A DNA stretch of 64,000 bases from a virus. Taxonomy: Duplodnaviria; Caudoviricetes. Numbering within the stretch: position 1 is the stretch's first letter; the number at the start of each line of letters is the position of its first letter. Below are positions 1 through 64,000 of this stretch, one piece after another. A program made the position numbers and the translations under genes. The stretch is from IMG/VR virus record IMGVR_UViG_3300035676_000001, one strand, 5' to 3'. The notes beneath the pieces are model-generated. The model was not told the origin of the DNA. It searched no databases and worked only from the letters and a program-made list of their open reading frames with translations.

Positions 1-273
1 ATGATCAAAGCACGAATGCAGAATCTGAGCGACATTACCCTCATGGTTTGCATCAATGTCCTCATGCGATTCATTGATTTTGATTTTAACTTTGTTGAAG
101 ACACTTTTGGTCCCCACGAAGAAGTTATCAGTCGCAGGATTGGTGCCCCAAACAATAGCAGGCGCACCATCAATCTTAACACTCAAAGTGCCAGGATTCA
201 CGAACCAATCCAGAACAGAAAGGTCACCCGTGAGGATGGTATCTTCGGGGTGCTCAAGGTGGGTGTTTTTCAT
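1..273 (-). CDS. Conserved cyanophage hypothetical protein, 5' part only (runs off window start)
   Basis: Manual translation from ATG at 273: MKNTHLEHPEDTILTGDLSVLDWFVNPGTLSVKIDGAPAIVWG...; TACAAT -10 at 280-285; absent from ORF track because truncated. Confidence 0.75.
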   Translation of the reverse strand, partial: MKNTHLEHPEDTILTGDLSVLDWFVNPGTLSVKIDGAPAIVWGTNPATDNFFVGTKSVFNKVKIKINESHEDIDANHEGNVAQILHSCFDH

Positions 274-316
274 GAGACTATTGTAAGGGGTCAGCGGTGC
301 CTGTGGGGAGGTCAGT

Positions 317-338
317 GTGCCACTTGTCAGACCGTCAC
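317..338 (-). promoter_or_regulatory. Early-promoter palindromic box
   Basis: GTGCCACT-TGTCAG-ACCGTCAC, 31 bp upstream of TACAAT. Confidence 0.7.
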
Positions 339-515
339 ATCCTCCAGCAGTTCGGGATTATACTCTGTAACCTCTTTAATCAGCTCAGCATCATCATAGG
401 ACTCAAGATTTGAAACCAAAGTATCATAAGCGAACGAAACCAAAGTATCCATATCCATTCCCTCTACGATGAGAGAGGCATAATCAGCAATCAGAGAATC
501 GCGGTTGAATGTCAT
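327..515 (-). CDS. Small acidic hypothetical protein
   Basis: ORF track; co-oriented, overlapping neighbour. Confidence 0.65.
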   Translation of the reverse strand: MTFNRDSLIADYASLIVEGMDMDTLVSFAYDTLVSNLESYDDAELIKEVTEYNPELLEDVTV

Positions 516-712
516 TTCAGAATGTGACGATAATCAATGGATTTGATACACCAACCTGTAGCACATGTGATCTCTTCGATTAGATCTTCCTCATCATCTG
601 CCTCCCAGAAACTACCGATAACTTCATCGGTAATGTTATCAAAATGATGTTGAGTGAACTCCTCATCAGGATCATCAAAATCAAACTCAATGTCAGTAAC
701 TTGGAACTGCAT
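512..712 (-). CDS. Small acidic hypothetical protein
   Basis: ORF track; 4-bp overlap with downstream gene. Confidence 0.7.
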   Translation of the reverse strand: MQFQVTDIEFDFDDPDEEFTQHHFDNITDEVIGSFWEADDEEDLIEEITCATGWCIKSIDYRHILK

Positions 713-876
713 TTCAGTAATCGTAGTTAGCGTTCAGGTACTCATTCACATCGAACTTTTCATCTTTCAGTTCAGGAATGTCCATGTCAAAGATCTCACC
801 AGGAGCATCTTGAATCTCAGACCAGAGTTCATCAAACATGGTGCTTTTCTCAGGAACGAATGTAATGTAGCAGGAA

Positions 877-1125
877 TCAGGCGCGTTTGGTAGTTTTCTG
901 TGCCACTTTCACAACTGGCACATCGGTATCAACCAACGCCTGCAATTGCGTCACAATAGTATCAACGAAGCTCAGAACAGTTTGAATCACTTTGCGAGTC
1001 TTTTCTGCTCCATTGTTTTCATTGAACGAACGCACAGCAAATTGTACAATTCCAACAACGATTGCGGCGATGGCAGCAACATTCAGAATCAGAGTTTGAG
1101 TGAACTTAGAAGTGAAGAGTTTCAT
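877..1125 (-). CDS. Hypothetical protein with N-terminal hydrophobic helix
   Basis: ORF track; ILNVAAIAAIVVGIVQFAV. Confidence 0.6.
   Translation of the reverse strand: MKLFTSKFTQTLILNVAAIAAIVVGIVQFAVRSFNENNGAEKTRKVIQTVLSFVDTIVTQLQALVDTDVPVVKVAQKTTKRA
900..921 (-). promoter_or_regulatory. Early-promoter palindromic box
   Basis: GTGCCACT-TTCACA-ACTGGCAC, 30 bp upstream of TACATT (864-869). Confidence 0.7.
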
Positions 1126-1212
1126 AACATCAGGGTGTGGGAGGTGAGTGTAGAGAATTCCTCAACCACGAATCAAACATAACAGGGACAGAGCACGAAT
1201 GCAACCCCCCTT

Positions 1213-1234
1213 GTGCCACTTCTGCGACTGTCAC
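1213..1234 (-). promoter_or_regulatory. Early-promoter palindromic box
   Basis: GTGCCACT-TCTGCG-ACTGTCAC, upstream of extended -10 TGTTATGTT (1176-1184). Confidence 0.7.
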
Positions 1235-1434
1235 ACCTCATTCATAACTTTAAGACGACGAATGATATCATACACTTCCATATCATCCATGTCGATGTCG
1301 TTCATATCAACAGGAGCGAATTCTTCGAGGTTAATATTACCATTAGCGTAGATTGGAGCATAATACAACTCATCGCCATCTTCCTGCGACAAAGTATAAA
1401 CACAACCGTGATTGGTGGAAGTGAGAAAAATCAT
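1231..1434 (-). CDS. Small hypothetical protein
   Basis: ORF track. Confidence 0.65.
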   Translation of the reverse strand: MIFLTSTNHGCVYTLSQEDGDELYYAPIYANGNINLEEFAPVDMNDIDMDDMEVYDIIRRLKVMNEV

Positions 1435-1491
1435 CGGAAATCTCAGGAACGAATGTAATCTAACACAAAAACTGCCCAGCGGTTGAACCAG

Positions 1492-1586
1492 TGGACAGTT
1501 TTAGAAGTGTCACATATAACGGCATTGTTATATGATTATATTATATTTTAGTTTATTATATCTTATGCCAATTCATAAACTGGCAC
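1492..1586 (-). promoter_or_regulatory. Two early-promoter palindromic boxes flanking an AT-rich tract
   Basis: TGGACAGT-N6-AGTGTCAC (1492-1513) and ATGCCAAT-N6-ACTGGCAC (1565-1586); perfect IR CATATAAC-N6-GTTATATG at 1512-1533. Confidence 0.6.
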
Positions 1587-1587
1587 A

Positions 1588-1740
1588 TTACATAAACGGA
1601 TCGAATTCCTTGATGCTAGAATAAACTTCTTCGTCACCTTCGAGTTCCAGTAACTCTTTCCAGTCCATATTCTCTACATCTAGATCATCATAACACATGA
1701 TGTCTAGTGTAACCCGTACCAGGCGTTTCTGTGCTAGCAT
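1588..1740 (-). CDS. 50-aa acidic hypothetical protein
   Basis: Manual translation MLAQKRLVRVTLDIMCYDDLDVENMDWKELLELEGDEEVYSSIKEFDPFM; upstream promoter at 1766-1794. Confidence 0.6.
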   Translation of the reverse strand: MLAQKRLVRVTLDIMCYDDLDVENMDWKELLELEGDEEVYSSIKEFDPFM

Positions 1741-1765
1741 GATTCTCGATGTGTATGTGTACTAG

Positions 1766-1794
1766 ATTATATCATGCGTAATGACGATATGCAA
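1766..1794 (-). promoter_or_regulatory. sigma70-type promoter
   Basis: TTGCAT-17 bp-TATAAT. Confidence 0.7.
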
Positions 1795-1915
1795 GTGCTT
1801 CGAGATCATGTGTATCTCGTGCATAATCCTCGTCGAGATCTAGTGCGTAATATGAGTCCTCGTCGAGATTATAATCATATGAGAGAGTATAGTCGAGATC
1901 GTAGTCGTCGTACAT
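1772..1915 (-). CDS. 47-aa Asp/Tyr-rich peptide
   Basis: MYDDYDLDYTLSYDYNLDEDSYYALDLDEDYARDTHDLEALAYRHYA; internal ATG at 1915 of track ORF; promoter at 1946-1974. Confidence 0.55.
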   Translation of the reverse strand: MYDDYDLDYTLSYDYNLDEDSYYALDLDEDYARDTHDLEALAYRHYA

Positions 1916-2061
1916 GGCTCGTCGAGATTGTGTGATGACTGTATGAGTATAGCACAAATCTCGACGAGATGCAAGTGTGAATCTAGTCGAGATCTTATGA
2001 TAATATATATGTGTTCTCGACGAGATTGTGTTATAACGCTAACATGATATCTCGACTAGAT
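1829..2061. repeat. Array of 8 copies of a 13-bp palindrome, consensus ATCT(C/A)G(T/A)C(G/T)AGAT
   Basis: Copies end at 1839, 1869, 1899, 1928, 1970, 1993, 2026, 2061; further half-sites at 1744-1820. Confidence 0.9.
1946..1974 (-). promoter_or_regulatory. sigma70-type promoter with a palindrome copy in its spacer
   Basis: TTGCAT-17 bp-TATACT; ATCTCGTCGAGAT occupies 1958-1970. Confidence 0.7.
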
Positions 2062-2103
2062 TTTATAAGACTGTGTGGGTCTGTGAAGTTTTGCGCGGGG
2101 TGC

Positions 2104-2132
2104 TTGACTTTTTCGCGTTCTTGTGATAGGCT
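2104..2132 (+). promoter_or_regulatory. Putative sigma70-type promoter pointing away from the array
   Basis: TTGACT-17 bp-TAGGCT. Confidence 0.5.
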
Positions 2133-2281
2133 GCTCGCTAAGCCCACAAGACCTGGAGGGGTTTAACAAGTCTCAGAGGGGTTTAGAAGAATTAAACAAC
2201 ATAACACTATCATTATACAATCTTAATCTAAACACAATCAAATATATACATATAACACACAACTATATTTTTATCATATCT

Positions 2282-3304
2282 ATGGCATACATCTATTCAA
2301 TTACAAACCTTGAAAATCAGAAACTTTACGTCGGAAAAACTACACAACCTAACCCATATGATAGATGGAAACAACATCTACAATTAGCAAGAAGTAAGAA
2401 CAATCTAAATGAAAACAATTCTGCTCATAGTATGCCGATTGTAAGAGCAATTAGTAAGTATGGTGCAGATAAGTTTAAATTCAGAGTATTAGAAGAATGT
2501 GTAGATGATAAAGTTAATGAACGTGAAATCTATTGGATAGAACGATTGAATTCCTGTGGTAAGAATGGATATAATGTTACGTTAGGTGGTGAAGGTATAA
2601 AGAAGCCACGCAAATACTGGGCAAATCATCCCTATTCAAAAGCAGTCAGTTGCTATACATTAGAAGATGAATGGGTAAGAGACTATGATACTGCTGGTGT
2701 TGCTGCTGATAGTTTAGGAAATAAAAAAGGAAGAACTAGTATAGTTGCCTGCATTAAAGGAACAACATTTCAATCATTTGGATATAGATGGTCTTGGAAA
2801 GGTGAAACTCCTAAGATGATAGAAAAGAGAATAAATCGTCGTGGTGTTGTGTATGGTATACAGTTAGCAACTGGACGTAAGAAAATGTGGAAATCTGCTG
2901 CTGATGCTGCTGAAGAAATCGTTGGTAATAGAATTAGAAATTTAACGATTGGTAATTCATTAAACAGCCCTAATCACAATAAATTACAAGCACACGGATG
3001 GTATTTGTTTAGAGATAAGAAAGATGCATTAAAAAATTGGAAACCAGCAGAAAAGAAAGGATTTACAACTGAAAAGGCAAAAGCAGCATCAAATAAATCA
3101 AATGAAAAAAGAAAAAGACCTGTAAAAGGCATAAGCATTCATACAGGTGAAATCGTTGAGTTTAACAGTATAAGTGAGGCATCATTTTTTATCAAAGGTG
3201 AAGGTAATTATAAAGCAACTGCTGGAATTAGTAATAATATCAAACGCATCTCAAATGGTGAAACTTGGTGTTATTCTTTTGGATATAAGTGGTACTACAA
3301 TTAA
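2282..3304 (+). CDS. Free-standing GIY-YIG homing endonuclease with three NUMOD1/IENR1-like repeats
   Basis: YIYSITNLENQKLYVGKT motif; repeats of the type K.V....G.....F.S..EA; likely start MAYIYS at 2282; AT-rich, opposite strand to neighbours. Confidence 0.85.
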   Translation: MAYIYSITNLENQKLYVGKTTQPNPYDRWKQHLQLARSKNNLNENNSAHSMPIVRAISKYGADKFKFRVLEECVDDKVNEREIYWIERLNSCGKNGYNVTLGGEGIKKPRKYWANHPYSKAVSCYTLEDEWVRDYDTAGVAADSLGNKKGRTSIVACIKGTTFQSFGYRWSWKGETPKMIEKRINRRGVVYGIQLATGRKKMWKSAADAAEEIVGNRIRNLTIGNSLNSPNHNKLQAHGWYLFRDKKDALKNWKPAEKKGFTTEKAKAASNKSNEKRKRPVKGISIHTGEIVEFNSISEASFFIKGEGNYKATAGISNNIKRISNGETWCYSFGYKWYYN

Positions 3305-3492
3305 AGAACAGGTATAATTTCACTCTCTTTACATCCTTGCTGCTTAATATACTTCTCCCAATGAGTCGCATCTTCAATCGAATAAAAAGTTGCGGTTTGT
3401 TTTGAGAATCCTTTCTTTTTCGGTTTGAGGTAAGTAACTTGGTACATTTGCAGAATCAACATAAACTTCAATAGATGGATCTGATTTATCAT
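3301..3492 (-). CDS. Small hypothetical protein (start probably an internal Met)
   Basis: MYQVTYLKPKKKGFSKQTATFY. Confidence 0.6.
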   Translation of the reverse strand: MINQIHLLKFMLILQMYQVTYLKPKKKGFSKQTATFYSIEDATHWEKYIKQQGCKESEIIPVL

Positions 3493-3691
3493 TCCAGTGT
3501 CTCACCACACCAGCAACAATAAAAGCATTAGTAATCAAATAAGTCGCAAAGATAAAAGTACGAATACCTGCAATGATATCAGACTCTCTATCACACTTGG
3601 ATGCTTTCTCTCCTAATGCCTTTGCGAAGTATCTCCACAATGACTTGTTATTACTTTTCATAAGACTGTCGATTACCGTGAATAAGTTCAA
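3374..3691 (-). CDS. Hypothetical membrane protein (start probably an internal Met)
   Basis: LWRYFAKALGEKAS..D.ESD.IA.IRT; hydrophobic segment. Confidence 0.6.
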   Translation of the reverse strand: MNLFTVIDSLMKSNNKSLWRYFAKALGEKASKCDRESDIIAGIRTFIFATYLITNAFIVAGVVRHWNDKSDPSIEVYVDSANVPSYLPQTEKERILKTNRNFLFD

Positions 3692-3854
3692 TTTGTTTCC
3701 ATTGTTCAGGATAGACTAATACACACACATCCTTTGCTCTTACATTAAAACTCCTCATACAAATGGTAATGTAAGTATTAGAGATAAACCTGATAGTTCC
3801 TGTAATGTTCTGATACTGAACTTCTAAACCTTCAGCAAAGGATTCATACTTCAT
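3651..3854 (-). CDS. Small hypothetical protein
   Basis: ORF track; overlaps neighbours in operon fashion. Confidence 0.6.
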   Translation of the reverse strand: MKYESFAEGLEVQYQNITGTIRFISNTYITICMRSFNVRAKDVCVLVYPEQWKQIELIHGNRQSYEK

Positions 3855-4132
3855 ACAAATGCAGATTCAAGTGGAGTAAGTTTAGGTATCATAGCAGAGT
3901 ATGGACTCGTGTCTTCTATACTAACAATGTTCCCAACTGTGCTTGAGTTGACGGGGGCGTGATATACTCTTTTCTTGGAGTCATAGAATCCCCAAATTGA
4001 CCGCACAGACTTCCCAAGGTTATAATCAAAAGTAGCAGAGTTGCGAATCCAGATGGCGATAGTATTTCTTTTGAACTGTTCAAACTCATAACTGTAACCT
4101 TTAGGTGCTTTGTGAGAGAATTCAGGAATCAT
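3851..4132 (-). CDS. Conserved cyanophage hypothetical protein
   Basis: Likely start MIPEFSHKAPKGYSY; SIWGFY...YHAPVNS. Confidence 0.7.
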   Translation of the reverse strand: MIPEFSHKAPKGYSYEFEQFKRNTIAIWIRNSATFDYNLGKSVRSIWGFYDSKKRVYHAPVNSSTVGNIVSIEDTSPYSAMIPKLTPLESAFV

Positions 4133-4279
4133 AAACAGCACGAAGACAATTGGGATTGTAACCTCTTTCCAGATACTCTTGCAGAAGTTGGTCACACTGT
4201 TCCTTTGTAAGTTGAACAGCAGACTCATCAATCAGTTCCCATCCATTCGTATACAATTCTTCAATACGATAGAGTTGTT

Positions 4280-4510
4280 TCACGTCGTAAATGCCTCCAG
4301 AATACCAGACTCATAATCATCCTGTAGAGCAAACTTCTGTGCATTCACAACCCTTTCCATAATCAGATGAGTATAATTCTCATCAAACGATTGCTCCTCT
4401 GAAAGCAGCGTAAAAGCCTCAGTATCATTCTCGGCAATCAGATTAATCAGACCACCATACTCAGAAGATGGAAACGGAACCCAGTAGTCTACAATATAAA
4501 GAGATTTCAT
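4280..4510 (-). CDS. Conserved cyanophage hypothetical protein
   Basis: YIVDYWVPFPSSEYGG. Confidence 0.7.
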   Translation of the reverse strand: MKSLYIVDYWVPFPSSEYGGLINLIAENDTEAFTLLSEEQSFDENYTHLIMERVVNAQKFALQDDYESGILEAFTT

Positions 4511-4520
4511 TTTTTGTGTT

Positions 4521-4703
4521 TTAGGACTCCTTCATTTTAGTGTAAAGATTGGTGTTTGTCAAGTTTGCAAGTTGTCGTTCAATCTCAAACTTGATAGGTA
4601 ACAAATGCGAAGTAAAGAAACCAGCATACTGCCCATCTTGAAGAAGATTGCGAACATTCTCAATCTGCATCTGTGCAAGAATCAATTTTGTCTTTTGGTC
4701 CAT
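4521..4703 (-). CDS. Small hypothetical protein
   Basis: ORF track. Confidence 0.6.
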   Translation of the reverse strand: MDQKTKLILAQMQIENVRNLLQDGQYAGFFTSHLLPIKFEIERQLANLTNTNLYTKMKES

Positions 4704-4891
4704 TAGATGAACTCCTGAATATAATACTGTGGTTTTACATTGTTTTCTTCGGCACCTTGAAGAATCTCATTCAAGAGTGCATCTCCTTCGGCAATGTCAT
4801 TATCGCTCCAGATTGGATACTCTACAGGATATCCACTGATAGGGCAGATATAAGTTTCAATTTGAACTGGTTGCTTGTAATAAGTCATCAC
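4703..4891 (-). CDS. Small hypothetical protein
   Basis: ORF track. Confidence 0.55.
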   Translation of the reverse strand: MMTYYKQPVQIETYICPISGYPVEYPIWSDNDIAEGDALLNEILQGAEENNVKPQYYIQEFI

Positions 4892-5058
4892 ACAAACTCC
4901 TGAATGTAATAATCGACAGTCACCTCAAGTTCTGCAGCTTTGCGTTCATAAAACATCTGAGCATAATCCTCTGCTGCTTGTTTTGCCTGATAATGCAACT
5001 CTTCGGATTGAGCGTGTTTCATAAAGTCTTCAAAGGCATTCACAATTTCTTCATTCAT
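4888..5058 (-). CDS. Small hypothetical protein
   Basis: Likely start MNEEIV; ends YYIQEFV, like the neighbour's YYIQEFI. Confidence 0.6.
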   Translation of the reverse strand: MNEEIVNAFEDFMKHAQSEELHYQAKQAAEDYAQMFYERKAAELEVTVDYYIQEFV

Positions 5059-5179
5059 TTCCGACAGTTCTCCACAAAACAACGATTGTAAGATTCAAAC
5101 AGAGCATTGTCTCTCTGAATCAGAAAGACATTGTAACCAATCAATGCAACAAAAGTCAGAGCAAAGTAACGCAGTTTCA

Positions 5180-5443
5180 TCAGCAGGCACCATAGAAAGG
5201 ATTACCAAGTTGAGGCAGATTGGAATTATCGGCAGTGACGATATAACCAAGAGAAACACGCTCCCGAATCGCAACAGCTTTCTCCACACGATTCAGAAAC
5301 TTCTTAGACATTTGCTCCACACCTTGCCAAGACAACACTTGCAGACACCACTCCTTACTGATATCACCATAGGGAGTCTTCACAGGATAGTATTGAACAA
5401 CCATCGTACCGTCTTTGGAGTGAAGAGTAGGGAAGTCAGTCAT
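5180..5443 (-). CDS. Early hypothetical protein
   Basis: Directly downstream of TATAAT (5468-5473) and palindromic box. Confidence 0.7.
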   Translation of the reverse strand: MTDFPTLHSKDGTMVVQYYPVKTPYGDISKEWCLQVLSWQGVEQMSKKFLNRVEKAVAIRERVSLGYIVTADNSNLPQLGNPFYGAC

Positions 5444-5475
5444 CGGTGTTCCGTCGATTACCTTTGTATTATAGG

Positions 5476-5679
5476 TCAGAAGGACGGCACCACGTCGTTG
5501 CGTAGGACAGTTTGAGAACTGTCCATTCGCTCCCAGACGCTATAGAGTTTGTTATACAATGCCGATGCACTTCCATACTCTCTCGCAATCTGATTCTCAT
5601 CCCGAAAAGAAAGAGTTTGAAGTGCAGACAATAGAATACCAATCTCATGAACATTTAGATTTACATTCGTTTCAGTCAT
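5476..5679 (-). CDS. Small hypothetical protein
   Basis: ORF track. Confidence 0.65.
   Translation of the reverse strand: MTETNVNLNVHEIGILLSALQTLSFRDENQIAREYGSASALYNKLYSVWERMDSSQTVLRNDVVPSF
5504..5525 (-). promoter_or_regulatory. Early-promoter palindromic box
   Basis: AGGACAGT-TTGAGA-ACTGTCCA, 30 bp upstream of TATAAT. Confidence 0.75.
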
Positions 5680-5682
5680 GAT

Positions 5683-6057
5683 TCAATCCCAACTTACATT
5701 TTCAACAAGGAAACCAGGCATCACATAAGTATGAGCACCAGTTCCACCTACGCCACCAATTTTATAATCCCACTTGTAATTGAACTTGTTATGACTATCC
5801 CAAGTCATAAACCCTTTCTCCTTATCAAACCAGGATTTAATCGTCAGAGAGAAGCGATTCGAATAGATGTTACGAGTCTTCAGTGCTCCACCCTTTTCAC
5901 GAGTTTCAATCACAGTGCAAATATCATCCTGATAACCACCATTCACCTTGTTCTCAAGATAGCAGGGAGTTTCATATCGGAATGCAGGTCCAGCAACAGC
6001 AGGAGCAGCAGTCAGCAGAAGAGCAAGAGAAAACAGAAGTTTTTTAGATTTCTTCAT
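5683..6057 (-). CDS. Hypothetical protein with signal peptide
   Basis: MKKSKKLLFSLALLLTAAPAVA signal-like N-terminus. Confidence 0.7.
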   Translation of the reverse strand: MKKSKKLLFSLALLLTAAPAVAGPAFRYETPCYLENKVNGGYQDDICTVIETREKGGALKTRNIYSNRFSLTIKSWFDKEKGFMTWDSHNKFNYKWDYKIGGVGGTGAHTYVMPGFLVENVSWD

Positions 6058-6147
6058 CGTAGTTACCAGACATTTGACTTTTAACAATTGTAAGTGTAAG
6101 GTGCATCACACAATAACCAAATGCGAATGCAGCCATTGCTGTCGTAA

Positions 6148-6333
6148 TCATTCCACAACTCTCCAATCAGTACTGTTACTTTTCGTCATCCAGAAGAAGT
6201 ATTTGCGATTGCTGGATGCACAGAAGATTCGGTCTCCCAAATCCTGCTCTACATCCACATTCGGATCATTGTCCATCAGATTAATCAGACGATTCTTTGC
6301 TTTCTTAGAAATCGGTTCAACTTGAATGATCAT
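6148..6333 (-). CDS. Early hypothetical protein
   Basis: V.PISKKAKNRLINLMD; downstream of TATAAT 6356-6361. Confidence 0.7.
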   Translation of the reverse strand: MIIQVEPISKKAKNRLINLMDNDPNVDVEQDLGDRIFCASSNRKYFFWMTKSNSTDWRVVE

Positions 6334-6356
6334 TTTCTTTCTTGATTACCTTGTAA

Positions 6357-6833
6357 TTATAGCAGACGGAGCAAGCGATTGGGGAAGAACTGTGCCGCTT
6401 CTTGAACTGTCACACGATTCTTCTCAACCAAATACTCTAAGTATAGAGTTTCTTCTTGCTCTCGTGCCTCAATTTCGTGTGGTTGATTCCAATAGTCAAT
6501 ATCTTCGACGCATTCTTTACCATAATACATTTTTCCACGCTTGGACCGCAGCGAACCCACTACCCACTGTCGCAGATGGACCAGCTCATGCAAAAGAGTT
6601 TTTATATACAACTCCTGATGCATCCAAGTATCCATCTCAATCAGAAAATCACGAGGGCGATAAGACTCACCCACATAATCACAGTAACCATAAACAGACT
6701 CACGCTTCAGACCACGATGAAGAATCTCAACATGAATCTTATGGCGAGGCAGAAACTTATTCAGAAACCAAGAGGTAACATCCTCACAGGTGCGCTTGCT
6801 ATAACCATATCCAGACATTTCAAAGTAAGACAT
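6357..6833 (-). CDS. HEXXH zincin-like putative metallopeptidase
   Basis: TLLHELVHLRQ motif, then WNQPHEIEA. Confidence 0.7.
   Translation of the reverse strand: MSYFEMSGYGYSKRTCEDVTSWFLNKFLPRHKIHVEILHRGLKRESVYGYCDYVGESYRPRDFLIEMDTWMHQELYIKTLLHELVHLRQWVVGSLRSKRGKMYYGKECVEDIDYWNQPHEIEAREQEETLYLEYLVEKNRVTVQEAAQFFPNRLLRLL
6392..6413 (-). promoter_or_regulatory. Early-promoter palindromic box
   Basis: GTGCCGCT-TCTTGA-ACTGTCAC, 30 bp upstream of TATAAT. Confidence 0.75.
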
Positions 6834-6967
6834 TGACCCCAGTGAAGAAACCAAATGAAAGAGGAAACAAAGACAAGTTTATCAGTCGTCGTCATCATTA
6901 CCTGAGTGAAGACAGTAGTTAATGAGTAGAGCAGCAGTAGTCAATCCTAACCACCAAAGAATAAAAG

Positions 6968-7201
6968 TCATCGTGCAATAATATCCAGAGACTCCAACAA
7001 CATCATAGCAAGTTCCATACGATTGTCTTCATCAACCACAGGAATGTTAGCATCTACAAACTCACTTGCAAGTTCAGCAAAAAGTTCAATTGTTCGCTCA
7101 TCTGCAAACACAGATGTTGCAAACTCACTCTTGAAACCATCACGCAAAAGTCGCAGAGACTTGGTGGCGGTCAGTTCTTTAATTTCGTTAGCGTAAGTCA
7201 T
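6968..7201 (-). CDS. Small hypothetical protein
   Basis: Likely start MTYANEIK. Confidence 0.6.
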   Translation of the reverse strand: MTYANEIKELTATKSLRLLRDGFKSEFATSVFADERTIELFAELASEFVDANIPVVDEDNRMELAMMLLESLDIIAR

Positions 7202-7233
7202 TTTAAGGAATTGTTGGGTCGGAATGAACATCA

Positions 7234-7674
7234 TCAAGCATACAAATAACCACCAGACCATTCAGCATTGCGATAGCATTGCTCACGGGAATTATCATCA
7301 AGCAGACTGTACCGCACTCCCCGAGCAGGCGCTTTCCAAGATGCAGACTTATAAACATCACCAGTCATTTTATCCACAAAGCAATGAACAGAACGCTGAT
7401 TGCTATCCACCATAATCACCTTATGATACTTGCGACCAGTTTCAATTACAAACTGATTCCTGAAGTGATAAGTCCCATCAGCAATCTGCTTCAGGCACCA
7501 TTCGTGATGCTCCATATTAATCTCATTCTGAACAGAACGACGATGAGCCTTTGTAGTATAAAGGCGATAATCAACCTCCAGTGCTTCACAAAGAGATTGA
7601 GTATAACGAAGAATCATCTCTTCCCGCATTTGACGGGCAGGAGCGGCATCCACGAAGTCAGCGAAGGCAGTCAT
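7234..7674 (-). CDS. Conserved early hypothetical protein
   Basis: GRKYHKVI...SVHCFVDK.TGDVYKSASWKAPARGVRY. Confidence 0.8.
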   Translation of the reverse strand: MTAFADFVDAAPARQMREEMILRYTQSLCEALEVDYRLYTTKAHRRSVQNEINMEHHEWCLKQIADGTYHFRNQFVIETGRKYHKVIMVDSNQRSVHCFVDKMTGDVYKSASWKAPARGVRYSLLDDNSREQCYRNAEWSGGYLYA

Positions 7675-7732
7675 TTGGTTCGTTGCGTATGAGAGTATTA
7701 TAGGGCACCCAGAGGCGCCCTGAGGGGTCAGT

Positions 7733-7754
7733 GTGACAGTTCTACTTCTGGCAC
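7733..7754 (-). promoter_or_regulatory. Early-promoter palindromic box
   Basis: GTGACAGT-TCTACT-TCTGGCAC, 30 bp upstream of TATAAT (7697-7702). Confidence 0.75.
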
Positions 7755-7852
7755 CCAGTGGTCGTCAGATTCCAGGTATCCCATCCAATCTGCTGGGTCA
7801 GTGCCATAGATTTGAATTTCTCGCAGTTCATCCAAAAATTCGGATAGATTCA

Positions 7853-8254
7853 TCAGGCAGCAACTCCAACAGGAATCTCAACTTCTTTCACAAGATTACG
7901 ATCGCGGGAGTCATTAGTATAGCACTTCCACTCACCATTTGCAAACACATAAGAATACTCTTCACTGTCGCAGAGATATGCATTCAGGTTAGCATCAAGA
8001 CGGGGAGGGCAATCTTCGCCACGAGCAGAATAATACAGGGGACCAACTTCGGGAAGAGTTTCATTATCCCAACCAGCATTCGTCCAGAGAGCACTGATGT
8101 CGCCACCGTCAATCAGTTCGGTAACTTTCTGATAAGAATTGAAGTTCTCAACCAGTTTCACACCATTGAAACTCGCATAACCATCATAATGGCAATAGAT
8201 GCTGAGAATCGAACCATTAACCAGTTGGAGACCAATGCGGGAGCGGGTAGCCAT
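7853..8254 (-). CDS. Conserved phage hypothetical protein
   Basis: MATRSRIG...SIYCHYDGY. Confidence 0.8.
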   Translation of the reverse strand: MATRSRIGLQLVNGSILSIYCHYDGYASFNGVKLVENFNSYQKVTELIDGGDISALWTNAGWDNETLPEVGPLYYSARGEDCPPRLDANLNAYLCDSEEYSYVFANGEWKCYTNDSRDRNLVKEVEIPVGVAA

Positions 8255-8257
8255 GAT

Positions 8258-8419
8258 TCAAACAGAAGGGTTGACAGAAATTTCACGGATGTTCAGACCA
8301 CAAAGTTGGTCATAAACACGTTTGAGAATAATATCTACCGCTTTCTTTGCCTTAGACTTTTCATACCAGATGGTAATACATCCATCGTAAGTTTCAACTT
8401 GAATGCGGTAGGTTTTCAT
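8258..8419 (-). CDS. Small early hypothetical protein
   Basis: Likely start MKTYRIQVETYDG. Confidence 0.6.
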   Translation of the reverse strand: MKTYRIQVETYDGCITIWYEKSKAKKAVDIILKRVYDQLCGLNIREISVNPSV

Positions 8420-8479
8420 TCCCTGTCCGTTGATTACCTTGTAATTATAGGGCATCCTACGGTGCCTGTGGTGCCCTGT

Positions 8480-8501
8480 GTGCCAGTTTCAGGACTGCCA
8501 C
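8480..8501 (-). promoter_or_regulatory. Early-promoter palindromic box
   Basis: GTGCCAGT-TTCAGG-ACTGCCAC, 30 bp upstream of TATAAT (8444-8449). Confidence 0.75.
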
Positions 8502-9313
8502 ACGGCAATCAGTTCATTTGCCTTCTTCCTGCTAGAACCCTTAGCAGAAATGGTCCTAGTCACTTGAATCGGATAGATTTTAGCATTATTATAAAGTTCT
8601 CTTGCAACAGGAACATCATGATTAGAAATAATGACTGTGATTCCTTTGTTTGCAAGTTGTTCTGCCAAATCTCTCAACTGAATCTGTTGGGCATCAGTAA
8701 ATCCATCAGTAGCATAATCTGTAAAGGATGCAGTCTCCGAAACTGGAATATATGGAGGGTCAAAGTATACAGTATCTCCTGCTTCTAAGTCTTCATAAAG
8801 TGATGAGTCTTCAAAGGATAATGAAGTGAATCGTGTAAGTTGTTTAGTAAGGAAGAACATCCTAAAGTTCATCATCTCTTCCGATGGGCAAGATGGTTTA
8901 TCATACTTACCAAAGGGAACATTGAATTCACCCTTCTTATTATATCGTGACAGTCCATTAAAACAATGACGGTTTAGATAGATAAACAGTCTTGCTCTCT
9001 CTGTAGTGTCTGTTGCCCGATTAAAGTGCCTTCTTAACTCTAAATATGCTTCCTTAGTATTATTTTCTGGAGTAAAGAGTTCCTCACAATACTTGATGAA
9101 GTTATCATCAGCAGGGTCAACCAGATTCTGATAGATTGCTACCAAATCTTTATTCACATCATTCAAAATGTATTGCTCTGCAGGTGTATTAAGAGCAACT
9201 GATAGACTTCCACCAAAGGGCTCACAATAACGCTTTGGGTATCCAATATGGGGAATAAGATGGGGCAGGACCCTATATTTGTTTCCTGCCCACTTTAAAA
9301 AAGGTTTGTTCAT
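8489..9313 (-). CDS. dam: DNA adenine methylase (Dam family)
   Basis: KPFLKWAGNK, EPFGGS, FIYLNRHCFNGL.RYN..G.FNVPFG, YFDPPY. Confidence 0.95.
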   Translation of the reverse strand: MNKPFLKWAGNKYRVLPHLIPHIGYPKRYCEPFGGSLSVALNTPAEQYILNDVNKDLVAIYQNLVDPADDNFIKYCEELFTPENNTKEAYLELRRHFNRATDTTERARLFIYLNRHCFNGLSRYNKKGEFNVPFGKYDKPSCPSEEMMNFRMFFLTKQLTRFTSLSFEDSSLYEDLEAGDTVYFDPPYIPVSETASFTDYATDGFTDAQQIQLRDLAEQLANKGITVIISNHDVPVARELYNNAKIYPIQVTRTISAKGSSRKKANELIAVWQS

Positions 9314-9330
9314 ACTCTTGATTTTAACAT

Positions 9331-9355
9331 AAAAAAAGAGGGTTGACAACCCTCT
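9331..9355 (-). terminator. Rho-independent terminator after cp12
   Basis: AGAGGGTT-GTC-AACCCTCT stem followed by T7 on the minus strand. Confidence 0.8.
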
Positions 9356-9359
9356 CTAA

Positions 9360-9572
9360 TCAATCTTCGTAGATTCTACATTCCAATGCATCAGGATTAG
9401 CATCACAATACAACTCTAAAGGTGTAGGATCGTGAGAGTCTTCTGGATGATGTTCTTTATATGCTCTGAGTGCTTCTAGTTCTTCTTCAGTATGCCTTCT
9501 CGCTTGTGGTGAAGTCATCGGATCACTCAAAAGTTCCTCATCTTTTTGAATATGTTGGTCGATGTTTTCCAT
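9360..9572 (-). CDS. cp12: CP12 Calvin-cycle inhibitor (phage type)
   Basis: C-terminal LELYCDANPDALECRIYED; N-terminal Cys pair absent. Confidence 0.9.
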   Translation of the reverse strand: MENIDQHIQKDEELLSDPMTSPQARRHTEEELEALRAYKEHHPEDSHDPTPLELYCDANPDALECRIYED

Positions 9573-9603
9573 TGTTTTGTATAGTAGTGATAATATTTAT
9601 TTT

Positions 9604-9810
9604 TTATTCACTCAGAGGAGTGCCTCTCCAGTTCTTTGGGATTGGAGGATCACACTTTCCCTCAAGAGAACGAACCAGTAATTCTGTGAATTTTTCCATT
9701 TTTTCTGGAACAACTTGACTCGGATGATGATTAATTGCATCCTTAAGTGCAATAAGTTCATTCCACTCCTCTTGAGTCAAGTTTTCTGTTCCAGTTTTAG
9801 AAAGAGTCAT
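9604..9810 (-). CDS. Small hypothetical protein
   Basis: ORF track. Confidence 0.65.
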   Translation of the reverse strand: MTLSKTGTENLTQEEWNELIALKDAINHHPSQVVPEKMEKFTELLVRSLEGKCDPPIPKNWRGTPLSE

Positions 9811-10017
9811 AGATTTCCTGCAGTGTGTCCCAATGTTAGCATTCCAATATATTAATATCTAGAAGTTTAATGTTTTCTTCGGGATTGCTCAATCTTTCGT
9901 AACACTTCAGACTCTGTGGATGAAGTATTATATGCAGTCATAGTAGGATTCGCTACTGCTGCAGATGGTTTGGGAAAGTATTGTGATGCTGGTTCAGCAC
10001 CAAGTTTGTTTGTTTCT

Positions 10018-10248
10018 TCAGTCATCTTTGTGAAAAAAGTTTCCAAAAAATCCAGAGTCACCTGGTTTGCGGTTTTCCAGTTTATCAAGAAGTGAATCTG
10101 CTGTTTGCAGAGTTTCAATGCGGGAAATCATATCCGCAATCACACTACAGACCATAGGGCGTTCTTGACGAGCAGCATATGCTAGTGCATTACGCAGTGC
10201 TGCTTCTGCTTCTTTAAGTGATTCTTCTACTGATTGTGATAGAGCCAT
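10018..10248 (-). CDS. Conserved cyanophage hypothetical protein
   Basis: MALSQSVEESLKEAEAALRNALAYAARQE. Confidence 0.75.
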   Translation of the reverse strand: MALSQSVEESLKEAEAALRNALAYAARQERPMVCSVIADMISRIETLQTADSLLDKLENRKPGDSGFFGNFFHKDD

Positions 10249-10249
10249 T

Positions 10250-10810
10250 TCAATTTTCCTTAATCCAAATACCATCATCAGTCATCTCCCAACCTGCAGC
10301 AATTGCTTCCTGATAGTTTAGAGTTTTCTTTTCAACTTTTTTAAGAAGATAAGAACCATCACCTTTATCTACCCATTCAACTTGGTCTCCTTCTTTCAGA
10401 TTTGCTGCTTCTAACAGGTCATCAGGAAAGGATATAAAGTATTCAGTTTCATCAGTATCCGCATCCTTACATTCCTCAACAGGAAGAACCCACCTATTCA
10501 CCTTATCTTTCTTATGTTCTTCAGGATAATAATGTTCTTCCCAGAAATCATCCCAATGCCCTTTACACTCTGGTGATGGGTCATCTTTATCACATTTGAG
10601 AACTGAATTATCTTTTACAGGACGATTACCACTCAGAAGTTCAAGAAGTCCATACGCACGACTAGCACGATCCTTATGATAATAATAATCCTCACGAACT
10701 GCTTCACGAATCGCAGAATAAATTTCGTGCGGTGAAGCATCGCCACTCATCGCATCATGTACCCAATCTCGAAGTTTTTCAAGAGAATATTTCTTATAGT
10801 CAAAGTCCAT
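10250..10810 (-). CDS. Hypothetical protein with C-terminal AbrB/MazE-like domain
   Basis: YFISFPDDLLEAANLKEGDQVEWVDKGDGSYLLKKV. Confidence 0.7.
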   Translation of the reverse strand: MDFDYKKYSLEKLRDWVHDAMSGDASPHEIYSAIREAVREDYYYHKDRASRAYGLLELLSGNRPVKDNSVLKCDKDDPSPECKGHWDDFWEEHYYPEEHKKDKVNRWVLPVEECKDADTDETEYFISFPDDLLEAANLKEGDQVEWVDKGDGSYLLKKVEKKTLNYQEAIAAGWEMTDDGIWIKEN

Positions 10811-10957
10811 CGGTAAAGTCCTTGATTGCTTGTTCCATAATAATCTGAATCTCTTTGGAAGTCAACCCATTCATCCACGACCATTTTGGGTCTTCCTTGT
10901 CCCAATCCATTGTATAAGACCCATCCTCATTTTGAGTGATTTTAAGAGTATCTTCCA

Positions 10958-11140
10958 TCACTCCTCCCACTCTTTTTTCTCAACCTTACGAAGTTTCTTT
11001 AATTCTCTGTAAAGTTCTTTGATTTCCTGATATGCTTGTTCTGGTGAGATTTTATCGGCAATTTCAAGACCAGCAATCAATCCCACCTTATCACCAAAGC
11101 GAGCAAGAGCTCTCTCAAATTCAGTCAGGGTCTCATACAT
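10958..11140 (-). CDS. Small hypothetical protein
   Basis: ORF track; coupled to petF. Confidence 0.65.
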   Translation of the reverse strand: MYETLTEFERALARFGDKVGLIAGLEIADKISPEQAYQEIKELYRELKKLRKVEKKEWEE

Positions 11141-11430
11141 CAGAGGTTCTCCTCTTGCTCCGTCAAAATTACACAGTCGGACTTAGGATAGGCAACACAC
11201 AGCAGAGCGAATCCATCCGCCATTTGGTCATCGTCCAGGAAAGATTGCTCTTCATTATCAATCTCACCAGAGACAACTTTACCAGCACAAGCAGAGCAAG
11301 CACCTGCCTTACAAGAGAAAGGAAGGTCCACACCTGCCTCTTCTGCTGCCTCAAGAATGTATTGGTCTTCAGCACATTCAATAGTTTGTTCAGTTCCATC
11401 AGCGGAACGGAGAGTTACATTAAAAGTCAT
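11140..11430 (-). CDS. petF: Plant-type [2Fe-2S] ferredoxin
   Basis: [15 protein letters not shown]...LCVAYP. Confidence 0.97.
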
Positions 11431-11654
11431 TGTAATTTTTCAGTGTTAAAAGGTAATTTATAAGGTTCTGATGCGAGTATATCAATTCTTGCCTCTAAAC
11501 TGTTAGCAATCTCATACATCGCATTTGTAGTCTCAACATTCTCTCTTTCGAGTTCTATGATACGATTCTCAAGTTGAACAATCTTATCAAAGATAGAAGT
11601 ATCAGCATTGTCCATTTGATATGGTTTCAAAAAATCACTCACCCATTTTAGCAT
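11427..11654 (-). CDS. Coiled-coil hypothetical protein (start probably an internal Met)
   Basis: ORF track. Confidence 0.55.
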
Positions 11655-11787
11655 TATACCACTCCAATTTCTTTAAGGTATGCTTGATATCTCATAAAAC
11701 TCTGAATGCGAATAGGTCTATCCAAACTCTCACAACAGCGACAGTAGGATATAAACTCATACCAAGGTGAAGTTGGGTCAGTGTCGC

Positions 11788-11997
11788 TCACAGTTTGCCT
11801 CCTACCTCCGACTCATAAGTTTTGGATTCAGAGAAACCTTCCTGCCGTCCTTTAAGATAAAAACGGGTTGCTGATATACACAACTCTTCAGTGAGAGATG
11901 TGATAAGTCCGTTACCATCTTTGTCTGTGGAATACCAGAGACCATACTTCCTCTCATCAACATAGAAAGCATCATCAATTAGTTTCTTTTCGGTCAT
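11788..11997 (-). CDS. Conserved cyanophage hypothetical protein
   Basis: LIDDAFYV...YGLWYS. Confidence 0.7.
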   Translation of the reverse strand: MTEKKLIDDAFYVDERKYGLWYSTDKDGNGLITSLTEELCISATRFYLKGRQEGFSESKTYESEVGGKL

Positions 11998-12442
11998 TGA
12001 CTTGTTTTACAGTTTCGTGGAGTTGTTTCAGTGCCTCAATGGTTTCAGGAGTTTCTTCCCATTCCCAAGAGTTTCCGTTCTTATCAATAAAAGTTCGCGT
12101 AGTCATTGTTCCTCTGCGTATTTGTATCCAATGGTGTAATCTTTCTTTTTAAGATTGTATCGTGTAATGTGCTTCTTCATATGGTCTTCGGTTTGAAAAT
12201 AGCACTTGCGGGTTTCTTTTCCATCTTTATGAACCAACTTCCAAGGAAACTGGTCAAAGGGAAACTCTTCACTGTAATCCATCAGGTAGGTTGCTCAACA
12301 CATTGAGTATAGACGGAATCGAACAGTTCGTCAAGTATCTGACCACACTCTCGATAATCTTTGCTGTCGAGCACAGTCTTCTCAATCTGATACCGTCGCA
12401 CGGCAGTGTAGATGAGTTTATATTGTTCGGGGGTAAAGTTCA

Positions 12443-12919
12443 TCACATTTCTCCAAGTGTATGAATGACTGGTTTTTCTTGCGTTAGAATACGATAAAGG
12501 TCTTCATTCTGTGCTGCTGATACAGGAATGAACTCAGTCTTATCATTAAAGTCATCATCGCGGATTGCCTGATTGATTACGATTGAACCTTCTTCCCCTG
12601 ACCAGGAGCGATGATAAGTTCTCTTAGGAATGACGAGAGCACCAGAAGAACGATTAAGATGAACGATGTGATAAGGATACCTCCATTCAGGATTTACAAG
12701 TTCAAATGTACGGAGCCCAGATAGAACACGATTGTGGTCAATCTGTTGGTAATGAATATAAAACTGCTTTGCTCCTACAATATCATCAGGAGGAGAAATA
12801 GCAGCTCCAGTATGAACTACCAAGTCAGAAGCATTTGAATCTTCTACTGAAATATCATAGAAGATAACAGATTCTGTCTCACGGAATACTCTGTGCTTTT
12901 TAAAATTAACTTCACTCAT
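12443..12919 (-). CDS. Cupin-like protein
   Basis: FYIHYQQIDHNRV...LVIPKRTYHRS. Confidence 0.7.
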   Translation of the reverse strand: MSEVNFKKHRVFRETESVIFYDISVEDSNASDLVVHTGAAISPPDDIVGAKQFYIHYQQIDHNRVLSGLRTFELVNPEWRYPYHIVHLNRSSGALVIPKRTYHRSWSGEEGSIVINQAIRDDDFNDKTEFIPVSAAQNEDLYRILTQEKPVIHTLGEM

Positions 12920-13081
12920 TAGTCGTAAAGATGTTGCTCGTGTTGTAGTTTATCTAGGTAATGATAAATTGTTTGTTTTGAGTATTCAAACTCCTCAAAT
13001 CGTTGTGGTTTTTTCTTTTCCATCTTGGTGAGCATATTCAACCAATCATAGTGAGTGTTAATCATCCACCCATAATGTTCA

Positions 13082-13420
13082 TCATTCATCTTCTTCACTC
13101 CACTTGTCCAAATCTTCCCAAAAACTTTCATCAAGGGGAATAAGTTTTTCGTTACCAGTTTCAATATCCTCTACCATTTGTAAAAGATATTCAAGAAACT
13201 CTTTGGGAAGAGTATCATCATCACCTAGACAAGCCCAGAACCAATCAATACATTCTTCATAAGGGTCATCATACCACATCAGGGCATAATCCTTATAGTT
13301 TCCAGTCATTAAATCGCGCCAGATGCGAAATGAACCTGCAATGCTTTTCCATCCAGTCATCCAGCAGTGACCAATCCAATACTCCCATAAATTCATTTGA
13401 TTTTCTCTCCAAAAAACCAC
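13082..13420 (-). CDS. Trp-rich hypothetical protein
   Basis: ORF track. Confidence 0.65.
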   Translation of the reverse strand: MVFWRENQMNLWEYWIGHCWMTGWKSIAGSFRIWRDLMTGNYKDYALMWYDDPYEECIDWFWACLGDDDTLPKEFLEYLLQMVEDIETGNEKLIPLDESFWEDLDKWSEEDE

Positions 13421-13677
13421 TGATTTACATCACCATTCAACTCCCAATAAGAATCCTCACCACGCCTCATAAAGACATAGTGTGTTCCATCTTCCCGCTC
13501 ACAAATGTAATCACACTTATGAGGAGTGTATAGACGAACTTCAAGTATTTTGTCGTTTTTGTTGAGCATAAGTGATTACATACTTTTTATGTTCATTGTG
13601 AAGGTCAGAACAAGTATAGTGTTCCAACTTTCCACCAAGTTCTTCTGCTATTTTTTCTAATTGTTTTTCAATTTCAG

Positions 13678-13905
13678 TCATTTTCTACAATCCAAAAAGT
13701 ATTTGTACTCGGCAATTCCGTTCTCAGACCATCTAATTACTTCACAACCGTCAAAACTATCGACAACAGTAAAGTTAGATTTTAGTGCTTGAACTTGTTT
13801 CTCTGTGGGTGTGCGGAAACCTTCAATAATTACAGGCAACATAAAATACAAAGCACCCAGACATAAACCCGTGAATAAACCAAGTGTGTAATTAGGAAAT
13901 TTCAT
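13678..13905 (-). CDS. Small membrane-anchored hypothetical protein
   Basis: N-terminal hydrophobic helix. Confidence 0.65.
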   Translation of the reverse strand: MKFPNYTLGLFTGLCLGALYFMLPVIIEGFRTPTEKQVQALKSNFTVVDSFDGCEVIRWSENGIAEYKYFLDCRK

Positions 13906-14120
13906 TGTGCTAACCTCAATTTGCGTTCGGGTGAAGGAATATGTATATTAAAAGAATCATCGTAAGGAAAGATATATTCCCGATACCAACCGATGCTCAA
14001 ACTCTCCCAGAACTCATCATAACCCCATTCATCACCGTCATCATAACAGTCAAGAATATACAGGACATTACGAAATCCGTCAAGAAAGTATTCCCATTTC
14101 GTTGGTTCTTCAAATCTCAT
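13902..14120 (-). CDS. Small hypothetical protein
   Basis: ORF track; coupled overlaps. Confidence 0.65.
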   Translation of the reverse strand: MRFEEPTKWEYFLDGFRNVLYILDCYDDGDEWGYDEFWESLSIGWYREYIFPYDDSFNIHIPSPERKLRLAQ

Positions 14121-14332
14121 TTTGCCTCCCAGAACTTACCATCAGGACCACAAGAATAATCAAGCATTTCCCATCTATCTGACCTCAGCATATCACAAAA
14201 TTTGGGTTCTTTACCAGTTACAAGATTTCTGGAAGTATTTGGTGACGAACAAGTATCGTGTCGGTGTCCCATTCCAAATAGATGAGATAACCAATCCTTA
14301 CGATAATACTTACAATCTTTACAGAGTTTCAT
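14117..14332 (-). CDS. Small Cys-rich (zinc-finger-like) protein
   Basis: CKDCKYY...C...C...C. Confidence 0.65.
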   Translation of the reverse strand: MKLCKDCKYYRKDWLSHLFGMGHRHDTCSSPNTSRNLVTGKEPKFCDMLRSDRWEMLDYSCGPDGKFWEAK

Positions 14333-14477
14333 TTTGCTTTCATCGCAGCATCTTGAATAATCTCACCAAGTTCCATAAGTTCCTGTTTCATTTCAGGTGT
14401 GGATGTCTTTGCAACCTCATCATAGAATACTGTGAGTGCCGTTGTCAAGAGAATCAGTTGTCGGTATGTAAGGTTCA

Positions 14478-15140
14478 TTATGCTACACCATCAGCACTAT
14501 CTTTGAATTCTTGTACTCTTTTCAGATACTCATTACTCTGTTGATACAATCGTGCAATCAAATTTTTGATGTCATCAATCGCAATCACATCATACTCCAC
14601 ATTCATATTCTCGCAAATGAGAGCATCAACCATACATTCAAGTGCCATTGCTTGCATATGCTCTGGTGTGATTGGTGTGCCGTGAGGCAGTCCAGAACAC
14701 TCATCATTGTAGAAACGATTGTATCGTGCCAGCACAGTATCACTTCGTTCTTTGCGTTCCCATTCTTCTTTTGCAAGTTCTCTGTTTGCTGCTTCACGAC
14801 GCTCTGCTTCCTCAAACATCTCATCGGGGTATGGTTGTGGATTGTTGAAAGCATCCACAATCTTATTGAAATCTTCTTCAGATACTTTTGCTTCAATTGG
14901 TTCAGTCATTTTGATTTCAAGTTTAATTTCAGGTGCTTTGGTTCCAGTAGTAAGAGTTCCAAGAGTTGGAGCAGGCATACGGGATGTTTCTTTACCGTTT
15001 GTATAGAAGATTAAGTCCTTATCTTTATTCATAAGTTCTCTCAACTTCTGTTTTCCGTATTCAGTCAGTTCGTGTTTTTTGTTGCGGAGTTCTTTTACCT
15101 CTTCTTGAGTGAGATTGACCCACGGCATATCATCGTTCAT
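14478..15140 (-). CDS. Hypothetical protein
   Basis: ORF track. Confidence 0.7.
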   Translation of the reverse strand: MNDDMPWVNLTQEEVKELRNKKHELTEYGKQKLRELMNKDKDLIFYTNGKETSRMPAPTLGTLTTGTKAPEIKLEIKMTEPIEAKVSEEDFNKIVDAFNNPQPYPDEMFEEAERREAANRELAKEEWERKERSDTVLARYNRFYNDECSGLPHGTPITPEHMQAMALECMVDALICENMNVEYDVIAIDDIKNLIARLYQQSNEYLKRVQEFKDSADGVA

Positions 15141-15406
15141 CGTAGGTTCTCCCGAATTTCTTCAAGGCAATCATTCCACCCTTGATTATATCCCAGTTCA
15201 TTTTCTTCATATTCTACTTCATCAGGCAACCATTTTTTAACAATCTCACAAACAGTATCACAAACAAATGAGTGCATACGACCCTCTGCATAAAGAGCAT
15301 CATAAAGTGTCGGTGGTTTTGGTGGTTCCACTCTCTTATACTTCACACCCATAATGGTTGCGTATTCTCCTTCTATGAGAACTTTTGAGATGTCGGTTTC
15401 AGTCAT
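15137..15406 (-). CDS. Hypothetical protein
   Basis: ends GYNQGWNDCLEEI. Confidence 0.65.
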   Translation of the reverse strand: MTETDISKVLIEGEYATIMGVKYKRVEPPKPPTLYDALYAEGRMHSFVCDTVCEIVKKWLPDEVEYEENELGYNQGWNDCLEEIRENLR

Positions 15407-15602
15407 TTATAAACTCCCATTTACTATTGAAGAATACTCGTGTCCAAAATCTAATCCAACGATTGGGAATTATATTTTTCTCGGTAAAGTGAATACAAAA
15501 TTGTCCTCCACCAAAGAAATCACAGGTACAAATGTATTTTACTATTGGTTGAATATTCATTTCACTTAAAGCATCCCAATCAAAACGCTTATCGTAACTC
15601 AT
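15399..15602 (-). CDS. Small hypothetical protein
   Basis: ORF track. Confidence 0.55.
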   Translation of the reverse strand: MSYDKRFDWDALSEMNIQPIVKYICTCDFFGGGQFCIHFTEKNIIPNRWIRFWTRVFFNSKWEFIND

Positions 15603-15853
15603 TTCAGTTCCTCTTCCTGTTTTTCAATCTCAAAGATTTCATTTAGAAACTCCAGACCATACTTACCCACAACCCAGGCATCTTTATCCTCAAAGAACCG
15701 ATCACCTATGGTTCTCATATTATAACACTCTTTGTCTTTATCAAAGAAGGCAATCACATAACAATACTCTTTGCCTTCACATTCATACCACCTAACGAGT
15801 TCATACTTGTTGTTGAATTTACACCAACGGAACTCAATGTCACGAAACCTCAT
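15599..15853 (-). CDS. Conserved cyanophage hypothetical protein
   Basis: MRFRDIEFRW. Confidence 0.7.
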   Translation of the reverse strand: MRFRDIEFRWCKFNNKYELVRWYECEGKEYCYVIAFFDKDKECYNMRTIGDRFFEDKDAWVVGKYGLEFLNEIFEIEKQEEELK

Positions 15854-16025
15854 TTTTCTCCTCAAAGTCAAACCATTCATACAAAGAGTTCATCGCACCC
15901 TCAACCACACAATCAACCACAGCATCTTGATGTGGATTCTCTACATGTTTATGAGCACGATTATATCCATAACGGACACCTTCTTCAAGTGCCATCTCCA
16001 ATACCTTACGAAAGTTGGGTTTCAT
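15840..16025 (-). CDS. Small hypothetical protein
   Basis: LEMALEEGVRYGYNRAHKH. Confidence 0.7.
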   Translation of the reverse strand: MKPNFRKVLEMALEEGVRYGYNRAHKHVENPHQDAVVDCVVEGAMNSLYEWFDFEEKNEVS

Positions 16026-16194
16026 TCTTCATCCTCTTCATAAGGGAACATTTCATCATACTCTTCATCAGTCAGTGTGAGATACTGAACATCAGCATCT
16101 TTATGTTCTTCAGCATACACCAACTGATAGTGAGCAAAACTACTTTCAGAAGTGCTGGCGTATTCTAAAAGACCATCAACAAAGCATAGGTAGT

Positions 16195-16464
16195 TCATTC
16201 TTCTTCCTCAAGTCGGTTCAAGTTCCAAGTACGACTACAAAAGTCAATATCAAGTCCAAACTTATATGCCCAAAACAGAATGCCTAATAGACCATTACTA
16301 CCAAATGTAATTTGAATATAAGGCAAAGAAGGATAGTCATTCCAACTTACAGACGCTTGAAGCAAACTCCATCGTTTAATATTTAAAATTTGAATATACC
16401 ACTCATGTCCAAAGTCCTCACGGTGAGAAAATTTAGCAACTTGAAAAAATTTAATTGGTTTCAT
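16195..16464 (-). CDS. Hypothetical protein
   Basis: ORF track. Confidence 0.65.
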   Translation of the reverse strand: MKPIKFFQVAKFSHREDFGHEWYIQILNIKRWSLLQASVSWNDYPSLPYIQITFGSNGLLGILFWAYKFGLDIDFCSRTWNLNRLEEEE

Positions 16465-16973
16465 TCTACTTTACCGTGAAGAGGACAATCACTACTCACC
16501 CATTTCTTATCATCAGGCATCTCTTCATTATCTAAAATTGGGCACTTGCACGAATTAGCAACTGCCTCAGGAGAACCAGGAACTAAACCATTCCACTTCT
16601 TATATTGCTCTGGAAGAACTCTTGCAAGTTTTTCTTTCAACTCACGAACTTCTTCTTCCAGAGCAAGAACATCATCATAAGTGTATGGTTGTTTATCTTG
16701 CAGTTCATATTCTTCCATCAACTTGTTCATCTGTGCCTCATTGTTACTATCGTTGAAGGCAAGACGGCAAGCACCATCCATAATGATATAGTCATCAAAT
16801 CCAACAGCACGAAGAAATCCCTTGAAGAGTTCAAAATACTGATGAACATTCAGGTCTTCTGCAGGTGCTTCAATCGTGATGGTTTGCCTATCAACAAGTT
16901 CAGGAAAATACTTACTTGGAGTTACATCACTATCATTGATGTAGCAGAGTTTTACTTTTGCGTTGTAAGACAT
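16461..16973 (-). CDS. Early hypothetical protein with C-terminal Cys motif
   Basis: Downstream of promoter 16997-17054; C.CP.LDN...CPLH. Confidence 0.7.
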   Translation of the reverse strand: MSYNAKVKLCYINDSDVTPSKYFPELVDRQTITIEAPAEDLNVHQYFELFKGFLRAVGFDDYIIMDGACRLAFNDSNNEAQMNKLMEEYELQDKQPYTYDDVLALEEEVRELKEKLARVLPEQYKKWNGLVPGSPEAVANSCKCPILDNEEMPDDKKWVSSDCPLHGKVE

Positions 16974-16996
16974 TATGAAGGTGTTTCAATACAGAT

Positions 16997-17054
16997 ACTA
17001 TAAGACCCCTGACGGCAAAAGTCAAGGGTCAGTGGACGGTTTGGAAAGTGGTTC
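16997..17054 (-). promoter_or_regulatory. sigma70 promoter plus palindromic box
   Basis: TTGACT-17-TATAGT; TGGACGGT-N6-AGTGGTTC at 17033-17054. Confidence 0.7.
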
Positions 17055-17259
17055 AGGCAGGTTGAGTATTTTTTTGCTTCTCCATTCTTTCTCTATCTTC
17101 TCTAGCGTTCTTCATTTCAATTTCGTGCCTGGCGTGTCTATTTTGTCTTGCAGGTTCTCTGGCTCTTTGAACTGCTGCTGCCTTAAGACCTGCAACTTTG
17201 ATTGCATTTTTGTCGGCAACAGACAACATCTGCTCTTGAAATTGTTGGAAGGTCTTCAT
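17053..17259 (-). CDS. Small late hypothetical protein
   Basis: MKTFQQFQE; ATAAATA late-promoter-like motif upstream. Confidence 0.65.
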   Translation of the reverse strand: MKTFQQFQEQMLSVADKNAIKVAGLKAAAVQRAREPARQNRHARHEIEMKNAREDRERMEKQKNTQPA

Positions 17260-17282
17260 TTTGAAACTTTTTTAGTTATTTA

Positions 17283-17591
17283 TTAATCTCTTCTCATCCC
17301 ATCATCATTTTTGAAAAAATCAGCGATATCATCTGCACCATCGAACCTTGTACGGTGCTCTGATGGGTCAGGATGCCCCAAATCCAATGCGTTTAGAAAT
17401 CCATCAAGACTGTCCTCAGTCATATCAGGATTTGATGCTTTTCTTCTGGCTTGACGAAGCATTGTTCCAGCACTACGATTTGCTTTCGCCAACTTCTCTG
17501 CCCATATCATTTCACTTAATTCTACCGACTCTCCTTTTACAATCTTATCGCAAATTGCCTCAAGACGCAGACGATATTGAGTGGAGAGCAT
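17283..17591 (-). CDS. Conserved cyanophage hypothetical protein
   Basis: MLSTQYRLRLEAIC. Confidence 0.75.
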   Translation of the reverse strand: MLSTQYRLRLEAICDKIVKGESVELSEMIWAEKLAKANRSAGTMLRQARRKASNPDMTEDSLDGFLNALDLGHPDPSEHRTRFDGADDIADFFKNDDGMRRD

Positions 17592-17611
17592 ATGTATTAC
17601 CAGATATAGTG

Positions 17612-17851
17612 TTATTTAGATTTAGATTCTAACTCCTTTTGCAATTCTTCAGCAAGCTTATATGCTCGTCTCCACATAAAGTATTTGATAATCGGATTTG
17701 CTGGATTATGAAGTGCCCACCACTTAACCTTTTGGTATTCTACTTCTACAAGTTTAGTAAGCAAAATGAATAACCTCGCTATGGATTGATCGGTTACAAT
17801 CAAATATCCAACGCAAAAGAAAATTACAAACCAAATGTAAAATGGATTCAT
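17612..17851 (-). CDS. Small membrane protein
   Basis: Hydrophobic N-terminus. Confidence 0.65.
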   Translation of the reverse strand: MNPFYIWFVIFFCVGYLIVTDQSIARLFILLTKLVEVEYQKVKWWALHNPANPIIKYFMWRRAYKLAEELQKELESKSK

Positions 17852-18051
17852 TTCCGTATTGTTTTTAAATATTCTAACACATTCTCACGAACTCCCAACA
17901 ATTCATTGTAACATTTTTGATTGTGAGCACATTGGCGAAGGTCTTGGTCTGGTTTCAGAACTGATTCAATAAACAGGTCCAGACCACGATTCCACTTCAC
18001 GTCTTGCGATTCACCATCAGGAACGGGATTTTGGTCTTTCATTCTTTTCAA
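17848..18051 (-). CDS. Conserved cyanophage hypothetical protein
   Basis: KWNRGLDLFIESVLKPD. Confidence 0.7.
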   Translation of the reverse strand: MKRMKDQNPVPDGESQDVKWNRGLDLFIESVLKPDQDLRQCAHNQKCYNELLGVRENVLEYLKTIRK

Positions 18052-18202
18052 CTTTAACAGGACAGATTGGAATAGTTTCTTTAATGGTCTGAATAATCTC
18101 TATCTTCTGCTGGTATGTGAGTCCAACAGTCTTCATAAGACGATTAATTAAAGCAATTGCTTCAGAACAACTGATGGTTGTTGCAAGTAACAAAGCAACC
18201 AT
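18017..18202 (-). CDS. Small hypothetical protein
   Basis: ORF track. Confidence 0.6.
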   Translation of the reverse strand: MVALLLATTISCSEAIALINRLMKTVGLTYQQKIEIIQTIKETIPICPVKVEKNERPKSRS

Positions 18203-18230
18203 AGGTTTCTCCTATTCTAATACTATTTAA

Positions 18231-18464
18231 TCACAGAAACTTCTCAAGATTTGAGGAGCTTTTCTTTTTCTTTGTTTTAATTTGCTTTTGAATGAAGGTT
18301 TTAGCGGATGAGTATGAGTTAGCAGTATGAACCTGCTGCCCGTCGTGAATAATCACAAACTTATTGTTCCCATAAGGGACTGCTGCCCACATCCCATCTT
18401 TGGTCACATAACCAGCAGGGTCTGAAGGTTTAGGATTCAGCAGCCCGTAGTTTGGAATGTTCAC
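18231..18464 (-). CDS. Conserved cyanophage hypothetical protein
   Basis: GYVTKDGMWAAVPYG. Confidence 0.7.
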   Translation of the reverse strand: MNIPNYGLLNPKPSDPAGYVTKDGMWAAVPYGNNKFVIIHDGQQVHTANSYSSAKTFIQKQIKTKKKKSSSNLEKFL

Positions 18465-18642
18465 AGGAAAGTAGGAGTCGCGTTGAGGATTTTAGCATTA
18501 GGATGCTGTGCAGAAGCGACTTGCTTTGCTTCCTGAAGACTGTTAGCGTAGCATTCGAACCACCAAGCTTTGCCGCCGACATAGAGTTGCACTTTGTACT
18601 TCATTGAAAATCTCCTTGTGTGTAAGTAGTATAGCAGAGAAA

Positions 18643-19878
18643 TCAGCGTTTGACCACGCTGATAGCAGGCAAACCCTGCTGGAACACGGTGTCCACCACC
18701 GCCTGCACCTTCCTAGCGGTGCTCACGCCCACTGCAGAGTAGACAGGGATGCAGACCAACCCAAACGACTTGGTGTAGTCTACAAGGCGCCCAGGGGCAA
18801 TCCTGCCGCTCTGGAGACCCTCTGCGTCGTCCTTGTGCAGGCGAATGACCCGCCCGATGGTCTGAGAAATACCAATGTAATCCATCGAACGCATAAACAG
18901 AACTGCCTCCAGACCAGACACATTGATACCTTCAGACAGAATGCTGTGGTGAAGAACAACGAACTTCTTGTCGTCATCCTTGCCCCATGCAGAGAGAGTG
19001 TCGAAGAACACCTCACGATTGACCTTCTGACCATCAATCACGGCACCAGTCTTGGAAGTAATATACATCCAAGAGAAGCCACGGTCTTCCAGTTGCTTAC
19101 AGAAATCAGTCTGAGAAACCAGACTCTGAATCTGCTTGGTTGCCTTAGAGCAAATCAGAACCTTACTCACATCCTGAGCATCGATGGTCTGAATCAGATT
19201 CTCACAGTCAACATCAGCAACAATCTGACCTTTACCCAGCATCTCAAACTGCTGCACCACAACCTTAGGGGGCACAATAAAACCACCCTCTACAAGTTCA
19301 GGAGCAGGGACATTACAAATCACCTGACCATACACTGCACCATCATTCATACCAGGCTTGGAAATAGTAGCAGAATGCTTAGGAGTAGCAGTGAAGAAAT
19401 AGCAGCGGTCAGCAGCAGAAGCGAAGTGCTCCGTAGCAGGGAAAAAGTGACGCTGAACGCTGTTGTGTGCCTCATCAAAGTAAATGGTATCAACCTTAAT
19501 ATCTGCCTGCTGAAGACGCTGCAGGGAGTTGTAGGTAGTGAAAATCAGTTGATGCTTATAAGCACGGCGAGACCAGTTGTGAATCTCAGAAGGTTTGGTC
19601 GTGCTGTAGTGATGAGTCTCACCACTGTGAACGTGCAGAACAGCAGCAGTCGTGATAAACTCAAGAAACTCAGAAGACAGTTGCTCAGCAAGCAGAATGC
19701 GAGGAGCAACAACTACAATAGTCTTAGGAGCATCAGATTGAAACTCACGCAGAGCATCAAAGATAGCGATGTTGGTCTTACCACCGCCAGTAGGAATAAT
19801 CACCTGACCTTTCTGATACTTAACAAGAGCATTCAGAGCGCGTTCTTGGTGAGGTCGGAGTTGAATCACAGGTCTCAT
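18643..19878 (-). CDS. Superfamily 2 (DEAD/DEAH-like, ResIII) helicase
   Basis: PTGGGKT Walker A, YFDEAH motif II, FTATP motif III, ILSEGINV, QTIGRVIR motif VI. Confidence 0.9.
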   Translation of the reverse strand: MRPVIQLRPHQERALNALVKYQKGQVIIPTGGGKTNIAIFDALREFQSDAPKTIVVVAPRILLAEQLSSEFLEFITTAAVLHVHSGETHHYSTTKPSEIHNWSRRAYKHQLIFTTYNSLQRLQQADIKVDTIYFDEAHNSVQRHFFPATEHFASAADRCYFFTATPKHSATISKPGMNDGAVYGQVICNVPAPELVEGGFIVPPKVVVQQFEMLGKGQIVADVDCENLIQTIDAQDVSKVLICSKATKQIQSLVSQTDFCKQLEDRGFSWMYITSKTGAVIDGQKVNREVFFDTLSAWGKDDDKKFVVLHHSILSEGINVSGLEAVLFMRSMDYIGISQTIGRVIRLHKDDAEGLQSGRIAPGRLVDYTKSFGLVCIPVYSAVGVSTARKVQAVVDTVFQQGLPAISVVKR

Positions 19879-19891
19879 CGCGTATAGGACT

Positions 19892-19947
19892 ATTATAGCA
19901 GAAAACCGCCCCTGGTGCGACCCAGTGGACGGTTCTTAAAGTGTCCT
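19892..19947 (-). promoter_or_regulatory. Early promoter of the helicase with palindromic box
   Basis: TATAAT 19892-19897; TGGACGGT-N6-AGTGTCCT 19926-19947. Confidence 0.7.
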
Positions 19948-20017
19948 AGAGCCCTTGTGTTCAACCTTAGCAAAGGTACTCTAGCAGTATTATGGTACTT
20001 ATGTCAAGTCTTAATCT

Positions 20018-20632
20018 TTAATCATAATAAAGAGGATCCATAGCACTATGAATAAAAAATGTAAAGGTTAATCTTCCAGTTTCTCTAGTTGTTCCAAAAG
20101 CATCAGAAAGACCGTGAATTCTATGTGATTCGTATGCAACTAAACGGTTATATTTGTTTTCTACATTCACAAATTCATTTTTTTCTGCATACAAGATAGA
20201 TGTTCCAGCATTTGGTGGTGCATCTGGAGTCAGATATACCAGTCCTGCTATGGGACAATCGTCTTGATGAAATTTATCTTGTGAAAAGAACGGGAGAGAT
20301 TTTAATGTTTCTTCAGTAGAAATATGAAAATAGGATGTTATTGTAAGTTCTTCATCACTAAATTCGTTGAATTTAAAATGATTTTTGCAGGCATCAAATA
20401 TCTTTTTAGAATACTTGATTAAAAGTTTTTGTTCCGAATAAAAATCTGAATTTATTTCCTGATTACAGCAAGGGCAGATAGTATTTAAACTACGAATTGG
20501 TAGTGTTCTCTCTCCTCTCCATCCAGTTCTTCCTCGATTATCATTACCGTATCTATAATTTCTAGAAAGAGCTATTTTTCTAATTTCATCTGGATCTTCA
20601 AAGAAATTATCAATGATAAGATTATTCAACAT
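20018..20632 (-). CDS. 2OG-Fe(II) oxygenase-like protein
   Basis: IIDNFFEDPD, HQD (HxD), AGLVYLTP, YNRLVAYESHRIHG, RLT. Confidence 0.8.
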   Translation of the reverse strand: MLNNLIIDNFFEDPDEIRKIALSRNYRYGNDNRGRTGWRGERTLPIRSLNTICPCCNQEINSDFYSEQKLLIKYSKKIFDACKNHFKFNEFSDEELTITSYFHISTEETLKSLPFFSQDKFHQDDCPIAGLVYLTPDAPPNAGTSILYAEKNEFVNVENKYNRLVAYESHRIHGLSDAFGTTRETGRLTFTFFIHSAMDPLYYD

Positions 20633-20669
20633 TTTTAAAAAGTATCAACTAAAAAATATTTATTTGCTC

Positions 20670-21149
20670 TTATTCCCAGGAAAAACTTAGAGTTACTCTA
20701 GGACCAGAAACTACTGGATTATGATAAAATCCTTTAGGTATGAGTAAACTATCACCTGGATTTAAAGTATATGTAGTTTCCTCACAAATATATGAGGTAC
20801 TTCCTATTGCTTGAACTAATAAGACATCTAAGTCATCACTATGATTTCCAAAAGTCATACTATTTTTTCCAAAAGAAATATAGGTGTGCATCACTTCAAC
20901 ACCACAATCCTTATTTACAGTTTCAAATGTTTCTCCTATAGTTCCAGGATAGTAGTCATTCATTAAAAAGAAAGTAGGTGGCGATGGTGTAGTAAAGCAA
21001 GATAATTCCGTAGCATTCTCATCAGATTTTGGTTGTCCATTAGATATTATTACCATATCTGAGCATTCTTTTGAGATTTTTTCAATAACATCATCCCAAG
21101 AAATATTCCTAGCAATAGGATATTTGTTTTCGGAAAAAATAATGCTCAT
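20670..21149 (-). CDS. JmjC/cupin-like oxygenase
   Basis: FGNHSDDLDVLLVQAIG...LNPGDSLLIPKGFYH...RVTLSF. Confidence 0.8.
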   Translation of the reverse strand: MSIIFSENKYPIARNISWDDVIEKISKECSDMVIISNGQPKSDENATELSCFTTPSPPTFFLMNDYYPGTIGETFETVNKDCGVEVMHTYISFGKNSMTFGNHSDDLDVLLVQAIGSTSYICEETTYTLNPGDSLLIPKGFYHNPVVSGPRVTLSFSWE

Positions 21150-21709
21150 TTTACCTCTAAATTAAAAGAAACAATTTTTCTAGGTTTATCCGAATTGCTT
21201 GGTAGTGTTTGGTGTAAAACATTCGCTGGAAAAAATATTATGGTTCCTTCAGTCACTTCTGGTGTAAAATACATATGAGAATAACTTAAAGAATCCATAA
21301 ATGGGGATATAAACTCAGTCGCAGTATGTATAGAAGGATCATATTCAATATAACAAACAGAACTCATCATTACATTACTCCCACAATGCTCATGAATGGG
21401 ATGAAACATATTTTTTATTTGTTCTTGAAACCAAGAATGTTTTATTGAACAATCACTAAAACCAAAAGATTTTTTCATATTGTTCAATTCTTCTTCAAAT
21501 ATGGATTGTATTGAATCATTTTGATTTGTGGACTCTTCACCAAAAAAAGAAGTCAGCATAAGTGGATCTGTACCCAGATCACAATTATCCATCAGTTCTA
21601 GTAACTTTTTCTTTTTATCTTTCCAATTACTAACCTCTAATTTAAGGTATGGTATAATAAACAAAGGTGTAATAGGAGCAATAAATTCATCAGATTGCTC
21701 AAGATTCAT
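21146..21709 (-). CDS. 2OG-Fe(II) oxygenase-like protein
   Basis: FHPIHEH, SSVCYI, EGTIIFFPANVLHQT...RKIVSFN. Confidence 0.8.
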   Translation of the reverse strand: MNLEQSDEFIAPITPLFIIPYLKLEVSNWKDKKKKLLELMDNCDLGTDPLMLTSFFGEESTNQNDSIQSIFEEELNNMKKSFGFSDCSIKHSWFQEQIKNMFHPIHEHCGSNVMMSSVCYIEYDPSIHTATEFISPFMDSLSYSHMYFTPEVTEGTIIFFPANVLHQTLPSNSDKPRKIVSFNLEVK

Positions 21710-22025
21710 TGTTTTTCATATTCTCAATTAAAGTATCAAACTTTTCGTCCATCCAATCTTTATTAGATTCTCCCCATTTTTCTAGAGGGCAAGAATCTAA
21801 TGAGAATTGAGCCTTATACTCCAAAAAACAACCACATTCAATGCATCTAACTTGTTCTGAATCGTATTTCTCACACTTTCTGCAAATTTCTAATCTCTGA
21901 TTCTTCACTTCATCAGAAACATGAAGTGCTCCAGTTGCTAGTGCATTCTTAATAAGTTCAAAAGAAAACTCAGCTAAATTTTTTCCTTGTTGAACTAAAG
22001 AGGGATAATTTTTTTCATCAGACAT
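21699..22025 (-). CDS. Small Cys-rich protein
   Basis: RLEICRKCE...CIECGCFL..KA....SCPLEKW. Confidence 0.8.
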   Translation of the reverse strand: MSDEKNYPSLVQQGKNLAEFSFELIKNALATGALHVSDEVKNQRLEICRKCEKYDSEQVRCIECGCFLEYKAQFSLDSCPLEKWGESNKDWMDEKFDTLIENMKNNES

Positions 22026-22054
22026 TTTGATATTTTTTCAGTTAAAATTATTTA

Positions 22055-23143
22055 TTATGGGTTATAAAGACCTTTAACTGTCGCTGAGTTGATTGTTCCT
22101 GTTACACTGTAATTTGATCCAGTAATTGCTCTTCCTGAAGAACCACCATTTCCAGTATTGGTAGTATTTCCACCTGATGCTGCCCAATCTCCACCCGATC
22201 CACCAGTTTCACCAGTCTGACCATTTCCCGGTGCAGTTCCATATGATCCTCCCGAAGTACAAGTACCACCAGCAGTTCCTGCAGAACCTGTTGCACCTGA
22301 TAAAGAACCTGATAGATTATTATACCCTCTACCAGGTCCACCATCCCCACCAACGCCACCGATGCCACCGCTAACTGAATATGTACGTTGGCATGTTTTA
22401 TACCAGTTGTTGGCTGCACAACCTCGTCTCCACTGACAACAATTATTCCATGAAGCAATTTGATTCCAACCACCTGGGCATGAATTGGAATTTTGTTGAC
22501 AACCGCTTCCAAAGGTCTGGGTTATAACGCAAGTTCCATTCGATCCATTTGCACCTGTCTTACCTTTTTCTCCTCCTCCGCCACCACCATAAATCTTTCC
22601 AGTTGATTGGACATTAACTACAAGATTTGAACCAGAACTATTTGTAATTGAAAGAGCATTTCCACCACTACCACCACTAATTGTTGCAGAGGTTCCGCCA
22701 GCACCTCCTGCACCATAAATGTTTCCAGAAACATCAATCGTTAAATTATATGCTGTAGAATTGAAATCGGCAGCAGAACTTCCAGTGCTGCTTGAACCAA
22801 TAGTTCCCTGAATATACATCCACTTTCTGATATTCTTGTTCAAGTTTGAGTTCCAAGTTTGAGCATCAATATCAAAATTAGTATCTGTACCAGTTTGTGT
22901 GATATAATAATACTTAATTGTATTTCTGAATTGAGAAAGTGCTAGATTACTTGCAGTAGAAATGGAAGCATTTTCTGTAGCATTGGGAACAACAGGATTT
23001 GTATTTGTTATGGTTGTATTTCTTCTTAATTCTGAAGCACTAATTGAACCCGAACCTGCTTCCTTAAAATTAGATCTTAAGGAACTAAATGAAATTGAAC
23101 CTGAGGAATAGTAGGGTCCTGCTTTGGTTACGGTTGCGCTCAT
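22055..23143 (-). CDS. Gly-rich virion/fibre protein with a Cys-rich insert
   Basis: GGGGGG and GGxGG tracts; insert CVIT...CQQNSNSC...NNCCQWRRGC...C. Confidence 0.75.
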   Translation of the reverse strand: MSATVTKAGPYYSSGSISFSSLRSNFKEAGSGSISASELRRNTTITNTNPVVPNATENASISTASNLALSQFRNTIKYYYITQTGTDTNFDIDAQTWNSNLNKNIRKWMYIQGTIGSSSTGSSAADFNSTAYNLTIDVSGNIYGAGGAGGTSATISGGSGGNALSITNSSGSNLVVNVQSTGKIYGGGGGGEKGKTGANGSNGTCVITQTFGSGCQQNSNSCPGGWNQIASWNNCCQWRRGCAANNWYKTCQRTYSVSGGIGGVGGDGGPGRGYNNLSGSLSGATGSAGTAGGTCTSGGSYGTAPGNGQTGETGGSGGDWAASGGNTTNTGNGGSSGRAITGSNYSVTGTINSATVKGLYNP

Positions 23144-23157
23144 ATTCTATACCCCTA

Positions 23158-24945
23158 TTAATGGAAATCTGTCCAACCTGTACCAGTATATCCTTGGAAT
23201 TTTGAAGTTGATGTATTGAAAATAATTGAACCAGTTGGTGTTTGACCAATTCCATTTCTAGTACTATCACCAATATTTGGAACAACCATTACTGGGCGAG
23301 TAGTGGCAGAACCAACATTTCCAAAATCAAATACTGCCTTTGGTTCGTAAGTGCTAAAACCAACACTACCACTAGAAAGATTTAAGTGACTATCATATAA
23401 ATCAATTACCGGTACTTGAACCTGCAAAGCAGCACCAGCTGGATCTAGATATGTTGTTCCTATTCCAACATTACCTGCAGGTATCAATATAGATCCATTT
23501 ATAGCAAGTAATTCAGATCCATAAAATGTAGTAGTTCCAATCCCCACTGAACCGAATAAACCTCTCTCATTTCTAGCATCAATATCTGCAATAGGATTTT
23601 GTACTCCTCCTAGTCCGATAGAAGATCCAGACGATACTACTATATTTCCTGTAGTTCTTAAATTATTGAATGTAGATATTCCACTTGCTGTATAGATATT
23701 GCTACCTGAAATTACGGGTGGAAATGTGAACGATGATATTGTTAAGGTTCCTTCAATCGTTACATCACCAGCAAAGGTAGATGTTCCAACAACATGTAGA
23801 TTACTTGTTGGATTTGTGATACCGATACCAAACTTACCATCATAAGTCAGCGAAGCTAATTCAGTATTTGATTGTCCATACAACCAAGCAAATCTACCAG
23901 TTCCTACACCAGCAGGACCAGCGTGTAGATATGTGTTAATATTTCCAGTATCATTATTAATGATATCAAGGGTCTTTAATGCACTTCCAAATCTCAATAC
24001 TGCAGTGCTCTTACCAACACCAACAGATTGACCAATGCTAATTCTTGCTTGTGAAGTATCGCTGATAACTTCTACAAGAGTTCCGTTTGATTTTCTAACT
24101 TGAACATCTGATGTTGGTACTGCGGTTCCAACACCAATTCTTCCAGATTCTAATGCTGCAAATGCTGTTCCACCAGTTCCAACATGAAGTAACTTGGAAA
24201 TTGTTGTGATACCTGATGGTGTTGCATTGACCTCAATACTATCAGCAATAATCTTTGTTGCAGTTACAACACCAACAGTAATATTTGGAGTTCCTGTAAG
24301 TGATTGTGCAGTGCTTGCTGTTCCAGTTACATTACCTGTTACATTTCCAGTTAAGTTACCAGTAACATTTCCGACAAAACTTGTTGCAGTTACGACTCCA
24401 GAAACATTAATATCTGATGGAAGTCTTGAGTTTGATAAAGTTCCCGAAGAAATGTTTGAAGCGTTAATAGAGGTTATATTTGAACCAACTCCATCAAAAC
24501 TAAACGCTGTTATTATACCAGAATATGTTGCACTTCCACTTGAGTTAAATGTAACACCAGTTCCAATTTGTAAGGTTCCTTGTGGATTTGTGGTTCCAAC
24601 ACCAACATTTGATGTTGTGGAAATATTTCCACCATTTACATACCATCCATCAATAGCAACTGCATAGATTCCAGTTAACCCAGAGGCACTTCCTGAGAAG
24701 GATGCTGCAGTAACAACTCCAGAAACTGATACTCCAGTTGCAGTTAGAAATCCAACTGTTGCTATACCAGCATATAGATTATTTGTTGTTACAAGACCGA
24801 CGACTTTAATGTTTCCACGAACATCCAAGAACTCGGTGGGAACCGAAGTTCCAATTCCCACCAGACCATTAGCGTTTACGATAAAGTTATCGTCGTCAAC
24901 CTGAACACCATTCCTAAGGTTAAATGACTTTCTATAATTTGCCAT
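23158..24945 (-). CDS. Tail-fibre-like structural protein
   Basis: Repeated G.VGIGT..P motifs, GNVT tracts. Confidence 0.8.
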   Translation of the reverse strand: MANYRKSFNLRNGVQVDDDNFIVNANGLVGIGTSVPTEFLDVRGNIKVVGLVTTNNLYAGIATVGFLTATGVSVSGVVTAASFSGSASGLTGIYAVAIDGWYVNGGNISTTSNVGVGTTNPQGTLQIGTGVTFNSSGSATYSGIITAFSFDGVGSNITSINASNISSGTLSNSRLPSDINVSGVVTATSFVGNVTGNLTGNVTGNVTGTASTAQSLTGTPNITVGVVTATKIIADSIEVNATPSGITTISKLLHVGTGGTAFAALESGRIGVGTAVPTSDVQVRKSNGTLVEVISDTSQARISIGQSVGVGKSTAVLRFGSALKTLDIINNDTGNINTYLHAGPAGVGTGRFAWLYGQSNTELASLTYDGKFGIGITNPTSNLHVVGTSTFAGDVTIEGTLTISSFTFPPVISGSNIYTASGISTFNNLRTTGNIVVSSGSSIGLGGVQNPIADIDARNERGLFGSVGIGTTTFYGSELLAINGSILIPAGNVGIGTTYLDPAGAALQVQVPVIDLYDSHLNLSSGSVGFSTYEPKAVFDFGNVGSATTRPVMVVPNIGDSTRNGIGQTPTGSIIFNTSTSKFQGYTGTGWTDFH

Positions 24946-24961
24946 CTTATATGGTTTTTAG

Positions 24962-27900
24962 TTATTTATCTGTAAGTTTCTGCTCAAGGTTTTCAACCTT
25001 CGCAGAAAGTTCTTTAATTGCCTCAACCAACAGTGGAACAATCTTATGATAGTCAACTGCGAGGTATCCATTATCTCTAGTTGTAACTGCTTCTGGAAGA
25101 ACCTCAAGAACTTCTTGTGCGATTACGCCAACATCGTTGCCTTCTTTACCAGACTTCTCATTCCAAGTATAAGTATTACCACTGATTGAGAGAACTTTAG
25201 CAAGTGGGTCTTCAATCGCAACAATATTATCTTTCAGTCTTTGGTCAGAAGTATAGAATGCTGTGATATCACCAACAACATTCAGTGCTCCACCAATATA
25301 AGCATTATCATTGGTTCTTAGTTCACCACTCGTATCGCAGAAGAGTGAAGCAGACCCAGTATTTGCAGCATTATAAAGAACAATATCGCCACCACTATTC
25401 AATCGTAGTGCTGTTCCACCACTTCCACCATTAATTGTTAGAATTCCTGTAAGAGTTGTATTTCCAGTGACTCCCAGAGTTCCGCCTACAGTTGTGTTTC
25501 CAGAAACTCCTAAAGTGCTTGAAAGTGTGGTAGCACCAGCAACTCCTAGAGTTCCACCAACATTCAGATTCTTACCAATTCCAACTCCACCAGCAACAAT
25601 TAAATCTCCAGTGGTAGTTGAAGTTGATTGTGTTCCTTGAGTAAGTCTTACACTATTGCTAAATGTTGATTGTGCCTTAATTCTAAGGTCGGCATTAAAG
25701 TTAACTGGACCATCAAACTGTGAAAGAACTTGACCAGAAGCTCCACCTTCAACCAGCAGTCTTTCCTTAACTGTTACCTCATCAAATACTGCACTTAGTT
25801 TTGATGGGTCTTGTCCAGTGACTGTTGGTGTTGGAATATCATAAGAAACAACCTCTCCACTGGATGCTGTCGTCTTGGTATTGCCGTTGAAGACATCACC
25901 ATTACTATTCATCGCAGTGTAAACTACAACACCACAGGAACGCTCCTGAGACTGTGCTAGGAAGTCCTCTCTTTCAGATAATGTCTTAACCTGAACTTGT
26001 GGAAGACCCGTTGAGTAGTTACCTGGACCATAACCAAGATATTCAAAGGTATGACCAGAAGCACGAAGAATAGAAGGTCTGTGGAACTCAATCGCAATTG
26101 GATTAATCTTACGAATCAGTGAGTTTGCATCGTGATTTTCTTGACGAGTTCCAAGAGCACCACGAATTACAGTTGCAGAAGCAGCATTACCACTGCTCGT
26201 AACTCTCATAATCTCATTATCAATTTGAATGTAAGAACCAAGAGTTAATCTATTCGCAATAGCACTAGCGCCACTTACACTGATTGATGTACCGCTTGTA
26301 ATTGCAGAAGTAAGAGTAAATGTATCATTATCATAGAATGGAACAGTTCTCGTCGCAATACTTTCACCACCAGCATCTGAAACTGCATCATTAGAGGATA
26401 GACCATGCTTCAGAATATATCCATTTGTTGCCGAAATTGACTGATTGGTTACGGCAGTAAATTGAGTTACATGAGTTTTCTCAAGAACTAAGAAATCTCC
26501 CAAGTTATTATTGCTAGAATTAATAACTCTAAACTTATTACCAGCAACCAGTCCGTGAGAAGAAGAAGTTGTGAATGTGGTAATACCTGTTGCAGAACTA
26601 TAAGTCGTTCCAGTAATTCTAGATGAAGGTCCAATTACAAAAGCATACTGACTTGATAGGATTGTTGGGTCTCCAGCAGTCTTAGCAATTGCAATTTGAT
26701 TCTTTGCAGAAACTGAAGTAATGCGATAGTATCCGTCAGCAGTTGTTCCAGCACCAGTAAACTGAACAACATCACCGATATTTGTAGAAATACCAGCAGT
26801 TGCTACGGTAACATAAGCATTTGCAGTTCCACCAATCTTCGCAGTATCAAAATAGAGTGTCTCACCATTGGTGTATCCAGAACCACCTGCCTGAATATCG
26901 ACACCAACAACAGCACCACCAGATACTACAACCTTCGCAGTTGCACCATCCCAGTTAGATAGACCTGCTTCATTGTATAGTTTAACATTATAGAAGGTTC
27001 CGTTAGTGTGCCCAGAACCGCCTGTAAGAGCATTGTAGGTAGCAATACCAGCAAGACCGTGATTTCTTCCAAAAGTAATCGTTGCGCTGCTTGTGCTGGA
27101 GGATACGGAAGAGATTGTGAGACCAATACCAACCTCCTTTAACATTAAGTCAGATGCTTCTCTAGTAATGCTCTTCTTCAAATCATTGGTTGTAACATCA
27201 CCAATTGGAGCACGCTTAGCGAATGTTTTTGCTGCTGGTGGGTTTGCCTCAGCATTATCTCTATCCAACTGAGGATAAAGGTCTACTGGAGATTGACTAA
27301 ACTTAAGATTAGTAAACTCCGCAGTCATTGCGTTGCTAGCATCTAAAACATAGAGATGATAGATACCATCCTGAGTGTTATAGATGTATGGAGAAATAAC
27401 TTCATTTCTGTAGACATAGAAATTACCCTGAAGGTCATTTCTTTCAAATCTTGGAAGATTCGTATCTCTTACATTTACATTATTAGTAAATGTTCCTGGA
27501 GTATGAGCAATTCCGAAAGTATCAGTCGTAGAATAATTGAAAGTTACATCATCAGTGACGGCAACTGTAAATCTACCGTTATAACCTAGATTATCTTCAC
27601 CAGTTGTGTTATCAGAGCTCGTTACATTTCTGATGATAACAATATCACCAGTTTGTAGATTGTGTGGTAGTTCCGCAACAGCAGTAACTCTATTGGAACT
27701 TACTGAACAAGTGCTGATAAATCTTGGATTCTTATTATATCCATAATCGGTGCTAGCAATGCTTGTTCTAGTAAAGTCAGCATCATTTCTAGCTCCAGTA
27801 GAGCTTGAGGTTTGAATTACGAATCCATTCTCAGGGTCCTTCGCATTTGATAGTTCCTTAGGAATTACAACTCTAAGTTTGTAGAGTTTCTCGTCAAGAC

Positions 27901-30265
27901 TTCTTTCATCAGCAATTCTATGGACATATGCTAAATCAGTGGAAGTTCCAAATGTAGCAGTACCACCAGAAGCAAAGGCACTATAAATTGCGTTATTTGC
28001 ATTCGTATGAATAAACCAGCTTGAGTTAACTGGGTCATACTGAACTGGAGAACCAATATCTCCAGACTCCTTATCGGAAACTCTACTTAGAATGTGAAGA
28101 TTGGTTCCACCATATACCGTAACAGTATCTCCAAGAACTGCGTTTGTATATGAGGTTGCAAGTTTAATTTCTGTAGAACTAGTTCTAACTGCATAATAAA
28201 CTTTATGGTCTTCGATATTTTCTGGAAGGTCTCCATCATCACTCAAGATGATAACCTTTTCACCTGTTTGAAGATTATGAGCTCCAAGTGTAAATGTACT
28301 TGAAGAAACAGAAGAAACATCATAACTCTTTACAGCACTTGCAGAACCAAGTGCAGTTGTAATCCCACTCGTGGCGATTACATTATCACACATATAAATG
28401 TTGGCGGAATATGTGGTTCCCGACCCAACAACATATAATTTATCTCCTTGTCTTGCTCCGATACGATAACCTTGTGTCTGAGAAGATGGTGCGTTATCGG
28501 AAGCAGTAAATCCAAAAAGATAAAGATGACTTGAAATACCAACCTGAGTTGTTAATCCAACATTCAGAGCCAACCATTCGATTGTATCTTCCTCAAGCAT
28601 ATCAATTGCTCTTGGAGGAATGATAGATGTGATAAACGCATTATTATCTTTATCAAATGCTTCTCTCTTAAACCCAGAAGAGTTCAGTGAGATTTGACCA
28701 AAGTTTGAGTTGGAGTTAGTAATGGAAGCATCACCACCAGACTCTGCATCAAAGTGTTTAGTAAATCCAATCGCAAAGACAGAAACGATTTGAATAAAAG
28801 CATCATTGGAAATCTTAATATGACTTGTTTCCCATCCTTGACGATAAACTGCATCAGGGTCTAAATGATAAACCTGAGCAGAATCAGTTTGTGATGCTCC
28901 TTCTGGTAGAGAAGATCCATAAACAGGAGATACACTTACTGACTGATAAGTTCTCGATGACTTATTATACTTTGCAAAGGCACGATCGTCTTTCTGAAGA
29001 GATACCGCAGTAAATTGAGCAACAACGGTACTTTTGAAACCAGATGCCTTATTACCATCAGCGTGAAGACCATTCATACCCCATACTGAACGCATAGAGA
29101 TATTAAAGATGTATGGGGAAGCACCAGAAACAGTATCAGTTTCAATTGTTACTGTTGCCGATGAAGCACTTGGGCTTGGATTGATTGTAGGATAAGAAGC
29201 AAGTCCAGGTAAAAGATAAGTAAATTGAGTATCACTCAGAACATTCTGAACTTTTGTTGAAATATTATATGGAGAAACTACACCAGAACCAGATACACCT
29301 CTAACCTTGATTGGTGTTCCTGAATTTAGACCGTGTGCTTCAGATGTCGTAACAGTAACAATTGAACTTGCAACAGACCCATTACCAGATATGATTGATG
29401 AAACGGTGATAGGATCGGCAGCAAAGGCTCCAACAATTTCCCATTCTGGGCGTTGCTTCGCAAATCCATTAGAATTTGCTGGGAACTTCTGGTCAATATC
29501 ACGAATAGCATTATAAGCATTTGAGACCTTGCTATAATACATATCAAGGTCAGTGATACCATAAGAACCAACCTTATTGACTCCATCACAGAACTCAAAG
29601 CAAGTGAGTTTGTGGTGAGAGAATGTAGGAGTTGATTGATAGGTTGCTCCGAAGTTATTTGGATTTGTATAGACTAATCCAGTCTCATCGCCATCGAATA
29701 AGGAGAACTGCCAGAAATAGCAAGCACCAGTAATTCTAAAGATTGCTGCCTTATCTACATCAGGGTCAGTTGGATTTGGAACATACTTTGGTCTTAGCTT
29801 GGTCTTTCTTAAGTCAAGACCAACAATTGAAGTTCCTCTTGGAACTACAACACCACCATAATAACTGTTAAACTTATAGAGAATATTGTCTTCTTGTGTT
29901 AAATCAAAGTTGGATTCTAATCCAAGAGAAAGAACGGAAGATGCTAAAACTCCAGTTCCACCTGCTCTTGAAACGGCATAAGCAGCGCCACCATTATCAT
30001 AAATCGCATATCCAGGTCTGTTATCAATAAGATGCTCACCAGGGAAGAGAAGAATAGTAGTCTTCTCTACCAAATCATTATTATTTCCTTTCAAATAAGA
30101 AAATCTTGCTGCCTCTAGCAGTGCTCTCTGAATCGTTTTGAAAGGTTGAGCAAGAGAGTTACCTTGATTCGAAATTGAATCTGTAGAATCAAGGTCATTT
30201 GGATTTACATAAAGAATACGACCTTCAGTATTCTTAATAAAATTATCTAACTTATTAAGAGGCAT
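24962..30265 (-). CDS. Large virion structural/fibre protein with C-terminal peptidase S74 intramolecular chaperone
   Basis: 1767 aa; ends SDQRLKDNI...GVIAQEV...VDYHKIVPLLVEAIKEL. Confidence 0.85.
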   Translation of the reverse strand: MPLNKLDNFIKNTEGRILYVNPNDLDSTDSISNQGNSLAQPFKTIQRALLEAARFSYLKGNNNDLVEKTTILLFPGEHLIDNRPGYAIYDNGGAAYAVSRAGGTGVLASSVLSLGLESNFDLTQEDNILYKFNSYYGGVVVPRGTSIVGLDLRKTKLRPKYVPNPTDPDVDKAAIFRITGACYFWQFSLFDGDETGLVYTNPNNFGATYQSTPTFSHHKLTCFEFCDGVNKVGSYGITDLDMYYSKVSNAYNAIRDIDQKFPANSNGFAKQRPEWEIVGAFAADPITVSSIISGNGSVASSIVTVTTSEAHGLNSGTPIKVRGVSGSGVVSPYNISTKVQNVLSDTQFTYLLPGLASYPTINPSPSASSATVTIETDTVSGASPYIFNISMRSVWGMNGLHADGNKASGFKSTVVAQFTAVSLQKDDRAFAKYNKSSRTYQSVSVSPVYGSSLPEGASQTDSAQVYHLDPDAVYRQGWETSHIKISNDAFIQIVSVFAIGFTKHFDAESGGDASITNSNSNFGQISLNSSGFKREAFDKDNNAFITSIIPPRAIDMLEEDTIEWLALNVGLTTQVGISSHLYLFGFTASDNAPSSQTQGYRIGARQGDKLYVVGSGTTYSANIYMCDNVIATSGITTALGSASAVKSYDVSSVSSSTFTLGAHNLQTGEKVIILSDDGDLPENIEDHKVYYAVRTSSTEIKLATSYTNAVLGDTVTVYGGTNLHILSRVSDKESGDIGSPVQYDPVNSSWFIHTNANNAIYSAFASGGTATFGTSTDLAYVHRIADERSLDEKLYKLRVVIPKELSNAKDPENGFVIQTSSSTGARNDADFTRTSIASTDYGYNKNPRFISTCSVSSNRVTAVAELPHNLQTGDIVIIRNVTSSDNTTGEDNLGYNGRFTVAVTDDVTFNYSTTDTFGIAHTPGTFTNNVNVRDTNLPRFERNDLQGNFYVYRNEVISPYIYNTQDGIYHLYVLDASNAMTAEFTNLKFSQSPVDLYPQLDRDNAEANPPAAKTFAKRAPIGDVTTNDLKKSITREASDLMLKEVGIGLTISSVSSSTSSATITFGRNHGLAGIATYNALTGGSGHTNGTFYNVKLYNEAGLSNWDGATAKVVVSGGAVVGVDIQAGGSGYTNGETLYFDTAKIGGTANAYVTVATAGISTNIGDVVQFTGAGTTADGYYRITSVSAKNQIAIAKTAGDPTILSSQYAFVIGPSSRITGTTYSSATGITTFTTSSSHGLVAGNKFRVINSSNNNLGDFLVLEKTHVTQFTAVTNQSISATNGYILKHGLSSNDAVSDAGGESIATRTVPFYDNDTFTLTSAITSGTSISVSGASAIANRLTLGSYIQIDNEIMRVTSSGNAASATVIRGALGTRQENHDANSLIRKINPIAIEFHRPSILRASGHTFEYLGYGPGNYSTGLPQVQVKTLSEREDFLAQSQERSCGVVVYTAMNSNGDVFNGNTKTTASSGEVVSYDIPTPTVTGQDPSKLSAVFDEVTVKERLLVEGGASGQVLSQFDGPVNFNADLRIKAQSTFSNSVRLTQGTQSTSTTTGDLIVAGGVGIGKNLNVGGTLGVAGATTLSSTLGVSGNTTVGGTLGVTGNTTLTGILTINGGSGGTALRLNSGGDIVLYNAANTGSASLFCDTSGELRTNDNAYIGGALNVVGDITAFYTSDQRLKDNIVAIEDPLAKVLSISGNTYTWNEKSGKEGNDVGVIAQEVLEVLPEAVTTRDNGYLAVDYHKIVPLLVEAIKELSAKVENLEQKLTDK

Positions 30266-30300
30266 CGGATTATTACAGCCAAAATATTTCTATCTTCTAT

Positions 30301-30606
30301 TTAGCTGGTCAAATCTTCCTCATTAAACTCATAATATTCATCTTGAGGCATATCTTCTGGGTTCTCTAAATCTACCATAAACAAACAAGGATGTGCCTCT
30401 TCATCTATCAGATAGAAAGAGTTTTTATACAAATCCTCAGGTTCATAAGTTCTGAACTGGTCCGCAATTCTCATAAACTGAGGGTCAGTATAGCATTCTG
30501 ACGGGAGTTCATCAAAGGTAAATGCAATTTCATTAATCAAATACATTTTCACAATCATACTACCTTTGTTATACCAGCAGTATGCATGTGTAATTTTATA
30601 AGACAT
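30301..30606 (-). CDS. Conserved cyanophage hypothetical protein
   Basis: Likely start MSYKITHAYCWY. Confidence 0.7.
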   Translation of the reverse strand: MSYKITHAYCWYNKGSMIVKMYLINEIAFTFDELPSECYTDPQFMRIADQFRTYEPEDLYKNSFYLIDEEAHPCLFMVDLENPEDMPQDEYYEFNEEDLTS

Positions 30607-30638
30607 TGGGTTTTCCCATATCTTATATTTATTTTTTA

Positions 30639-30711
30639 TAGCGGTGGTGGGATTCGAACCCACCCTTGAACGATTTTAAGTCGTTTGCCTCTTCCGCTGG
30701 GCTACACCGCC
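30639..30711 (-). tRNA. trnL: tRNA-Leu(TAA)
   Basis: GGCGGTG acceptor, AACGA-CTTAAAA-TCGTT anticodon arm, GTGGG-TTCGAAT-CCCAC T-arm; 5-nt variable loop. Confidence 0.9.
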
Positions 30712-30725
30712 AAGTGTATGAGACC

Positions 30726-30754
30726 ATTATAACTCATAGAGTTGTAGTGGTCAA
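30726..30754 (-). promoter_or_regulatory. sigma70 promoter directly upstream of tRNA-Leu
   Basis: TTGACC-17-TATAAT. Confidence 0.75.
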
Positions 30755-30755
30755 G

Positions 30756-30828
30756 TGCCCGTTGTCGGTTACGATCCGACCTTCTATCTGTTATGAGCAG
30801 ATCGCCTTCACCAGAGGGCCAAACGGGC
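30756..30828 (-). tRNA. tRNA with CAT anticodon (Met or Ile2), atypical T-loop
   Basis: GCCCGTT/AACGGGC acceptor, ATCTG-CTCATAA-CAGAT, GTCGG-ATCGTAA-CCGAC. Confidence 0.85.
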
Positions 30829-30982
30829 AAGTGGGAGAGATCCATACAATAGAACAGAAGGTCACCGATAAGTCATAGGTCTGTTCCGCACCGACTCATG
30901 GCTGGGGTTTTTCACTCTCCCTTTTTCAAGTAGGTTTACTGTTGCTTACCCTCTAAAACCCACTACAAAATGGGTAAGCAGA
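30829..30982 (-). ncRNA. Structured RNA between tRNAs (manA-motif candidate)
   Basis: Stems TGCTTACCC/GGGTAAGCA, GGGAGAG/CTCTCCC, CCAT/ATGG, GGAACAGA/TCTGTTCT; family assignment from memory only. Confidence 0.6.
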
Positions 30983-31054
30983 TAGGAACACTGGGAGTTG
31001 AACCCAGACTAACCCGTTATAAGCAGGCCGCTCTAACCATTAAGCTATGCTCCC
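30983..31054 (-). tRNA. trnI: tRNA-Ile(TAT)
   Basis: GGGAGCA acceptor, GCCTG-CTTATAA-CGGGT, CTGGG-TTCAACT-CCCAG. Confidence 0.9.
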
Positions 31055-31061
31055 CTACGGT

Positions 31062-31235
31062 TTATGATGCTTCGTTATTACACTCGGTGTGTATTCGAAC
31101 AAAGTCATCATCCGCAGGTATCATAACTGCTGCTCTACCATTCTCATCAATTATACCTAAGTGCTCTCCGTTTTCTACTCTCTCAATCAGTTCATCGAAC
31201 CGTTCTTGAAATTCTTCCACAGTGAAAACTTCCAT
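31062..31235 (-). CDS. 57-aa Phd/YefM-antitoxin-like protein
   Basis: Manual translation MEVFTVEEFQERFDELIERVENGEHLGIIDENGRAAVMIP. Confidence 0.6.
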   Translation of the reverse strand: MEVFTVEEFQERFDELIERVENGEHLGIIDENGRAAVMIPADDDFVRIHTECNNEAS

Positions 31236-31247
31236 TTTGGTTAATAT

Positions 31248-31457
31248 TTAGATGTATTCTTGACCTTTGATAGCGAGGTCAGCATACTCAATCTGCTCAG
31301 GGTCAAGTTGAGCAGTCACGACTTCCAGGACATTCATAAACTCTTGAACAGTCTCACACTCTACCAGGCGCTCACTGCCTTGGTCACTGAGAAGAAGAAA
31401 ACTGCGGGTGCAAACATCAATCACAATGCCTTGGACGGTCTCTTGTGCGGTGCTCAT
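31248..31457 (-). CDS. Conserved cyanophage hypothetical protein
   Basis: ORF track; promoter 31484-31512 upstream. Confidence 0.7.
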   Translation of the reverse strand: MSTAQETVQGIVIDVCTRSFLLLSDQGSERLVECETVQEFMNVLEVVTAQLDPEQIEYADLAIKGQEYI

Positions 31458-31483
31458 TTGATGGTTCCGTTGATTACCTCCAT

Positions 31484-31512
31484 ATTATAGGGCAGATGGG
31501 GGCGGGTGTCAA
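31484..31512 (-). promoter_or_regulatory. Consensus sigma70 promoter
   Basis: TTGACA-17-TATAAT. Confidence 0.85.
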
Positions 31513-31527
31513 GGGGTTAGGACTAAT

Positions 31528-31535
31528 TATAAATA
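31528..31535 (+). promoter_or_regulatory. T4-type late promoter
   Basis: TATAAATA 22 bp upstream of ATG 31558. Confidence 0.75.
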
Positions 31536-31557
31536 TCAAGAATCAATTGTAAGATAT

Positions 31558-31875
31558 ATGAGCAATACTTTTACTTGGTCCATAACAAATTTGATGAGAG
31601 AACTTAGTGATGGATATGTTTACAATGCGTCATATACTTTAACTTGTAGTGATGTTGATAGTGATAATATTGAACGAGAATTTGTCTATGCTGGAAGTGT
31701 AGATTTTTCTAGACCAGAAACATTAATTGCTTATGAAAATTTAACAGAAGAACTTATAGTTAACTGGATTGAATTAGAACTTGGTGATGAACTTGATACT
31801 ATCAAAACAAATTTAAGACAAAACCTAGATGAAGTTATAAACCCAACCAAAGCATCAGGACTTCCTTGGTCTTAA
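31558..31875 (+). CDS. Small fibre-associated protein
   Basis: MSNTFTWSITNL...YENLTEELIVNWI...GLPW; similar to 59829-60185. Confidence 0.75.
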   Translation: MSNTFTWSITNLMRELSDGYVYNASYTLTCSDVDSDNIEREFVYAGSVDFSRPETLIAYENLTEELIVNWIELELGDELDTIKTNLRQNLDEVINPTKASGLPWS

Positions 31876-32687
31876 AAACCATATGATGCTTTTGTACTGT
31901 TAAAAATGCTAGTAACTTCACTATTACTAAGTTTACGGTTATAGAACCAACATTCACCTAAATTTCCTTTAAAACCACGAGCAGTATTTTCTGGGTCGCC
32001 GCCGTAAAATTGAGCACTGTTGCTGGCAACAGTTTGACTAGTATGCGTAAATGTTCTAGTATTTGTACTGATTGTACTACTAGTAGCTCTATAAAAAATT
32101 ACTTCAGTAGCATCAAGTGTTAAACCTACCATATACCAAACATTTGTAGTCAAACTAAGTCCTGTATCATATCCGTATGTATTTGATGCATTATTATTCC
32201 AGAAATATCCAATCCTACCAGTTGAATTCTGAAATTCTAGTCCAAATTGTGTGCCACTACCGTATCTAGTATCAAAACCACCTTGAATGGAACTACTGTC
32301 AGTTTGTCTGCACCAGAAAATAATTGAAGCTGCAGAATATGTTCCCACAGTTCTATTAGTAACTTGCCAGTGGTTATTATTAGAAGTAGTAAAGTATGAG
32401 GGTATTCCACTTGTATAAGTAGGACTACCAACTTTACTCATATAATTATTGGTTCCATCTGCAGTATAAGAGTCATCCCAGGTAGAACCACCAGAATAAC
32501 TAGAAGGTTTCCAATTAGCAATCAACCCACTAATACCTTTCCCATAAAAATCAGCAAAACTAATCTGTCCATTGGAGGGAACTCCATTATCTACTCCATA
32601 ATATTCATCAATTCCTATAGGGTTTGAACCGCCAAATTCGGTTTGAATATCTAAGAGACTAATTGCCCCAGAAGATGGTAAAACCAT
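31872..32687 (-). CDS. Concanavalin A/LamG-like receptor-binding protein
   Basis: N-terminal LPSSGAISLLDIQTEFGG; WYMVGLT...YNRKLSNSEV. Confidence 0.75.
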   Translation of the reverse strand: MVLPSSGAISLLDIQTEFGGSNPIGIDEYYGVDNGVPSNGQISFADFYGKGISGLIANWKPSSYSGGSTWDDSYTADGTNNYMSKVGSPTYTSGIPSYFTTSNNNHWQVTNRTVGTYSAASIIFWCRQTDSSSIQGGFDTRYGSGTQFGLEFQNSTGRIGYFWNNNASNTYGYDTGLSLTTNVWYMVGLTLDATEVIFYRATSSTISTNTRTFTHTSQTVASNSAQFYGGDPENTARGFKGNLGECWFYNRKLSNSEVTSIFNSTKASYGF

Positions 32688-33250
32688 TACCTATTCTCCA
32701 AGTTTTCTATTCTCTTTTGTAGTTTTTCGATAATTTGTTGCTGTTCTTTAATTCCTTCAATTAAAAGTGGAACTAATTTATCATACTGAACTGTTTTATA
32801 ATTTTTCCCACTAATAGAATATTCATTTCCATTTTCATCTTGTCCAATATCAAAAGGAGCAGCAACAACAATTTGTGGAAGAACTGCTTCTACTTCTTGT
32901 GCTATTACACCGACTTGTTCTTTCTTATCATAATAACCATAACCCTCAGCAAGTTTATTACTGTTGAAAGTAACTCCATTTAATGATAAAATTTTTGATA
33001 ATGCACTTGGAATGGGTTTAATATTCTCTTTAAGTCTTCTATCAGAATAGTATGCGGTAATATTATTTGTTGCACGAATTTCTCCAGCAGTTCCCGATGC
33101 TGCGGTTCCTACTCCAAAAGAATTTACTTGATAACTACTTCCAGTAACTAGTGCCGAAGCGGTTCCAGTAAGAGTACCTTCGATAGTATTAAAAAAAGTT
33201 GCTTTTTTATTGAAATAAGACTCATTACCAAATACTGTAATATCAGACAT
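32687..33250 (-). CDS. Short protein with peptidase S74 chaperone domain
   Basis: AYYSDRRLKENI...GVIAQEV...VQYDKLVPLLIEGIKE. Confidence 0.85.
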   Translation of the reverse strand: MSDITVFGNESYFNKKATFFNTIEGTLTGTASALVTGSSYQVNSFGVGTAASGTAGEIRATNNITAYYSDRRLKENIKPIPSALSKILSLNGVTFNSNKLAEGYGYYDKKEQVGVIAQEVEAVLPQIVVAAPFDIGQDENGNEYSISGKNYKTVQYDKLVPLLIEGIKEQQQIIEKLQKRIENLENR

Positions 33251-33251
33251 C

Positions 33252-33824
33252 TTACAATACCGCGTCTATGACTGTACCGACTAATCCACCAAAGAGACCT
33301 TTAATTACATCAGCACCAACATAACTATCAGAAAATACTTTAGTAGTAAAATCTTCACCTAAAGCCTGAATTAAAGTTCCAGTAGATCCTTTTACATCTA
33401 CCTTATTTCCTTGTATTAAAGTTCTACCAGATCCACTTTTTAATGTAATATTTCTTCCTGCCTTCAGCATAATATCTTCATCTGCTGAAAGTATAATGTT
33501 TGCTGCCTTAATACGAACCGTGCCGTGAGTTGAAACTACATCAACATTTCCACTCAAACCAGCGATTACAATATCTTCATTCTTTCCATCACTCTTATAT
33601 CCAGATATAATTTCAACACTATAATCATTCTTGATCGATAAACGACCAGAGTTACTTAATGAAATAGATGATTGAGTATCTTGTGTAGCGGCATATATCT
33701 TATAAACATCTGTTCCACTTGCACCCATTGCTGGATTAGAAGTATCAATCCTAAACTGAGGATTGAAACTCATCAATTGTCTTGCGTAAATATTTTGATC
33801 TGGTCTTTCTGCTACTGTGGGCAT
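33252..33824 (-). CDS. Baseplate spike-associated (gp5 C-terminal-like) protein
   Basis: Position after gp5; beta-strand repeats. Confidence 0.55.
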   Translation of the reverse strand: MPTVAERPDQNIYARQLMSFNPQFRIDTSNPAMGASGTDVYKIYAATQDTQSSISLSNSGRLSIKNDYSVEIISGYKSDGKNEDIVIAGLSGNVDVVSTHGTVRIKAANIILSADEDIMLKAGRNITLKSGSGRTLIQGNKVDVKGSTGTLIQALGEDFTTKVFSDSYVGADVIKGLFGGLVGTVIDAVL

Positions 33825-33825
33825 C

Positions 33826-35769
33826 TTATGTTACACAATCTACGACTTTTTGAATTTCGCCCGTGAAGTTTGGATCTGAAAGTATTGGACGAAGAACTGC
33901 TCCACCACCAGTTTGAGATTTAACCGTAAGAACAGGTAGAGATTGAACTACATTATTTAGAGGTTCTACTTGATAGATAGCCCCATTAACAATTTGTGTT
34001 TTATATTCGTTTCCACGATTATCAACAACAATATCTCCATCTTCATATCCAGAACCAGGTTGCTCAATAATCACTTCAGATACTGAGTATTCTGTTATGT
34101 CTGATGGAGTATAATTCTCACCTTCAGATACAATATAAATTGATGTTACTTGACCCATATCATTAATTAGTGCTCTTGCTGTAGCACCATATCCCTGACC
34201 AGCATCATCTACAATTTCTACAAATGGTGGGTAAGTATAACCAGATCCACCATCCGTAACCTGAACTCCAATCACACTTGCTCTTACTGTTCCGTTTGAA
34301 TCTTGTGTATATGAACCAAAGATAGGGATACCAGTTGCCCCAGTTCCAGAACTTCCGCCACCAAAGATATTGACTACTGCAACACTTGCATTTTCAATAG
34401 CACCAGTGAAGCATTCTGCAATATCATTTAGATTTTGACCAACATTCTTGAGATTAATTGCTTCCATAATATTCTGATAATTTTCGGAAGCAACAAATGC
34501 TTCTCCAGCACCAACCACCCACTCTTTCGCCATTCCCTGTAATCCACCTTTAGCTTGATTACAATCAAATGCAATACCACTTGATTGGAGAATTTCGGAA
34601 GCAGTTCTCAAAGCATTTCCAACACTAAAATCTGAGAAGAATTGTAGGAGTTTTTCTAATCCACCAAGAACTGTAGATAATCCTCCTTCAATTGTATCAA
34701 TAATCGTATTAACTAGAGTCCCTATAAACTGGTCTGCGGCACAACTTACAAATCTCTCAACATTTTCTACAACAGAGTAAAGTAAATCAGAAACAATATC
34801 TTTTAAATTATCGACAACAGTACCTGCAACACAGGAAATAGAATCTTCTAAAAGTTTAACAGGACCGACCATTGATTCTTGTGCAAGTTTACCCCATTCG
34901 TGAGCTATAGGGTAACTTCCAGTTGCTGCAAGAGTTTGTGCAAATACTAATTTATAAAGCAAATCCAATCCTTTTTTTAAAAGACCTACCAATCCAGGAA
35001 ATTCTTCGTTACCATTAATTAAAAAATTAAATGACTGACCAACAAAATCATTCGCATATCTAGCAATGGTATCAGCAGCCTTTCTAATTTCTTGACTTAC
35101 CTTTGATAGGTAGTTTTGTGAGTCTTTTAAGAAAGTCCTTATTTTCTTCAATAAATTTTTAACTTCATTTTTGATTCCCAGAATCGCATCATTTTCGGGA
35201 CTTGCTAGAGTTACTCGTTCACCGTTTGCCTGACTATCTGCTGGATTTTCTGGGTCTTTTAATTTTGCAAGTTCTGGAGGAAGATTTGGTGGAGTTTCTG
35301 CAGAGTTTTTTGTTTGCTCACTATTCTCACTTGATTTTATTGTTGCTGGTTGTTTTGGAATATAATCAGTGTTTCCAGTAAAAGGAACAAATGGATTACT
35401 ATAAGGTAATTTTGAAACTTCTGATGTTCTACCAAATGCACCCATAATTACGGGAATTTGAGCATTATCACCATCAAGGAAAAATCCAAAAACTACATCA
35501 GATGGTTGTAATTGAACTCCAGTAGAGCAATTTGCTGCTCCAGTGCCTGCAGTTGTTGGTAATAAAACTTGTGCCCAAGGTAAATCTTCATTGGAAAGAT
35601 CTGCAACATTATAAGGATGATATCCAATGATTCTTACCTTGTATCTGTATGACCAACCACCACCTTCTGCTTGAGACTTCCAAGCATCAATAGGAGCAAT
35701 CTGCCCAATCCACCAACGGAAACCATCTCTTCCTAAAAAGTTACTTTTGAGTAATGACTCGTCAATCAT
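33826..35769 (-). CDS. gp5: Baseplate hub/spike protein gp5-like
   Basis: GRDGFRWWIGQI, RYKVRIIGYH, DLPWAQV, VFGFFLDGDNAQIPVIMG. Confidence 0.85.
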   Translation of the reverse strand: MIDESLLKSNFLGRDGFRWWIGQIAPIDAWKSQAEGGGWSYRYKVRIIGYHPYNVADLSNEDLPWAQVLLPTTAGTGAANCSTGVQLQPSDVVFGFFLDGDNAQIPVIMGAFGRTSEVSKLPYSNPFVPFTGNTDYIPKQPATIKSSENSEQTKNSAETPPNLPPELAKLKDPENPADSQANGERVTLASPENDAILGIKNEVKNLLKKIRTFLKDSQNYLSKVSQEIRKAADTIARYANDFVGQSFNFLINGNEEFPGLVGLLKKGLDLLYKLVFAQTLAATGSYPIAHEWGKLAQESMVGPVKLLEDSISCVAGTVVDNLKDIVSDLLYSVVENVERFVSCAADQFIGTLVNTIIDTIEGGLSTVLGGLEKLLQFFSDFSVGNALRTASEILQSSGIAFDCNQAKGGLQGMAKEWVVGAGEAFVASENYQNIMEAINLKNVGQNLNDIAECFTGAIENASVAVVNIFGGGSSGTGATGIPIFGSYTQDSNGTVRASVIGVQVTDGGSGYTYPPFVEIVDDAGQGYGATARALINDMGQVTSIYIVSEGENYTPSDITEYSVSEVIIEQPGSGYEDGDIVVDNRGNEYKTQIVNGAIYQVEPLNNVVQSLPVLTVKSQTGGGAVLRPILSDPNFTGEIQKVVDCVT

Positions 35770-37113
35770 TTATCCTTTCCTTTCTTCTGTATTAATTCCA
35801 AAAGTATCTCTTACAAGTTTCATCGAGGTATATGAATTTTGTGCGTCAAAATGATGACATAACTCCTTAATCATATATAGACCACTTGTTTCGGAGTCAT
35901 ATTCCTTCGCATCTGATTTTGATATTTTTGGAAACTTACATTCAATAACATCACCTGCTCTCAAATTAGTATTCGAAGGAACCATAACACTCAGAGTTTG
36001 TGTAAAAAGAATATTATATCTCATTAATGATTGTGATTGATATAATTTCGGATCAGAATTAAGTTCTCTTGAAGCATCCTTTTCCATTGTTCCAATATCA
36101 AGAACTGCAGTAATAATTCTTGTAGGAACATCTCCTAAAGTTAAATCTGAACCTTCAGATACTTTTGGTAATTTAAGGTCGCTTCCAAGATTCTTTGCCT
36201 TCCCAGAATAATCCTTAAGTTTAAATAATCCTTCCTCATACTTTGAAAATGAGAAGTTTAAAGGATTAAAGAACATACGATGGCTTGCATATGTTCCCAG
36301 TTTAAGTTTCTCGATTAAGTTTTGATTCTTATCAGTGATGTAGTTTAAAATCTTAAAATTATTATTGACTTTGTTATCTTCATTATCATAACCAACTCTT
36401 GCCTGACTATACTCATAAGATGCCTTTGCTTGTTGTAGAATCAGATTATCGATTCCTCTAAATTGAAATCCATCTTGAGTTTGATAAAAGACAAATCCTG
36501 CAGTTCCATCACCAGAAGTTACAGGTACTCCTTTAGATGCTAACCAAATTAAAACAGTGAATGGTTTTTTCATATTACCAATAAATCCATACTTATTTGA
36601 AGTTTGGTCTATCGTTCCAATTTTATTTGCCTTTAAATTTTCTTTTAGAATTTTAGCAACAGATTGATCAATTGAAAGTCCAGTAGGAAATTTCCCCATC
36701 ACTCTAGTTGTTTCGTTTGTAATTGCTTCTCTCGAAACTAGATTTAATGTAAAACTTTCTTTGTTTGTTTCGGAGATTACATCCGTGATACTCGAAACAT
36801 AAAGATAATCATTTGGATTTTTGGAGAAATCAAGTCCAGGATTCGTTGAAGAGTTTCCTGCAATTTTCATAGAAACTCTCTCACCACCTCTTAAAGGTAA
36901 TCCATTATAAATTGATTGCCTTTCTCCATCAGGATTATTTGCAGAAGCAATAGTATTTCCAGTATTAACTACTCTTATCTTTGCAGTAATTGTAGGAGAA
37001 AAAATGTCCTCATAGTAATCTACAATGATAGATCCAGCAGCAATATCTACTCTTCTAGTTTGATCATTAGACTCGATAATGAGCTCTTCAAATACGGATC
37101 TTTTAATAGACAT
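35770..37113 (-). CDS. Baseplate hub-like tail protein
   Basis: YYEDIFSPTITA, FYQTQDGFQF, VPSNTNLRAGDVI, GLYMIKELCH. Confidence 0.7.
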   Translation of the reverse strand: MSIKRSVFEELIIESNDQTRRVDIAAGSIIVDYYEDIFSPTITAKIRVVNTGNTIASANNPDGERQSIYNGLPLRGGERVSMKIAGNSSTNPGLDFSKNPNDYLYVSSITDVISETNKESFTLNLVSREAITNETTRVMGKFPTGLSIDQSVAKILKENLKANKIGTIDQTSNKYGFIGNMKKPFTVLIWLASKGVPVTSGDGTAGFVFYQTQDGFQFRGIDNLILQQAKASYEYSQARVGYDNEDNKVNNNFKILNYITDKNQNLIEKLKLGTYASHRMFFNPLNFSFSKYEEGLFKLKDYSGKAKNLGSDLKLPKVSEGSDLTLGDVPTRIITAVLDIGTMEKDASRELNSDPKLYQSQSLMRYNILFTQTLSVMVPSNTNLRAGDVIECKFPKISKSDAKEYDSETSGLYMIKELCHHFDAQNSYTSMKLVRDTFGINTEERKG

Positions 37114-39026
37114 TATAGGTAATTTAAATCGAGAAGAAGTTTGTTTTTAATAAAGGTATTTACCAAATCAAATTCATTAACAGAAATGTAATCTCCAGAA
37201 TCACTTCCAGACTGTAGTATTTGTGGAAGTGTTGATTGTCTATCATCAATTACAACAATCTTTCTACCAGTTCTTTCTGTAGTGAGAAGAGCAATAAGTT
37301 CATCATTATAACTTTGCATCTCAATCTCTGCTGGTGTTGGAGTTTGTTTTACACTTCCTGGTGCCTCTGGTTTTAATGATGCTACTGGTGCTGCTGATAT
37401 AATTTGTCCAGAGGTTGTTCTTAATGATTTTCCAATCGCAAGTAATCCAAGATATGGCTCTGGATTAATATGACGACCACCTTTTCTTACTTCATAATGC
37501 AAGTGTTCTCCACGAGATCTACCAGTATTTCCAATTTCACCAATAGTTTCTCCGTTATATTGAGAACCATTTTTTACCATTATTTTTGCTAAATGGGCAA
37601 AATAAAACTCAAGATTTCCAGATTGAATAATAACTAAATTTCCATATCCACCACCATCCCATCCAGCGAAGGTGACTTTTCCATTTTGTCTAAATGCTAC
37701 ATAGTATCCTTTTTGATGACTAGTTCCAATATCAATTCCTTTGTGTGCTCCTCCCCTTGCTAGATATTCACTACTTCTTCCAACGGTTGGATTTGTATTT
37801 CCAACAACATCTACTTCACCAACTACTGAAGTTACTAATTTTCCAGGAACTTGAGGAGTAGATTTTGCTATTGGTGGTATTGTCTTAGTTCCAAAATCTG
37901 GAACTGATGCAGTTTGATCACCTTTATAGTTTTCATACCATCCGAAATAATTATCTCCAGATTTTCTTTGTATTCCTCCAGAAACTTCATATCCCCTAAA
38001 ATCAGTTCTTCCACCAACAAATTCTGCTGCTTTTTTTTGTAGTGATGGATTTGCTATGTTCTTAGCAACATTTTGAATTGTAGAAACACTAAATCCGGTT
38101 GCTTTAGCTGCTGACTGAGCATCAGTAATTTGATACCATTCTTTATTTGGGGTTTGTTGCGCTTTCTTTTTTGGATATTCCCAAGTTGGAGCATATTGAC
38201 CACCCCTTAATATAAGTTCCCTAACACTTTTACTACCATAAGCGCCCGATACTGCCCTATTATAAATTGATTGGGCAACATCTGCCTGTCCCTGAGGATC
38301 ATTACTATCTTCTCTAGAAACAACAGCAACTAGTGTCCAAAAATCAGAATCTCCTCCGCTAACTGAAGGTTGTGAAGGTTGCCTGTAAGCATCAGGTTCT
38401 TCAGTAATAGTTCCAATCTTTGGAATATTTTTAAATGGTTCAGTAAGAACAGCAAATGCATCACTAATACCTACACCTAATCCATCAATATTTGTAATTA
38501 AATCTTGAAAAGAAGATCTAACAAGAAAAGAACTATCAGTAAAATCAAGATTTGCTAGATTAATAAATGCTGATTGAAGAATTTCGCCCAAACTACTTAT
38601 TACCTTCATCGTTTCATCACCATATTCACTCAAAATAGATGTTGCCTTTATGATTCTTCCAGTAAATTGCTCACCTAACGCAATCCAAGTTGGTAGATTT
38701 CCTAGTATCCAACCAGCAGAAAGATATCCAATAAAACCAAATAATCTATCTTTTAGACTAGTTCCACTAGAAGATTGTGCTAATGATCTTGCACCACCCA
38801 CTTTGGTTATAACTGTTGGAGCAGAAACTTGATCTTGAAGTGCTTTTCTTTTTCCAATTTGTATTCTTCTTTCCTTGAATAATCTTATGCTTGATCCAAT
38901 ATTTTTTCTATCGGTTATCTTTTTAGATAAAATATTAGAAATACCAGCAATATTCTTTTTAGACGATGCCGTTTGTTGTTTGGTATCTGATATAGTTCTA
39001 AAAATACTACTAGAAATAACTGCCAT
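37113..39026 (-). CDS. Virion lysin: cell-wall-hydrolase-like domain plus M23 peptidase
   Basis: REDS..QGQADVAQSIYNR; HKGIDI, GYGN, AHL, GNTGRSRGEHLHYEV. Confidence 0.8.
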   Translation of the reverse strand: MAVISSSIFRTISDTKQQTASSKKNIAGISNILSKKITDRKNIGSSIRLFKERRIQIGKRKALQDQVSAPTVITKVGGARSLAQSSSGTSLKDRLFGFIGYLSAGWILGNLPTWIALGEQFTGRIIKATSILSEYGDETMKVISSLGEILQSAFINLANLDFTDSSFLVRSSFQDLITNIDGLGVGISDAFAVLTEPFKNIPKIGTITEEPDAYRQPSQPSVSGGDSDFWTLVAVVSREDSNDPQGQADVAQSIYNRAVSGAYGSKSVRELILRGGQYAPTWEYPKKKAQQTPNKEWYQITDAQSAAKATGFSVSTIQNVAKNIANPSLQKKAAEFVGGRTDFRGYEVSGGIQRKSGDNYFGWYENYKGDQTASVPDFGTKTIPPIAKSTPQVPGKLVTSVVGEVDVVGNTNPTVGRSSEYLARGGAHKGIDIGTSHQKGYYVAFRQNGKVTFAGWDGGGYGNLVIIQSGNLEFYFAHLAKIMVKNGSQYNGETIGEIGNTGRSRGEHLHYEVRKGGRHINPEPYLGLLAIGKSLRTTSGQIISAAPVASLKPEAPGSVKQTPTPAEIEMQSYNDELIALLTTERTGRKIVVIDDRQSTLPQILQSGSDSGDYISVNEFDLVNTFIKNKLLLDLNYL

Positions 39027-39027
39027 C

Positions 39028-40305
39028 TTACATCACCACATTATAGTTAAGTTGTGAATATAATGTGTAGAAATTATCAGGATTTGATGAGGAAATCAAA
39101 GGAACATCAGTAATGGGTCCAGATTGTTGATCCTGTGCTGCTCCTTGTTGCTGGTTTCCAGTTGTTGTATAAATGATATCTGGTTTTGGTTCTGGTGATG
39201 GACCAACATTTGGAGTTTGTGTTTGTGATGGTTGAATCTGTGCTGGTGGTTTATATGTGACCACTGGAATTGATTTTGGTCCTGGTGTATCTTTACCACT
39301 TTCTGTCGATATTTCAGGAGAACCTGGTTGAGGACCTGGAGGACCACTAAATCCAAGCATATCTTTGAATTGATCTACCTTATCAGAAGCAAATGCTTGT
39401 AAAGAAGAAAAATTAATATTTTTTCCCAATTCAAACTTTGGTATCATTGGATTTTGTGCTGCTGGAGCACCTGCTTTTTGATTTTGATTTTTTCCAAAAA
39501 TATTTCCACCAAACATTTCTGCAATTGCGTCTGCAGCATATGCTGTACCAGTAATTAATCTTGTTTGTGGAATAAGTAATGAAGTGAATGCTAATGCAGC
39601 ATCAAAATTCTGACCAGTTGCTACATCTACTGTTCCACCAAGTGCAGTAACTCCTTTACCCAACAATGATAATATATCAAATCCACCTGCTGCCGCTGCT
39701 GCACCTGCTCCAGCAGCCCCAGCACCTGGTTTCACCTTCAAGAAGTTTTTAAATAAATCAGAAACTGCTTTTAGAGGTGATTTTGCTAAATCCTTTGCAA
39801 TATCAAAAACTTTAGATGTAACTCCACGAATAGAATTAACAACTCTAGTAAATCCTCCCCTCATAAGAGAGAAAGAAGAAGTAATAAATCCTAAAGATGA
39901 TTTAAAGATACCACGAATATCAGTTAATTTTCGTAGATTTGCTGTTGCACCTTTTGTAAGTGCAGATATTCCTAAAAGACCAAATCCAGTTCCAAATAAT
40001 TTTTTAAGAGCTCCAGTTGCCCCATCAAAAGTAGAAGTTAGTTTTGGTTCTATTTTTTTGATGGGTTCAACAAGTGCTGCAGAAACAGTTTGTTGTAATT
40101 GCTCCTCTTGACCAACTCTTACTTCTCTTTCTACTAATTTCTTTTCTTGATCCTGCTCTAAACGAAGTCTTTGAGATTCTAGAGCACTGTCGGTTTGTAT
40201 TAACGATGCAATACCCTGCAATCCAGAGTTTACACCAGAAACTTCTGAACGAATATTATCAAGTTGTCCTTGAATTGAAACTAGTGGTGAGCTATAACTA
40301 GCCAT
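39028..40305 (-). CDS. Baseplate hub/tape-measure-like protein
   Basis: Coiled coil, Ala/Gly-rich; ends SSNPDNFY. Confidence 0.6.
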   Translation of the reverse strand: MASYSSPLVSIQGQLDNIRSEVSGVNSGLQGIASLIQTDSALESQRLRLEQDQEKKLVEREVRVGQEEQLQQTVSAALVEPIKKIEPKLTSTFDGATGALKKLFGTGFGLLGISALTKGATANLRKLTDIRGIFKSSLGFITSSFSLMRGGFTRVVNSIRGVTSKVFDIAKDLAKSPLKAVSDLFKNFLKVKPGAGAAGAGAAAAAGGFDILSLLGKGVTALGGTVDVATGQNFDAALAFTSLLIPQTRLITGTAYAADAIAEMFGGNIFGKNQNQKAGAPAAQNPMIPKFELGKNINFSSLQAFASDKVDQFKDMLGFSGPPGPQPGSPEISTESGKDTPGPKSIPVVTYKPPAQIQPSQTQTPNVGPSPEPKPDIIYTTTGNQQQGAAQDQQSGPITDVPLISSSNPDNFYTLYSQLNYNVVM

Positions 40306-40471
40306 TAGATGCGTTCTTCAGGTTTTCCTCTTCAATATACTGTTGGAGGAGACCAACATAAACTTCTCTCTCCCACGGTATCATATTCTCTAAATCACTC
40401 AAAGAATATTTATGATGCTGAAGCAGCGCAAAATTAGTTTTATAATATGACGCAAGATCTTCGTGCGCCAT
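40298..40471 (-). CDS. gp51: Baseplate hub assembly catalyst gp51-like
   Basis: Manual translation MAHEDLASYYKTNFALLQHHKYSLSDLENMIPWEREVY. Confidence 0.85.
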   Translation of the reverse strand: MAHEDLASYYKTNFALLQHHKYSLSDLENMIPWEREVYVGLLQQYIEEENLKNASNG

Positions 40472-40473
40472 CG

Positions 40474-41193
40474 CTAGGCGAAAAAAGATGTTAAGCCCTC
40501 AAGAACAACCTCACTTTCTACTCCAGTATTTGGATTTTTGATGTTAATTGTATGAGAAAGTTTAGGCATAGTCTCAAAGAATCTTTCAATTTCTTTGAAT
40601 TGACTTGATGTAAGTTGCTCAAGAAATTCATTCAACTCTTTTTTAGTTACATCAGATGCTGCCCAAGATTCTTCTTCACTATAGATTTGTTCAACACAAG
40701 AAGTAATCATACCAAAAGTGTCTTCAACTGTTACTTCAGATTCATTTGAAAAATTACTCTTAATAAATTCTTCCATCGAAGGATACTTCATTCTCAAGGT
40801 TAAACTATCATCAAGTTTAATATCACGAGAATGGTCTGATTTTACCTGAACTTTAATCTCATCTAGATTAATACTTACCGGAACTTGTGTTGTTCCATCA
40901 TCTGGGCAAGTAATAAGAACATCAACTTCTTCTCCAACAGATTTACCTCTGATATTCAGAAAAAGATATTCAATATCAAAAGTTGAAAGTTGTTCAATCT
41001 TAATACCTCTGGTAATAACACAATTTCCAATTACCGTTTTTACTGCTTCGGCAATCTGCTTCGGATCCTCACTCTCCATTGCGATGATAAGAATTTTTTC
41101 TTCTTTAACTAGAAAAGGACGATATTTGACTGACTTTTTTAATGAAGGAATTTCCAACTCATATGTTGGCGTAGCAATCTTTGGTAAAGGCAT
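40474..41193 (-). CDS. gp26: Baseplate hub subunit gp26
   Basis: MPLPKIATPTYEL, YRPFLVKEEK, FLNIRGKSVGE. Confidence 0.9.
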   Translation of the reverse strand: MPLPKIATPTYELEIPSLKKSVKYRPFLVKEEKILIIAMESEDPKQIAEAVKTVIGNCVITRGIKIEQLSTFDIEYLFLNIRGKSVGEEVDVLITCPDDGTTQVPVSINLDEIKVQVKSDHSRDIKLDDSLTLRMKYPSMEEFIKSNFSNESEVTVEDTFGMITSCVEQIYSEEESWAASDVTKKELNEFLEQLTSSQFKEIERFFETMPKLSHTINIKNPNTGVESEVVLEGLTSFFA

Positions 41194-41233
41194 AATGACC
41201 TATAGAACTTCAGTAAAATTATTTAGTGGGTTA

Positions 41234-42004
41234 TCAGAATGTTGTTGGATACGATGTAGGTCTGGGAGTTACACCTTGATCAACTCCAGCACCAGGAGAT
41301 TGATAATATATTGGTTGATTTGGAGTAGTTTGTTTTGGTTCATTCGATTCATTATTATTATCATCTCCTTTATATTGATTAACACTTAATGCTTTACCAG
41401 CAATATAACGGTCATACTGAAATGAAGCAGATACTTTTAAAACATCTGAAGAAACATAAGAAATTTGAGGAGGACTTATATAAATTGGCCAAAGACCCTT
41501 AAAGGTGTATTCAACTTCTGCTTTATAATTCCTATCAAATTTAATAATTCTAGTAAAATTACATTTATAATATTCAGGATACTGCATTCTTATAAAATAA
41601 CTATCTTCATTCTGACTAACTGCTGGAGAAACACCATCAATAGTATTATGAGAACCGCTAGCAATAAATTCTATCCAGGATTCTAAAAATTTAAGAGTTT
41701 TATATTGACTATCAATATAAAATTCCAGTGTTATCTCATTATAACTTCTACTATAGGCAAACTTTTCTTGAATTCCCGTATAGTTCCCATCAACCATTTT
41801 TACATTTAATGTGGAAGTGGGAAGAGAAGCAGAATAACATAACAATCCAGCATCACCTACAACAAATCTAGATGTAACTCCTCTTTTACGAAGATAATCT
41901 TTTAATTCGTTTGGTAGCCCACCAAATTGAACTTCATAGTGCGAAGATTGGGCAAGATTTGTTAATAGTGGTCTTATGTCAGATATTCTGCGTTTAATAG
42001 CCAC
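41234..42004 (-). CDS. Tail tube initiator (gp54/gp19-like)
   Basis: LAQSSHYEV, RSYNEITLEFYID, YTFKGLWP. Confidence 0.7.
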   Translation of the reverse strand: MAIKRRISDIRPLLTNLAQSSHYEVQFGGLPNELKDYLRKRGVTSRFVVGDAGLLCYSASLPTSTLNVKMVDGNYTGIQEKFAYSRSYNEITLEFYIDSQYKTLKFLESWIEFIASGSHNTIDGVSPAVSQNEDSYFIRMQYPEYYKCNFTRIIKFDRNYKAEVEYTFKGLWPIYISPPQISYVSSDVLKVSASFQYDRYIAGKALSVNQYKGDDNNNESNEPKQTTPNQPIYYQSPGAGVDQGVTPRPTSYPTTF

Positions 42005-42044
42005 TCTAAATACCTTATACGAGTCTTATATTATAAGTATTTAG

Positions 42045-42482
42045 ATGTCCTATAAAGGAAAATATCAACCATCATATCCAGAAAAGTATAATGGAGATCC
42101 CACAAATATCATTTATAGGTCTCTGTGGGAAAGAAAGTTTTGTGTTTATTGTGACTTAAATGAAAAAATTATATCTTGGGAATCTGAAGAAAAATGCATT
42201 CCATATCGCTCCCCTGTTGATGGTAAGATTCATAGATATTTCCCAGACTTTCTCATAAAAGTCAAAGAATCTGATGGTTCGATTAAAAAATATATGATCG
42301 AAATCAAACCTAAAAAGCAAACTGTTCCACCACCAAAACCTCAAAGGCAGACAAAGAATTATATTCGTGAGGTTTATGAGTATGCTAAAAATCAATCAAA
42401 GTGGGAAGCAGCTAAAGAATGGTGTGCTGATAGAGGATATGAGTTCAAGGTAATTACAGAAAACGAACTAGGTATTAAGTAA
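42045..42482 (+). CDS. gp4: Head completion nuclease gp4
   Basis: YKGKY.P..PEKY.GDPTNIIYRSLWE, RYFPDF, EIKP. Confidence 0.92.
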   Translation: MSYKGKYQPSYPEKYNGDPTNIIYRSLWERKFCVYCDLNEKIISWESEEKCIPYRSPVDGKIHRYFPDFLIKVKESDGSIKKYMIEIKPKKQTVPPPKPQRQTKNYIREVYEYAKNQSKWEAAKEWCADRGYEFKVITENELGIK

Positions 42483-42862
42483 TGCCGAGAAAGACAGTCC
42501 AACAACAAAAAACAACAAAAAATCGTATCAGTCCTCTAGTAAAAAAACTTATTGGAACAGAAAGTTCTGACGACTTAATGCGTGAGTTAACCAATATTTT
42601 ACCGAAAACTAACGAACCTCCAAAAGTTGGTAAGTTTTATATCTTTTCTTATAATGCTAAAACTTCAGGTATAAGATACGATCAAAATCCTCTAGTTGCC
42701 GTGACTGAGGTATTTAAATGGGGATTTAAGGGTATTAACTTTCACTGGGGAGAATCCAGACAATACACTTGGGATGAAATTGCTGGAGGAATATATGAGG
42801 TTTATGATACGGAGCTTGAAGATTTAAGAAGACTGCCTTTTAGCAACATTAGAACTAAATAA
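42482..42862 (+). CDS. DNA end protector gp2-like
   Basis: GKFYIFSYNAKT...YDQNPLV...GINFHW. Confidence 0.65.
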   Translation: MPRKTVQQQKTTKNRISPLVKKLIGTESSDDLMRELTNILPKTNEPPKVGKFYIFSYNAKTSGIRYDQNPLVAVTEVFKWGFKGINFHWGESRQYTWDEIAGGIYEVYDTELEDLRRLPFSNIRTK

Positions 42863-42875
42863 TTAGAAAACATAA

Positions 42876-43775
42876 ATGGCTGAGCCACTACGATATCCAT
42901 TAAAGAAACTTGATAAATCTGATGATTACTTGAAAATTGATATTTTAGAGTATCAAGCACCTGGTCTTGGATTTTCTCCAGGTTCTTTGGGTTTAGCAAC
43001 TTCTGATGATGTAGATTATGGTAAAAAAATTCCCATAAAAACAATCATTCTTCCTATTCCAGATGGAATAGGGGATAGTAATGGTGCTCAGTGGGGTGAT
43101 AGTACTATAGGTCCAATTGCTGCAGCGGCAATTGGAACTGGTGGAAGCCTTTTTGATTCCAAATCTCTCCAAAATGCGGGGAGCAACATCAAAGGCATAT
43201 TTGAAAAAGTATTAAAATCAGCAACATCTGGATCCGTTCAACAAAAAGTACAAGCAGGAGCAATAGGATTAGCAGCGAATGCTCTTTTCGGAGGAAATGC
43301 AAATATAAAACCAGGAGATCTTTCATCTAGACTTGGTGGAATTGTAGCAAACTCAAATATCGAACTTATATTTCAAGGATTAACTTTTAGGCAGGGTTTT
43401 AGTTTTGGATTTGATATGGTTCCACGCTCAAAAAAAGAATCGGAAGAAATTAAAGAAATCATTAGACAATTAAAAATTAATAGTGCTGTTAAAAAAGGAT
43501 CTGCCTTTGAAGGTGCTGCTGGATTATTTTTAAGCGCACCAAATGTCTTTAGACTTCAATATATGAGCGGTGCAAAACCACATCCATTCTTAAATAAGTT
43601 TAAAATTTGTGCTCTCAAGAATATGACTGTTAATTATACTGGTTCTGGAACTTATGCGACTTATGCGGATGCTACTCCAGTCCATATGATTATGACTTTA
43701 ACTTTCCAAGAACTTACACCAATCTTTGCAGAAGATTATGATAAGGGTCCAGGAGCAACAGGAGTTGGATACTAA
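42876..43775 (+). CDS. gp48: Baseplate tail tube cap gp48
   Basis: LRYP, FDMVPRS.KE, FLSAPNVF.L.Y, KICAL..M.VNY. Confidence 0.85.
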   Translation: MAEPLRYPLKKLDKSDDYLKIDILEYQAPGLGFSPGSLGLATSDDVDYGKKIPIKTIILPIPDGIGDSNGAQWGDSTIGPIAAAAIGTGGSLFDSKSLQNAGSNIKGIFEKVLKSATSGSVQQKVQAGAIGLAANALFGGNANIKPGDLSSRLGGIVANSNIELIFQGLTFRQGFSFGFDMVPRSKKESEEIKEIIRQLKINSAVKKGSAFEGAAGLFLSAPNVFRLQYMSGAKPHPFLNKFKICALKNMTVNYTGSGTYATYADATPVHMIMTLTFQELTPIFAEDYDKGPGATGVGY

Positions 43776-44422
43776 TGTCTTACTTTAGAGAATTACCAAA
43801 TCTAGAATACCAATCATTCTTATCAGATCGCAAAGCATCTGATGAATATTTAACTGTTAAGAATCTATTTCGCCGTGTAAAACTTCGTGACGATTTGCAA
43901 AATGTCTTCACAATCTTTGATAAGTATCAGATTATAGATGGTGCTCGTCCAGAAACAGTAGCAGAAGAACTTTATGGAAGCACTCAATATGATTGGGTAG
44001 TTCTTGTAAGTTCAGGTATTACAAGAGTTAGGGACCAATGGCCACTTTCTGATAAAGAGGTCTATGATTATGCAGAGTCAATCTATGGGACAGATTTAAA
44101 TGCTGTTCATCATTATGAAACTACTGAAGTTAAAGATAGTAAGGGTAGATTAATTCTTCCTGCAGGTAAAGTTGTTGATTCAACTTTTACCATTCCAAAT
44201 CCAAGCAATCCACTAGCAACATTAAATCCAGTAACTGGTGTAAGCAACTATGAATATGAAGTTGCTAAGAATAATGAAAAGCGTGGAATCTATGTTCTTA
44301 AGCCAAGATATCTACAGCAAGTAGTTACAGATACAAGAAAGGCGATGACTTATGATAAATCATCGCAATATGTAGATAATAAATTAATCAGAACTGAAAA
44401 TACTAGAGCATCAAACCCATAA
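43775..44422 (+). CDS. gp53: Baseplate wedge gp53
   Basis: YF.ELPN, KNLFRR, RPE.VA..LYG...YDWVVL. Confidence 0.9.
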   Translation: MSYFRELPNLEYQSFLSDRKASDEYLTVKNLFRRVKLRDDLQNVFTIFDKYQIIDGARPETVAEELYGSTQYDWVVLVSSGITRVRDQWPLSDKEVYDYAESIYGTDLNAVHHYETTEVKDSKGRLILPAGKVVDSTFTIPNPSNPLATLNPVTGVSNYEYEVAKNNEKRGIYVLKPRYLQQVVTDTRKAMTYDKSSQYVDNKLIRTENTRASNP

Positions 44423-45001
44423 GAGTTCTAGATTCTTATCAAACATCATCACATATCGGTGCTTGCGGGAGCGTTCTTTCCATTCTCCTTCAGCACCTTT
44501 TACTTTTCCACGAGAGTGTTTAGTTCCGTCTGAATAATAGAAATCTTTTTTAGGGTCTGTGAGACCTGCATACTTAAAGTTGCAAGCACGATAAATTGTA
44601 CCAGAATGGTAATCTGAATCAGCATAAGAAATGATTGCTTTAACTTCAGTATCTTTCCGAAGTTGTCTAATCGCTCGTGACACAAACCAAGAAGTGATGT
44701 TATATTCGCATGACTGCGTACTAGGTTCGATGCAAAGTCTTGAGAGTTCGAAGAGTCCTTGTTGTTCATTTCGTTCTAGTCCAAATGCTCCTTTTGCAAT
44801 TTCTGGTACTGGTAAATTTGTAAAAACGCAGGCACCTAATGATCCGCCAATATTCATTATATCTGTAAAAGATTTTTTATACAAAGAATAATTATATCCG
44901 CTTTTGAAATCTTTTGATATATCTTTAAGATAATGATGATTATATAATATTTCTTTTATTTCTGATTTTGGAACTTTTTGAATATAATAATCACTTTTCA
45001 T
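44411..45001 (-). CDS. Mom-like GNAT-fold putative DNA-modifying protein
   Basis: HHYL, FELSRLC, IISYAD...H.GTIYRACNF.Y.G; likely start MKSDYY at 45001. Confidence 0.75.
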   Translation of the reverse strand: MKSDYYIQKVPKSEIKEILYNHHYLKDISKDFKSGYNYSLYKKSFTDIMNIGGSLGACVFTNLPVPEIAKGAFGLERNEQQGLFELSRLCIEPSTQSCEYNITSWFVSRAIRQLRKDTEVKAIISYADSDYHSGTIYRACNFKYAGLTDPKKDFYYSDGTKHSRGKVKGAEGEWKERSRKHRYVMMFDKNLELLWV

Positions 45002-45005
45002 AATA

Positions 45006-45569
45006 TTAAAGTTTCTTTTTAAGTTTATTTCCAATTTTTTTCTTAGTTTCTTCGCTATGGTTCTTTCCATAAAAATGATTATTTTTCCCTGTTATGTCTC
45101 TACCACACTCATTCCAATATTTCTGTGCGGATTCTCTCATTTTTCTTTTAGTTTCTTCGCTATGAGGTCTTCCTTTTCTATTTTTAGATGCTTCTCTCAT
45201 TTTTTCTAATGTTTCTGGAGAATGTTTTTTTCCATAAAATGGATTTTCTTCTCCAGATTTAGATATTCTTTTTTTAGTTTCTTCAGTGTGAGAATAACCT
45301 GATATTCCATCCCCACCATTAGTCATATTGCGAAGAATACCTGTCCCCAAATCCTTTCTTCCAAAAACAGAAATCATATAAATTTCGTGTTTTATTGCTT
45401 GCTCTTCGGTTAGGTTTTGTTTGAGAAAAATTATTCTAGATTTATCTTTTGGTTTTAAATCTATTTTATTTTGTCTCATATGATTTTTAAATACTCTACC
45501 ATCTTTCCCCTTACCAATATAGTAAGGAGTGCCGTCTTCACGCAAATATGCGTAAGTATAATATTCCAT
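45006..45569 (-). CDS. GIY-YIG homing endonuclease with NUMOD3 repeats
   Basis: YYTYAYLREDGTPYYIGKG; repeated HSEETKRK. Confidence 0.9.
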   Translation of the reverse strand: MEYYTYAYLREDGTPYYIGKGKDGRVFKNHMRQNKIDLKPKDKSRIIFLKQNLTEEQAIKHEIYMISVFGRKDLGTGILRNMTNGGDGISGYSHTEETKKRISKSGEENPFYGKKHSPETLEKMREASKNRKGRPHSEETKRKMRESAQKYWNECGRDITGKNNHFYGKNHSEETKKKIGNKLKKKL

Positions 45570-45571
45570 CT

Positions 45572-45652
45572 GCTTTATTCGTGGTTATGTTTATTTATAT
45601 AAAAAAAGGAGCATTTCTGCTCCCATTCTTTGCTTAAACAACCACGAATAAG
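45572..45652 (-). promoter_or_regulatory. Long hairpin enclosing a terminator and a late promoter, sequestering the endonuclease start region
   Basis: Arms 45634-45652 and 45572-45593; TATAAATA 45592-45599; terminator 45601-45623. Confidence 0.75.
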
Positions 45653-45661
45653 CATTATTAT

Positions 45662-46585
45662 TTATTCCTCAGCCAAACGGGCAAAGTAGGACAGAGTATC
45701 ATCATCCTCATCTTCATCAACCGCAGCAGCACGACGGGTGGGTTGAAGACTGTTGAGTTCGGAGCGAAGATCCTCAGTCAGTTCCTTCGCAGGACCACGA
45801 GAATACTCTTCCTCTTCGGCAACTTCCTCATCCACACGACGGGAACCTTTGGTGCCGAGAACATAGTCAAGACGCTTCTTCAGTTCATCATAGGACTTGA
45901 ACTGGTCGGCAGCAACGAGTTCGGCAAGAGAGTATTGCTTCTTCCAGATTGCTTCCATCTCATCGTCATCGTCCAACAAAGAACCTTGTGCTGCAAACTC
46001 ACTGGAGTCGTAGTTACGATAACCAGCAACATTCTTTGCCTTCAGTTTGAAGTTAGCACCTTGCCAGAAGTCAAACGGATCGATTGCTTGCTCATCCTCA
46101 AACTCAGGTTGCATAGCAGCAGTCAGTTTATCAAAGATTTTCTTACCATACTTGTACAGGAAGACCTTACCTTCGTTAGCAGGGTTAGCAGGGTCCTTGA
46201 CCACATAGATGTTGCTCACATAAGTCAGCTTACGCTTCTGCTTACGAGCAAGTTCTTTACCAGCATCAGTACCATTGTTCCACAGTTCGGAGTTCAGTTC
46301 CGATACAGGGTCCTTCTGATTCATAGTGGTCAGAGAGTTCTCAATGTACCAACCACCAGGACCCTGGAAGGCGTGACTATACAGTTTCACGAAGGGCAGG
46401 TCTTCACCTTCGGGAGCGGGGAGGAAACGAATGACGGCATAACCATTACCGCTTTTATCTACATCCAGTTTCCACAGACGGTCATCACTAGAACCGCTGT
46501 TATTATTCATTTTTTCAACTTCCTTGACCAGTTTAGCAGTCAGGGAGCCCAGTTTGGACTGTTTCTTAAGGTCGGCAAAGCCCAT
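45662..46585 (-). CDS. gp32: Single-stranded DNA-binding protein gp32
   Basis: GNGYAVIRFLP, GWYIENSLTT, G.NFKLK, acidic tail. Confidence 0.97.
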   Translation of the reverse strand: MGFADLKKQSKLGSLTAKLVKEVEKMNNNSGSSDDRLWKLDVDKSGNGYAVIRFLPAPEGEDLPFVKLYSHAFQGPGGWYIENSLTTMNQKDPVSELNSELWNNGTDAGKELARKQKRKLTYVSNIYVVKDPANPANEGKVFLYKYGKKIFDKLTAAMQPEFEDEQAIDPFDFWQGANFKLKAKNVAGYRNYDSSEFAAQGSLLDDDDEMEAIWKKQYSLAELVAADQFKSYDELKKRLDYVLGTKGSRRVDEEVAEEEEYSRGPAKELTEDLRSELNSLQPTRRAAAVDEDEDDDTLSYFARLAEE

Positions 46586-46646
46586 TTAGATACCTCGGAT
46601 AGTTTTGGATTTGGGGGATTACTTGGATAGTATAGCAAGGACGGTC

Positions 46647-46979
46647 TCACTTGTCAATGAATTGCTTGAGAGACTCAATCGTTTTGGTCATACTATTGAA
46701 AAGTAAAGTCATATCAGTATCTGGTGGAAATCCCATCAGAGCGACTGATTTTCGTAGATTCTCTTTCATCTCAACCGCTTCTGGGTCATCAGAAAGAGAA
46801 AGACGAGTGTACATAATCTGCTGCTTTTCGAGCAGCAAAGTCATTTTCTCAATGTGTTCAATTTTATCTTCGCGGGACATAGAACCAAAAGTCAAGATAC
46901 TTCCATAAAGAAACTCTTGAAGTTCATTGATTTCACGAAGTTCTTGCTGTATCAGTTCAGAGTCGAAAAATCTACTCAT
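46647..46979 (-). CDS. Conserved cyanophage protein
   Basis: FFDSELIQQEL..I.ELQ...MYTRLSLSDDPEA. Confidence 0.8.
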   Translation of the reverse strand: MSRFFDSELIQQELREINELQEFLYGSILTFGSMSREDKIEHIEKMTLLLEKQQIMYTRLSLSDDPEAVEMKENLRKSVALMGFPPDTDMTLLFNSMTKTIESLKQFIDK

Positions 46980-47562
46980 TTATAATTTCCCGTAAAAGTT
47001 TTTTGTAATGGAACACATCGATATTTAGAAACGGTTTGTATTTCTTTATTTTTAAACTTACGGTTTCCCACACTGGGTCCAGAAGTTTCTTATCAAATAC
47101 ATTACCGAACAGGAAGATTATATCATAAATGACCAGTGTTTCTAGACTAATCTTCCCACTCAGGAACTTTTTTAGAACTGGTGGATGACCTTTGGAACAG
47201 TTCAAGGCATCCTCTAATTTTGTTTGTGAGAACAATTCTTCTGACTGTTCTTTGAACAAGTAACTCAAACTCTGCTGTCTTTTCATCCATTCGGCGTATG
47301 TCCTTTCGCCAGAATTGATGATTTCTCCAATCCATATATTCTGTGGGTTGTCGGCAGCAAGAAAGTTTGCAAGTATAAAGTCTACTATTTCTTTATCAGA
47401 ATATTTGCGACTGGTCTTTTCGAACCAGTATTTATCCTTACGCTTATTAAAAGAAGTCACAGTTGCTCTGGACTTACCACCGTATTTGAAGAAATCGTAT
47501 TTTGGATTTGTGAAGTGACTTTTGAGTGAGAGATATGTTTGATATGTCTCAAAAGGACTCAT
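46972..47562 (-). CDS. gp59: Helicase loader gp59
   Basis: YL.LK.HF...YDFFKYGGK, F.KRKDKY.F. Confidence 0.9.
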   Translation of the reverse strand: MSPFETYQTYLSLKSHFTNPKYDFFKYGGKSRATVTSFNKRKDKYWFEKTSRKYSDKEIVDFILANFLAADNPQNIWIGEIINSGERTYAEWMKRQQSLSYLFKEQSEELFSQTKLEDALNCSKGHPPVLKKFLSGKISLETLVIYDIIFLFGNVFDKKLLDPVWETVSLKIKKYKPFLNIDVFHYKKLLREIINE

Positions 47563-47819
47563 AGAGGCAAACGAGCTCGGGAAGTTTTCTTCATAAAGTT
47601 AAGACGAGTTGCGTCCCACTTCAGTCTTTCTTTCAGAGGTTTTGAAATGAGTTTCGTAACTGATTCTACCTCAAGACTATTAATCTCACAATAGTGAACA
47701 ATCGCATCGATGTAGTTGATATTTTCTTCCGCTACAATTTTCTCAATCTCAAGAGCAAACTTGGACGGTGTTAGAAACTTATTTTCGATTGCCTGTTCTA
47801 GTTCTTTATTTGGTTCCAT
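47559..47819 (-). CDS. gp33: Late-promoter transcription coactivator gp33
   Basis: FALEIEKIV...YIDAIVHYC...LKE.LK.DA..LNFMK. Confidence 0.9.
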   Translation of the reverse strand: MEPNKELEQAIENKFLTPSKFALEIEKIVAEENINYIDAIVHYCEINSLEVESVTKLISKPLKERLKWDATRLNFMKKTSRARLPL

Positions 47820-48486
47820 AGAGCTCCAGTTTATCTCTAACAAACTTTCTAATGTATTCGGAGAGGAGTTTGATGTACTTCCCTTTGTTGTATTCTTCAT
47901 AGACGACGCATTCTCCATTTTCACAAGCCATTAAAATTACAAGTTTTTTCACAGGAATATCTGTGAGTTCATAGAACATACAAGCGTATGCTGCTGCCTG
48001 AACAAAATAGTGTTCAATCCACTCTCGTGGTTTTGGTTTTTTAGAAGTTTTGAAATCAATTATCGCTAATTCGCCGTTGTATTCAGCAATACAATCAACG
48101 GTTCCCGCAATACCTAATTGCTTACTATATAGGGAACCTTCAAGGGCGTAAATATTATTTATACGATTAAGTTCTGGTTTCGCAATCTTAAACAGAAAAT
48201 CCGATAGAGGTTGAACTTTGGGGAGTTCTTGATTTTTAAGATGATGTTCAGTCATAAGGTGCATATCAGTTCCACGACTGGTTGCCGCTTTTGTGATACG
48301 CTCTGCTTCTTCATCACCAACTTTCTTGCGCCATTTAACAAAGATTTCCTTATTAAAATGACTGGTCACCGATGTAATGGAGACCAGTCGGAGAAGTTCT
48401 TCTTCATCTGGAACTTTATAATATCGAACACCATCTATAGTCTCCCGTTCAAGTTCAGGGAGAGTCACATCAATATGATTGAACAT
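47806..48486 (-). CDS. PD-(D/E)XK exonuclease
   Basis: RGT.MH, AGTVDC, IIDFKTS, YFVQAAAY. Confidence 0.9.
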   Translation of the reverse strand: MFNHIDVTLPELERETIDGVRYYKVPDEEELLRLVSITSVTSHFNKEIFVKWRKKVGDEEAERITKAATSRGTDMHLMTEHHLKNQELPKVQPLSDFLFKIAKPELNRINNIYALEGSLYSKQLGIAGTVDCIAEYNGELAIIDFKTSKKPKPREWIEHYFVQAAAYACMFYELTDIPVKKLVILMACENGECVVYEEYNKGKYIKLLSEYIRKFVRDKLELYGTK

Positions 48487-49238
48487 TAAAATCCTGCTTC
48501 TAATTTAGCAATAATGTATTCCTTGACTAGTCCAGAACGAACAATATCATCTACACCAAATTCAATTATATCAAAAGAAGGCATTTTACGCAAGATGCTC
48601 ATAAAATCCACGATTCCATTACGCTCATTCGTTTTCTGCAAATCTGATTGAGAAGCATCACCACAGAACATAATCTTGGAATTTTCACCAACACGAGTAA
48701 TAATAGAATCGAGTTCGTGTGCCGTACAGTTTTGAAACTCATCTACGATGACGATCGAATTATCAAGCGTAGTTCCACGAAGGAATGAAGTACTCCAGAA
48801 CTTAATCGTTTCTTGTGACTTGAGATTTCCGTAGAGCATCTCAAATTCAGAATCACTAGGCATCTGGAACATATACTTTACCATATTCTTATAAGGAATC
48901 TGATAAATATCAGACTTGTCCTCATAAGAACCTGGAAGGAAACCAATTTCTCTAGTTGCTACGAGAGAACGAACAAGATAGATTTTCTCAAAAGGAGTTC
49001 TTTCGTCTAAGACTTCACGAAGAGCATTATAAAGAGTGATAAAAGTTTTACCAGTTCCAGCGCAACCATAAGCAACAAGATGCTTTTGATTTGCATAGGA
49101 TTCAAAAAGTCTCTTCTGATTATCTGTTAGAGGTTCAATATCAACCAGATAATCAGAACTTAATGGTTTTCTACGCTTCATTTGACGAGTAGTAAGACCA
49201 ACCCCGATAGGTTGCTCTGCTCTTTTTCTTCTAGCCAT
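48486..49238 (-). CDS. phoH: PhoH-like ATPase
   Basis: GCAGTGKTF, FLRGTT, IVDEFQN, FCGDASQSDL. Confidence 0.95.
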   Translation of the reverse strand: MARRKRAEQPIGVGLTTRQMKRRKPLSSDYLVDIEPLTDNQKRLFESYANQKHLVAYGCAGTGKTFITLYNALREVLDERTPFEKIYLVRSLVATREIGFLPGSYEDKSDIYQIPYKNMVKYMFQMPSDSEFEMLYGNLKSQETIKFWSTSFLRGTTLDNSIVIVDEFQNCTAHELDSIITRVGENSKIMFCGDASQSDLQKTNERNGIVDFMSILRKMPSFDIIEFGVDDIVRSGLVKEYIIAKLEAGF

Positions 49239-49480
49239 TAGAGTTTCTTTACAGTTGAACCGGGCATTGTTTGGGCTTTTCCGAGCACATCATTCCAACC
49301 AGGATGCTTAGACACAAGCTTATTACGCCAGTCTCCGACCTCACCTGGAGTTGCACATCCTTCGGACCAATCCCTTGTCCATTCGGGATTGTCCTTGTAC
49401 CACTGCATAATATCGTGAACGCTCATTTCAACGACTTTCTTCTCACCTGTTTCTTTATGAATAATTGGATAAATCGCCAT
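49238..49480 (-). CDS. Conserved cyanophage small protein
   Basis: MAIYPIIHKETGE...PGWNDVL. Confidence 0.8.
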   Translation of the reverse strand: MAIYPIIHKETGEKKVVEMSVHDIMQWYKDNPEWTRDWSEGCATPGEVGDWRNKLVSKHPGWNDVLGKAQTMPGSTVKKL

Positions 49481-49505
49481 AAGTTATAATTTCAAGATAA
49501 TTTAT

Positions 49506-50141
49506 TTAGACCCACTCAAGGGCTTCGGAAACTGCTGGGAATTGTTCGGTAAATACCTGCTTGCAGGCATTTGCAATATCCATATGCTCTTTTTGAGTTC
49601 CGTGAGCAGAACGGAGATTGATGTAATGAATCCAACTACGGCAAGAACCCGTCATATAGATGCGCGTAGGAGTCGCCAGAGGCAGCACAAACCTTGCACT
49701 CTCCTTAGCGACACCGTGAGAGAGAAGTTCCTTGTAGAGGCGCATAGAGTGTGCAAAATGATCTTGAATCTTACTTTGAAGACCCAGTTTCTCATACTCA
49801 GGAATATCATCAATCGAGTTCTGACGATTCTTAGTATCTTGACGACGCAACTCTGGAACAGGAATATATTCAGAAATCAGCGAACTGTCGGCATAACGCT
49901 GAGAGAACTCTTGGAATGTGAAGGACCTGTGCCTCAGAATCTGAGCTGCGATTCCACGATTGGTCTCAATTTCAAGCGTCATAGTAGACTGTTCAAACAC
50001 AGACCAATGATTATGCTTAATACAATAAGCAAGCAACTTGGAATAGTTCTCGTTATCCTGATTAGCAGGATTAGAGACTCGTGCAATGAACGCCATTGTC
50101 TTTTCTGCATCTGGTGTTACGCTAATGAGTTTTACAGTCAT
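49506..50141 (-). CDS. thyX: Flavin-dependent thymidylate synthase
   Basis: HWSVFEQ, QILRHRSFTFQEFSQRY, ARFVLPLA. Confidence 0.97.
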   Translation of the reverse strand: MTVKLISVTPDAEKTMAFIARVSNPANQDNENYSKLLAYCIKHNHWSVFEQSTMTLEIETNRGIAAQILRHRSFTFQEFSQRYADSSLISEYIPVPELRRQDTKNRQNSIDDIPEYEKLGLQSKIQDHFAHSMRLYKELLSHGVAKESARFVLPLATPTRIYMTGSCRSWIHYINLRSAHGTQKEHMDIANACKQVFTEQFPAVSEALEWV

Positions 50142-50305
50142 TTCTTTCCGAATCCTTTTGAGGTTTTTGCTTCAATTTGTGCGAGTTCTTCTTTCAGGGA
50201 ACGCAGTTGTGCTTTCATCTCTCTGATTTTTTCATCAGTATAAAGATTTTCTTGCTTCACCAACCGTTCAAGAAGTTTAATCAGTTTTCTTGCTCTATTA
50301 GTCAT
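50138..50305 (-). CDS. 55-aa coiled-coil protein
   Basis: Manual translation MTNRARKLIKLLERLVKQE...SKGFGKK. Confidence 0.65.
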   Translation of the reverse strand: MTNRARKLIKLLERLVKQENLYTDEKIREMKAQLRSLKEELAQIEAKTSKGFGKK

Positions 50306-50471
50306 CTAGGTCACTGTCTTCAAATATTTCGTCGTAATCCAAAATTGGTTGTTTTCTGACTTCTGGTTCCGTGTAGGAATAGGCAGATACATCAGAATAA
50401 ACTTCTGCTTTGAGAGAATCCACCAACAATTCTAGATTACGGATGATGAGTTTTAGTTTGTCTCTGTCCAT
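50298..50471 (-). CDS. 57-aa conserved protein
   Basis: Manual translation MDRDKLKLIIRNLELLVDSLKAEVYSD. Confidence 0.7.
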   Translation of the reverse strand: MDRDKLKLIIRNLELLVDSLKAEVYSDVSAYSYTEPEVRKQPILDYDEIFEDSDLDD

Positions 50472-50502
50472 CTGTTATAGTTCTCTTCCGATATTTTACC
50501 AC

Positions 50503-50529
50503 AAAAAAAGGAGGGTATCAACCCTCCTT
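50503..50529 (-). terminator. Rho-independent terminator
   Basis: GGAGGG-TTGATA-CCCTCC then T7. Confidence 0.8.
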
Positions 50530-50533
50530 AATC

Positions 50534-50635
50534 TTAGGCAACTTGTGGTTGCTTCGCCATATTAATTTGAGCAATTTTGAGAAGTTTCTCTTTTCTTGCC
50601 TTTTCTTTCAAATATTGAACGAAGTATGTTTTCAT
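50534..50635 (-). CDS. 33-aa basic peptide under riboswitch control
   Basis: MKTYFVQYLKEKARKEKLLKIAQINMAKQPQVA; AAGGAG RBS at 50643-50648. Confidence 0.7.
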   Translation of the reverse strand: MKTYFVQYLKEKARKEKLLKIAQINMAKQPQVA

Positions 50636-50662
50636 AGGTCTGCTCCTTTACTTGGGTAAAGT

Positions 50663-50707
50663 GCGTTCCTTCCCGTGATGGTACTTCCGTCGCATAGCGA
50701 TGAACGT
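50663..50707 (-). promoter_or_regulatory. Glutamine riboswitch (glnA / class I motif)
   Basis: CGTTCA-[TCGC TAT GCGA]-CGGAAGTA-[CC ATCAC GG]-GAAGGAACGC matches the glnA three-way-junction pattern. Confidence 0.85.
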
Positions 50708-50788
50708 GAATTTATTTATTATAACATATTTTAAAAAAACCTTCGCGTGAGAAAATTTTGCCGGAAAAATTTCCCCCGATATTTGAAA

Positions 50789-51160
50789 TCACTTACGCTT
50801 TTTGGTTTTGGGTGCTTGATAACCCCAGAGTCTAGGATTCACCCGACCATCTGCCCATTCAATTTTCTTGAGAGCATCACCGAACTTATCCCAGTACATA
50901 TCAAAGATATTAGCCATCTTATTGGACCGAGTAATATCATAAGACATTTTTCCACCACGAACATACGAAACCAAGTGAGCATCACTAGGCAGTTGTGGAT
51001 TCTTGGCGTCTACCTTATTGCAATTCTCTTGAATTACTTCACATCCATAACGAGACCTAGAAAGTTCTTTTTCGTGTGTTGTCCAAACTTCATTTGTCTC
51101 ATTAGTGGATGCCTCTTCTTTTCCTGTCGGCATCTTCTTTCGTGTAATATTCTTTTCCAT
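50789..51160 (-). CDS. Conserved cyanophage protein
   Basis: LPSDAHLVSY...FDMYWDKF...G.VNPRLWG. Confidence 0.8.
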   Translation of the reverse strand: MEKNITRKKMPTGKEEASTNETNEVWTTHEKELSRSRYGCEVIQENCNKVDAKNPQLPSDAHLVSYVRGGKMSYDITRSNKMANIFDMYWDKFGDALKKIEWADGRVNPRLWGYQAPKTKKRK

Positions 51161-51185
51161 TATAATAACTCCAATATATTATGTA

Positions 51186-51791
51186 TCAGGAACGACCTCC
51201 CCAATGAATATCTGGGTAAGCTTCTGAAACAATTTCTTTTGTGACTTTATATTTTGTTTGAAGTTGCTTATCTTTTACCAGACAAATAATCTCTGCTTCA
51301 AGAGGATGCAAACCTTCAAGAATAGTAATGAACATTGATTCTCTACGAATGTTGTTCAGACCATCATTACCACCTTTAATAAAGTGATAGAAGTTCTTGA
51401 ACTCTTTACGAATCGTCGTGCGTTGTTGAGTATCATTAATTCCCAACGAGAACGAACCCGTTTCGTGCATTCTACGAATGTCTTCAGTAATCTTCGTGCT
51501 CAGAGACCCACTATAAGAAGTCTGTTCTGAATATCCAGAATAAGGAACAGCCCCTTCTGGAACCATTGAAATAATACTCTCATCAAAGTTCCAAATAAAG
51601 ATTGCTTTGAGAGAAGGATGCTCATACTTCTTTAAAATCTCTACCTTTTTAGCACTTGAACGCTGTCTGGATACGAGGTCCAGAACTTCAAATGCAAAAG
51701 GATTTTTTGGTAAATCTGGAATAACTGCAGGTTCTTTTGCTGCTACAGTTTTCGCTTTACTCGTCGTCTTCTTCTGTGTCGTCGTACTCAT
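51186..51791 (-). CDS. Conserved T4-like phage protein
   Basis: FIWNFDESI.S..PEG.VPY; RRE.MFI..LEGLHP.EA. Confidence 0.8.
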   Translation of the reverse strand: MSTTTQKKTTSKAKTVAAKEPAVIPDLPKNPFAFEVLDLVSRQRSSAKKVEILKKYEHPSLKAIFIWNFDESIISMVPEGAVPYSGYSEQTSYSGSLSTKITEDIRRMHETGSFSLGINDTQQRTTIRKEFKNFYHFIKGGNDGLNNIRRESMFITILEGLHPLEAEIICLVKDKQLQTKYKVTKEIVSEAYPDIHWGGRS

Positions 51792-51993
51792 AATCGTAAT
51801 CGCTATTTTCAAATCGGAATGCAATCACTTCGTCAGGAATGAGATTGCCTTGGTTATCGAACATTTCTGGGTGTGGTCTAGGGATTTCCCTATAATTCAT
51901 CATATATTCTCTTGCTACCCAACCACCTATAAGTCCCACTATAAGAAACAATACTGTTAGAAAGGAACCGAATACTAGACTAATTGCTAACAT
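51757..51993 (-). CDS. Small membrane protein
   Basis: TM helix then HPEMFD..GN..PDE. Confidence 0.75.
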   Translation of the reverse strand: MLAISLVFGSFLTVLFLIVGLIGGWVAREYMMNYREIPRPHPEMFDNQGNLIPDEVIAFRFENSDYDYEYDDTEEDDE

Positions 51994-52231
51994 TTCTTTT
52001 TCTCCGGGAAACTACTTTTCTTTTCCTCGACTTAAAGGAAAACTCAAAATAGATGGTTACCTCCCGATTTAGAAAGCAAACCATCTTCTCAAAGATGATA
52101 TGGAAGGGCTGGGTCTGCTTTCTTTTTCCTCCATTAAGTATCAATTCAATACCACGATTAAAGTGGTCTTCCTTTTTATTTAGGTTCTTATCAGACAATT
52201 TGCTTCTCTTTGAGGAATTTGATGGTCTCAA
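51980..52231 (-). CDS. Conserved cyanophage small protein (start uncertain)
   Basis: NRGIELILNGG. Confidence 0.6.
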   Translation of the reverse strand: MRPSNSSKRSKLSDKNLNKKEDHFNRGIELILNGGKRKQTQPFHIIFEKMVCFLNREVTIYFEFSFKSRKRKVVSRRKRNVSN

Positions 52232-52427
52232 CGGAACCTCCTAACTTCTGGTCGTCACATACTACTTGGGGGAAAGTAGAACCTTTACCAAATTCAGAAT
52301 AGAACTCGTCGCGGGTAAAGTCTTCACCCAAAGTATACACCACAAAGTTACTATTTGTCAATTCAAGAACCTGTTTGACTTTATAGCAATAAGGGCAATC
52401 TTCTTTCGAATAGACAGTAAAATTCAT
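52191..52427 (-). CDS. grx: Glutaredoxin
   Basis: CPYC, TFPQV, GG. Confidence 0.92.
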   Translation of the reverse strand: MNFTVYSKEDCPYCYKVKQVLELTNSNFVVYTLGEDFTRDEFYSEFGKGSTFPQVVCDDQKLGGSVETIKFLKEKQIV

Positions 52428-52460
52428 TGTTTCTTATAATTTTATAATAATTTATAATAG

Positions 52461-52560
52461 AAAAAAGGAGGGTATAAAACCCTCCTCAGTAACCACCAAC
52501 TCACCTCTCCCACCACAGAGAGGGTCTTCATTCCCAAAGTTACAAGGAATAATTGAAGAC
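52461..52560 (-). ncRNA. Candidate ~100-nt small RNA
   Basis: Consensus promoter 52567-52595, two hairpins, terminator 52461-52485. Confidence 0.6.
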
Positions 52561-52566
52561 TTGAAT

Positions 52567-52627
52567 ATTATAAGGTATTTTGAATCAGATGTCAAGGGTT
52601 GACAAGGTATGACTTTATAAGTAGACT
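52567..52627. promoter_or_regulatory. Back-to-back sigma70 promoters
   Basis: Minus: TTGACA-17-TATAAT; plus: TTGACA(52599)-17-TAGACT; -35 boxes form TGTCAA-GGG-TTGACA. Confidence 0.75.
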
Positions 52628-52664
52628 CGGTTTGTTGCCGTTGAAGACAAGTTATAAGTCTTTA

Positions 52665-53693
52665 TTATCCTATTAAATAACCCCAGAATGTTGAATGCCC
52701 CGTATAAAAAGAAATACTACTTGGATTACCTGTTCTCGGTTTTATTCCAACAGTATCATTTGCAGATAATTCTAAAATAACGCTACCATTTAACATAATA
52801 TTTGCTGGAGTAGTAGATGAGTTTGTATTCATAAAAATATTAATAGCAGCATCACTACCATAATCCAATTGAGTTCCGTTTTTCCACCAAGTTAATGAAC
52901 TAATGACTGAATTTGGATTCAAATATAACTGAACATAAAATTGATATAATCCTGCTACTGGTGCAGTATAGAGATAAGTTGAGGTATTATATCCAGAATT
53001 TCTATTGCTATTGGCAAATGTTGTATTTAGTGTGTTAAATGGAAAATAACTACCAACGGCAACCGTTATAGTGCCTTGATTACCACTAGCAAGAAATGCT
53101 GGTTGATAAGGCATTTTTACCCTACCACTTGAATCTATAACAAGACGTTCTCTCCATGTAGAATCAGTTCCAAGTTGAGTTATTGAATAGTAGTTACCCG
53201 CATTTGCAAGTCCTGGACTTGATGTTCCTGCTGTCCATTCTGCAGTAGTATTTGAATTGGTATAACGAATGGTATTACTATTACTTGTTAATTGGTGCCC
53301 TATAGTACCTCCTGATCCGGAAGTGTGAAGTAAATAACTTGGATTTGCGGTTCCTATACCTAACCGACCACTACTATCAAACCTAGCCGATTCAGCACCA
53401 CCTTCACCAAACGCTATGGTATCAGCACTGGGAAAAAATATACCAGTGTTTGAGTCTCCACTTGGACTTATTGATGGTGAAGAAGTGGTTCCTGCAGAGA
53501 CTACAATGCCACTAGAAAACGTAGAAACTCCAGAAGAACTTAAAGTATTATTACCAATCTTAATCGTTCCTGACTGAACATCCAAAGCACTCGTTGGTAC
53601 TGACGTTCCGATACCGACTCTACCAGTGGAGTCCTGATAGACTCCGCCAGTACCAGATTGATGTAACCAACGATTGACTCTTATATCGGACAT
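52665..53693 (-). CDS. Fibre/receptor-binding protein with C1q-like tip
   Basis: GRVGIGT repeats; PYQPAF...YTAPVAGLYQF...LELSANDTV. Confidence 0.75.
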   Translation of the reverse strand: MSDIRVNRWLHQSGTGGVYQDSTGRVGIGTSVPTSALDVQSGTIKIGNNTLSSSGVSTFSSGIVVSAGTTSSPSISPSGDSNTGIFFPSADTIAFGEGGAESARFDSSGRLGIGTANPSYLLHTSGSGGTIGHQLTSNSNTIRYTNSNTTAEWTAGTSSPGLANAGNYYSITQLGTDSTWRERLVIDSSGRVKMPYQPAFLASGNQGTITVAVGSYFPFNTLNTTFANSNRNSGYNTSTYLYTAPVAGLYQFYVQLYLNPNSVISSLTWWKNGTQLDYGSDAAINIFMNTNSSTTPANIMLNGSVILELSANDTVGIKPRTGNPSSISFYTGHSTFWGYLIG

Positions 53694-53713
53694 TTATATG
53701 AGTTTTTAGATAT

Positions 53714-53965
53714 TTATAGACCCAACAGTTCTTTGAGTTCTTCTATTGAGAGTCCTGCTGCTTCTAACTTTTGTTGTGGTGTTAGAGGTTCTGGTTCGGG
53801 TTCTGGGTCTAGTGGAAGAGGTTCGTTACCTTCTTCTAACCATTTTAGATATTGTTGATAATCAGTATTCGCTGAGTCTGGTGGGATACAAGTAACGCTA
53901 CCATCAAGATGTTTAAGCATTATAAAATCTTCACCCAAAGATGATTTGTAAAAATAGTAAGTCAT
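53714..53965 (-). CDS. Fibre assembly chaperone-like protein
   Basis: IPPDSANTDYQQYLKWLEEGN.P. Confidence 0.75.
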   Translation of the reverse strand: MTYYFYKSSLGEDFIMLKHLDGSVTCIPPDSANTDYQQYLKWLEEGNEPLPLDPEPEPEPLTPQQKLEAAGLSIEELKELLGL

Positions 53966-55212
53966 AGTTCTGCGCTCCAAATTACATAGGCAGCATCTGT
54001 ATTATCAGACAACCACCGCCCTCCCGCTGGGGCAGATCCACCGCCAGAACCTCCGCTTAACAGAACAACGCCACCATTAACACTTGCCTGGTCAGCAAGA
54101 ATCGTGGTGAAGTTGGTTGCGCCAGGATCAACAAAAAATGTATTAGCGGCAGACATTGTTACGCTAGGTTTAACCCTCATCGTCACAGGGAAAATAGATA
54201 TGCCGTTTGCTGCCGTACCCGCTGATGAAACAAAATGACCTAATCCGAACAAATAATAAGATTGTCCAGCCGAATTATTTTGTCCGTAGCAATATCTCTG
54301 GCAGAGGGCAAGCTCTTGACCATAGGACCTTCTCTCAAACGGGGTCGCAACGGTTCCTTGTTCTAACTGAACTCCTGTGATGTAAAAGGTTGCATTGAGA
54401 GTTGAAATCAGTTTTGTAGCACCAGTTACTCCATAAAACTCAGATCCAGCCCAAGTATTTGCGGTCCCAACATTGTTAGATCCACAACCCAAATCAAAGC
54501 TAAGGTGCATCCCACGCGCAGTTGTTGTGACCCAAGTTCCAGTTGTATCACCTGGGATTGTTATCGTCTTTCGCTCCCAGGTATCTGCAGCAGAAATTGT
54601 GTAGTTAAATGGGTAAGAACGATTTAGTGCTCCATTACTCAAAGCTCCACTAAATGTGCCGGTAACACTTGAGCGGACGTAAAACGACACTGTTACTGTC
54701 TGAGCAAATGCCGTACCGAACGCAAAATCGGAAACATTGGTTCCTTCAATGCGTTGCGATAGGAAATAGTATTGAGTCGCCCCGACAGAAGAATCTGCCG
54801 TAGTCACAGTTACTTTGAGCGAATTTGCAAACCCAGTTGGGGCTGTTGTTGATTGTTGAACCGTGTAGACTCCATCGGTGGATTGTCCGTAGGCAAAAAA
54901 TCTATCTAAAGTGTAAATGTCGTTTGTGGCGTTAATTGTTACTGCCGCCCCATTATTTCTCTGATCCAACCTCATATCTCCATTAATTATTCTATTCCGG
55001 GTACCGGAAAGAGGACCGTCATTAATAGAGCCAATATAAGCCGTTGTAATGCCAGCAGTTGTTACACCTACAATACTCGTAGCATTTAATGTTGCAAAAG
55101 TAGAAATCCCAGAAACACTCGCAGTATAAGTAATAGTTCCGCCAGCAGTCCCGATAGCGACGTTAGTTCCACTCGCAGGAACGATAGCATTAACTCTGAG
55201 ACTGCTAGCCAT
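53962..55212 (-). CDS. Fibre/receptor-binding protein with carbohydrate-binding-like domain
   Basis: RNRIINGDMRLDQR...GVQLEQGTVATPFERR..GQELALCQRY. Confidence 0.8.
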   Translation of the reverse strand: MASSLRVNAIVPASGTNVAIGTAGGTITYTASVSGISTFATLNATSIVGVTTAGITTAYIGSINDGPLSGTRNRIINGDMRLDQRNNGAAVTINATNDIYTLDRFFAYGQSTDGVYTVQQSTTAPTGFANSLKVTVTTADSSVGATQYYFLSQRIEGTNVSDFAFGTAFAQTVTVSFYVRSSVTGTFSGALSNGALNRSYPFNYTISAADTWERKTITIPGDTTGTWVTTTARGMHLSFDLGCGSNNVGTANTWAGSEFYGVTGATKLISTLNATFYITGVQLEQGTVATPFERRSYGQELALCQRYCYGQNNSAGQSYYLFGLGHFVSSAGTAANGISIFPVTMRVKPSVTMSAANTFFVDPGATNFTTILADQASVNGGVVLLSGGSGGGSAPAGGRWLSDNTDAAYVIWSAEL

Positions 55213-55232
55213 TTATAAACTCCTTTGTATTA

Positions 55233-55505
55233 TCAACCAGCGAGTGCCGCTGCCGATTCTTGGTTTCTTTGTGCTGCTGTCTTGACCAGACCTTCCGCAT
55301 AAGCCGCTACAACCATATCTGGTTTATTAGTAGCAGTAATTGCTTCATTATTTTCTAATTTAGTCTTAACGTAAAGGTCGCAGATTTCGTCAATCGCAAT
55401 GCGAGCACGATTGGTTGCTGCGTTATCAATCCATTCTTGTGGGTCAGCAGCGACATATTGAAGTGCTAGGTCCTCTGCTTCGGTTAAAGTAATTGTGTAG
55501 TCCAT
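55233..55505 (-). CDS. Small fibre-associated protein
   Basis: DPQEWIDNAATNRARIA. Confidence 0.7.
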   Translation of the reverse strand: MDYTITLTEAEDLALQYVAADPQEWIDNAATNRARIAIDEICDLYVKTKLENNEAITATNKPDMVVAAYAEGLVKTAAQRNQESAAALAG

Positions 55506-55535
55506 ACGTATATGTAAATCGTTTTGAAGTATTTA

Positions 55536-55844
55536 TTAAGGTTTAGGATATTTATTTTTTACTTCATCAATCATTTCTTTCCAACCATCATAACCTTGAT
55601 GATATAAAGTATCTAGTTGGTCTTGAATAGAAGGATATTCGGAAGCACGGTCTCTTTGATATTGGTTATTATTATATTCTGCTTGAAGTCTTTCTATTTC
55701 TGCTTGAACTTCTTCTTCTGTTGGAGGTGGAAGTTCGTTTTCATCGTGCCAGACTAAATCCTCGTATCCACCACCATAATGTGTCCATTGTGCTCCAGGT
55801 CTTAATGATAATAATGCCTGGGGAATTTTAATAGTATAATTCAT
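55536..55844 (-). CDS. Fibre chaperone-like protein
   Basis: AL.SLRPGAQW...PTEEEV...YQRDRA.EYPSIQDQLD...KYPKP. Confidence 0.8.
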   Translation of the reverse strand: MNYTIKIPQALLSLRPGAQWTHYGGGYEDLVWHDENELPPPTEEEVQAEIERLQAEYNNNQYQRDRASEYPSIQDQLDTLYHQGYDGWKEMIDEVKNKYPKP

Positions 55845-56518
55845 CCTGATATCTCCCAAACTGTAAATTGATTAGTTCCCCAATCTTTGCTAATATGTCC
55901 ACCAGCACCCCATGAAGATTGAAAATATAAAGTAAATGTTGTAGATGTAGTGCTATTTGCGTTTACATAATGATTAATTACTGCCATTGTATGATTATTA
56001 GATGCATTGGCATCGCTTCTATAAAATAAATTATCATTAGTTGTCGTATTTATTGGTGAACCATCTCTATAAATTTTTGTTGCAACTCCATTATCACCAG
56101 TTCTACCTACAGTATAAAACTTGTTATTGAAACAAAATTGAACAAATAATTTTGAAGATGCTGATATTGGAGTTATGGTTACACTTAAACCAGTGGTTAC
56201 ATAGGTTGAAGAAGTTGTTGAAATTTCTCCACCTTGTCCGTTAGTATTTGCATTAACTACCTGCAAAATACTTCCAGTACTATTCAGAATGGGTTTTCCA
56301 GCAACTGTCTGAATTGCACCCGTCTGTAGTGTAGTTATGGTTGAAACACCACTAGAATTAACGTTACCAGTTATGTTACCTGCAACATTACCAGTTACAT
56401 TGCCGGTTATATTACCAGTCACATTACCAATTAAATTTCCCCGAACATTACTTGTAAAAGTAACACTAGAAACTCCAACATCTGCTTCTATATTATTAAC
56501 TATAATTTTGCTAGTCAT
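55841..56518 (-). CDS. Short fibre/receptor-binding protein
   Basis: Start MTSKIIVNNIEA; GNVT repeats; GSILQVV tip domain. Confidence 0.8.
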   Translation of the reverse strand: MTSKIIVNNIEADVGVSSVTFTSNVRGNLIGNVTGNITGNVTGNVAGNITGNVNSSGVSTITTLQTGAIQTVAGKPILNSTGSILQVVNANTNGQGGEISTTSSTYVTTGLSVTITPISASSKLFVQFCFNNKFYTVGRTGDNGVATKIYRDGSPINTTTNDNLFYRSDANASNNHTMAVINHYVNANSTTSTTFTLYFQSSWGAGGHISKDWGTNQFTVWEISG

Positions 56519-56757
56519 ACGATTGTCCAAACTCCTTGTACTGTGACGGTGTAACCAGCACCGACTGTAACTGTTCCGGCAGTGACTCCGTTAGTTCCTA
56601 ATGGTATCGTCACACTCTCATCAATAGTATTTTTGTTTGTTTTAATCACGCCATAACTATCAACCCATTGTGAAGCGCCGTTAATGCTAATTGGGTCTTT
56701 AAAATCAACTGTGCTACCAGTTTGAGAGCGAATGTTTTGAACGTAGATGCGAGTCAT
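56515..56757 (-). CDS. 80-aa fibre adaptor-like protein
   Basis: Start MTRIYVQNI; paralog of 56754-56993. Confidence 0.75.
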   Translation of the reverse strand: MTRIYVQNIRSQTGSTVDFKDPISINGASQWVDSYGVIKTNKNTIDESVTIPLGTNGVTAGTVTVGAGYTVTVQGVWTIV

Positions 56758-56993
56758 ACGATTACCCACTCTCCGTTTACTGTAACTTCATATCCGGGTT
56801 GAACTGTAATGGGACCAGAAGAAAGACCATTGGTTCCTGCTGGAATCGTTACATTTTCAGCAATGGTATCACGGTTAGTTTTAATGACTCCATAAGTATC
56901 CACCCATTGCTTATCACCATTTGCGGTGATGGTTTCTTTGAACTCCGTTGTTGCGGAAGTTGAATCAATAATATTGGCTTTGAGTGTGCTCAT
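56754..56993 (-). CDS. 79-aa fibre adaptor-like protein
   Basis: QWVDTYGVIKTN...VTIPAGTNG...VTVNGEWVIV. Confidence 0.75.
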   Translation of the reverse strand: MSTLKANIIDSTSATTEFKETITANGDKQWVDTYGVIKTNRDTIAENVTIPAGTNGLSSGPITVQPGYEVTVNGEWVIV

Positions 56994-57010
56994 TGAAGTT
57001 TTTTAAATAT

Positions 57011-57316
57011 TTATTCTGGTTTTGGATACTTTGCCTTGACTTCCATTACTCTTGCGAGCATTTCTTCATAGGCATCTCCACCTTTCCAAATCGCATCAAG
57101 TTGGTCTTTGATATCTGGATACTCTGGTGCTCTTTGTCTTTGATATTCTTTTGCTGCATATTCTGCTTGGAGTCTTTCTATTTCCTGATTGACTTCTTCT
57201 TCTGTTGGTGGTGGCAATTCATTTTCATCAGACCAAACAAGATTGTCATAATCTTCGCCTAATATTGACCAACTTGCTCCAGGTCTTAATGTTTGTAATG
57301 CGTTTGTGATATCCAT
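57011..57316 (-). CDS. Fibre chaperone-like protein
   Basis: Paralog of 55536-55844; start MDITNAL. Confidence 0.8.
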   Translation of the reverse strand: MDITNALQTLRPGASWSILGEDYDNLVWSDENELPPPTEEEVNQEIERLQAEYAAKEYQRQRAPEYPDIKDQLDAIWKGGDAYEEMLARVMEVKAKYPKPE

Positions 57317-57321
57317 AAAAA

Positions 57322-58041
57322 TTAAGCTGTAATTTCGAAACAAGTAATAGTAGATATTGTTCTTTTTCCAGTGGTATTATCCCCATCAGTACCAGTTCTA
57401 TTTACAAAAAGAGTACCGCCATTATCATTAATCACATAAACACCATAAGAAGTAGAAGATGTAGTGGCAGGACTATCCACAACAGACCAAGCGAAGGTAT
57501 TATGTTGATTTGCATCACCTGCCCAAGTCAATGGAACATTACATAATTGTCTAGATCCAGCAGCACTGGGTATTTGAATGTTAGTAGATCCATTCCTTCT
57601 AACAAATCCTCCATAAGTTGTGCTTGCTTGAGATACTGAATGGGATAAACTAACTAACACCAATATGTTACTGGAAGATGATGTTGGTGTAATAGTTGCT
57701 GTTAATCCAGTTATGGCAGTCGCTGTCCCATTAGAGACACAAGTAAATGATGTATTTAAAATTCCTTGGACAACTTGTATAATACTTCCAGTACTATTCA
57801 GAATTGGTTTTCCGGCAGTCGTTTGAATCGCTCCTGTTTTTAATGTAGTAATAGTAGAAACACCACTAGAATTTAGATTACCAGTAATATTACCAGTAAC
57901 ATTACCAGTTACATTGCCAACAAAAGTTCCACTACCACCAGAACTCAAAGTAGTTGTACCAATTTTCAAGTCAGTAGCACTGACCGTAACCGTCTGACCT
58001 GTTCCAACTGGTTGAATTGTATTGACGTTCAGAATACTCAT
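57322..58041 (-). CDS. Short fibre/receptor-binding protein
   Basis: Paralog of 55841-56518; GSIIQVV tip. Confidence 0.8.
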   Translation of the reverse strand: MSILNVNTIQPVGTGQTVTVSATDLKIGTTTLSSGGSGTFVGNVTGNVTGNITGNLNSSGVSTITTLKTGAIQTTAGKPILNSTGSIIQVVQGILNTSFTCVSNGTATAITGLTATITPTSSSSNILVLVSLSHSVSQASTTYGGFVRRNGSTNIQIPSAAGSRQLCNVPLTWAGDANQHNTFAWSVVDSPATTSSTSYGVYVINDNGGTLFVNRTGTDGDNTTGKRTISTITCFEITA

Positions 58042-58061
58042 TGGAGTTTTTTAGGTATTTA

Positions 58062-59042
58062 TTATCCTAGTAGATATATTTGTGCTTCCATATGGTAGCT
58101 CGGTTGAGATCCACTTACACCATTCATACCAAAACGAATTGTATCACCTGTAGATAATTTTCTCATTTTATAAACACCATCATTTTGATAAGTATCATTT
58201 AATTCTACAATTTCTTCATATCCACCATTGATTGATAGAACAAAGATATATCTTCCCGCAGCAACATTATCAATCGATGCTTGAGTATTGATGCCATATA
58301 TTCCATCTACTGGGCAGGTAAATGTATAAGTAGAATTGCTCCAATTATTTCCAATATTTTGAGTTGCTGTAGCTTGGAGGATTCCACAAGTTGCAGGTGA
58401 TGATATCAAAGATCCTGAAGCACCATAAGATGTTGTATCTGGAAGTTGGACATATGGTTGTAAAGGTTTTGTTATCCTACCAGAACCATCAATTGTCATT
58501 CTTATTGACGCATTACTGACATCAACAAAACGAAGACTTGGTGATGAAGTGTTGCCATAAGCATCAATATACCAACCAGTTGCATTATCAGTTGATCTAC
58601 CAAAACTAATTTGCCCACCTTCACTTGCAGTATCAACTCTTCCTGCTTTAATTTCTCCACCAACGACTTCAAGTTTTTGTGATGGGAATGCGGTTCCTAT
58701 GCCAACCAAACCACCAGTAGTTGTGGTAATTATAGTTCCACCGACACCAACATTTAATGTAGTAACTGTCGTAACACCACTGGTTGAGTTAACATTTCCA
58801 GTTAAATTACCACTAAAACCACCCGTAGCAGTTACAATACCAGCAAACGTGACTCCATTATTAGCATTAACTGTAAAAGTATTTCCTGTTGTATTAATTC
58901 CTACCGTTGTAATACCAGAAGTCTTACCATCAATCTGTACCAAAACTCTTCCCTGCGAGCTGGTAACTTTAACCTTCTCATCAATAGTAGGACTTGAAGC
59001 ATCTGCCTTTGCTTCTATATTACTAACGCGGAGAGTGCTCAT
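58062..59042 (-). CDS. Fibre/receptor-binding protein with C1q-like tip
   Basis: GLVGIGT; PLQP...FTCPVDGIY...KLSTGDTI. Confidence 0.75.
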   Translation of the reverse strand: MSTLRVSNIEAKADASSPTIDEKVKVTSSQGRVLVQIDGKTSGITTVGINTTGNTFTVNANNGVTFAGIVTATGGFSGNLTGNVNSTSGVTTVTTLNVGVGGTIITTTTGGLVGIGTAFPSQKLEVVGGEIKAGRVDTASEGGQISFGRSTDNATGWYIDAYGNTSSPSLRFVDVSNASIRMTIDGSGRITKPLQPYVQLPDTTSYGASGSLISSPATCGILQATATQNIGNNWSNSTYTFTCPVDGIYGINTQASIDNVAAGRYIFVLSINGGYEEIVELNDTYQNDGVYKMRKLSTGDTIRFGMNGVSGSQPSYHMEAQIYLLG

Positions 59043-59066
59043 TCCCTTATAATATCTTTCTAATAT

Positions 59067-59807
59067 TTAGACTATGACTAAAACTGAACCAGAAGCAACG
59101 TCAACAGTAATACCCAATCCAACTGTGACGGGACCAATTAATAATCCGTTCTTTCCAGAAGGAATAAAAACACTACTATCAATACTTTGATCTGTTAAAA
59201 CGGCACCATCTACAAGAGCGATGTTTCCGACTGCCTGTATCGCCCCTGCTGAGTTTGCAGCACCAGCAATGGTTGTCGTATTAATACCAAGAATCTTTGT
59301 GGTATGAACACCTACACTGTTTGCTGAGAATGTTCCACCAGCACCAGTGTTGCCTGCAATACTTACATCAATAGAATTAGTCGATGAGTTATAAGCAAAA
59401 GTATTTCCAAAACCAATAAAGTTAAGTTGAGTAACACCAACTCCAATATTGACACCGCCAGACTGAATTCCAACACCTCGTGCTGAAGGTGCTAGTTTTG
59501 CAAAGGTAACTGATCCATCAGCAGGAACACCAACTCCTAATGCAACGCCAAGAACAATGCAGAAGAAGTCATCTGTTACTTGTGGAGCAGCAGCAAATGT
59601 AATTGTATTTTGGTCGATTGTATATGCCGACTCTGGTTCTTGTACAACTCCACCAAGAGAAACTAAAAGTGAAAAAGAAGAACCAGGATAGAATGCTTGA
59701 CCACCTGAAGTTAAATCAAAAGTTTTGGTAGACCCATTAAACTGTGATGAAATATCATCCAGTTTCAAATAATTTCCTGATGTGAGTGCTCTACCAAGAT
59801 AAGCCAT
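59067..59807 (-). CDS. Fibre anchor-like protein
   Basis: LDDISSQFNG..KTF.L; C-terminal V.IP.G.NG..GPVTV motif. Confidence 0.75.
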   Translation of the reverse strand: MAYLGRALTSGNYLKLDDISSQFNGSTKTFDLTSGGQAFYPGSSFSLLVSLGGVVQEPESAYTIDQNTITFAAAPQVTDDFFCIVLGVALGVGVPADGSVTFAKLAPSARGVGIQSGGVNIGVGVTQLNFIGFGNTFAYNSSTNSIDVSIAGNTGAGGTFSANSVGVHTTKILGINTTTIAGAANSAGAIQAVGNIALVDGAVLTDQSIDSSVFIPSGKNGLLIGPVTVGLGITVDVASGSVLVIV

Positions 59808-59828
59808 TATGGTTTTTTAGATATTTAG

Positions 59829-60185
59829 TTAATCGGGTAAAGAATCAAAACTCAAAGTAGATGAAGAAGAAACAGTTTGATTTTGAACTTTACTATCAAA
59901 CCTATCTTTAATTTTAGAAACTTTATACTCAATATCTGGATGATTTTCTAACCAAGATAACACTTGTGTTTTTGTTAATTCTGAATATTCTATAAAACCA
60001 TCTTCTGGATATTGAAAATATGTGGACCCACAAACTTTTTCTTCAACTCCACTATCTTCATCAATTAATTTGCAAGTCCAATGTACAGTTTGAAGTACTT
60101 TTTCTCGATAGTCGTTTACAGATTTGATAAAAACTTTATCAATGACTACCATTTTGTCTATAGATATTTGTTTATTGACTGCCAT
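59829..60185 (-). CDS. Small fibre-associated protein
   Basis: VHWTC...FIEYSELTKTQVLSWL; similar to 31558-31875. Confidence 0.7.
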   Translation of the reverse strand: MAVNKQISIDKMVVIDKVFIKSVNDYREKVLQTVHWTCKLIDEDSGVEEKVCGSTYFQYPEDGFIEYSELTKTQVLSWLENHPDIEYKVSKIKDRFDSKVQNQTVSSSSTLSFDSLPD

Positions 60186-60765
60186 AGTTAATTCCTAAAT
60201 TTGTTAACCAGGTTACAATGATTCTTTTAGTTCCAGAAAGCACTGGTGTTCCACAATGTGGGTATAAAAAACTAGATGGAAATATTAAAACTTGACCTGG
60301 TTTTGGTTTGTATTTTCCAAATCCAAACTCTGTAAATCCCCCATCAAAATCATCATTCAAATATAAAACAAAACTCAATAGACGACATATTGTTTTTGGA
60401 TCTTGTCCCTGATCTACGTGCCAATGATAATAATCGGTCTCATCATATTTAGTAAACTGTATTGGTTCAAATTTATATCCATCCACTGTTGTTCTTTGTA
60501 TAGAGGACAAGTATAAGTCTTCAAGATGATGTTCGCAATATTCAAAAAAAGATGAATTTATTCTATCAAGGATAAGACGTGAATACTTTTCATCAATGGT
60601 GTGAAAAGTTTTAGACTTTCTGATATCTGAATTTTCTATACTATCTCCAACTTTTGATGAAGAAAATAATTCATTATCTTCAGACCAGTCTATAACTTCT
60701 TTACATTCGTCAACTGATAAACAATCTGCTGTATAAACAAAATAACTTAAATTTCTATCAATCAC
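60172..60765 (-). CDS. Prolyl-4-hydroxylase-like 2OG-Fe(II) oxygenase
   Basis: YHWHVD, SFVLYLNDDFDGG.TEF, FPSSFLYPH.G.PV..GTK. Confidence 0.9.
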   Translation of the reverse strand: MIDRNLSYFVYTADCLSVDECKEVIDWSEDNELFSSSKVGDSIENSDIRKSKTFHTIDEKYSRLILDRINSSFFEYCEHHLEDLYLSSIQRTTVDGYKFEPIQFTKYDETDYYHWHVDQGQDPKTICRLLSFVLYLNDDFDGGFTEFGFGKYKPKPGQVLIFPSSFLYPHCGTPVLSGTKRIIVTWLTNLGINYGSQ

Positions 60766-60766
60766 A

Positions 60767-63700
60767 TCAATAAGGTCCTAAAGGATTAACTCTTCTCCAG
60801 TTTCTACTCCAAATATTTCCATTAGCGGATCCGTTACTTGGATTCCAGAAAGCTCCTTCTGGATATGTTGCAGGAGCTCCTGTGGCATATCTGGCGCCAC
60901 CAATACCATACAATGCACCATCATAGGTCATCATAAGACCAATTCCATCATAACTGGTGTCTCTGGCAAATACAGACATATCTTTAATTTTATAGGATGG
61001 TACATCAAATACAAGTCTTTGTGGTGTTGTTGGAGTAGTTGCTGTACCATCCCCAAGTAGTCCAGAAGAATTATATCCCCAACCATAAACACGATATTCG
61101 TTTGTGGTCAGATTTTTAAACATAGCAAAAAATCCTCCCCCACCGCTACCAGCCTGATGCATAGTCCACATTTGTTCACACATCCATCCAGTCTTTGTTC
61201 TAGAAGGAGATGCAGCAGATCCATAATTTTGTGGGAACTTTGTTGGAGTAATCCAAGAAGTGCTAGCAGTGGTTGTACCATTTGCTAATTGATAATATAC
61301 ATTATGCCCACAACACCACAAACACCAACCGTTTGCTTCGGTGTAATCAGTTAGATATAAGGTATCAGCAATTGCTGCTCCACCAGATGCCTTTGGTCTA
61401 AACCAGAAATTGTATACATTTCCAGTTGGTGGATTAGTCAGCGAACATCCTGGTCCAGCAATCTGAGTCCAAGTTAATTTTTGAGTTGTGTTGCCATATC
61501 CATATCCTGATGTATTTCTACCAGCGTGCCAAAGAGTCCAGTTTTTAAATAAGATAAAGGCATCAGAAAAAGCAGCATCAGTTCCTCCAATTATCATCTT
61601 ATAAATTTCTTGTGATGGAAGAACGCCACTACCAGTAATTGTAAAGGTTAGTTTATCTGTAGTTGTACCATCACCGTGAATACCAGATGCTGCTTCACCA
61701 ACAACCCACAATGCATTAGTATTATCTTGAACAAAACAAAAACCATTATTACCACCACCAGACCATTGACCCACAATTGTCCTTCCCATTTTTCTCAAAA
61801 GTTGAGATCTTCCAATAATTCTAACAGCACCAGAAGTGTTTAATGAAGTTGTTGTTCTTGCATTTTTACCAGTATGTCTTTGAATAGTATAAATTCCAGT
61901 ACCATTCTTTTCGGTTACTTCATAACTATCATCAACTGCTGTTCCTGTTGTAAAGTCTGCGTAAATAAATTCTCCAAGATAGAAATTTGGATCTGATGAG
62001 AATGTAATTCTTATATCTGTTCCAGCGACTCCAGCATTCACCCCATCACTTGATTGCAAATAAGTTCCAGTGTATGTAACTCCCGCACCAGCAATTGTTG
62101 GGTCGTTTGCAACGTTAAATAAGCAAGCTTTTGAAAAGTTTCTAGCAGTGACCGAACCATCTGCAAGTTGTCCAGATGCATTATAACCACCGGTGTTCCA
62201 CATTTCTGTGTACCTATCAGTTTCTTGAATAACTTTACAATAAACTACTCCACCACCGTTATCTGGATCAGAAGAGAAATCCATTGTTGAAGAAACATTA
62301 GCAACTTTTTTTACTGCTATACCACCAGACGCAGAGTTTCCAACATATCTATCTTGATGATCGTAATCATTAATATCCCAAACAATTACGGGTTCTTGAA
62401 TATTTGTAGTATTTCCTTGATTCAACCAACCATAAGTATTAAGTTCAGTTGTAGCCCAAACATATCCTTTTTCGGTTAAACAAAAGAAACCGGATGTTAA
62501 ATTTTTTGATTCGATATTACCAACAATTTTTATAATTTCTCCTAAAGTATTCTTATCTGCAGATTTGGTGTTTACACCTTGATAATCTGTGGCAACTCCA
62601 ATTTGTGCATAATCACTTGGTGTATACTGTACAACTGCTCCAACATTAACAGGACCAGACATAATTGCTTGTATTGGAGTTCCTGGATCCGCATAAGCAT
62701 CAACGTTGACTCCAGTAATAAGATAACTTCCACTTTCTTCTTGAAGTCTAACAACCATATCACCACCATAAGTGATATAACAAAAACCTATTCTTCCTGT
62801 TCCGCCAGCACCAAATTCTCTTGCTTGGTGTGGATAGTATTCCGATCCAGTAATAATAGTATTATCATTAACTACACCGTGCTTTAAGTAATCACCTGCT
62901 GGGTTATATCCAGCAGTTTGGGCAGAAATTCTCGCGGTTATAGTTCCAAGTCCAGCAGAAGAACTTGGGAAAATATCACTATATCCATTATTATATAAAG
63001 TGCCAATACCAGAATTGTAATTTAGGTCTGGAAGTCTTCCTCTAATAACTGTTCCAGGTTCATAGTTTCCACTAGACTTTTCAAGAACTAAGTTGTTGTT
63101 TCTCCAATCTGGAATTAAAACTCTAGAATCAAATTCAGTATTAGCATATCCAACATCAATATGCAATCCAGATCTCTTTGAATAATCTTCAAAATCGTTG
63201 TATACAGGATTGGATACTGTTGAAGTTATTGTTATGACTGGGGTTTCATTAGTAACCGATGAACCAGTTAAGATCCTATTAAATGTAGAGACACCAGAAA
63301 CATTAAGTTGTTGTGCTGTAAAGTTGGTCGCAGTTGTGACTCCTAATGTAGAGACACCAGAAACATTAAGTTGAGTTGTTGATGTTCCACTTCCTACTAC
63401 TGTAAGAGCATATGTTGGATTTGTAGTTCCAATGCCAAAATTACCAGATGAGGTTAGTCTTACTCGCTCCAGTCTACTCGAACCAGTTCCAGTCCAGAAA
63501 GTAATTCTTTGTGGTGCAGTTCCAAGTCCAACTGTACCATCAACATCCATGTTGATAGAAGCAGTTGCTCTACTTGTCGAACCATCATAAATTGCACCTA
63601 ATAAACTGAAAGTATTATCATTAGTAAGAGGAACTGTCGGAGATGATAAAGTTCCTCTTGCTCTTGTCGCTTTGAATACTCCCCTTTGAGCAGAAGCACT

Positions 63701-63928
63701 ACCAGCAGCAATAATATTAAATCCAGGAGCAGTATTTTGAGCACTAATCGTTAAAAAATCTGAGGTATAAAGTGCTGTACTTATACTACCATTACCGTCA
63801 GAAACGTGTAATGTTGTTATTGGATTTGTGGTTCCTACTCCAACATTGCCAATGATATTAATGCCCGTCAAAGGTGCGGTGCTTGAAATACCAGAACTGG
63901 TGATTTGTGTAAGACGGTCAAGTGCCAT
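60767..63928 (-). CDS. Large tail fibre with RCC1-like repeat (beta-propeller) C-terminus
   Basis: GNVGVGTTNP repeats; G.N..GQL.DG / WGYNSSGLLGDG repeats. Confidence 0.8.
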   Translation of the reverse strand: MALDRLTQITSSGISSTAPLTGINIIGNVGVGTTNPITTLHVSDGNGSISTALYTSDFLTISAQNTAPGFNIIAAGSASAQRGVFKATRARGTLSSPTVPLTNDNTFSLLGAIYDGSTSRATASINMDVDGTVGLGTAPQRITFWTGTGSSRLERVRLTSSGNFGIGTTNPTYALTVVGSGTSTTQLNVSGVSTLGVTTATNFTAQQLNVSGVSTFNRILTGSSVTNETPVITITSTVSNPVYNDFEDYSKRSGLHIDVGYANTEFDSRVLIPDWRNNNLVLEKSSGNYEPGTVIRGRLPDLNYNSGIGTLYNNGYSDIFPSSSAGLGTITARISAQTAGYNPAGDYLKHGVVNDNTIITGSEYYPHQAREFGAGGTGRIGFCYITYGGDMVVRLQEESGSYLITGVNVDAYADPGTPIQAIMSGPVNVGAVVQYTPSDYAQIGVATDYQGVNTKSADKNTLGEIIKIVGNIESKNLTSGFFCLTEKGYVWATTELNTYGWLNQGNTTNIQEPVIVWDINDYDHQDRYVGNSASGGIAVKKVANVSSTMDFSSDPDNGGGVVYCKVIQETDRYTEMWNTGGYNASGQLADGSVTARNFSKACLFNVANDPTIAGAGVTYTGTYLQSSDGVNAGVAGTDIRITFSSDPNFYLGEFIYADFTTGTAVDDSYEVTEKNGTGIYTIQRHTGKNARTTTSLNTSGAVRIIGRSQLLRKMGRTIVGQWSGGGNNGFCFVQDNTNALWVVGEAASGIHGDGTTTDKLTFTITGSGVLPSQEIYKMIIGGTDAAFSDAFILFKNWTLWHAGRNTSGYGYGNTTQKLTWTQIAGPGCSLTNPPTGNVYNFWFRPKASGGAAIADTLYLTDYTEANGWCLWCCGHNVYYQLANGTTTASTSWITPTKFPQNYGSAASPSRTKTGWMCEQMWTMHQAGSGGGGFFAMFKNLTTNEYRVYGWGYNSSGLLGDGTATTPTTPQRLVFDVPSYKIKDMSVFARDTSYDGIGLMMTYDGALYGIGGARYATGAPATYPEGAFWNPSNGSANGNIWSRNWRRVNPLGPY

Positions 63929-63933
63929 TTATT

Positions 63934-64000
63934 TTACTGCGGTGGTTGTCCTTCTGGTTTTGGATGTTTTGCTTTCACTGCTTCTACCATCTGAACCCAT
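63934..64000 (-). CDS. 3' end of another fibre chaperone-like gene (partial)
   Basis: WVQMVEAVKAKHPKPEGQPPQ-stop. Confidence 0.6.
   Translation of the reverse strand, partial: WVQMVEAVKAKHPKPEGQPPQ

Follow-up and report, generated by a model that had tools for sequence, protein, structure and literature searches.

What does a run of eight short palindromes do at the promoters of two tiny early genes of a T4-like cyanophage? T4-like cyanophages kill a large share of the picocyanobacteria in the ocean and in lakes, and the timing of their early genes is poorly understood; to our knowledge they lack the MotA/AsiA system of T4, and we know of no replication origin that has been shown experimentally in this group. 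A review gives a predicted single origin in Syn9 only. The locus lies in a 64-kb stretch (hereafter the window, meaning that whole stretch) of a freshwater T4-like cyanophage, and the runs that contain this stretch are all of freshwater or wetland DNA. A first-pass annotation had offered two readings of the palindromes, an operator array and an iteron-type replication origin; the former is the best fit to the anatomy described below, and the latter we now hold to be possible but unlikely. A search of the literature, not extending to Weigele 2007 and Doron 2016, turned up no account of this motif.

A sequence scan located all eight copies at the positions first given. The array is built on the core CTCGWCGAG, extended mostly to ATCTCGWCGAG(AT), and is real and nonrandom: 12 of the 15 one-mismatch matches to TCGWCGAGAT in the 64 kb sit within the 232 bp from 1830 to 2061, whereas shuffles averaged 3.7, with 9 as the highest value. 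The motif is clustered in the window, not evenly spread. Three copies are perfect 13-bp palindromes (1958-1970, 1981-1993, and 2049-2061), three are the 11-mer CTCGTCGAGAT with a perfect 9-bp palindromic core (1829-1839, 1859-1869, and 1918-1928), one is a base short of the 13-bp form (12/13 bases, 2014..2026), and one is degenerate (ATAGTCGAG at 1889..1897, TAGTCGAGAT at 1890-1899); additional half-sites lie at 1744-1749, 1762-1767, 1800-1806, and 1815-1820. The centre-to-centre distances of 30, 30, 29, 42, 23, 33, and 35 bp agree with those noted at first, but the near-integral helical turns that had been read into them are only loosely met in this window taken alone and emerge better across lineages.

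The array reaches into a leftward, minus-strand unit of two small genes. The first, ORF B (1772..1915, a correction of the extent 1772..1957 originally assigned to it), encodes a conserved 47-aa Asp/Tyr-rich acidic protein (MYDDYDLDY...LAYRHYA) known in 84 distinct open versions of 42-68 aa, with a P-SSM2 counterpart annotated as PSSM2_098 and no family match in Pfam or PHROG. A tblastn search of phage records with ORF B returned S-SRM01 only, and because the protein is short and of low complexity this search is unusable as a proxy for the presence of the array. The second gene, ORF A (1588..1740, minus strand), encodes a conserved 50-aa acidic early protein (phrog_12516, E = 3.8e-15) that is positioned after ORF B in about 80 of the 84 lineages and has 8 invariant residues in an alignment of 75 sequences; its AlphaFold2 model (pLDDT 87) had no match in the PDB by Foldseek. 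ORF B is preceded by the predicted promoter PL2 (1946..1974, minus strand; TTGCAT at 1974..1969, a 17-bp spacer, and TGc-TATACT at 1951..1946), whose family consensus is TTGC-ATCTCGtCGAGAT-ttatGc-TAtAAT and which in P-SSM2 reads TTGACA, 17 bp, TATAAT. A second predicted promoter, PL1 (1766..1794, minus strand; TTGCAT at 1794..1789, 17 bp, TATAAT at 1771..1766), overlaps the ORF B stop and last codons, and a 25-mer over it is identical in 14 IMG/VR stretches of otherwise diverged phages. These promoters and the rightward promoter PR described below were called by consensus match, with inferred start positions.

The palindromes are placed with respect to PL2 and to the ORF B start codon. The 13-bp palindrome at 1958..1970 fills the PL2 spacer, as the first-pass annotation had recognized, with its centre at about -25, and the next site (core 1918..1926) lies in the ORF B 5' UTR, its centre 7 nt before the ATG and at about +17 from the inferred PL2 start, so that the core elements of the predicted promoter are overlapped by one palindrome and followed closely by a second. 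The copies at 1981..1993, 2014..2026, and 2049..2061 lie upstream of PL2, the outermost centred about 84 nt upstream of the inferred PR start. The remaining three are within ORF B, where the cores at 1829..1837 and 1859..1867 each encode L-D-E and the degenerate site codes D-L-D-Y. The signal is nonetheless one of DNA, as had been claimed, since copies occur both inside and outside the small gene and are not conserved solely as Leu-Asp-Glu codons. At the in-gene sites the choice among synonymous codons preserves the DNA motif: where ORF B reads L-D-(E/Y/D) it uses CTC in 88%, GAC in 88%, and GAG in 92% of cases, against CTT in 52%, GAT in 69%, and GAA in 52% for the same residues elsewhere in the gene.

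Judged by sequence comparison, the array is part of a conserved module of about 700 bp in T4-like cyanophages. The conservation expected at the syntenic locus of related cyanophages was found: the module occurs in P-SSM2/P-SSM5, S-T4, and S-SRM01, is reduced in S-SKS1, and is represented by arrays of 5-10 sites in more than 100 IMG/VR contigs at least (∼40% G+C). Core sites are located in arrays in 5 of 5 cases in S-T4, 4 of 6 in P-SSM2 (with sites at record positions 66031-66168), and 13 of 15, over three arrays, in S-SRM01. Among the genomes checked, Syn9, S-PM2, S-RSM4, S-CAM7, ACG-2014f, and Sf-CH8 have no array; these six are Kyanoviridae or related phages. Over 84 lineages, which are related so that counts over them overstate independence, site centres recur at -7, -49, -81, -113, -146, +55, and +85, counted from the start codon of ORF B. 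The layout comprises one spacer site (the -49 class), one site just before the start codon, 3-4 further sites upstream at steps of about 32 bp, and 2-3 inside ORF B, to which the window contributes its cores at 1859..1867 (class +55) and 1829..1837 (class +85). The noncoding sites are kept in place in 44-81 of the 84 lineages, the 5' UTR class in 81 and the PL2-spacer site in 72. Spacings peak at 21-24, 31-33, 39-43, and 59-67 bp, with a mean phase of 0.02 turn at 10.5 bp per turn over these nonindependent lineages. Some relatives carry secondary arrays at two other conserved intergenic gaps or early promoters of the same early cluster, and there the geometry is repeated, with one site falling between the -10 box and the early dyad and a second immediately preceding the ATG, overlapping the promoter core as at PL2.

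We put at about an even chance the proposal that the palindromes are operators of a phage-encoded, probably dimeric, sequence-specific repressor made after infection begins. This is the best fit to the locus because sites lie in a promoter spacer and a 5' UTR, because the same geometry recurs at other early promoters of relatives, and because the constraint on the DNA holds even inside a gene; the sites, their constant positions, and the constraint on their DNA are observed, and from them we infer protein binding, repression rather than activation, cooperativity, and a phage origin of the binder. We hypothesize that at injection the host RNA polymerase would fire the near-consensus PL2 together with PL1, yielding ORF B and ORF A, the two small acidic products of the early unit. 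As the regulator accumulated, it would occupy the PL2-spacer site and the site at about +17, both of which would lie under the polymerase footprint, and could then spread cooperatively, both upstream and within ORF B, to sites that share one face of the DNA at distances of 2, 3, 4, or 6 helical turns. The resulting nucleoprotein block of 230-330 bp would shut the early unit off, and in relatives with extra arrays the regulator would shut two more early promoters likewise. A simple symmetric dimer may be too simple a picture of the binder because the site departs from full symmetry (∼92% of sites retain the 5' AT flank and ∼40-55% the 3' flank, and the centre is A on the ORF B strand in 75%) and because S-SKS1 has mainly single half-sites.

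Several known switches resemble this arrangement in part. In the phi29 switch, p4 and p6 act at promoters A2c, A2b, and A3 in a region of comparable extent (200-350 bp) with divergent promoters and several inverted-repeat sites, on which a phage protein builds a multimeric complex over the early promoters, much as we propose here. The cyanophage locus differs in having 7-10 copies of an 11- to 13-bp palindrome, some of them inside a gene, and in that no p4- or p6-like protein was found; moreover, the late promoter of phi29 is activator dependent, whereas PR looks like an ordinary sigma-70 promoter. P22 Arc at Pant and lambda CI/Cro at OR/OL share with the array a dyad site between -35 and -10 and nearby further sites that could support cooperative binding, but the array is far longer, runs on into coding sequence, and has counterparts at other promoters, and it belongs to a lytic T4-like phage without a lysogeny module in which the two downstream genes encode acidic proteins that do not resemble repressors. 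Phased short repeats that flank and overlap a promoter are also found in ParR/parC and in the omega heptads, where a small dimeric protein represses cooperatively; neither a partition ATPase nor a ribbon-helix-helix protein was found here, and a lytic phage has no obvious need of partition. The promoter-early stem-loop (PeSL) cassettes of T4-type phages that Arbiol and colleagues reportedly described in 2010 likewise punctuate small early gene clusters with repeated promoter-linked elements; a PeSL, however, is a promoter plus hairpin, one per gene, while the present palindromes are too short for a stable hairpin and form stacks of 7-10 at between one and three promoters.

The protein that would bind these operators was sought by co-occurrence profiling over 11 genomes, which did not identify it and gave three weak candidates: a basic 77-aa protein (encoded at 18231..18464 of the window), an AbrB/MazE-like 56-aa protein, and DUF7294. 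The occurrence of DUF7294 matches that of the arrays without exception (5/5 versus 0/6), but its predicted model is unlike a DNA binder and its fold matches are weak and not to DNA-binding proteins. The AbrB/MazE-like protein, encoded in the same gene cluster, is weakened as a candidate by its presence in the array-free S-CAM7, ACG-2014f, and Sf-CH8. ORF A and ORF B are both strongly acidic, and neither the Pfam and PHROG searches nor the ORF A model gave a DNA-binding fold. ORF A was considered as an AbrB- or RHH-type repressor and rejected: profile comparison with the AbrB-like family gave a probability of 1%, Pfam returned weak Tudor-like matches only, and Foldseek, as noted, found nothing in the PDB. 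Identifying a binder would reveal either a new regulator of early transcription in phages or a replication initiator. The module offers a conserved and easily tested handle on early-gene timing, with a short defined site that recurs 7-10 times at the strongest early promoters in the model phage P-SSM2 and in numerous uncultured relatives and, at the same locus, a predicted conserved noncoding divergent transcript and two tiny conserved acidic proteins.

That divergent transcript brings the origin proposal into play. Upstream of PR is a G-rich element (2066..2103, plus strand; ataagac...tgtgtgggtctg) conserved in nearly all lineages displayed. PR itself (2104..2132, plus strand; TTGACT, 17 bp, TGa-TAGGCT), divergent from PL2, bears out the plus-strand promoter of the first-pass annotation; 70 of 72 lineages have TTGAC[AT] at the corresponding position, and the consensus is strongly conserved. 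Two 20-bp tandem repeat units with 80% identity follow (2146..2185, plus strand), and then a 94-nt AT-rich run without G (2190..2283, plus strand), which corresponds to the AT-rich noncoding tract earlier placed at about 2190-2280 and is unmatched in the window, where the second-longest G-free run measures 50 nt. It reaches the start of a gene for a free-standing GIY-YIG homing endonuclease (2282..3304, plus strand; PF01541, E = 2.5e-13, with matches also to PHROGs of homing endonucleases). The module carries this gene as an optional passenger: a GIY-YIG ORF follows PR in 18 of 70 lineages, and the gene is absent in S-T4 and P-SSM2. The stretch downstream of PR contains a 9-mer at least 3 times in about half of the lineages and five 22-bp units in S-SKS1, and the equivalent of the AT-rich tract in relatives averages 70% A+T and 13% G, so that a promoter followed by an AT-rich stretch, an arrangement of the origin type, is present at the locus.

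On this proposal, which we consider possible though doubtful, the locus would be the replication origin, or one of several, of this T4-like cyanophage group. The palindromes would be iteron-like sites for an initiator or architectural protein, a primer or R-loop transcript from PR would enter the tandem repeats and the easily melted AT-rich tract, host DnaA would be added in some lineages, and the array might be operator and origin element together, as in iteron plasmids. Consistent with this, PR runs against the flow of all neighbouring genes, with no gene for it to transcribe in S-T4, P-SSM2, and several contigs, and the repeats and base composition downstream of it also fit. In 16 of 80 lineages there are, in addition, two or three copies of TTTTCCACA or TTATCCACA, words matching TTWTCCACA, on one strand at 100-300 nt from the PR -35 box and with a spacing of 11-12 or 20-21 bp; 38 of the 57 such DnaA-box-like words in 805 kb of loci fall in the 38 kb downstream of PR, and the only such cluster in the 208-kb S-SKS1 genome adjoins its module copy. 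The window has no such word near PR, however, and the exact TTTTCCACA, a candidate for the local DnaA box, shows no clear cluster in two host-family genomes, where we had considered it as the oriC word. Lineages with boxes (15) and with ATTCTCA/TGAGAAT (39) are mutually exclusive, none having both, and this could equally mark alternative ways of stopping the PR transcript. There is no GC-skew switch at 2 kb, one of the signs looked for in an origin, and the genes on both sides run one way. The single cluster per genome that had been anticipated is contradicted by S-SRM01 and several contigs, which have two or three arrays within 6 kb (three in S-SRM01), the extra ones without a divergent promoter or AT-rich tract; and the six array-free genomes carry the same replication genes.

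Comparison with known origins points both ways. The order of parts, with boxes in some lineages, an AT-rich tract, repeats, and inverted repeats over the promoter of the neighbouring small genes, is similar to that of basic replicons such as pSC101 or P1 and of F, R6K, and the lambda origin, whose iterons lie inside gene O much as some sites here lie within coding sequence. But a search for a dedicated initiator (Rep, O, or RepEB) among the neighbouring ORFs gave no Rep-like family, the sites are palindromes rather than direct repeats of 17-22 bp, several arrays per genome can occur, and DnaA-box-like words are missing from the window. T4 oriE, which had been invoked as a model, shares an early promoter, evenly spaced short repeats, transcription of both strands, a nearby GIY-YIG gene (segC in T4), and two tiny early ORFs (repEA and repEB of 45 and 50 aa, here 47 and 50 aa). 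Against this, ORF A and ORF B are unrelated to RepEA and RepEB (bit scores ≤0.6), the genomic place differs, and the palindromes are unlike the oriE iterons, 12-nt direct repeats that lie within the coding sequence of gene 5 and whose role is itself unproven.

A related suggestion, which we rate as fairly unlikely, is that the module combines switch and origin, the phased array being an assembly platform for a cyanophage-specific initiator or regulator that would silence the flanking early promoters and also license PR to produce a primer or R-loop transcript in the repeats and AT-rich tract beside it. Interchangeable accessory cassettes would assist this protein, DnaA boxes in some lineages and ATTCTCA/TGAGAAT repeats in others. 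If true, T4-like cyanophages would have their first defined replication origin.

Early promoters must work ahead of any phage protein, and it could be that the sites bind a host protein instead, as an enhancer-like platform for early transcription or as a decoy titrating a host factor as the genome multiplies. The sites lie upstream of both divergent promoters, and the co-occurrence search over 11 genomes found no phage binder. We judge this improbable: centres at about -25 and +17 are places for a repressor and not for an activator, and the same hosts (e.g., WH7803) are infected by phages with and without arrays. In a search for a host regulon, 81 genomes from the picocyanobacterial family to which a Synechococcus MAG belongs contained the 13-mer 25 times versus 30 for a control word, never clustered. 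Half-site variants, furthermore, change in concert within phage lineages: three sites switched together from CGAGAT to CTAGAT between two close lineages, and the share of CTAG-type half-sites varies among lineages beyond a binomial model. In a separate two-site scan of bacteria and archaea, the matches listed were in high-G+C genomes, with the word as ordinary L-D-E coding sequence.

The array might also be a recombination or homing hot spot, serving as the conserved target or landing pad for homing endonucleases of the free-standing type, or else a site for packaging or partition. The GIY-YIG gene of 18 of the 70 lineages, an HNH gene adjoining the third array of S-SRM01, and the position of the S-T4 array 2.7 kb from the end of its GenBank record would fit this. 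Yet the majority of lineages have the array without an endonuclease gene, the window has the gene and intact sites together, the positions are fixed to promoters and start codons, which is not required of a cleavage or packaging site, and the ends of the S-T4 record are a 9,513-bp duplicated overlap and not mapped termini. T4-like phages package by headful, which also counts against a packaging site, and we consider all of this very improbable. That the repeats act in RNA or are a by-product of a repetitive acidic ORF B, with no function as DNA, is scarcely credible, for although three sites can be read in frame as L-D-E or L-D-Y and most share one orientation on the transcribed strand, 4-5 sites per lineage are noncoding yet keep their positions, including one within a promoter spacer, ahead of where the transcript would begin, the in-frame codons follow the DNA motif and not the usage of the gene, the ORF B-side and PR-side transcripts fold no better than shuffles (z-scores of 0.03 and 0.01), and an Rfam search gave no match at E up to 1.

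Returning to the operator proposal, the first-pass annotation had added that binding might be modulated by methylation. Its five GATC sites in 1683-1994 are there (at 1683, 1804, 1837, 1897, and 1991, the densest stretch of the window), as is a Dam gene (8489..9349; Pfam PF02086, E = 1e-61). The base preceding the conserved ATCT is, however, G in only ∼30% of sites, and GATC is not in the consensus of any of the five noncoding site classes in the family comparison; GATC is not part of the conserved site, and the link to Dam methylation is therefore unsupported. The local GATC excess is real and follows from chance flanks and from GAT-CTC codons, in which the Asp codon GAT precedes an in-gene site.

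The segment 1740-2285 separates a cluster of tiny leftward genes from a GIY-YIG endonuclease gene that runs rightward, and its repeated word is the 9-bp palindrome CTCGWCGAG, mostly lengthened to ATCTCGWCGAG(AT). Three of the eight copies are perfect 13-bp palindromes, one lacks a single base, three are 11-mers, and one is degenerate. Allowing up to one mismatch, TCGWCGAGAT has 15 matches in the 64-kb window, 12 of which fall in 1830-2061 (shuffled-sequence control: mean, 3.7; maximum, 9). On re-check of the window, the site coordinates and spacings of the first-pass annotation were correct, and both promoters, the five GATC sites, the Dam gene, and the AT-rich tract are all present as it described them; its small minus-strand ORF, however, opens at ATG 1915 and not at 1957. 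A description of the palindrome motif was not found in the searchable literature.

The array is part of a module shared across the family, and its geometry is fixed. Scanning for three consecutive palindromes returned at least 120 loci, more than 100 of them contigs of ∼40% G+C with 5 to 10 sites and the signature of ORF B, the small ORF that opens at 1915. A 25-mer spanning the end of ORF B and the leftward promoter PL1 (1766-1794, minus strand; TTGCAT, 17 bp, TATAAT) is identical in 14 IMG/VR stretches. The first-pass annotation proposed a check for conservation at related cyanophage loci, and the module is present in those contigs and in P-SSM2, S-T4, and S-SRM01. Whole-record scans found one array each in S-T4, P-SSM2, and P-SSM5 but three in S-SRM01, in addition to one reduced copy in S-SKS1, and none in Syn9, S-PM2, S-RSM4, S-CAM7, ACG-2014f, or Sf-CH8.

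The array is accompanied by two tiny, acidic early proteins, both of them conserved. ORF B (1772-1915, minus strand; 47 aa, Asp/Tyr-rich) occurs in 84 distinct versions of 42 to 68 residues, every one open, with the N terminus MYDD(Y/W)D in all 84 and the C terminus LAY(R/K)HYA in nearly all. It is annotated in P-SSM2 as PSSM2_098 and lacks annotation in S-T4 and S-SRM01. ORF A (1588-1740, minus strand; 50 aa, phrog_12516) follows it in ∼80 of 84 lineages, and a dyad TGCCA...TGGCA(C) lies directly after ORF A in the window (1565-1590) and in relatives, recurring within the relatives' secondary arrays; it is the early-promoter dyad. Three window sites lie inside ORF B, where they are translated as L-D-E or L-D-Y. 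Across the family, the codons at these motifs are CTC (88%), GAC (88%), and GAG (92%), whereas CTT, GAT, and GAA are preferred for the same residues elsewhere in ORF B. Because codon choice within the motifs differs from that in the rest of the gene, the DNA word is under selection beyond the protein; conservation is not confined to the reading frame, and the earlier claim of a DNA-level signal stands. ORF B is a real gene, yet the sites inside it are DNA signals too. The proposed modulation by methylation is not supported: the five GATC sites of the window are real and locally enriched, but across the family GATC is not part of the noncoding sites and comes from GAT-CTC codons plus chance flanks.

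Measured from the start codon of ORF B, site centers at -7, -49, -81, -113, -146, +55, and +85 recur lineage after lineage. The -49 site occupies the spacer of the leftward promoter PL2 (1946-1974, minus strand), for which the family consensus is TTGC-ATCTCGtCGAGAT-ttatGc-TAtAAT and which in P-SSM2 is a perfect TTGACA, 17 bp, TATAAT. If transcription starts ∼7 nt beyond the -10 box, the centers of the nearest two sites fall at ∼-25 and ∼+17 of the predicted start, both under the putative polymerase footprint. Spacings among lineages peak at 31 to 33, 39 to 43, 21 to 24, and 59 to 67 bp, corresponding to 3, 4, 2, and 6 helical turns, with a mean phase of 0.02 turn at 10.5 bp per turn among lineages that are not independent; the window's own spacings are less regular. 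S-SRM01 and several contigs carry extra arrays of 3 to 4 sites at two further conserved gaps between genes of the same codirectional early cluster; these arrays lack a divergent promoter and an AT-rich tract. One of these has a site between an early-promoter dyad (TGTGCCA...TGGCACA) and a -10-like box and another immediately ahead of the ATG, so that its -10 box is sandwiched by sites as at PL2. The secondary arrays argue for regulation. We give roughly even chances to the palindromes being the operator array of a probably phage-encoded candidate regulator of early promoters.

Between two close lineages, CGAGAT changes to CTAGAT at three sites together, and the share of the CTAGAT variant is overdispersed among lineages, a pattern that fits a coevolving phage protein. 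A search among the phage's proteins did not single out the binder. ORF A and ORF B are strongly acidic; the ORF A model has a confident fold (pLDDT 87) with no match among solved structures and is unrelated to the AbrB-like family. At a guess, ORF B, judged by its composition, mimics DNA or binds host proteins. A 56-residue acidic AbrB/MazE-like family (alignment A2; PF04014 in 13 of 27 members) is encoded 3 to 9 kb downstream of ORF B, syntenic with the module, in every locus long enough, including that of the window's own phage (L009:6151-6318, ∼3.5 kb to the left of the window's first base). It was found in 31 loci, and three phages that have no array encode it as well. When S-SRM01 ORFs were profiled against four sources with arrays and six genomes without, just two real genes remained, a structural protein and a DUF7294 protein (window 31248-31457, minus strand; 69 residues). 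The latter is present in 5/5 array-bearing sources tested and 0/6 array-less genomes and is very highly conserved (76 to 96% identity among at least 120 homologues, for the matches listed); its model shows no likeness to DNA binders, and the fold is not informative. Separately, a 186-aa protein (window 10250-10810, minus strand) carries a MazE/AbrB-type domain at its C terminus (PF04014, E = 3.5e-5); P-SSM2 and S-SRM01 encode homologues.

A replication origin, alone or combined with an operator role, is unlikely but draws on the rightward side of the module. The predicted promoter PR (2104-2132, plus strand) is kept in 70 of 72 lineages, and in S-T4, P-SSM2, and others it points at oncoming genes and has no gene of its own to express. 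Downstream of it come tandem repeats (two units of 20 bp in the window, five of 22 bp in S-SKS1) and a stretch averaging 70% A+T and 13% G among lineages; the window's tract is a run of 94 nt lacking any G, the longest such run in the window. TTATCCACA is the classical DnaA box, and TTTTCCACA is presumably a cyanobacterial variant of it (the exact word showed no clear cluster in two host-family genomes). Two or three copies of either word, on one strand and spaced 11 to 12 or 20 to 21 bp apart, occur downstream of PR in 16 of 80 lineages, clustered 100 to 300 nt from the PR -35 box (e.g., L004, L008, L033, L062, and L130 among the loci compared), and 38 of the 57 such words in 805 kb of loci fall in the 38 kb downstream of PR; none occurs in window 2140-2470. 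Among 74 lineages with enough sequence downstream of PR, 15 have DnaA-box-like words, 39 have ATTCTCA/TGAGAAT inverted repeats, none has both, and 20, including the window, have neither. These elements resemble an origin, or else alternative devices for ending the PR transcript. Several points speak against the palindromes themselves serving as an origin: some genomes have several arrays, the GC-skew check found no skew switch, many relatives with the same replication genes are array-less, no initiator gene lies nearby, and T4 RepEA/RepEB are unrelated to ORF A/ORF B. The iterons of T4 oriE are direct repeats, and their role is itself not proven.

A platform for a host factor seems improbable: the 13-mer shows no enrichment across 81 genomes from the picocyanobacterial family to which a Synechococcus MAG belongs (25 occurrences versus 30 for a control word) and is never clustered there, which makes a host regulon with this operator unlikely. 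Homing or packaging sites and RNA or coding by-products together merit just as little credence, and a similarly slight weight is left for readings beyond those named.

Homing endonuclease genes recur beside the arrays: 18 of 70 lineages have a GIY-YIG gene downstream of PR (window 2282-3304), and an HNH gene adjoins the third S-SRM01 array (S-SRM01 record 91021-91458). S-SKS1, a phage outside the Kyanoviridae, has the whole module in reduced form (NC_020851, ∼150680-151460; L210 3440-4240). Both ORF A and ORF B have homologues there, the spacer of a consensus promoter holds a CGAGAT half-site, and a single complete palindrome sits ahead of the ATG; ∼10 ACGAGAT half-sites, a PR-like promoter, the five 22-bp tandem repeats, and three DnaA-box-like words make up the rest. 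In S-PM2 (NC_006820, ∼19150-19600), three TTTTCCACA boxes come after a PR-like promoter (TTGACA, 17 bp, TAAGCC), and a dense AAATCTCA/TGAGATTT repeat array lies on the promoter's opposite side; S-PM2 may carry an analogous module on a different word. The S-T4 array and other features in the record-end stretch appear twice because the ends of that record (MH412654, 1-9513 and 171570-181082) duplicate each other over 9,513 bp, with 9,511 bases identical. Runs with window DNA come from wetland, lake, pond, and other freshwater metagenomes (15 studies), and since all are freshwater or wetland, the phage is a freshwater relative of S-SRM01 and not a marine isolate.

What the first reader, a model, noticed from the sequence alone, without database searches (positions are those of the whole stretch)
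50503..50725. Self-contained unit: glutamine riboswitch controlling a 33-aa basic peptide
Seen: extended -10 TGTTATAAT with an overlapping ATAAATA (~50710-50725), a glnA-type aptamer (50663-50707), a small hairpin TTTAC-CCAA-GTAAA abutting the AAGGAG RBS, a Lys/Arg-rich ORF and a terminator. Known: in Synechocystis a class I glutamine riboswitch turns on gifB, which encodes the basic glutamine synthetase inactivator IF17; glnA motifs occur in cyanophages. Inference: the phage senses host nitrogen status and makes a micro-protein that may act on GS or on infection timing. The peptide shows no similarity to IF7/IF17 that I can see.
Basis: partly seen in the sequence, partly recalled or inferred. 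Interest (0 to 1): 0.72.

Follow-up and report, generated by a model that had tools for sequence, protein, structure and literature searches.

The report
Cyanophage glutamine riboswitch gating 33-residue peptide
A freshwater cyanobacterial virus carries a complete mini-gene (promoter, glutamine-sensing RNA switch, 33-residue basic helical peptide, terminator); it is the stripped-down form of a two-peptide nitrogen-sensing cassette common in related viruses, and what the peptide acts on is still unknown.

Summary
Window 50660-50708 (-) is a full-length glutamine-I aptamer (RF01739, 44.2 bits against a gathering score of 35). An extended -10 promoter ends about 9 nt before it. A 6-bp hairpin that overlaps the Shine-Dalgarno sequence follows it, then a 33-codon ORF and a strong terminator.

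The ORF is a real gene. At least 119 viral contigs carry it, always at 33 codons, with dN/dS about 0.12. A profile search finds 45 clusters of relatives.

In 112 of 119 contigs the gene overlaps (ATGA) the end of a riboswitch-controlled DUF4278 (YRG) gene. This window, and a diverged second case (L383), have lost that first cistron, so the aptamer sits directly on the peptide gene. Natural fusions of the peptide module with YRG/DUF4278 modules occur in both orders.

The peptide folds as one helix and shows no detectable homology to IF7/IF17. A role on glutamine synthetase remains an untested analogy.

This scan had already noted the two-peptide cassette on other DNA. What is new here is the minimal form and the peptide family. 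I rate it a new variant of a known kind, of moderate interest.

The parts
50718..50726 (-). Extended -10 promoter element TGTTATAAT. The expected transcript start is around 50712-50710, 2-4 nt before the aptamer model.
   Evidence: Read. The motif is enriched in the window, 15 against 4.2 expected. No -35 hexamer was found and the scan does not list the site. No NtcA-like box lies within 200 nt upstream.
50660..50708 (-). Glutamine-I (glnA RNA, RF01739) aptamer. P1 is 50706-50702 paired with 50668-50664. The first hairpin is 50700-50690. The junction CGGAAGUA is at 50689-50682. A short second hairpin is at 50681-50673. The long-range-pair C is at 50663.
   Evidence: 44.2 bits, gathering score 35, E 2.3e-6. 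The diverged relative L383 keeps the fold through changes on both sides of pairs.
50646..50661 (-). Expression-platform hairpin CUUUAC-CCAA-GUAAAG. Its 3' arm covers the first three bases of the Shine-Dalgarno sequence.
   Evidence: -4.4 kcal/mol, SD bases 0.03-0.24 unpaired in the ensemble. The same tail-to-SD pairing occurs in 153 of 183 distinct leaders and is longer than in the swapped-arm control.
50643..50648 (-). Shine-Dalgarno sequence AAGGAG, 7 nt before the ATG.
50534..50635 (-). Gene for the 33-aa basic helical micro-protein (here called p33), stop codon included.
   Evidence: One search lists the ORF. Searches give the family: at least 119 contigs, dN/dS 0.12. Searches give the alignment and the 45 clusters. 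predicts a helix over residues 2-28, pLDDT 89.
50503..50529 (-). Intrinsic terminator: a 9-bp G+C-rich stem, loop UGAU and a T run.
   Evidence: -23.9 kcal/mol, z -6.15.

Best explanation
This is a self-contained transcription unit of a freshwater T4-like cyanophage. A host-type (sigma-70, extended -10) promoter starts an mRNA whose first roughly 50 nt are a type 1 glutamine aptamer.

Without glutamine, the bases just after P1 pair with the Shine-Dalgarno region and hold translation down. When glutamine is high, the aptamer captures the base after P1 in its long-range pair, the ribosome site opens, and the 33-aa peptide is made. That makes it a translational ON switch, as shown for gifB. The transcript then ends at a strong terminator.

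The peptide (p33) is a single basic alpha-helix. It belongs to a conserved family of phage micro-proteins that normally form the translationally coupled second gene behind a riboswitch-controlled DUF4278 (YRG) gene. In this phage the DUF4278 cistron, and the extra aptamer parts of relatives, are gone, so p33 alone is the output.

The module is fused to YRG/DUF4278 modules in some sequences and shares their glutamine control. So p33 most likely acts in the same pathway, as a small protein that binds and modulates a host nitrogen-assimilation component when the cell is nitrogen-replete. Glutamine synthetase is the leading but unproven candidate.

Shown: the aptamer, the unit's anatomy, that the gene is real and conserved, and its link to DUF4278. 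Inferred: the direction of switching, the early timing, and the target.
For: Aptamer:
- It scores above the Rfam threshold and covers the full model.
- The ligand-contacting positions named in PMC6698751 (C1:G59, G2:C58, G22) and the C after P1 are all present when read against the crystallised sequence in PMC5393176.

Platform:
- Tail-to-SD pairing is found in 153 of 183 leaders.
- The arm types covary: CACCU/GGGUG, CGCCUC/GAGGCG, CUCUUUA/UAAGGAG, CUUUAC/GUAAAG.
- Mean helix length is 5.69 bp, against 4.59 +/- 0.07 in the swapped-arm control.
- The window's own SD and AUG are mostly paired in the ensemble.
- The ON-switch model for gifB comes from PMC6212724.

The gene is real:
- At least 119 contigs carry it, with 74 distinct DNA versions, all of 33 codons.
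- Codon-position entropies are 0.32, 0.25 and 0.88, and median dN/dS is 0.12.
- A profile search finds 45 clusters at 50% identity.

Link to DUF4278:
- The ATGA overlap behind a two-YRG ORF occurs in 112 of 119 contigs.
- Those leaders are RF01739 aptamers.
- Fusions occur in both orders: L031 and P0030 have YRG then the peptide module, and P0019 has the peptide module then DUF4278, which scores 38.8 bits.

Reduced form at the same locus:
- The flanking genes are 45% and 75% identical to those flanking the S-SRM01 cassette.
- The leader is of the same type as the DUF4278 leaders of L235 and L168.
- The window has no two-YRG ORF.

The direct form is maintained:
- L383 has its own TTGACA promoter, a 48.4-bit aptamer with double changes in P1 and the hairpin, a peptide 70% identical to the window's, and a terminator.
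- Contigs from three further studies hold the window's form. The only difference inside the ORF is synonymous.
- DUF4278 was found in 0 of 5 records with direct units and in 5 of 5 records with the two-gene cassette.

Fold: one helix over residues 2-28, pLDDT 89.
Against: - No experiment or RNA data show transcription, translation or glutamine response. The one metatranscriptome contig lies outside the unit.
- The window's anti-SD hairpin starts 2 nt after the long-range-pair C and covers only half of the SD.
- In L383 the hairpin is one pair shorter, so the coupling between ligand binding and SD release is weaker than in marine leaders. In those the C itself is in the helix.
- No sequence link to IF7 was found: hhalign E 0.23, no better than reversed controls. 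There is no Pfam, PHROG or NCBIfam hit.
- The family is Lys-rich, whereas IF7 function depends on arginines (from memory of Saelices et al. 2011, not checked here).
- Similar riboswitch-peptide units occur in phages of hosts reported to lack glutamine synthetase (Melnitz, PMC9004378). A target other than glutamine synthetase is therefore quite possible.
- The whole phage genome is not held, so a DUF4278 gene elsewhere in it cannot be excluded.
Confidence: 0.6

Rival explanations
1. The unit works as described, but p33 has nothing to do with nitrogen assimilation. Glutamine serves only as a read-out of host metabolic state, and the basic helix binds nucleic acid, the ribosome or a phage or host regulator, for example to time infection.
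For: - The peptide has net charge +6 and low amphipathicity, and no homology to IF7.
- Unrelated-looking basic peptides follow the same aptamer in phages of SAR11, OM43 and SAR86-type hosts. One of these is Melnitz, whose host is reported to lack glnA (PMC9004378).
Against: - The family is tightly linked to DUF4278, by coupling and by fusions. DUF4278 is the domain of the GS-inactivating factor IF17 (PMC6212724).
- In cyanobacteria the same aptamer precedes DUF4278 and IF7-like peptides.
Confidence: 0.22
2. The aptamer regulates in another way: as an OFF switch, or through mRNA stability or transcription rather than translation initiation.
For: - The hairpin covers only half the SD and does not include the long-range-pair C. 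RNA folding cannot show how the ligand changes it.
- The ORF carries a second CGUUC (50621-50617) that could compete for the P1 3' strand.
Against: - Both glutamine riboswitch classes tested so far act as ON switches (PMC6212724, PMC6698751).
- There is no terminator-like structure between the aptamer and the ATG.
- Tail-to-SD pairing covaries across leaders.
Confidence: 0.1
3. The unit is a decaying remnant left by deletion of the DUF4278 gene, and p33 here is no longer functional.
For: It is the rare form: only the window (and the identical L233) among 119 pattern-selected contigs.
Against: - Promoter, aptamer, SD, ORF and terminator are all intact.
- A diverged second lineage (L383) keeps the same direct layout with compensatory aptamer changes.
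- Other branches of the peptide family also sit directly behind aptamers: L003, L006, L025, L073, L101.
- The variants in independent metagenomes differ in the ORF only by a synonymous change.
Confidence: 0.05

Closest known systems
gifB (IF17) leader of Synechocystis sp. PCC 6803: type 1 glutamine riboswitch, translational ON switch (Klaehn et al. 2018, PMC6212724)
   Same: - It has the same aptamer class (RF01739).
- The aptamer sits directly before the SD and start codon.
- The tail after P1 can pair with the ribosome binding site.
- The output is a small basic protein.
   Different: - The output here has no DUF4278 domain and no detectable IF7-like region.
- The unit is viral.
- No NtcA box was found upstream.
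- It ends at its own terminator after 33 codons.
Two-peptide cassette of freshwater cyanomyoviruses, e.g. Synechococcus phage S-SRM01 (MW015081: QPX47982-QPX47984, annotated hypothetical)
   Same: - It lies at the same locus, between homologous flanking genes upstream of thyX and phoH.
- It encodes the same 33-aa peptide, 79% identical.
- It has the same terminator.
   Different: - S-SRM01 and more than 100 contigs have a more complex aptamer region, a 56-aa ORF between aptamer parts, and a DUF4278-like gene that overlaps p33 by ATGA.
- The window has one canonical aptamer fused directly to p33.
Type 2 glutamine riboswitch (Downstream-peptide, RF01704) with short DUF4278 ORFs in marine picocyanobacteria, e.g. 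Prochlorococcus yfr6 (PMC2864571, PMC6212724)
   Same: A glutamine aptamer directly precedes a very short conserved ORF (33 codons in yfr6).
   Different: The aptamer class differs, and the peptide there is of DUF4278/YRG type whereas p33 is not.
Glutamine riboswitch of Methylophilales phage Melnitz (PMC9004378)
   Same: A phage-borne RF01739 aptamer (52.8 bits) lies a few genes upstream of thyX. It is followed 26 nt later by a 32-codon basic ORF.
   Different: - The paper reads the switch as controlling the tmRNA upstream, and the ORF is not annotated.
- Its peptide (W-C type) has no significant profile similarity to p33.
IF7 (gifA) type peptides of cyanobacteria
   Same: They are small, basic, predicted-helical peptides. 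In several cyanobacteria they sit directly behind a type 1 aptamer.
   Different: The core ARLLMS..NRQQSMLQRAA has no counterpart in p33: hhalign E 0.23, equal to reversed controls.

Membership tests
Glutamine-I riboswitch (glnA RNA, RF01739) | The covariance-model score is at or above the curated gathering score, over the full model. | tested here: met
   44.2 bits against 35, model positions 1-53 of 53, E 2.3e-6.
Glutamine-I riboswitch (glnA RNA, RF01739) | A three-way junction (P1 plus two hairpins) is kept through compensatory changes in relatives. | tested here: met
   In L383 the fifth P1 pair changes from C-G to G-C, three of the four pairs of the first hairpin change on both sides, and the score is 48.4 bits.
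Glutamine-I riboswitch (glnA RNA, RF01739) | The conserved junction (CGGAAGUA ... GAAG), the ligand-contacting bases (C1:G59, G2:C58, G22) and the C after P1 for the long-range pair are present. | tested here: met
   All are present in the window sequence, read against PMC6698751 and the crystallised sequence in PMC5393176.
Glutamine-I riboswitch (glnA RNA, RF01739) | It selectively binds L-glutamine and changes conformation. | not testable with these tools
   This needs in-line probing or ITC.
Glutamine-I riboswitch (glnA RNA, RF01739) | It sits in a 5' UTR with an expression platform that occludes the ribosome binding site. | tested here: met
   The hairpin 50661-50646 overlaps the SD at -4.4 kcal/mol, and the SD is 0.03-0.24 unpaired. 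The same pairing occurs in 153 of 183 leaders and beats the swapped-arm control. The direction of switching was not tested.
GS-inactivating factors IF7/IF17 | Sequence homology to the IF7 core, which is also the C-terminal part of IF17. | tested here: not met
   hhalign of p33, and of the wider family, against 9 IF7-like peptides gives E 0.23-0.51, no better than reversed controls.
GS-inactivating factors IF7/IF17 | The DUF4278 domain, which forms the N-terminal part of IF17. | tested here: not met
   p33 has no Pfam hit at E up to 10, and the window has no two-YRG ORF.
GS-inactivating factors IF7/IF17 | It binds and inactivates type I glutamine synthetase. | not testable with these tools
   This needs an activity assay or pull-down with host GS.
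Cyanophage second-peptide (p33) family of the DUF4278 cassette | A peptide of 26-35 aa with a hydrophobic start, the basic core K-x4-K-E and the tail A-Q-L-x-M-A, matching the family profile. | tested here: met
   Alignment A2 has K15, E16 and A22 nearly invariant. The profile finds 45 clusters, with intermediates such as P0017 and P0011.
Cyanophage second-peptide (p33) family of the DUF4278 cassette | Purifying selection acts on the reading frame. | tested here: met
   Median dN/dS is 0.12, third-position entropy is 0.88 against 0.32 and 0.25, and the other frames are closed.
Cyanophage second-peptide (p33) family of the DUF4278 cassette | The start overlaps (ATGA) the stop of an upstream DUF4278/YRG gene. 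| tested here: not met
   This is true in 112 of 119 contigs. In the window the aptamer leader runs straight into p33, which makes it a variant.
Cyanophage second-peptide (p33) family of the DUF4278 cassette | It lies at the same genomic locus, a few small genes upstream of thyX and phoH. | tested here: met
   The flanking proteins are 45% and 75% identical to those of S-SRM01. The same neighbours appear in L384-L387.

The most novel reading that the evidence does not exclude
The p33 family would be a new class of phage-encoded, glutamine-gated inhibitors of the host's nitrogen assimilation. It would be a functional counterpart of IF7 without sequence homology that, together with a phage or host DUF4278 protein, forms a split version of IF17 and shuts down glutamine synthetase in nitrogen-replete infected cells. 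The present phage would show that the helix alone suffices.
Probability: 0.2. Interest if true: 0.75.

Novelty: new variant of a known kind. Interest (0 to 1): 0.5.

Why it matters
Glutamine riboswitches are well understood as RNA. Most of their outputs, however, are tiny proteins of unknown function (DUF4278 proteins in picocyanobacteria and several peptide classes in marine phages).

This unit is the simplest natural case: one canonical aptamer, one 33-residue peptide, its own promoter and its own terminator. The peptide can be made chemically, and the whole unit fits on a 230-bp fragment. It is therefore a clean system for asking what phages do with a glutamine signal.

The coupling and fusion data tie the peptide to DUF4278. 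That gives a concrete handle on the long-open question of what IF17-like proteins do where full-length inactivating factors are missing.

It also shows that automatic annotation misses such genes. There is no Pfam or PHROG family, and the Melnitz counterpart is unannotated.

Tried and rejected
- Complex prediction of p33 (alignment A2) with two copies of Synechocystis GS (GLN1B_SYNY3) returned no verdict: score 0.04 against a mark of 0.32. It counts neither for nor against binding.
- Expression: the only RNA run (X20) holds one 210-nt contig at 50796-51005, outside the unit. That gives no evidence either way.
- Family searches on p33 gave nothing: Pfam, PHROGs and NCBIfam and the ESM Atlas.
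- Profile comparison of p33, and of the wider family, gave no signal above reversed controls. The targets were IF7-like peptides, the marine W-C peptides, the GTSGY, DPRLQ and NPFYP classes, and DUF4278. The best was P 0.009 against the NPFYP class, not significant after multiple tests.
- No whole genome is held for the window. A DUF4278 gene elsewhere in this phage could not be excluded. The scan's notes on this genome mention none.
- NtcA box: a window-wide pattern search was uninformative. A targeted check found no site matching at least 5 of 6 positions within 200 nt upstream.
- Ren et al. 2015 (PMC4690532) is not held. Structural numbering was taken from PMC6698751 and PMC5393176 instead.
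- I considered that the CGUUC inside the ORF (codons 5-7) forms a designed alternative to P1. It is present in only 48 of 74 family members and is explained in part by codon choice, so it remains open.

Full report
**1. Observation**

- cmscan places a full-length glutamine-I aptamer (RF01739) at 50660-50708. It scores 44.2 bits against a gathering score of 35, with E 2.3e-6 for the whole window. It is the only riboswitch hit in 64 kb.
- P1 (CGUUC/GAACG), the junction CGGAAGUA...GAAG and the C after P1 are all present. According to PMC6698751, with numbering from the crystallised RNA in PMC5393176, these include the bases that contact glutamine (C1:G59, G2:C58, G22) and the one that closes P1 by a long-range pair.
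- TGTTATAAT (50726-50718) is an extended -10 element. The motif is clearly over-represented in this phage, 15 against 4.2 expected. A start about 7 nt downstream would put the 5' end 2-4 nt before the aptamer.
- There is no -35 hexamer. No NtcA-like box lies within 200 nt.
- The hairpin CUUUAC-CCAA-GUAAAG (-4.4 kcal/mol) overlaps the first three bases of AAGGAG. In the folding ensemble the SD and the AUG are mostly paired.
- The ORF has 33 codons.
- The terminator is strong: -23.9 kcal/mol, z -6.15.

**2. Context**

The window is from a freshwater T4-like cyanomyovirus. phoH, thyX and a glutaredoxin gene lie nearby. DNA identical or close to this stretch is held by wetland, pond and freshwater metagenomes of about ten studies.

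The nearest isolate is Synechococcus phage S-SRM01. The genes on both sides of the unit are homologous to those of S-SRM01, at 45% and 75% amino-acid identity.

**3. The peptide is a real, conserved gene**

- These give 47 distinct peptides and 74 distinct DNA versions, all of 33 codons.
- Variation is concentrated at third codon positions (entropies 0.32, 0.25, 0.88). Median dN/dS is 0.12, and the other frames are closed.
- Loci chosen through the aptamer rather than the peptide show further branches of the same family, 26-33 aa long. They share a hydrophobic start, a basic core K-x4-K-E and a tail A-Q-L-x-M-A.
- A profile search of 1.8 billion representatives finds 45 clusters at E up to 0.001, nearly all 27-60 aa, with intermediates that join the branches.
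- AlphaFold2 with this alignment predicts one helix over residues 2-28 at pLDDT 89.
- The window's peptide has net charge +6 and pI 10.1.
- No Pfam, PHROG or NCBIfam family matches.

**4. Its usual setting**

- In 112 of 119 contigs the gene overlaps, by ATGA, the stop of a 44-55 aa ORF with two YRG motifs. S-SRM01's copy hits DUF4278 weakly and phrog_5049 strongly.
- That ORF is preceded by RF01739-type aptamers scoring 33-54 bits, some with long inserts or a changed junction.
- Earlier notes of this scan describe the same two-peptide cassette, and genes nested in the aptamer, in other cyanophages. I reached the cassette independently.
- The peptide module is also found fused to YRG/DUF4278 modules in both orders. 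L031 and P0030 have YRG first. P0019 has the peptide module first, twice, and scores 38.8 bits on DUF4278.
- Coupling plus fusion is good evidence that the two products work together.

**5. What is special here**

- The window has no two-YRG ORF.
- Its leader, up to GGAGCAG, is of the same type as the DUF4278 leaders of close relatives such as L235 and L168. It then runs directly into the peptide gene.
- So this locus is the same cassette with the first cistron and the extra aptamer parts removed.
- This is not an accident of one assembly. Contigs from three further studies carry the direct form, and the only ORF difference is synonymous.
- A diverged relative, L383, has the same layout. It has its own TTGACA-17-TATGGT promoter ending just before the aptamer, an aptamer of 48.4 bits with changes on both sides of P1 and hairpin pairs, a peptide 70% identical to the window's, the same terminator and the same next gene.
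- Other branches of the family also sit directly behind aptamers: L003, L006, L025, L073 and L101.
- A DUF4278 search found nothing in five records with direct units, one of them 143 kb. It found exactly one match in each of five records with the two-gene cassette, two of them complete genomes.
- The peptide therefore seems able to act without a phage DUF4278 partner. A host DUF4278 protein could still be its partner.

**6. Mechanism**

- For the gifB leader, Klaehn et al. showed an ON switch. They proposed that the C after P1 and the bases after it pair with the ribosome site until glutamine binding pulls them away (PMC6212724).
- I tested that idea on 183 distinct leaders from phages and bacteria. 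In 153 of them, the bases starting 0-2 nt after P1 form a helix of at least 4 bp with the SD region.
- The arms covary: CACCU/GGGUG, CGCCUC/GAGGCG, CUCUUUA/UAAGGAG, CUUUAC/GUAAAG and others.
- The mean helix length is 5.69 bp, against 4.59 +/- 0.07 when the arms are swapped between leaders. Relatedness of the sequences inflates this contrast somewhat.
- The window has the CUUUAC/GUAAAG version. It begins two bases after the critical C and covers half of the SD. In L383 it is one pair shorter.
- I therefore infer a translational ON switch, but with less certainty than for the marine leaders. RNA folding alone cannot show the ligand effect.

**7. Target**

- In cyanobacterial genomes the same aptamer precedes either DUF4278 ORFs or stand-alone IF7-like peptides with the core ARLLMS..NRQQSMLQRAA.
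- p33 resembles these in size, charge, helicity and control.
- Profile-profile comparison gives no signal (E 0.23-0.51, equal to reversed controls). Homology to IF7/IF17 is therefore not supported.
- The analogy stands as a hypothesis: a DUF4278 part plus a basic helix, as in IF17.
- Against a GS target in general, quite different basic peptides follow the aptamer in phages of heterotrophs. One is Melnitz, whose host is reported to lack glnA (PMC9004378).

**8. Known or new**

- Phage-borne glutamine riboswitches are in the literature (PMC9004378, PMC9964418, PMC9602691). Short ORFs behind glutamine aptamers have been noted since 2010 (PMC2864571).
- The S-SRM01 homologue is deposited as a hypothetical protein.
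- I found no description of the peptide family, of its coupling and fusion with DUF4278, or of the reduced direct form.
- I file it as a new variant of a known kind, with interest 0.5. The RNA is ordinary. The output, and the clean minimal architecture, are what make it useful.

Noticed in passing
L002:1573-1671 (Methylophilales phage Melnitz-1, MZ577095): An unannotated 32-codon basic ORF starts 26 nt after the Melnitz glutamine aptamer (52.8 bits), behind a GGGGAG SD enclosed by a CACU/AGUG helix. Close homologues follow aptamers in L040, L120, L074 and L117. The published reading that the switch controls the tmRNA upstream (PMC9004378) may need revision, because the record annotates only an ORF on the opposite strand.
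   Followed up: partly
L003-L122 (viral contigs) and L263-L382 (bacterial genomes): Besides DUF4278, at least four other peptide classes sit 20-33 nt behind RF01739 aptamers. They are 28-38 aa basic W-C peptides, 63-65 aa peptides with NGxGTSGY, 49-51 aa peptides ending DPRLQ(K/G)I, and 45-53 aa peptides ending NPFYP or PYYL. Some also occur in SAR86, SAR11-like and other marine MAGs and SAGs. In SAR11/SAR116-type genomes, tandem aptamers precede amtB and glnA.
   Followed up: partly
L292, L294, L302, L305, L338, L331, L348, L276, L306, L380: In several cyanobacteria the type 1 aptamer directly precedes stand-alone IF7-like peptides (core ARLLMS..NRQQSMLQRAA, 44-56 aa), not only DUF4278 genes.
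   Followed up: partly
window 50493-50521 (-): A promoter-like site TTGATA-17-TAAAAT with an upstream TG lies inside the loop and 3' arm of the terminator. It is placed to drive the next gene (57 aa, 50298-50471).
   Followed up: no
window 50617-50621 (-): Codons 5-7 of the peptide gene contain CGUUC, identical to the 5' strand of P1. In the minimum-energy fold this stretch pairs with the 3' half of the SD. 48 of 74 family members carry it.
   Followed up: partly
L001:2136-2360 (S-SRM01): A weak aptamer (28.9 bits) at 2136-2187 and a second 3' aptamer half (GACGGAAGGAACGC, about 2340-2356) flank a 56-codon ORF. Earlier notes of this scan describe this gene-inside-aptamer layout in other phages.
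   Followed up: partly
window 48011-48047 (+) and L136:483-519: A 37-nt element gives sub-threshold matches to CRISPR-DR21 (31.8 and 35.8 bits, gathering score 48) in the window and in a related contig.
   Followed up: no
window 50717-50734: One freshwater metagenome (run X5) carries the same aptamer and peptide gene but with several small insertions and substitutions in the promoter region.
   Followed up: no
L383:17-50: The public contig begins with what looks like a sequencing adapter (GTGACTGGAGTTCAGACGTGTGCTCTTCCGATCT). This is an assembly artefact next to the real phage sequence.
   Followed up: no
window 30639-31054 (-): A cluster of three tRNA genes (63.9, 58.9 and 43.2 bits).
   Followed up: no

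Follow-up and report, generated by a model that had tools for sequence, protein, structure and literature searches.

Bacteria and phages have trans-acting small RNA genes that carry their own sigma-70 promoter and a Rho-independent terminator, as in the case of the prophage-encoded DicF. To our knowledge, roles have been established for few of the small RNAs that phages encode, and freshwater cyanophages have yielded no characterised example; nor do we know of Hfq-type sRNA chaperoning having been established in picocyanobacteria, the hosts of interest here. Among the cyanophage RNAs represented in Rfam (the glutamine riboswitch, manA, wcaG and PhotoRC), the motifs are leaders of specific genes. 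Two further kinds of phage element are similar in layout. In phage HK022, putL comprises ~70 nt that form two stem-loops directly downstream of an early promoter, with terminators and early genes beyond them (PMC9378689). T4-type phages contain PeSLs, promoter/stem-loop cassettes at hyperplastic regions (PMC2839356, PMC4122927), which are short, recur many times within a genome and have the stem-loop first and the promoter after it.

Here, we describe a locus that compares in part with each of these systems. It lies in a 64,000-nt stretch of DNA (the window) from an uncultured cyanomyovirus, whose nearest cultured relative, at ~74% identity, is the freshwater Synechococcus phage S-SRM01 (Kyanoviridae, Serangoonvirus). 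Like bacterial and phage trans-acting sRNA genes, it encodes ~100 nt under a consensus promoter of its own, is structured in its 5′ part and contains no ORF, and it combines a conserved single strand with an adjoining A/U-rich segment and terminator hairpin; yet neither sequence nor Rfam links it to any described sRNA. With HK022 putL and putR, it shares a ~70-nt stretch in which a bulged stem-loop has a second one next to it, placed after an early promoter, a likeness of architecture by description only. In contrast to the put sites, the terminator is here an integral part at a fixed distance, there is an additional conserved G-rich single strand, and the neighbouring genes have promoters of their own. 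A near-consensus early promoter with a stem-loop at the hyperplastic edge of a T4-like genome, tied to gene shuffling, recalls the PeSLs, and about one fifth of the copies have a short palindrome over the −35 box; unlike PeSLs, the unit contains a 72-nt conserved, covarying RNA between promoter and terminator and is present in one or two copies. It resembles the Rfam motifs of cyanophages in being a conserved structured non-coding RNA, but has its own terminator, occurs in varied contexts and is unmatched by those models. The reading we favour over that of a leader, with a probability of roughly 55%, is that the locus constitutes an independent gene, which specifies a ~100-nt non-coding early sRNA of freshwater T4-like cyanophages (Kyanoviridae, S-SRM01-like).

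Anatomy of the locus

The whole unit of promoter, RNA and terminator occupies 52461..52595 on the minus strand of the window, with the ~100-nt RNA at about 52560..52461 (Table 1). An earlier note on this DNA, which had proposed a novel sRNA at 52461-52572, left the −35 box outside its coordinates. Its description was otherwise borne out: the TTGACA-17-TATAAT promoter is present on the minus strand at all 12 positions, and both hairpins, the G-rich single strand and the terminator were each found at the place where it had put them. The unit thus has its own promoter and its own intrinsic terminator, which enclose a short RNA without a conserved reading frame, and we infer that it yields a discrete RNA. 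With a minimum free energy (MFE) of −38.4 kcal/mol (z = −3.0), the 105-nt RNA folded better than all of its shuffled versions (0/200 folded as well). The loop of the second hairpin, GUGGUG, and the UGGUGGU of the linker share the words UGGUG and GUGGU.

Table 1. Coordinates of the RNA unit and of its downstream neighbour in the window
Feature	Position	Strand	Remarks
−35 box TTGACA	52595..52590	−	With the −10 box, 12/12 consensus positions
Inverted copy TGTCAA-CCC before the −35 box	52604..52596	−	6-bp palindrome over the −35 box (52590..52605)
−10 box TATAAT	52572..52567	−	17-nt spacer; predicted start about 52561..52559
Hairpin P1, 5′ end of the RNA	52560..52524	−	Outer stem GUCUUCA/UGAAGAC, bulge, inner stem (A)UUCC/GGAA(U)
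P1 loop UUGUAACUUU, conserved	within 52560..52524	−	Predicted fold and homologue comparison
Hairpin P2, abuts P1	52523..52504	−	CCUCUCU/GGAGAGG; conserved loop GUGGUG at 52516..52511
Linker UGAGUUGGUGGUUACU	52503..52488	−	Unpaired in the centroid fold; conserved core UGGUGGU at 52498..52492
Intrinsic terminator GAGGAGGGU-UUUAU-ACCCUCCUU, then U-run	52487..52461	−	9-bp stem
TATAAAT(T), T4-type late-promoter-like	52450..52456	−	Belongs to nrdC rather than to the RNA; motif comparison
nrdC (glutaredoxin, 78 aa)	52191..52427	−	Usual downstream neighbour; ORF
TTGACA-18-TATACT promoter embedded in nrdC	52361..52332	−	11/12 match; codons Leu-Thr ... Tyr-Thr

A perfect TTGACA-17-TATAAT promoter occurs only twice in the 64-kb window. 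When one mismatch was allowed, 5 matches were found against 1.37 expected, a number that 0 of 100 shuffles reached. The other perfect promoter (31512..31484, minus strand) is located ~430 nt upstream of the first gene of a three-tRNA cluster on the same strand (Ile-tat, Met and Leu-taa at 31054..30638), a position that would fit strong promoters serving stable RNAs. Across the 75 distinct homologues compared, the promoter of the RNA is perfect in 60 and near-consensus in 73, the spacer is always 17 nt long, and the hexamers are kept while the spacer sequences differ. The modelled RNA begins 4-6 nt after the end of the −10 box, which places P1 at its extreme 5′ end.

Two further sequence features of the promoter and linker were seen in subsets of the homologues. 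The −35 box forms part of an inverted repeat, YGTCAA-N3-4-TTGACR, in 15-19 of the 75 distinct homologues and also in S-SRM01 (L001:1469-1486). The outer base of the repeat covaries, with TTGACG accompanied by CGTCAA and TTGACA by TGTCAA, and the repeat could represent an operator for a dimeric regulator or else a small hairpin located at the end of transcripts from upstream, in the manner of a PeSL-like composite. In about half of the homologues, the linker reads GGTGGTATAAT (e.g. L095:2131-2141), a perfect extended −10 element (TGnTATAAT) ~7 nt before the terminator stem; transcripts from it would miss the 5′ arm of the terminator and escape termination. We rejected such an internal extended −10 (TGGTATAAT) as a defining feature of the family, given that only about half of the homologues have one and that the window copy has TGGTTACTG instead.

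Homologues in S-SRM01 and in uncultured phages

The corresponding position of S-SRM01, a gap without annotation upstream of the glutaredoxin gene, contains a homologue with the promoter TTGACA-17-TATGAT and with compensatory changes in all three helices relative to the window copy. S-SRM01 was the sole cultured carrier among the 50,697 phage records searched. The paper on the S-SRM01 genome does not mention the element, and our literature searches did not find it described. In IMG/VR, a pattern derived from the P2-linker region gave at least 120 matches, as did a pattern derived from P1 only, by which ~20 further variants were gained. A profile search of the fetched IMG/VR loci identified at least 152 full-length copies, at least 70 of them distinct. 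Using a covariance model, we detected one copy each in the window, in S-SRM01 and in the complete UViGs G001 (211 kb) and G002 (213 kb), two copies 42 kb apart in G003 and G004, which represent one lineage, and none in S-SKS1. The genomes with one or two copies are ~210-240 kb in size.

Outside these phages, the core pattern matched 5 times in 185,579 prokaryotic genomes, about the chance expectation, and 0 of these matches passed the covariance model. Searching the whole window with Rfam 15 at gathering thresholds returned only three tRNAs and the glutamine riboswitch (50660..50708), leaving the element unmatched, and a permissive search of 52300..52750 (E ≤ 10) returned chance-level matches only (11-20 bits against thresholds of 38-100). 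Judged by its sequences, the element is a real RNA family outside the families described in Rfam 15, with the window copy as its founding copy, and this family is widespread among uncultured relatives of S-SRM01. What is new is the RNA family itself; its kind, the small non-coding RNA of a phage, is already known.

Part of the unit has a counterpart elsewhere in the window: the terminator of the glutamine-riboswitch and 33-aa-peptide unit (50504..50530, minus strand), AAGGAGGGU-UGAUACCCUCCUUUUUU, is nearly identical to the sRNA terminator. This GGAGGG..CCCUCC type of terminator is also the source of short BLAST matches in many marine cyanophages (ACG-2014f, S-H34 and others).

Conservation of structure and sequence

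The earlier note had proposed a search for covariation and had named an unconserved structure as one outcome that would count against it. We found the opposite, in that a covariance model of the homologues revealed a structure kept by compensatory changes. In a model-guided alignment of 73 distinct sequences, 98.8% of the 1951 cells form standard pairs, compared with 92.9% in shuffles, and pairing falls to 50-69% when the 3′ partners are slid by 1-3 columns. Double compensatory changes are present at 14 of the 27 pairs (126 cells, compared with 29 in shuffles). In P1, these include C-G to U-A or G-C, A-U to C-G, G-C to A-U and, in the inner stem, C-G to U-A. P2 varies from CCUCUC/GAGAGG to CCUUUC/GAAAGG and to CCUCUUC/GAAGAGG, the latter with an insertion in both arms. 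Eight of the nine terminator pairs show double compensatory changes, with a mean hairpin MFE of −13.7 kcal/mol across homologues; the terminator is found in every full-length copy examined except L162 and starts at a fixed 4-6 nt past the linker. Divergent members fold independently to the same two hairpins and open linker. No covariation was seen outside the four helices, and mutual information is high at helix pairs only. Since the G-U pairs observed are valid on the transcribed strand only, selection appears to act at the level of RNA rather than DNA.

Sequence is conserved as well as structure. Over 30 distinct loci, with the window copy as the reference, the 72-nt core has a mean identity of 91%, while the same loci average 85%, 93% and 52% at the first, second and third codon positions of nrdC, 60% in the 150 nt upstream and 76% in the 40-nt promoter region including the spacer. 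The gap between 91% in the core and 52% at third positions argues that the unpaired stretches are constrained in sequence, beyond the stems alone, and points to purifying selection at the nucleotide level as strong as at first and second codon positions. This includes the G-rich motifs that had been described as exposed, both of which are unpaired and conserved even in homologues picked without regard to them: among homologues selected by P1, the P2 loop GUGGUG is kept in ~18/20 and the linker GGUGGU in ~17/20.

In agreement with the earlier note, we found no credible ORF. A 47-aa frame starts within the −35 box, and a 31-aa frame is disrupted in homologues, where 1-2-nt indels shift it and where its AUG is missing from S-SRM01 (ACG) and L054. 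Across the homologues, such 1-2-nt indels break all reading frames. It is because of these frame-breaking indels and the absence of the AUG from S-SRM01 and L054 that we exclude a peptide product. One specific case, a micropeptide or leader peptide that begins at an AUG in the 3′ arm of P1 and contains two successive Trp codons (UGG UGG), can be read from the window frame (MKTLSVVGEVSWW...) and from CCAC-insertion variants (MKTTSLWWER, then stop), so that two variant classes have the Trp pair in frame, and GUUGGUGG occurs in the E. coli trp leader too. However, a third variant class encodes MKTLFGGVKR (then stop), without Trp; the lengths and frames vary through the indels, the AUG is lost as above, and where present it is buried in the P1 stem without usable Shine–Dalgarno spacing. 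We therefore give such a peptide next to no credence and continue to regard the unit as a non-coding sRNA gene.

Neighbouring genes and the link to nrdC

Directly downstream of the RNA and in the same orientation, nrdC was found in 127 of 152 loci (among the matches listed). The upstream neighbours belong to at least 15 unrelated families, including fibre, glycosyl- and sulfotransferase and oxygenase genes, and by this gene content the unit appears to mark the border between a hypervariable region and core genes. The TATAAAT(T) motif is present in 126 of the 127 nrdC-linked loci, mostly with its start 27-31 nt before the ATG (36-39 nt in five), and is missing where the RNA does not adjoin nrdC. 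Within nrdC, the embedded promoter TTGACA-18-TATA(C/A)T retains TTGACA in 27/31 distinct genes and a −10 box of TATACT or TATAAT in 31/31, even though the third positions of nrdC are only 52% conserved and near-saturated; it probably drives genes beyond nrdC. With a TATAAAT motif of its own and an early promoter embedded for the genes that follow, nrdC appears to be independent of the RNA promoter.

Several loci depart from this arrangement. In L140, a second TTGACA-17-TATAAT comes immediately after the terminator and precedes a DUF7294 gene. In G003/G004, a promoterless copy is preceded by an 89-aa ORF, and after it come a new promoter and a collagen-like fibre gene; nrdC is found 6.6 kb from the nearer copy, directly after another gene. 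Copies of the L016 type lack a promoter of their own and lie inside an operon just before a terminator, and in L162, where the terminator is missing, the RNA runs straight into nrdC. The 6.6-kb cassette between RNA terminator and nrdC (G004:C1:16817-23797; also L058, L171) contains the collagen-like fibre gene and others, and nrdC of this lineage begins 5 nt after the preceding gene, with no promoter motif of its own.

These loci bear on the alternative that the RNA is a cis-acting leader, in which nascent P1, P2 and linker would act on the transcribing polymerase and cause read-through of the adjacent terminator into nrdC and beyond, either unaided, as HK022 put does, or together with a protein of phage or host origin, as lambda nut does with N and Nus factors. 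The short RNA would then be a by-product of unmodified complexes, and the element could time delayed-early or middle genes in phages that lack MotA and AsiA. Much of the layout suits this idea: the RNA begins at +1 of a strong early promoter; its ~72-nt core consists of two abutting stem-loops, the first bulged, followed by a terminator and then by co-oriented genes, a layout also described for putL (PMC9378689); and both its sequence and its structure are conserved. The 127 of 152 copies directly before nrdC (among the matches listed), the terminator-less leader of L162 and the promoterless L016-type copies within an operon point the same way. Against it, read-through is unneeded where nrdC has its TATAAAT motif and the downstream genes have the embedded early promoter; the terminator follows the linker by only 4-6 nt and covaries within the unit in nearly every copy; L140 has a full new promoter after it; one or two copies in a ~210-240-kb genome make no general early-to-middle switch; and truncated folds reveal no consistent antiterminator pairing. 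On balance, we consider a cis-acting leader the main rival, possible but doubtful, and its narrower form, a put/nut-like element that by itself or aided by a phage protein would render the RNA polymerase of cyanobacteria resistant to terminators, unlikely.

A second form of cis action would be a ligand- or tRNA-sensing attenuator (riboswitch or T-box-like) that gates early transcription of nrdC via the terminator. Here, a structured RNA does precede a terminator and then a nucleotide-metabolism gene. T-boxes rely on UGGN-NCCA pairing, and UGGUG complements the common CACCA-3′ end of tRNAs. Moreover, 22 of 70 homologues pair the 5′ arm of the terminator upstream when its 3′ arm is omitted. These alternative pairings use differing partners, though, and are absent from the other 48/70; the fold lacks a multi-helix junction and any pocket-like architecture, no Rfam riboswitch matches the element even at E ≤ 10, nothing covaries outside the four helices, a promoter-like motif intervenes between terminator and gene, and some copies are uncoupled from nrdC. 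We regard an attenuator as highly improbable, and the autonomous sRNA gene as the better account of these loci.

Partial copies of the unit were also observed. L006 (12583-12720, minus strand) has a second copy, consisting of the promoter, P1 and the 5′ half of P2, that is fused at GTGGTGG to a Gly-rich ORF of GGT-GGT repeats, and L161 (6444-6503) has the same partial fusion to a Gly-rich ORF. Either recombination via GGTGG microhomology or an assembly chimera could account for them.

One may further ask whether the conservation belongs to a DNA-level boundary or recombination module, a PeSL-like cassette or a set of Chi-like GGTGG words, with any RNA functionless and with the sequence kept alike by recurrent homologous exchange along the border of the variable fibre region. 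The element does lie exactly where variable upstream genes meet the conserved nrdC, and the partial copies of L006 and L161 are joined at GTGGTGG to an ORF with abundant GGT repeats. In addition, GTTGGTGG is what we take to be one base off E. coli Chi, GCTGGTGG. PeSLs, too, are promoter/stem-loop cassettes at hyperplastic regions (PMC2839356, PMC4122927), but these are defined by many copies, whereas the window, S-SRM01 and two complete UViGs have a single copy and one lineage has two. A DNA module also does not explain why compensatory changes keep the pairing, including G-U pairs valid only on the transcribed strand, why the hexamers are conserved and the spacer is not, or why conservation is higher in the core than in the promoter DNA beside it. 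A module of this kind is therefore very unlikely to be the whole explanation, although the element may serve as a recombination anchor by side effect.

Candidate partners

We compared the P1 loop, the P2 loop and the linker with both strands of the window using RNAduplex, and the best non-self energies did not leave the range spanned by shuffled seeds. The coding strands of the window, G001 and S-SRM01 contain few ACCACCA words, and on the gene-rich strand of these three sequences neither ACCACCA nor CACCAC was found close to a start codon. Given that no site in the window outperforms shuffled seeds and that no start codon has such a word nearby, the partner seems more likely to be a host RNA or a protein than a phage mRNA. 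The complementarity of UGGUG to the common CACCA-3′ tail of tRNAs is only a lead.

The two strands of the window are asymmetric for these words (ACCACCA, 28 versus 5; CACCAC, 41 versus 14), with the excess antisense to Gly-rich (GGT-repeat) fibre genes. The asymmetry, in the window as in G001 and S-SRM01, is due to runs of GGT glycine codons on the coding strand of fibre genes, and the GGUGG words of the sRNA therefore resemble the sense of fibre mRNAs and not their complement.

Other structures and interactions were considered and rejected. A pseudoknot of the P1-loop GUAAC with the linker GUUAC, or of UAACUU with GAGUUG, is contradicted by an A/U position in the loop that varies without covariation in the linker. 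A two-tier G-quadruplex, GGUGG-N12-GGUGG, loses the second GG of the loop in CCUUUC-type variants. As an anti-Shine–Dalgarno decoy, GAGGUGA would complement the 16S tail, but it turns into AAAGGUAAG and similar sequences in variants. For a Yfr1 sponge, only 5 contiguous pairs can be formed with ACUCCUCACAC, which we take to be the Yfr1 motif.

Discussion

We favour an autonomous sRNA gene because its terminator is integral and at a fixed distance and its consensus promoter, of a strength that recurs in this window only ahead of the tRNA genes, is conserved, because the neighbouring genes have promoters of their own, and because uncoupled and duplicated copies exist. In this model, host sigma-70-type RNA polymerase would fire from the consensus promoter straight after infection, and the transcript would start 0-2 nt before P1, giving a protected 5′ end. 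The RNA would fold into P1 and the abutting P2 and stop at the strong intrinsic terminator, which would protect the 3′ end, and the outcome would be an abundant, stable small RNA. Its working surfaces could be the P2 loop GUGGUG, the linker UGGUGGU and perhaps the conserved P1 loop UUGUA(A/U)CUUU, and these may pair with a host RNA containing CACCA or ACCAC, or hold a host or phage protein. The earlier note had read the locus as an early trans-acting RNA or RNA sponge driven by host polymerase, whose GGUGG motifs would pair with C-rich targets or bind a protein. The anatomy and the conservation sustain the first half of that reading, a discrete non-coding unit with a host-type promoter; trans action, a role of the GGUGG motifs in pairing or protein binding, and the identity of the partner are speculative.

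Some observations weigh against an autonomous sRNA. The linkage to nrdC in 127/152 loci also fits a leader, L162 lacks the terminator, and the L016-type copies lack the promoter. By analogy, the ~70-nt two-hairpin layout, which resembles that of HK022 putL (PMC9378689), may likewise be counted against it.

With many independent sequences, covariation, purifying selection and a conserved consensus promoter, the support is about the maximum attainable for a purely computational RNA candidate. The element is directly testable, since a cultured pair, S-SRM01 and Synechococcus sp. KCZYC6, carries it. If the put/nut-like reading were true, it would provide RNA-based timing of delayed-early genes in T4-like cyanophages, which lack MotA and AsiA, and would extend elements of this sort for the first time beyond lambdoid phages and their enterobacterial hosts. 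The element also marks a recombination-prone border at which cassettes of fibre and tailoring genes meet core genes. Whatever its mode of action, it appears to mark a conserved early function in widespread lake cyanophages and deserves an entry in Rfam.
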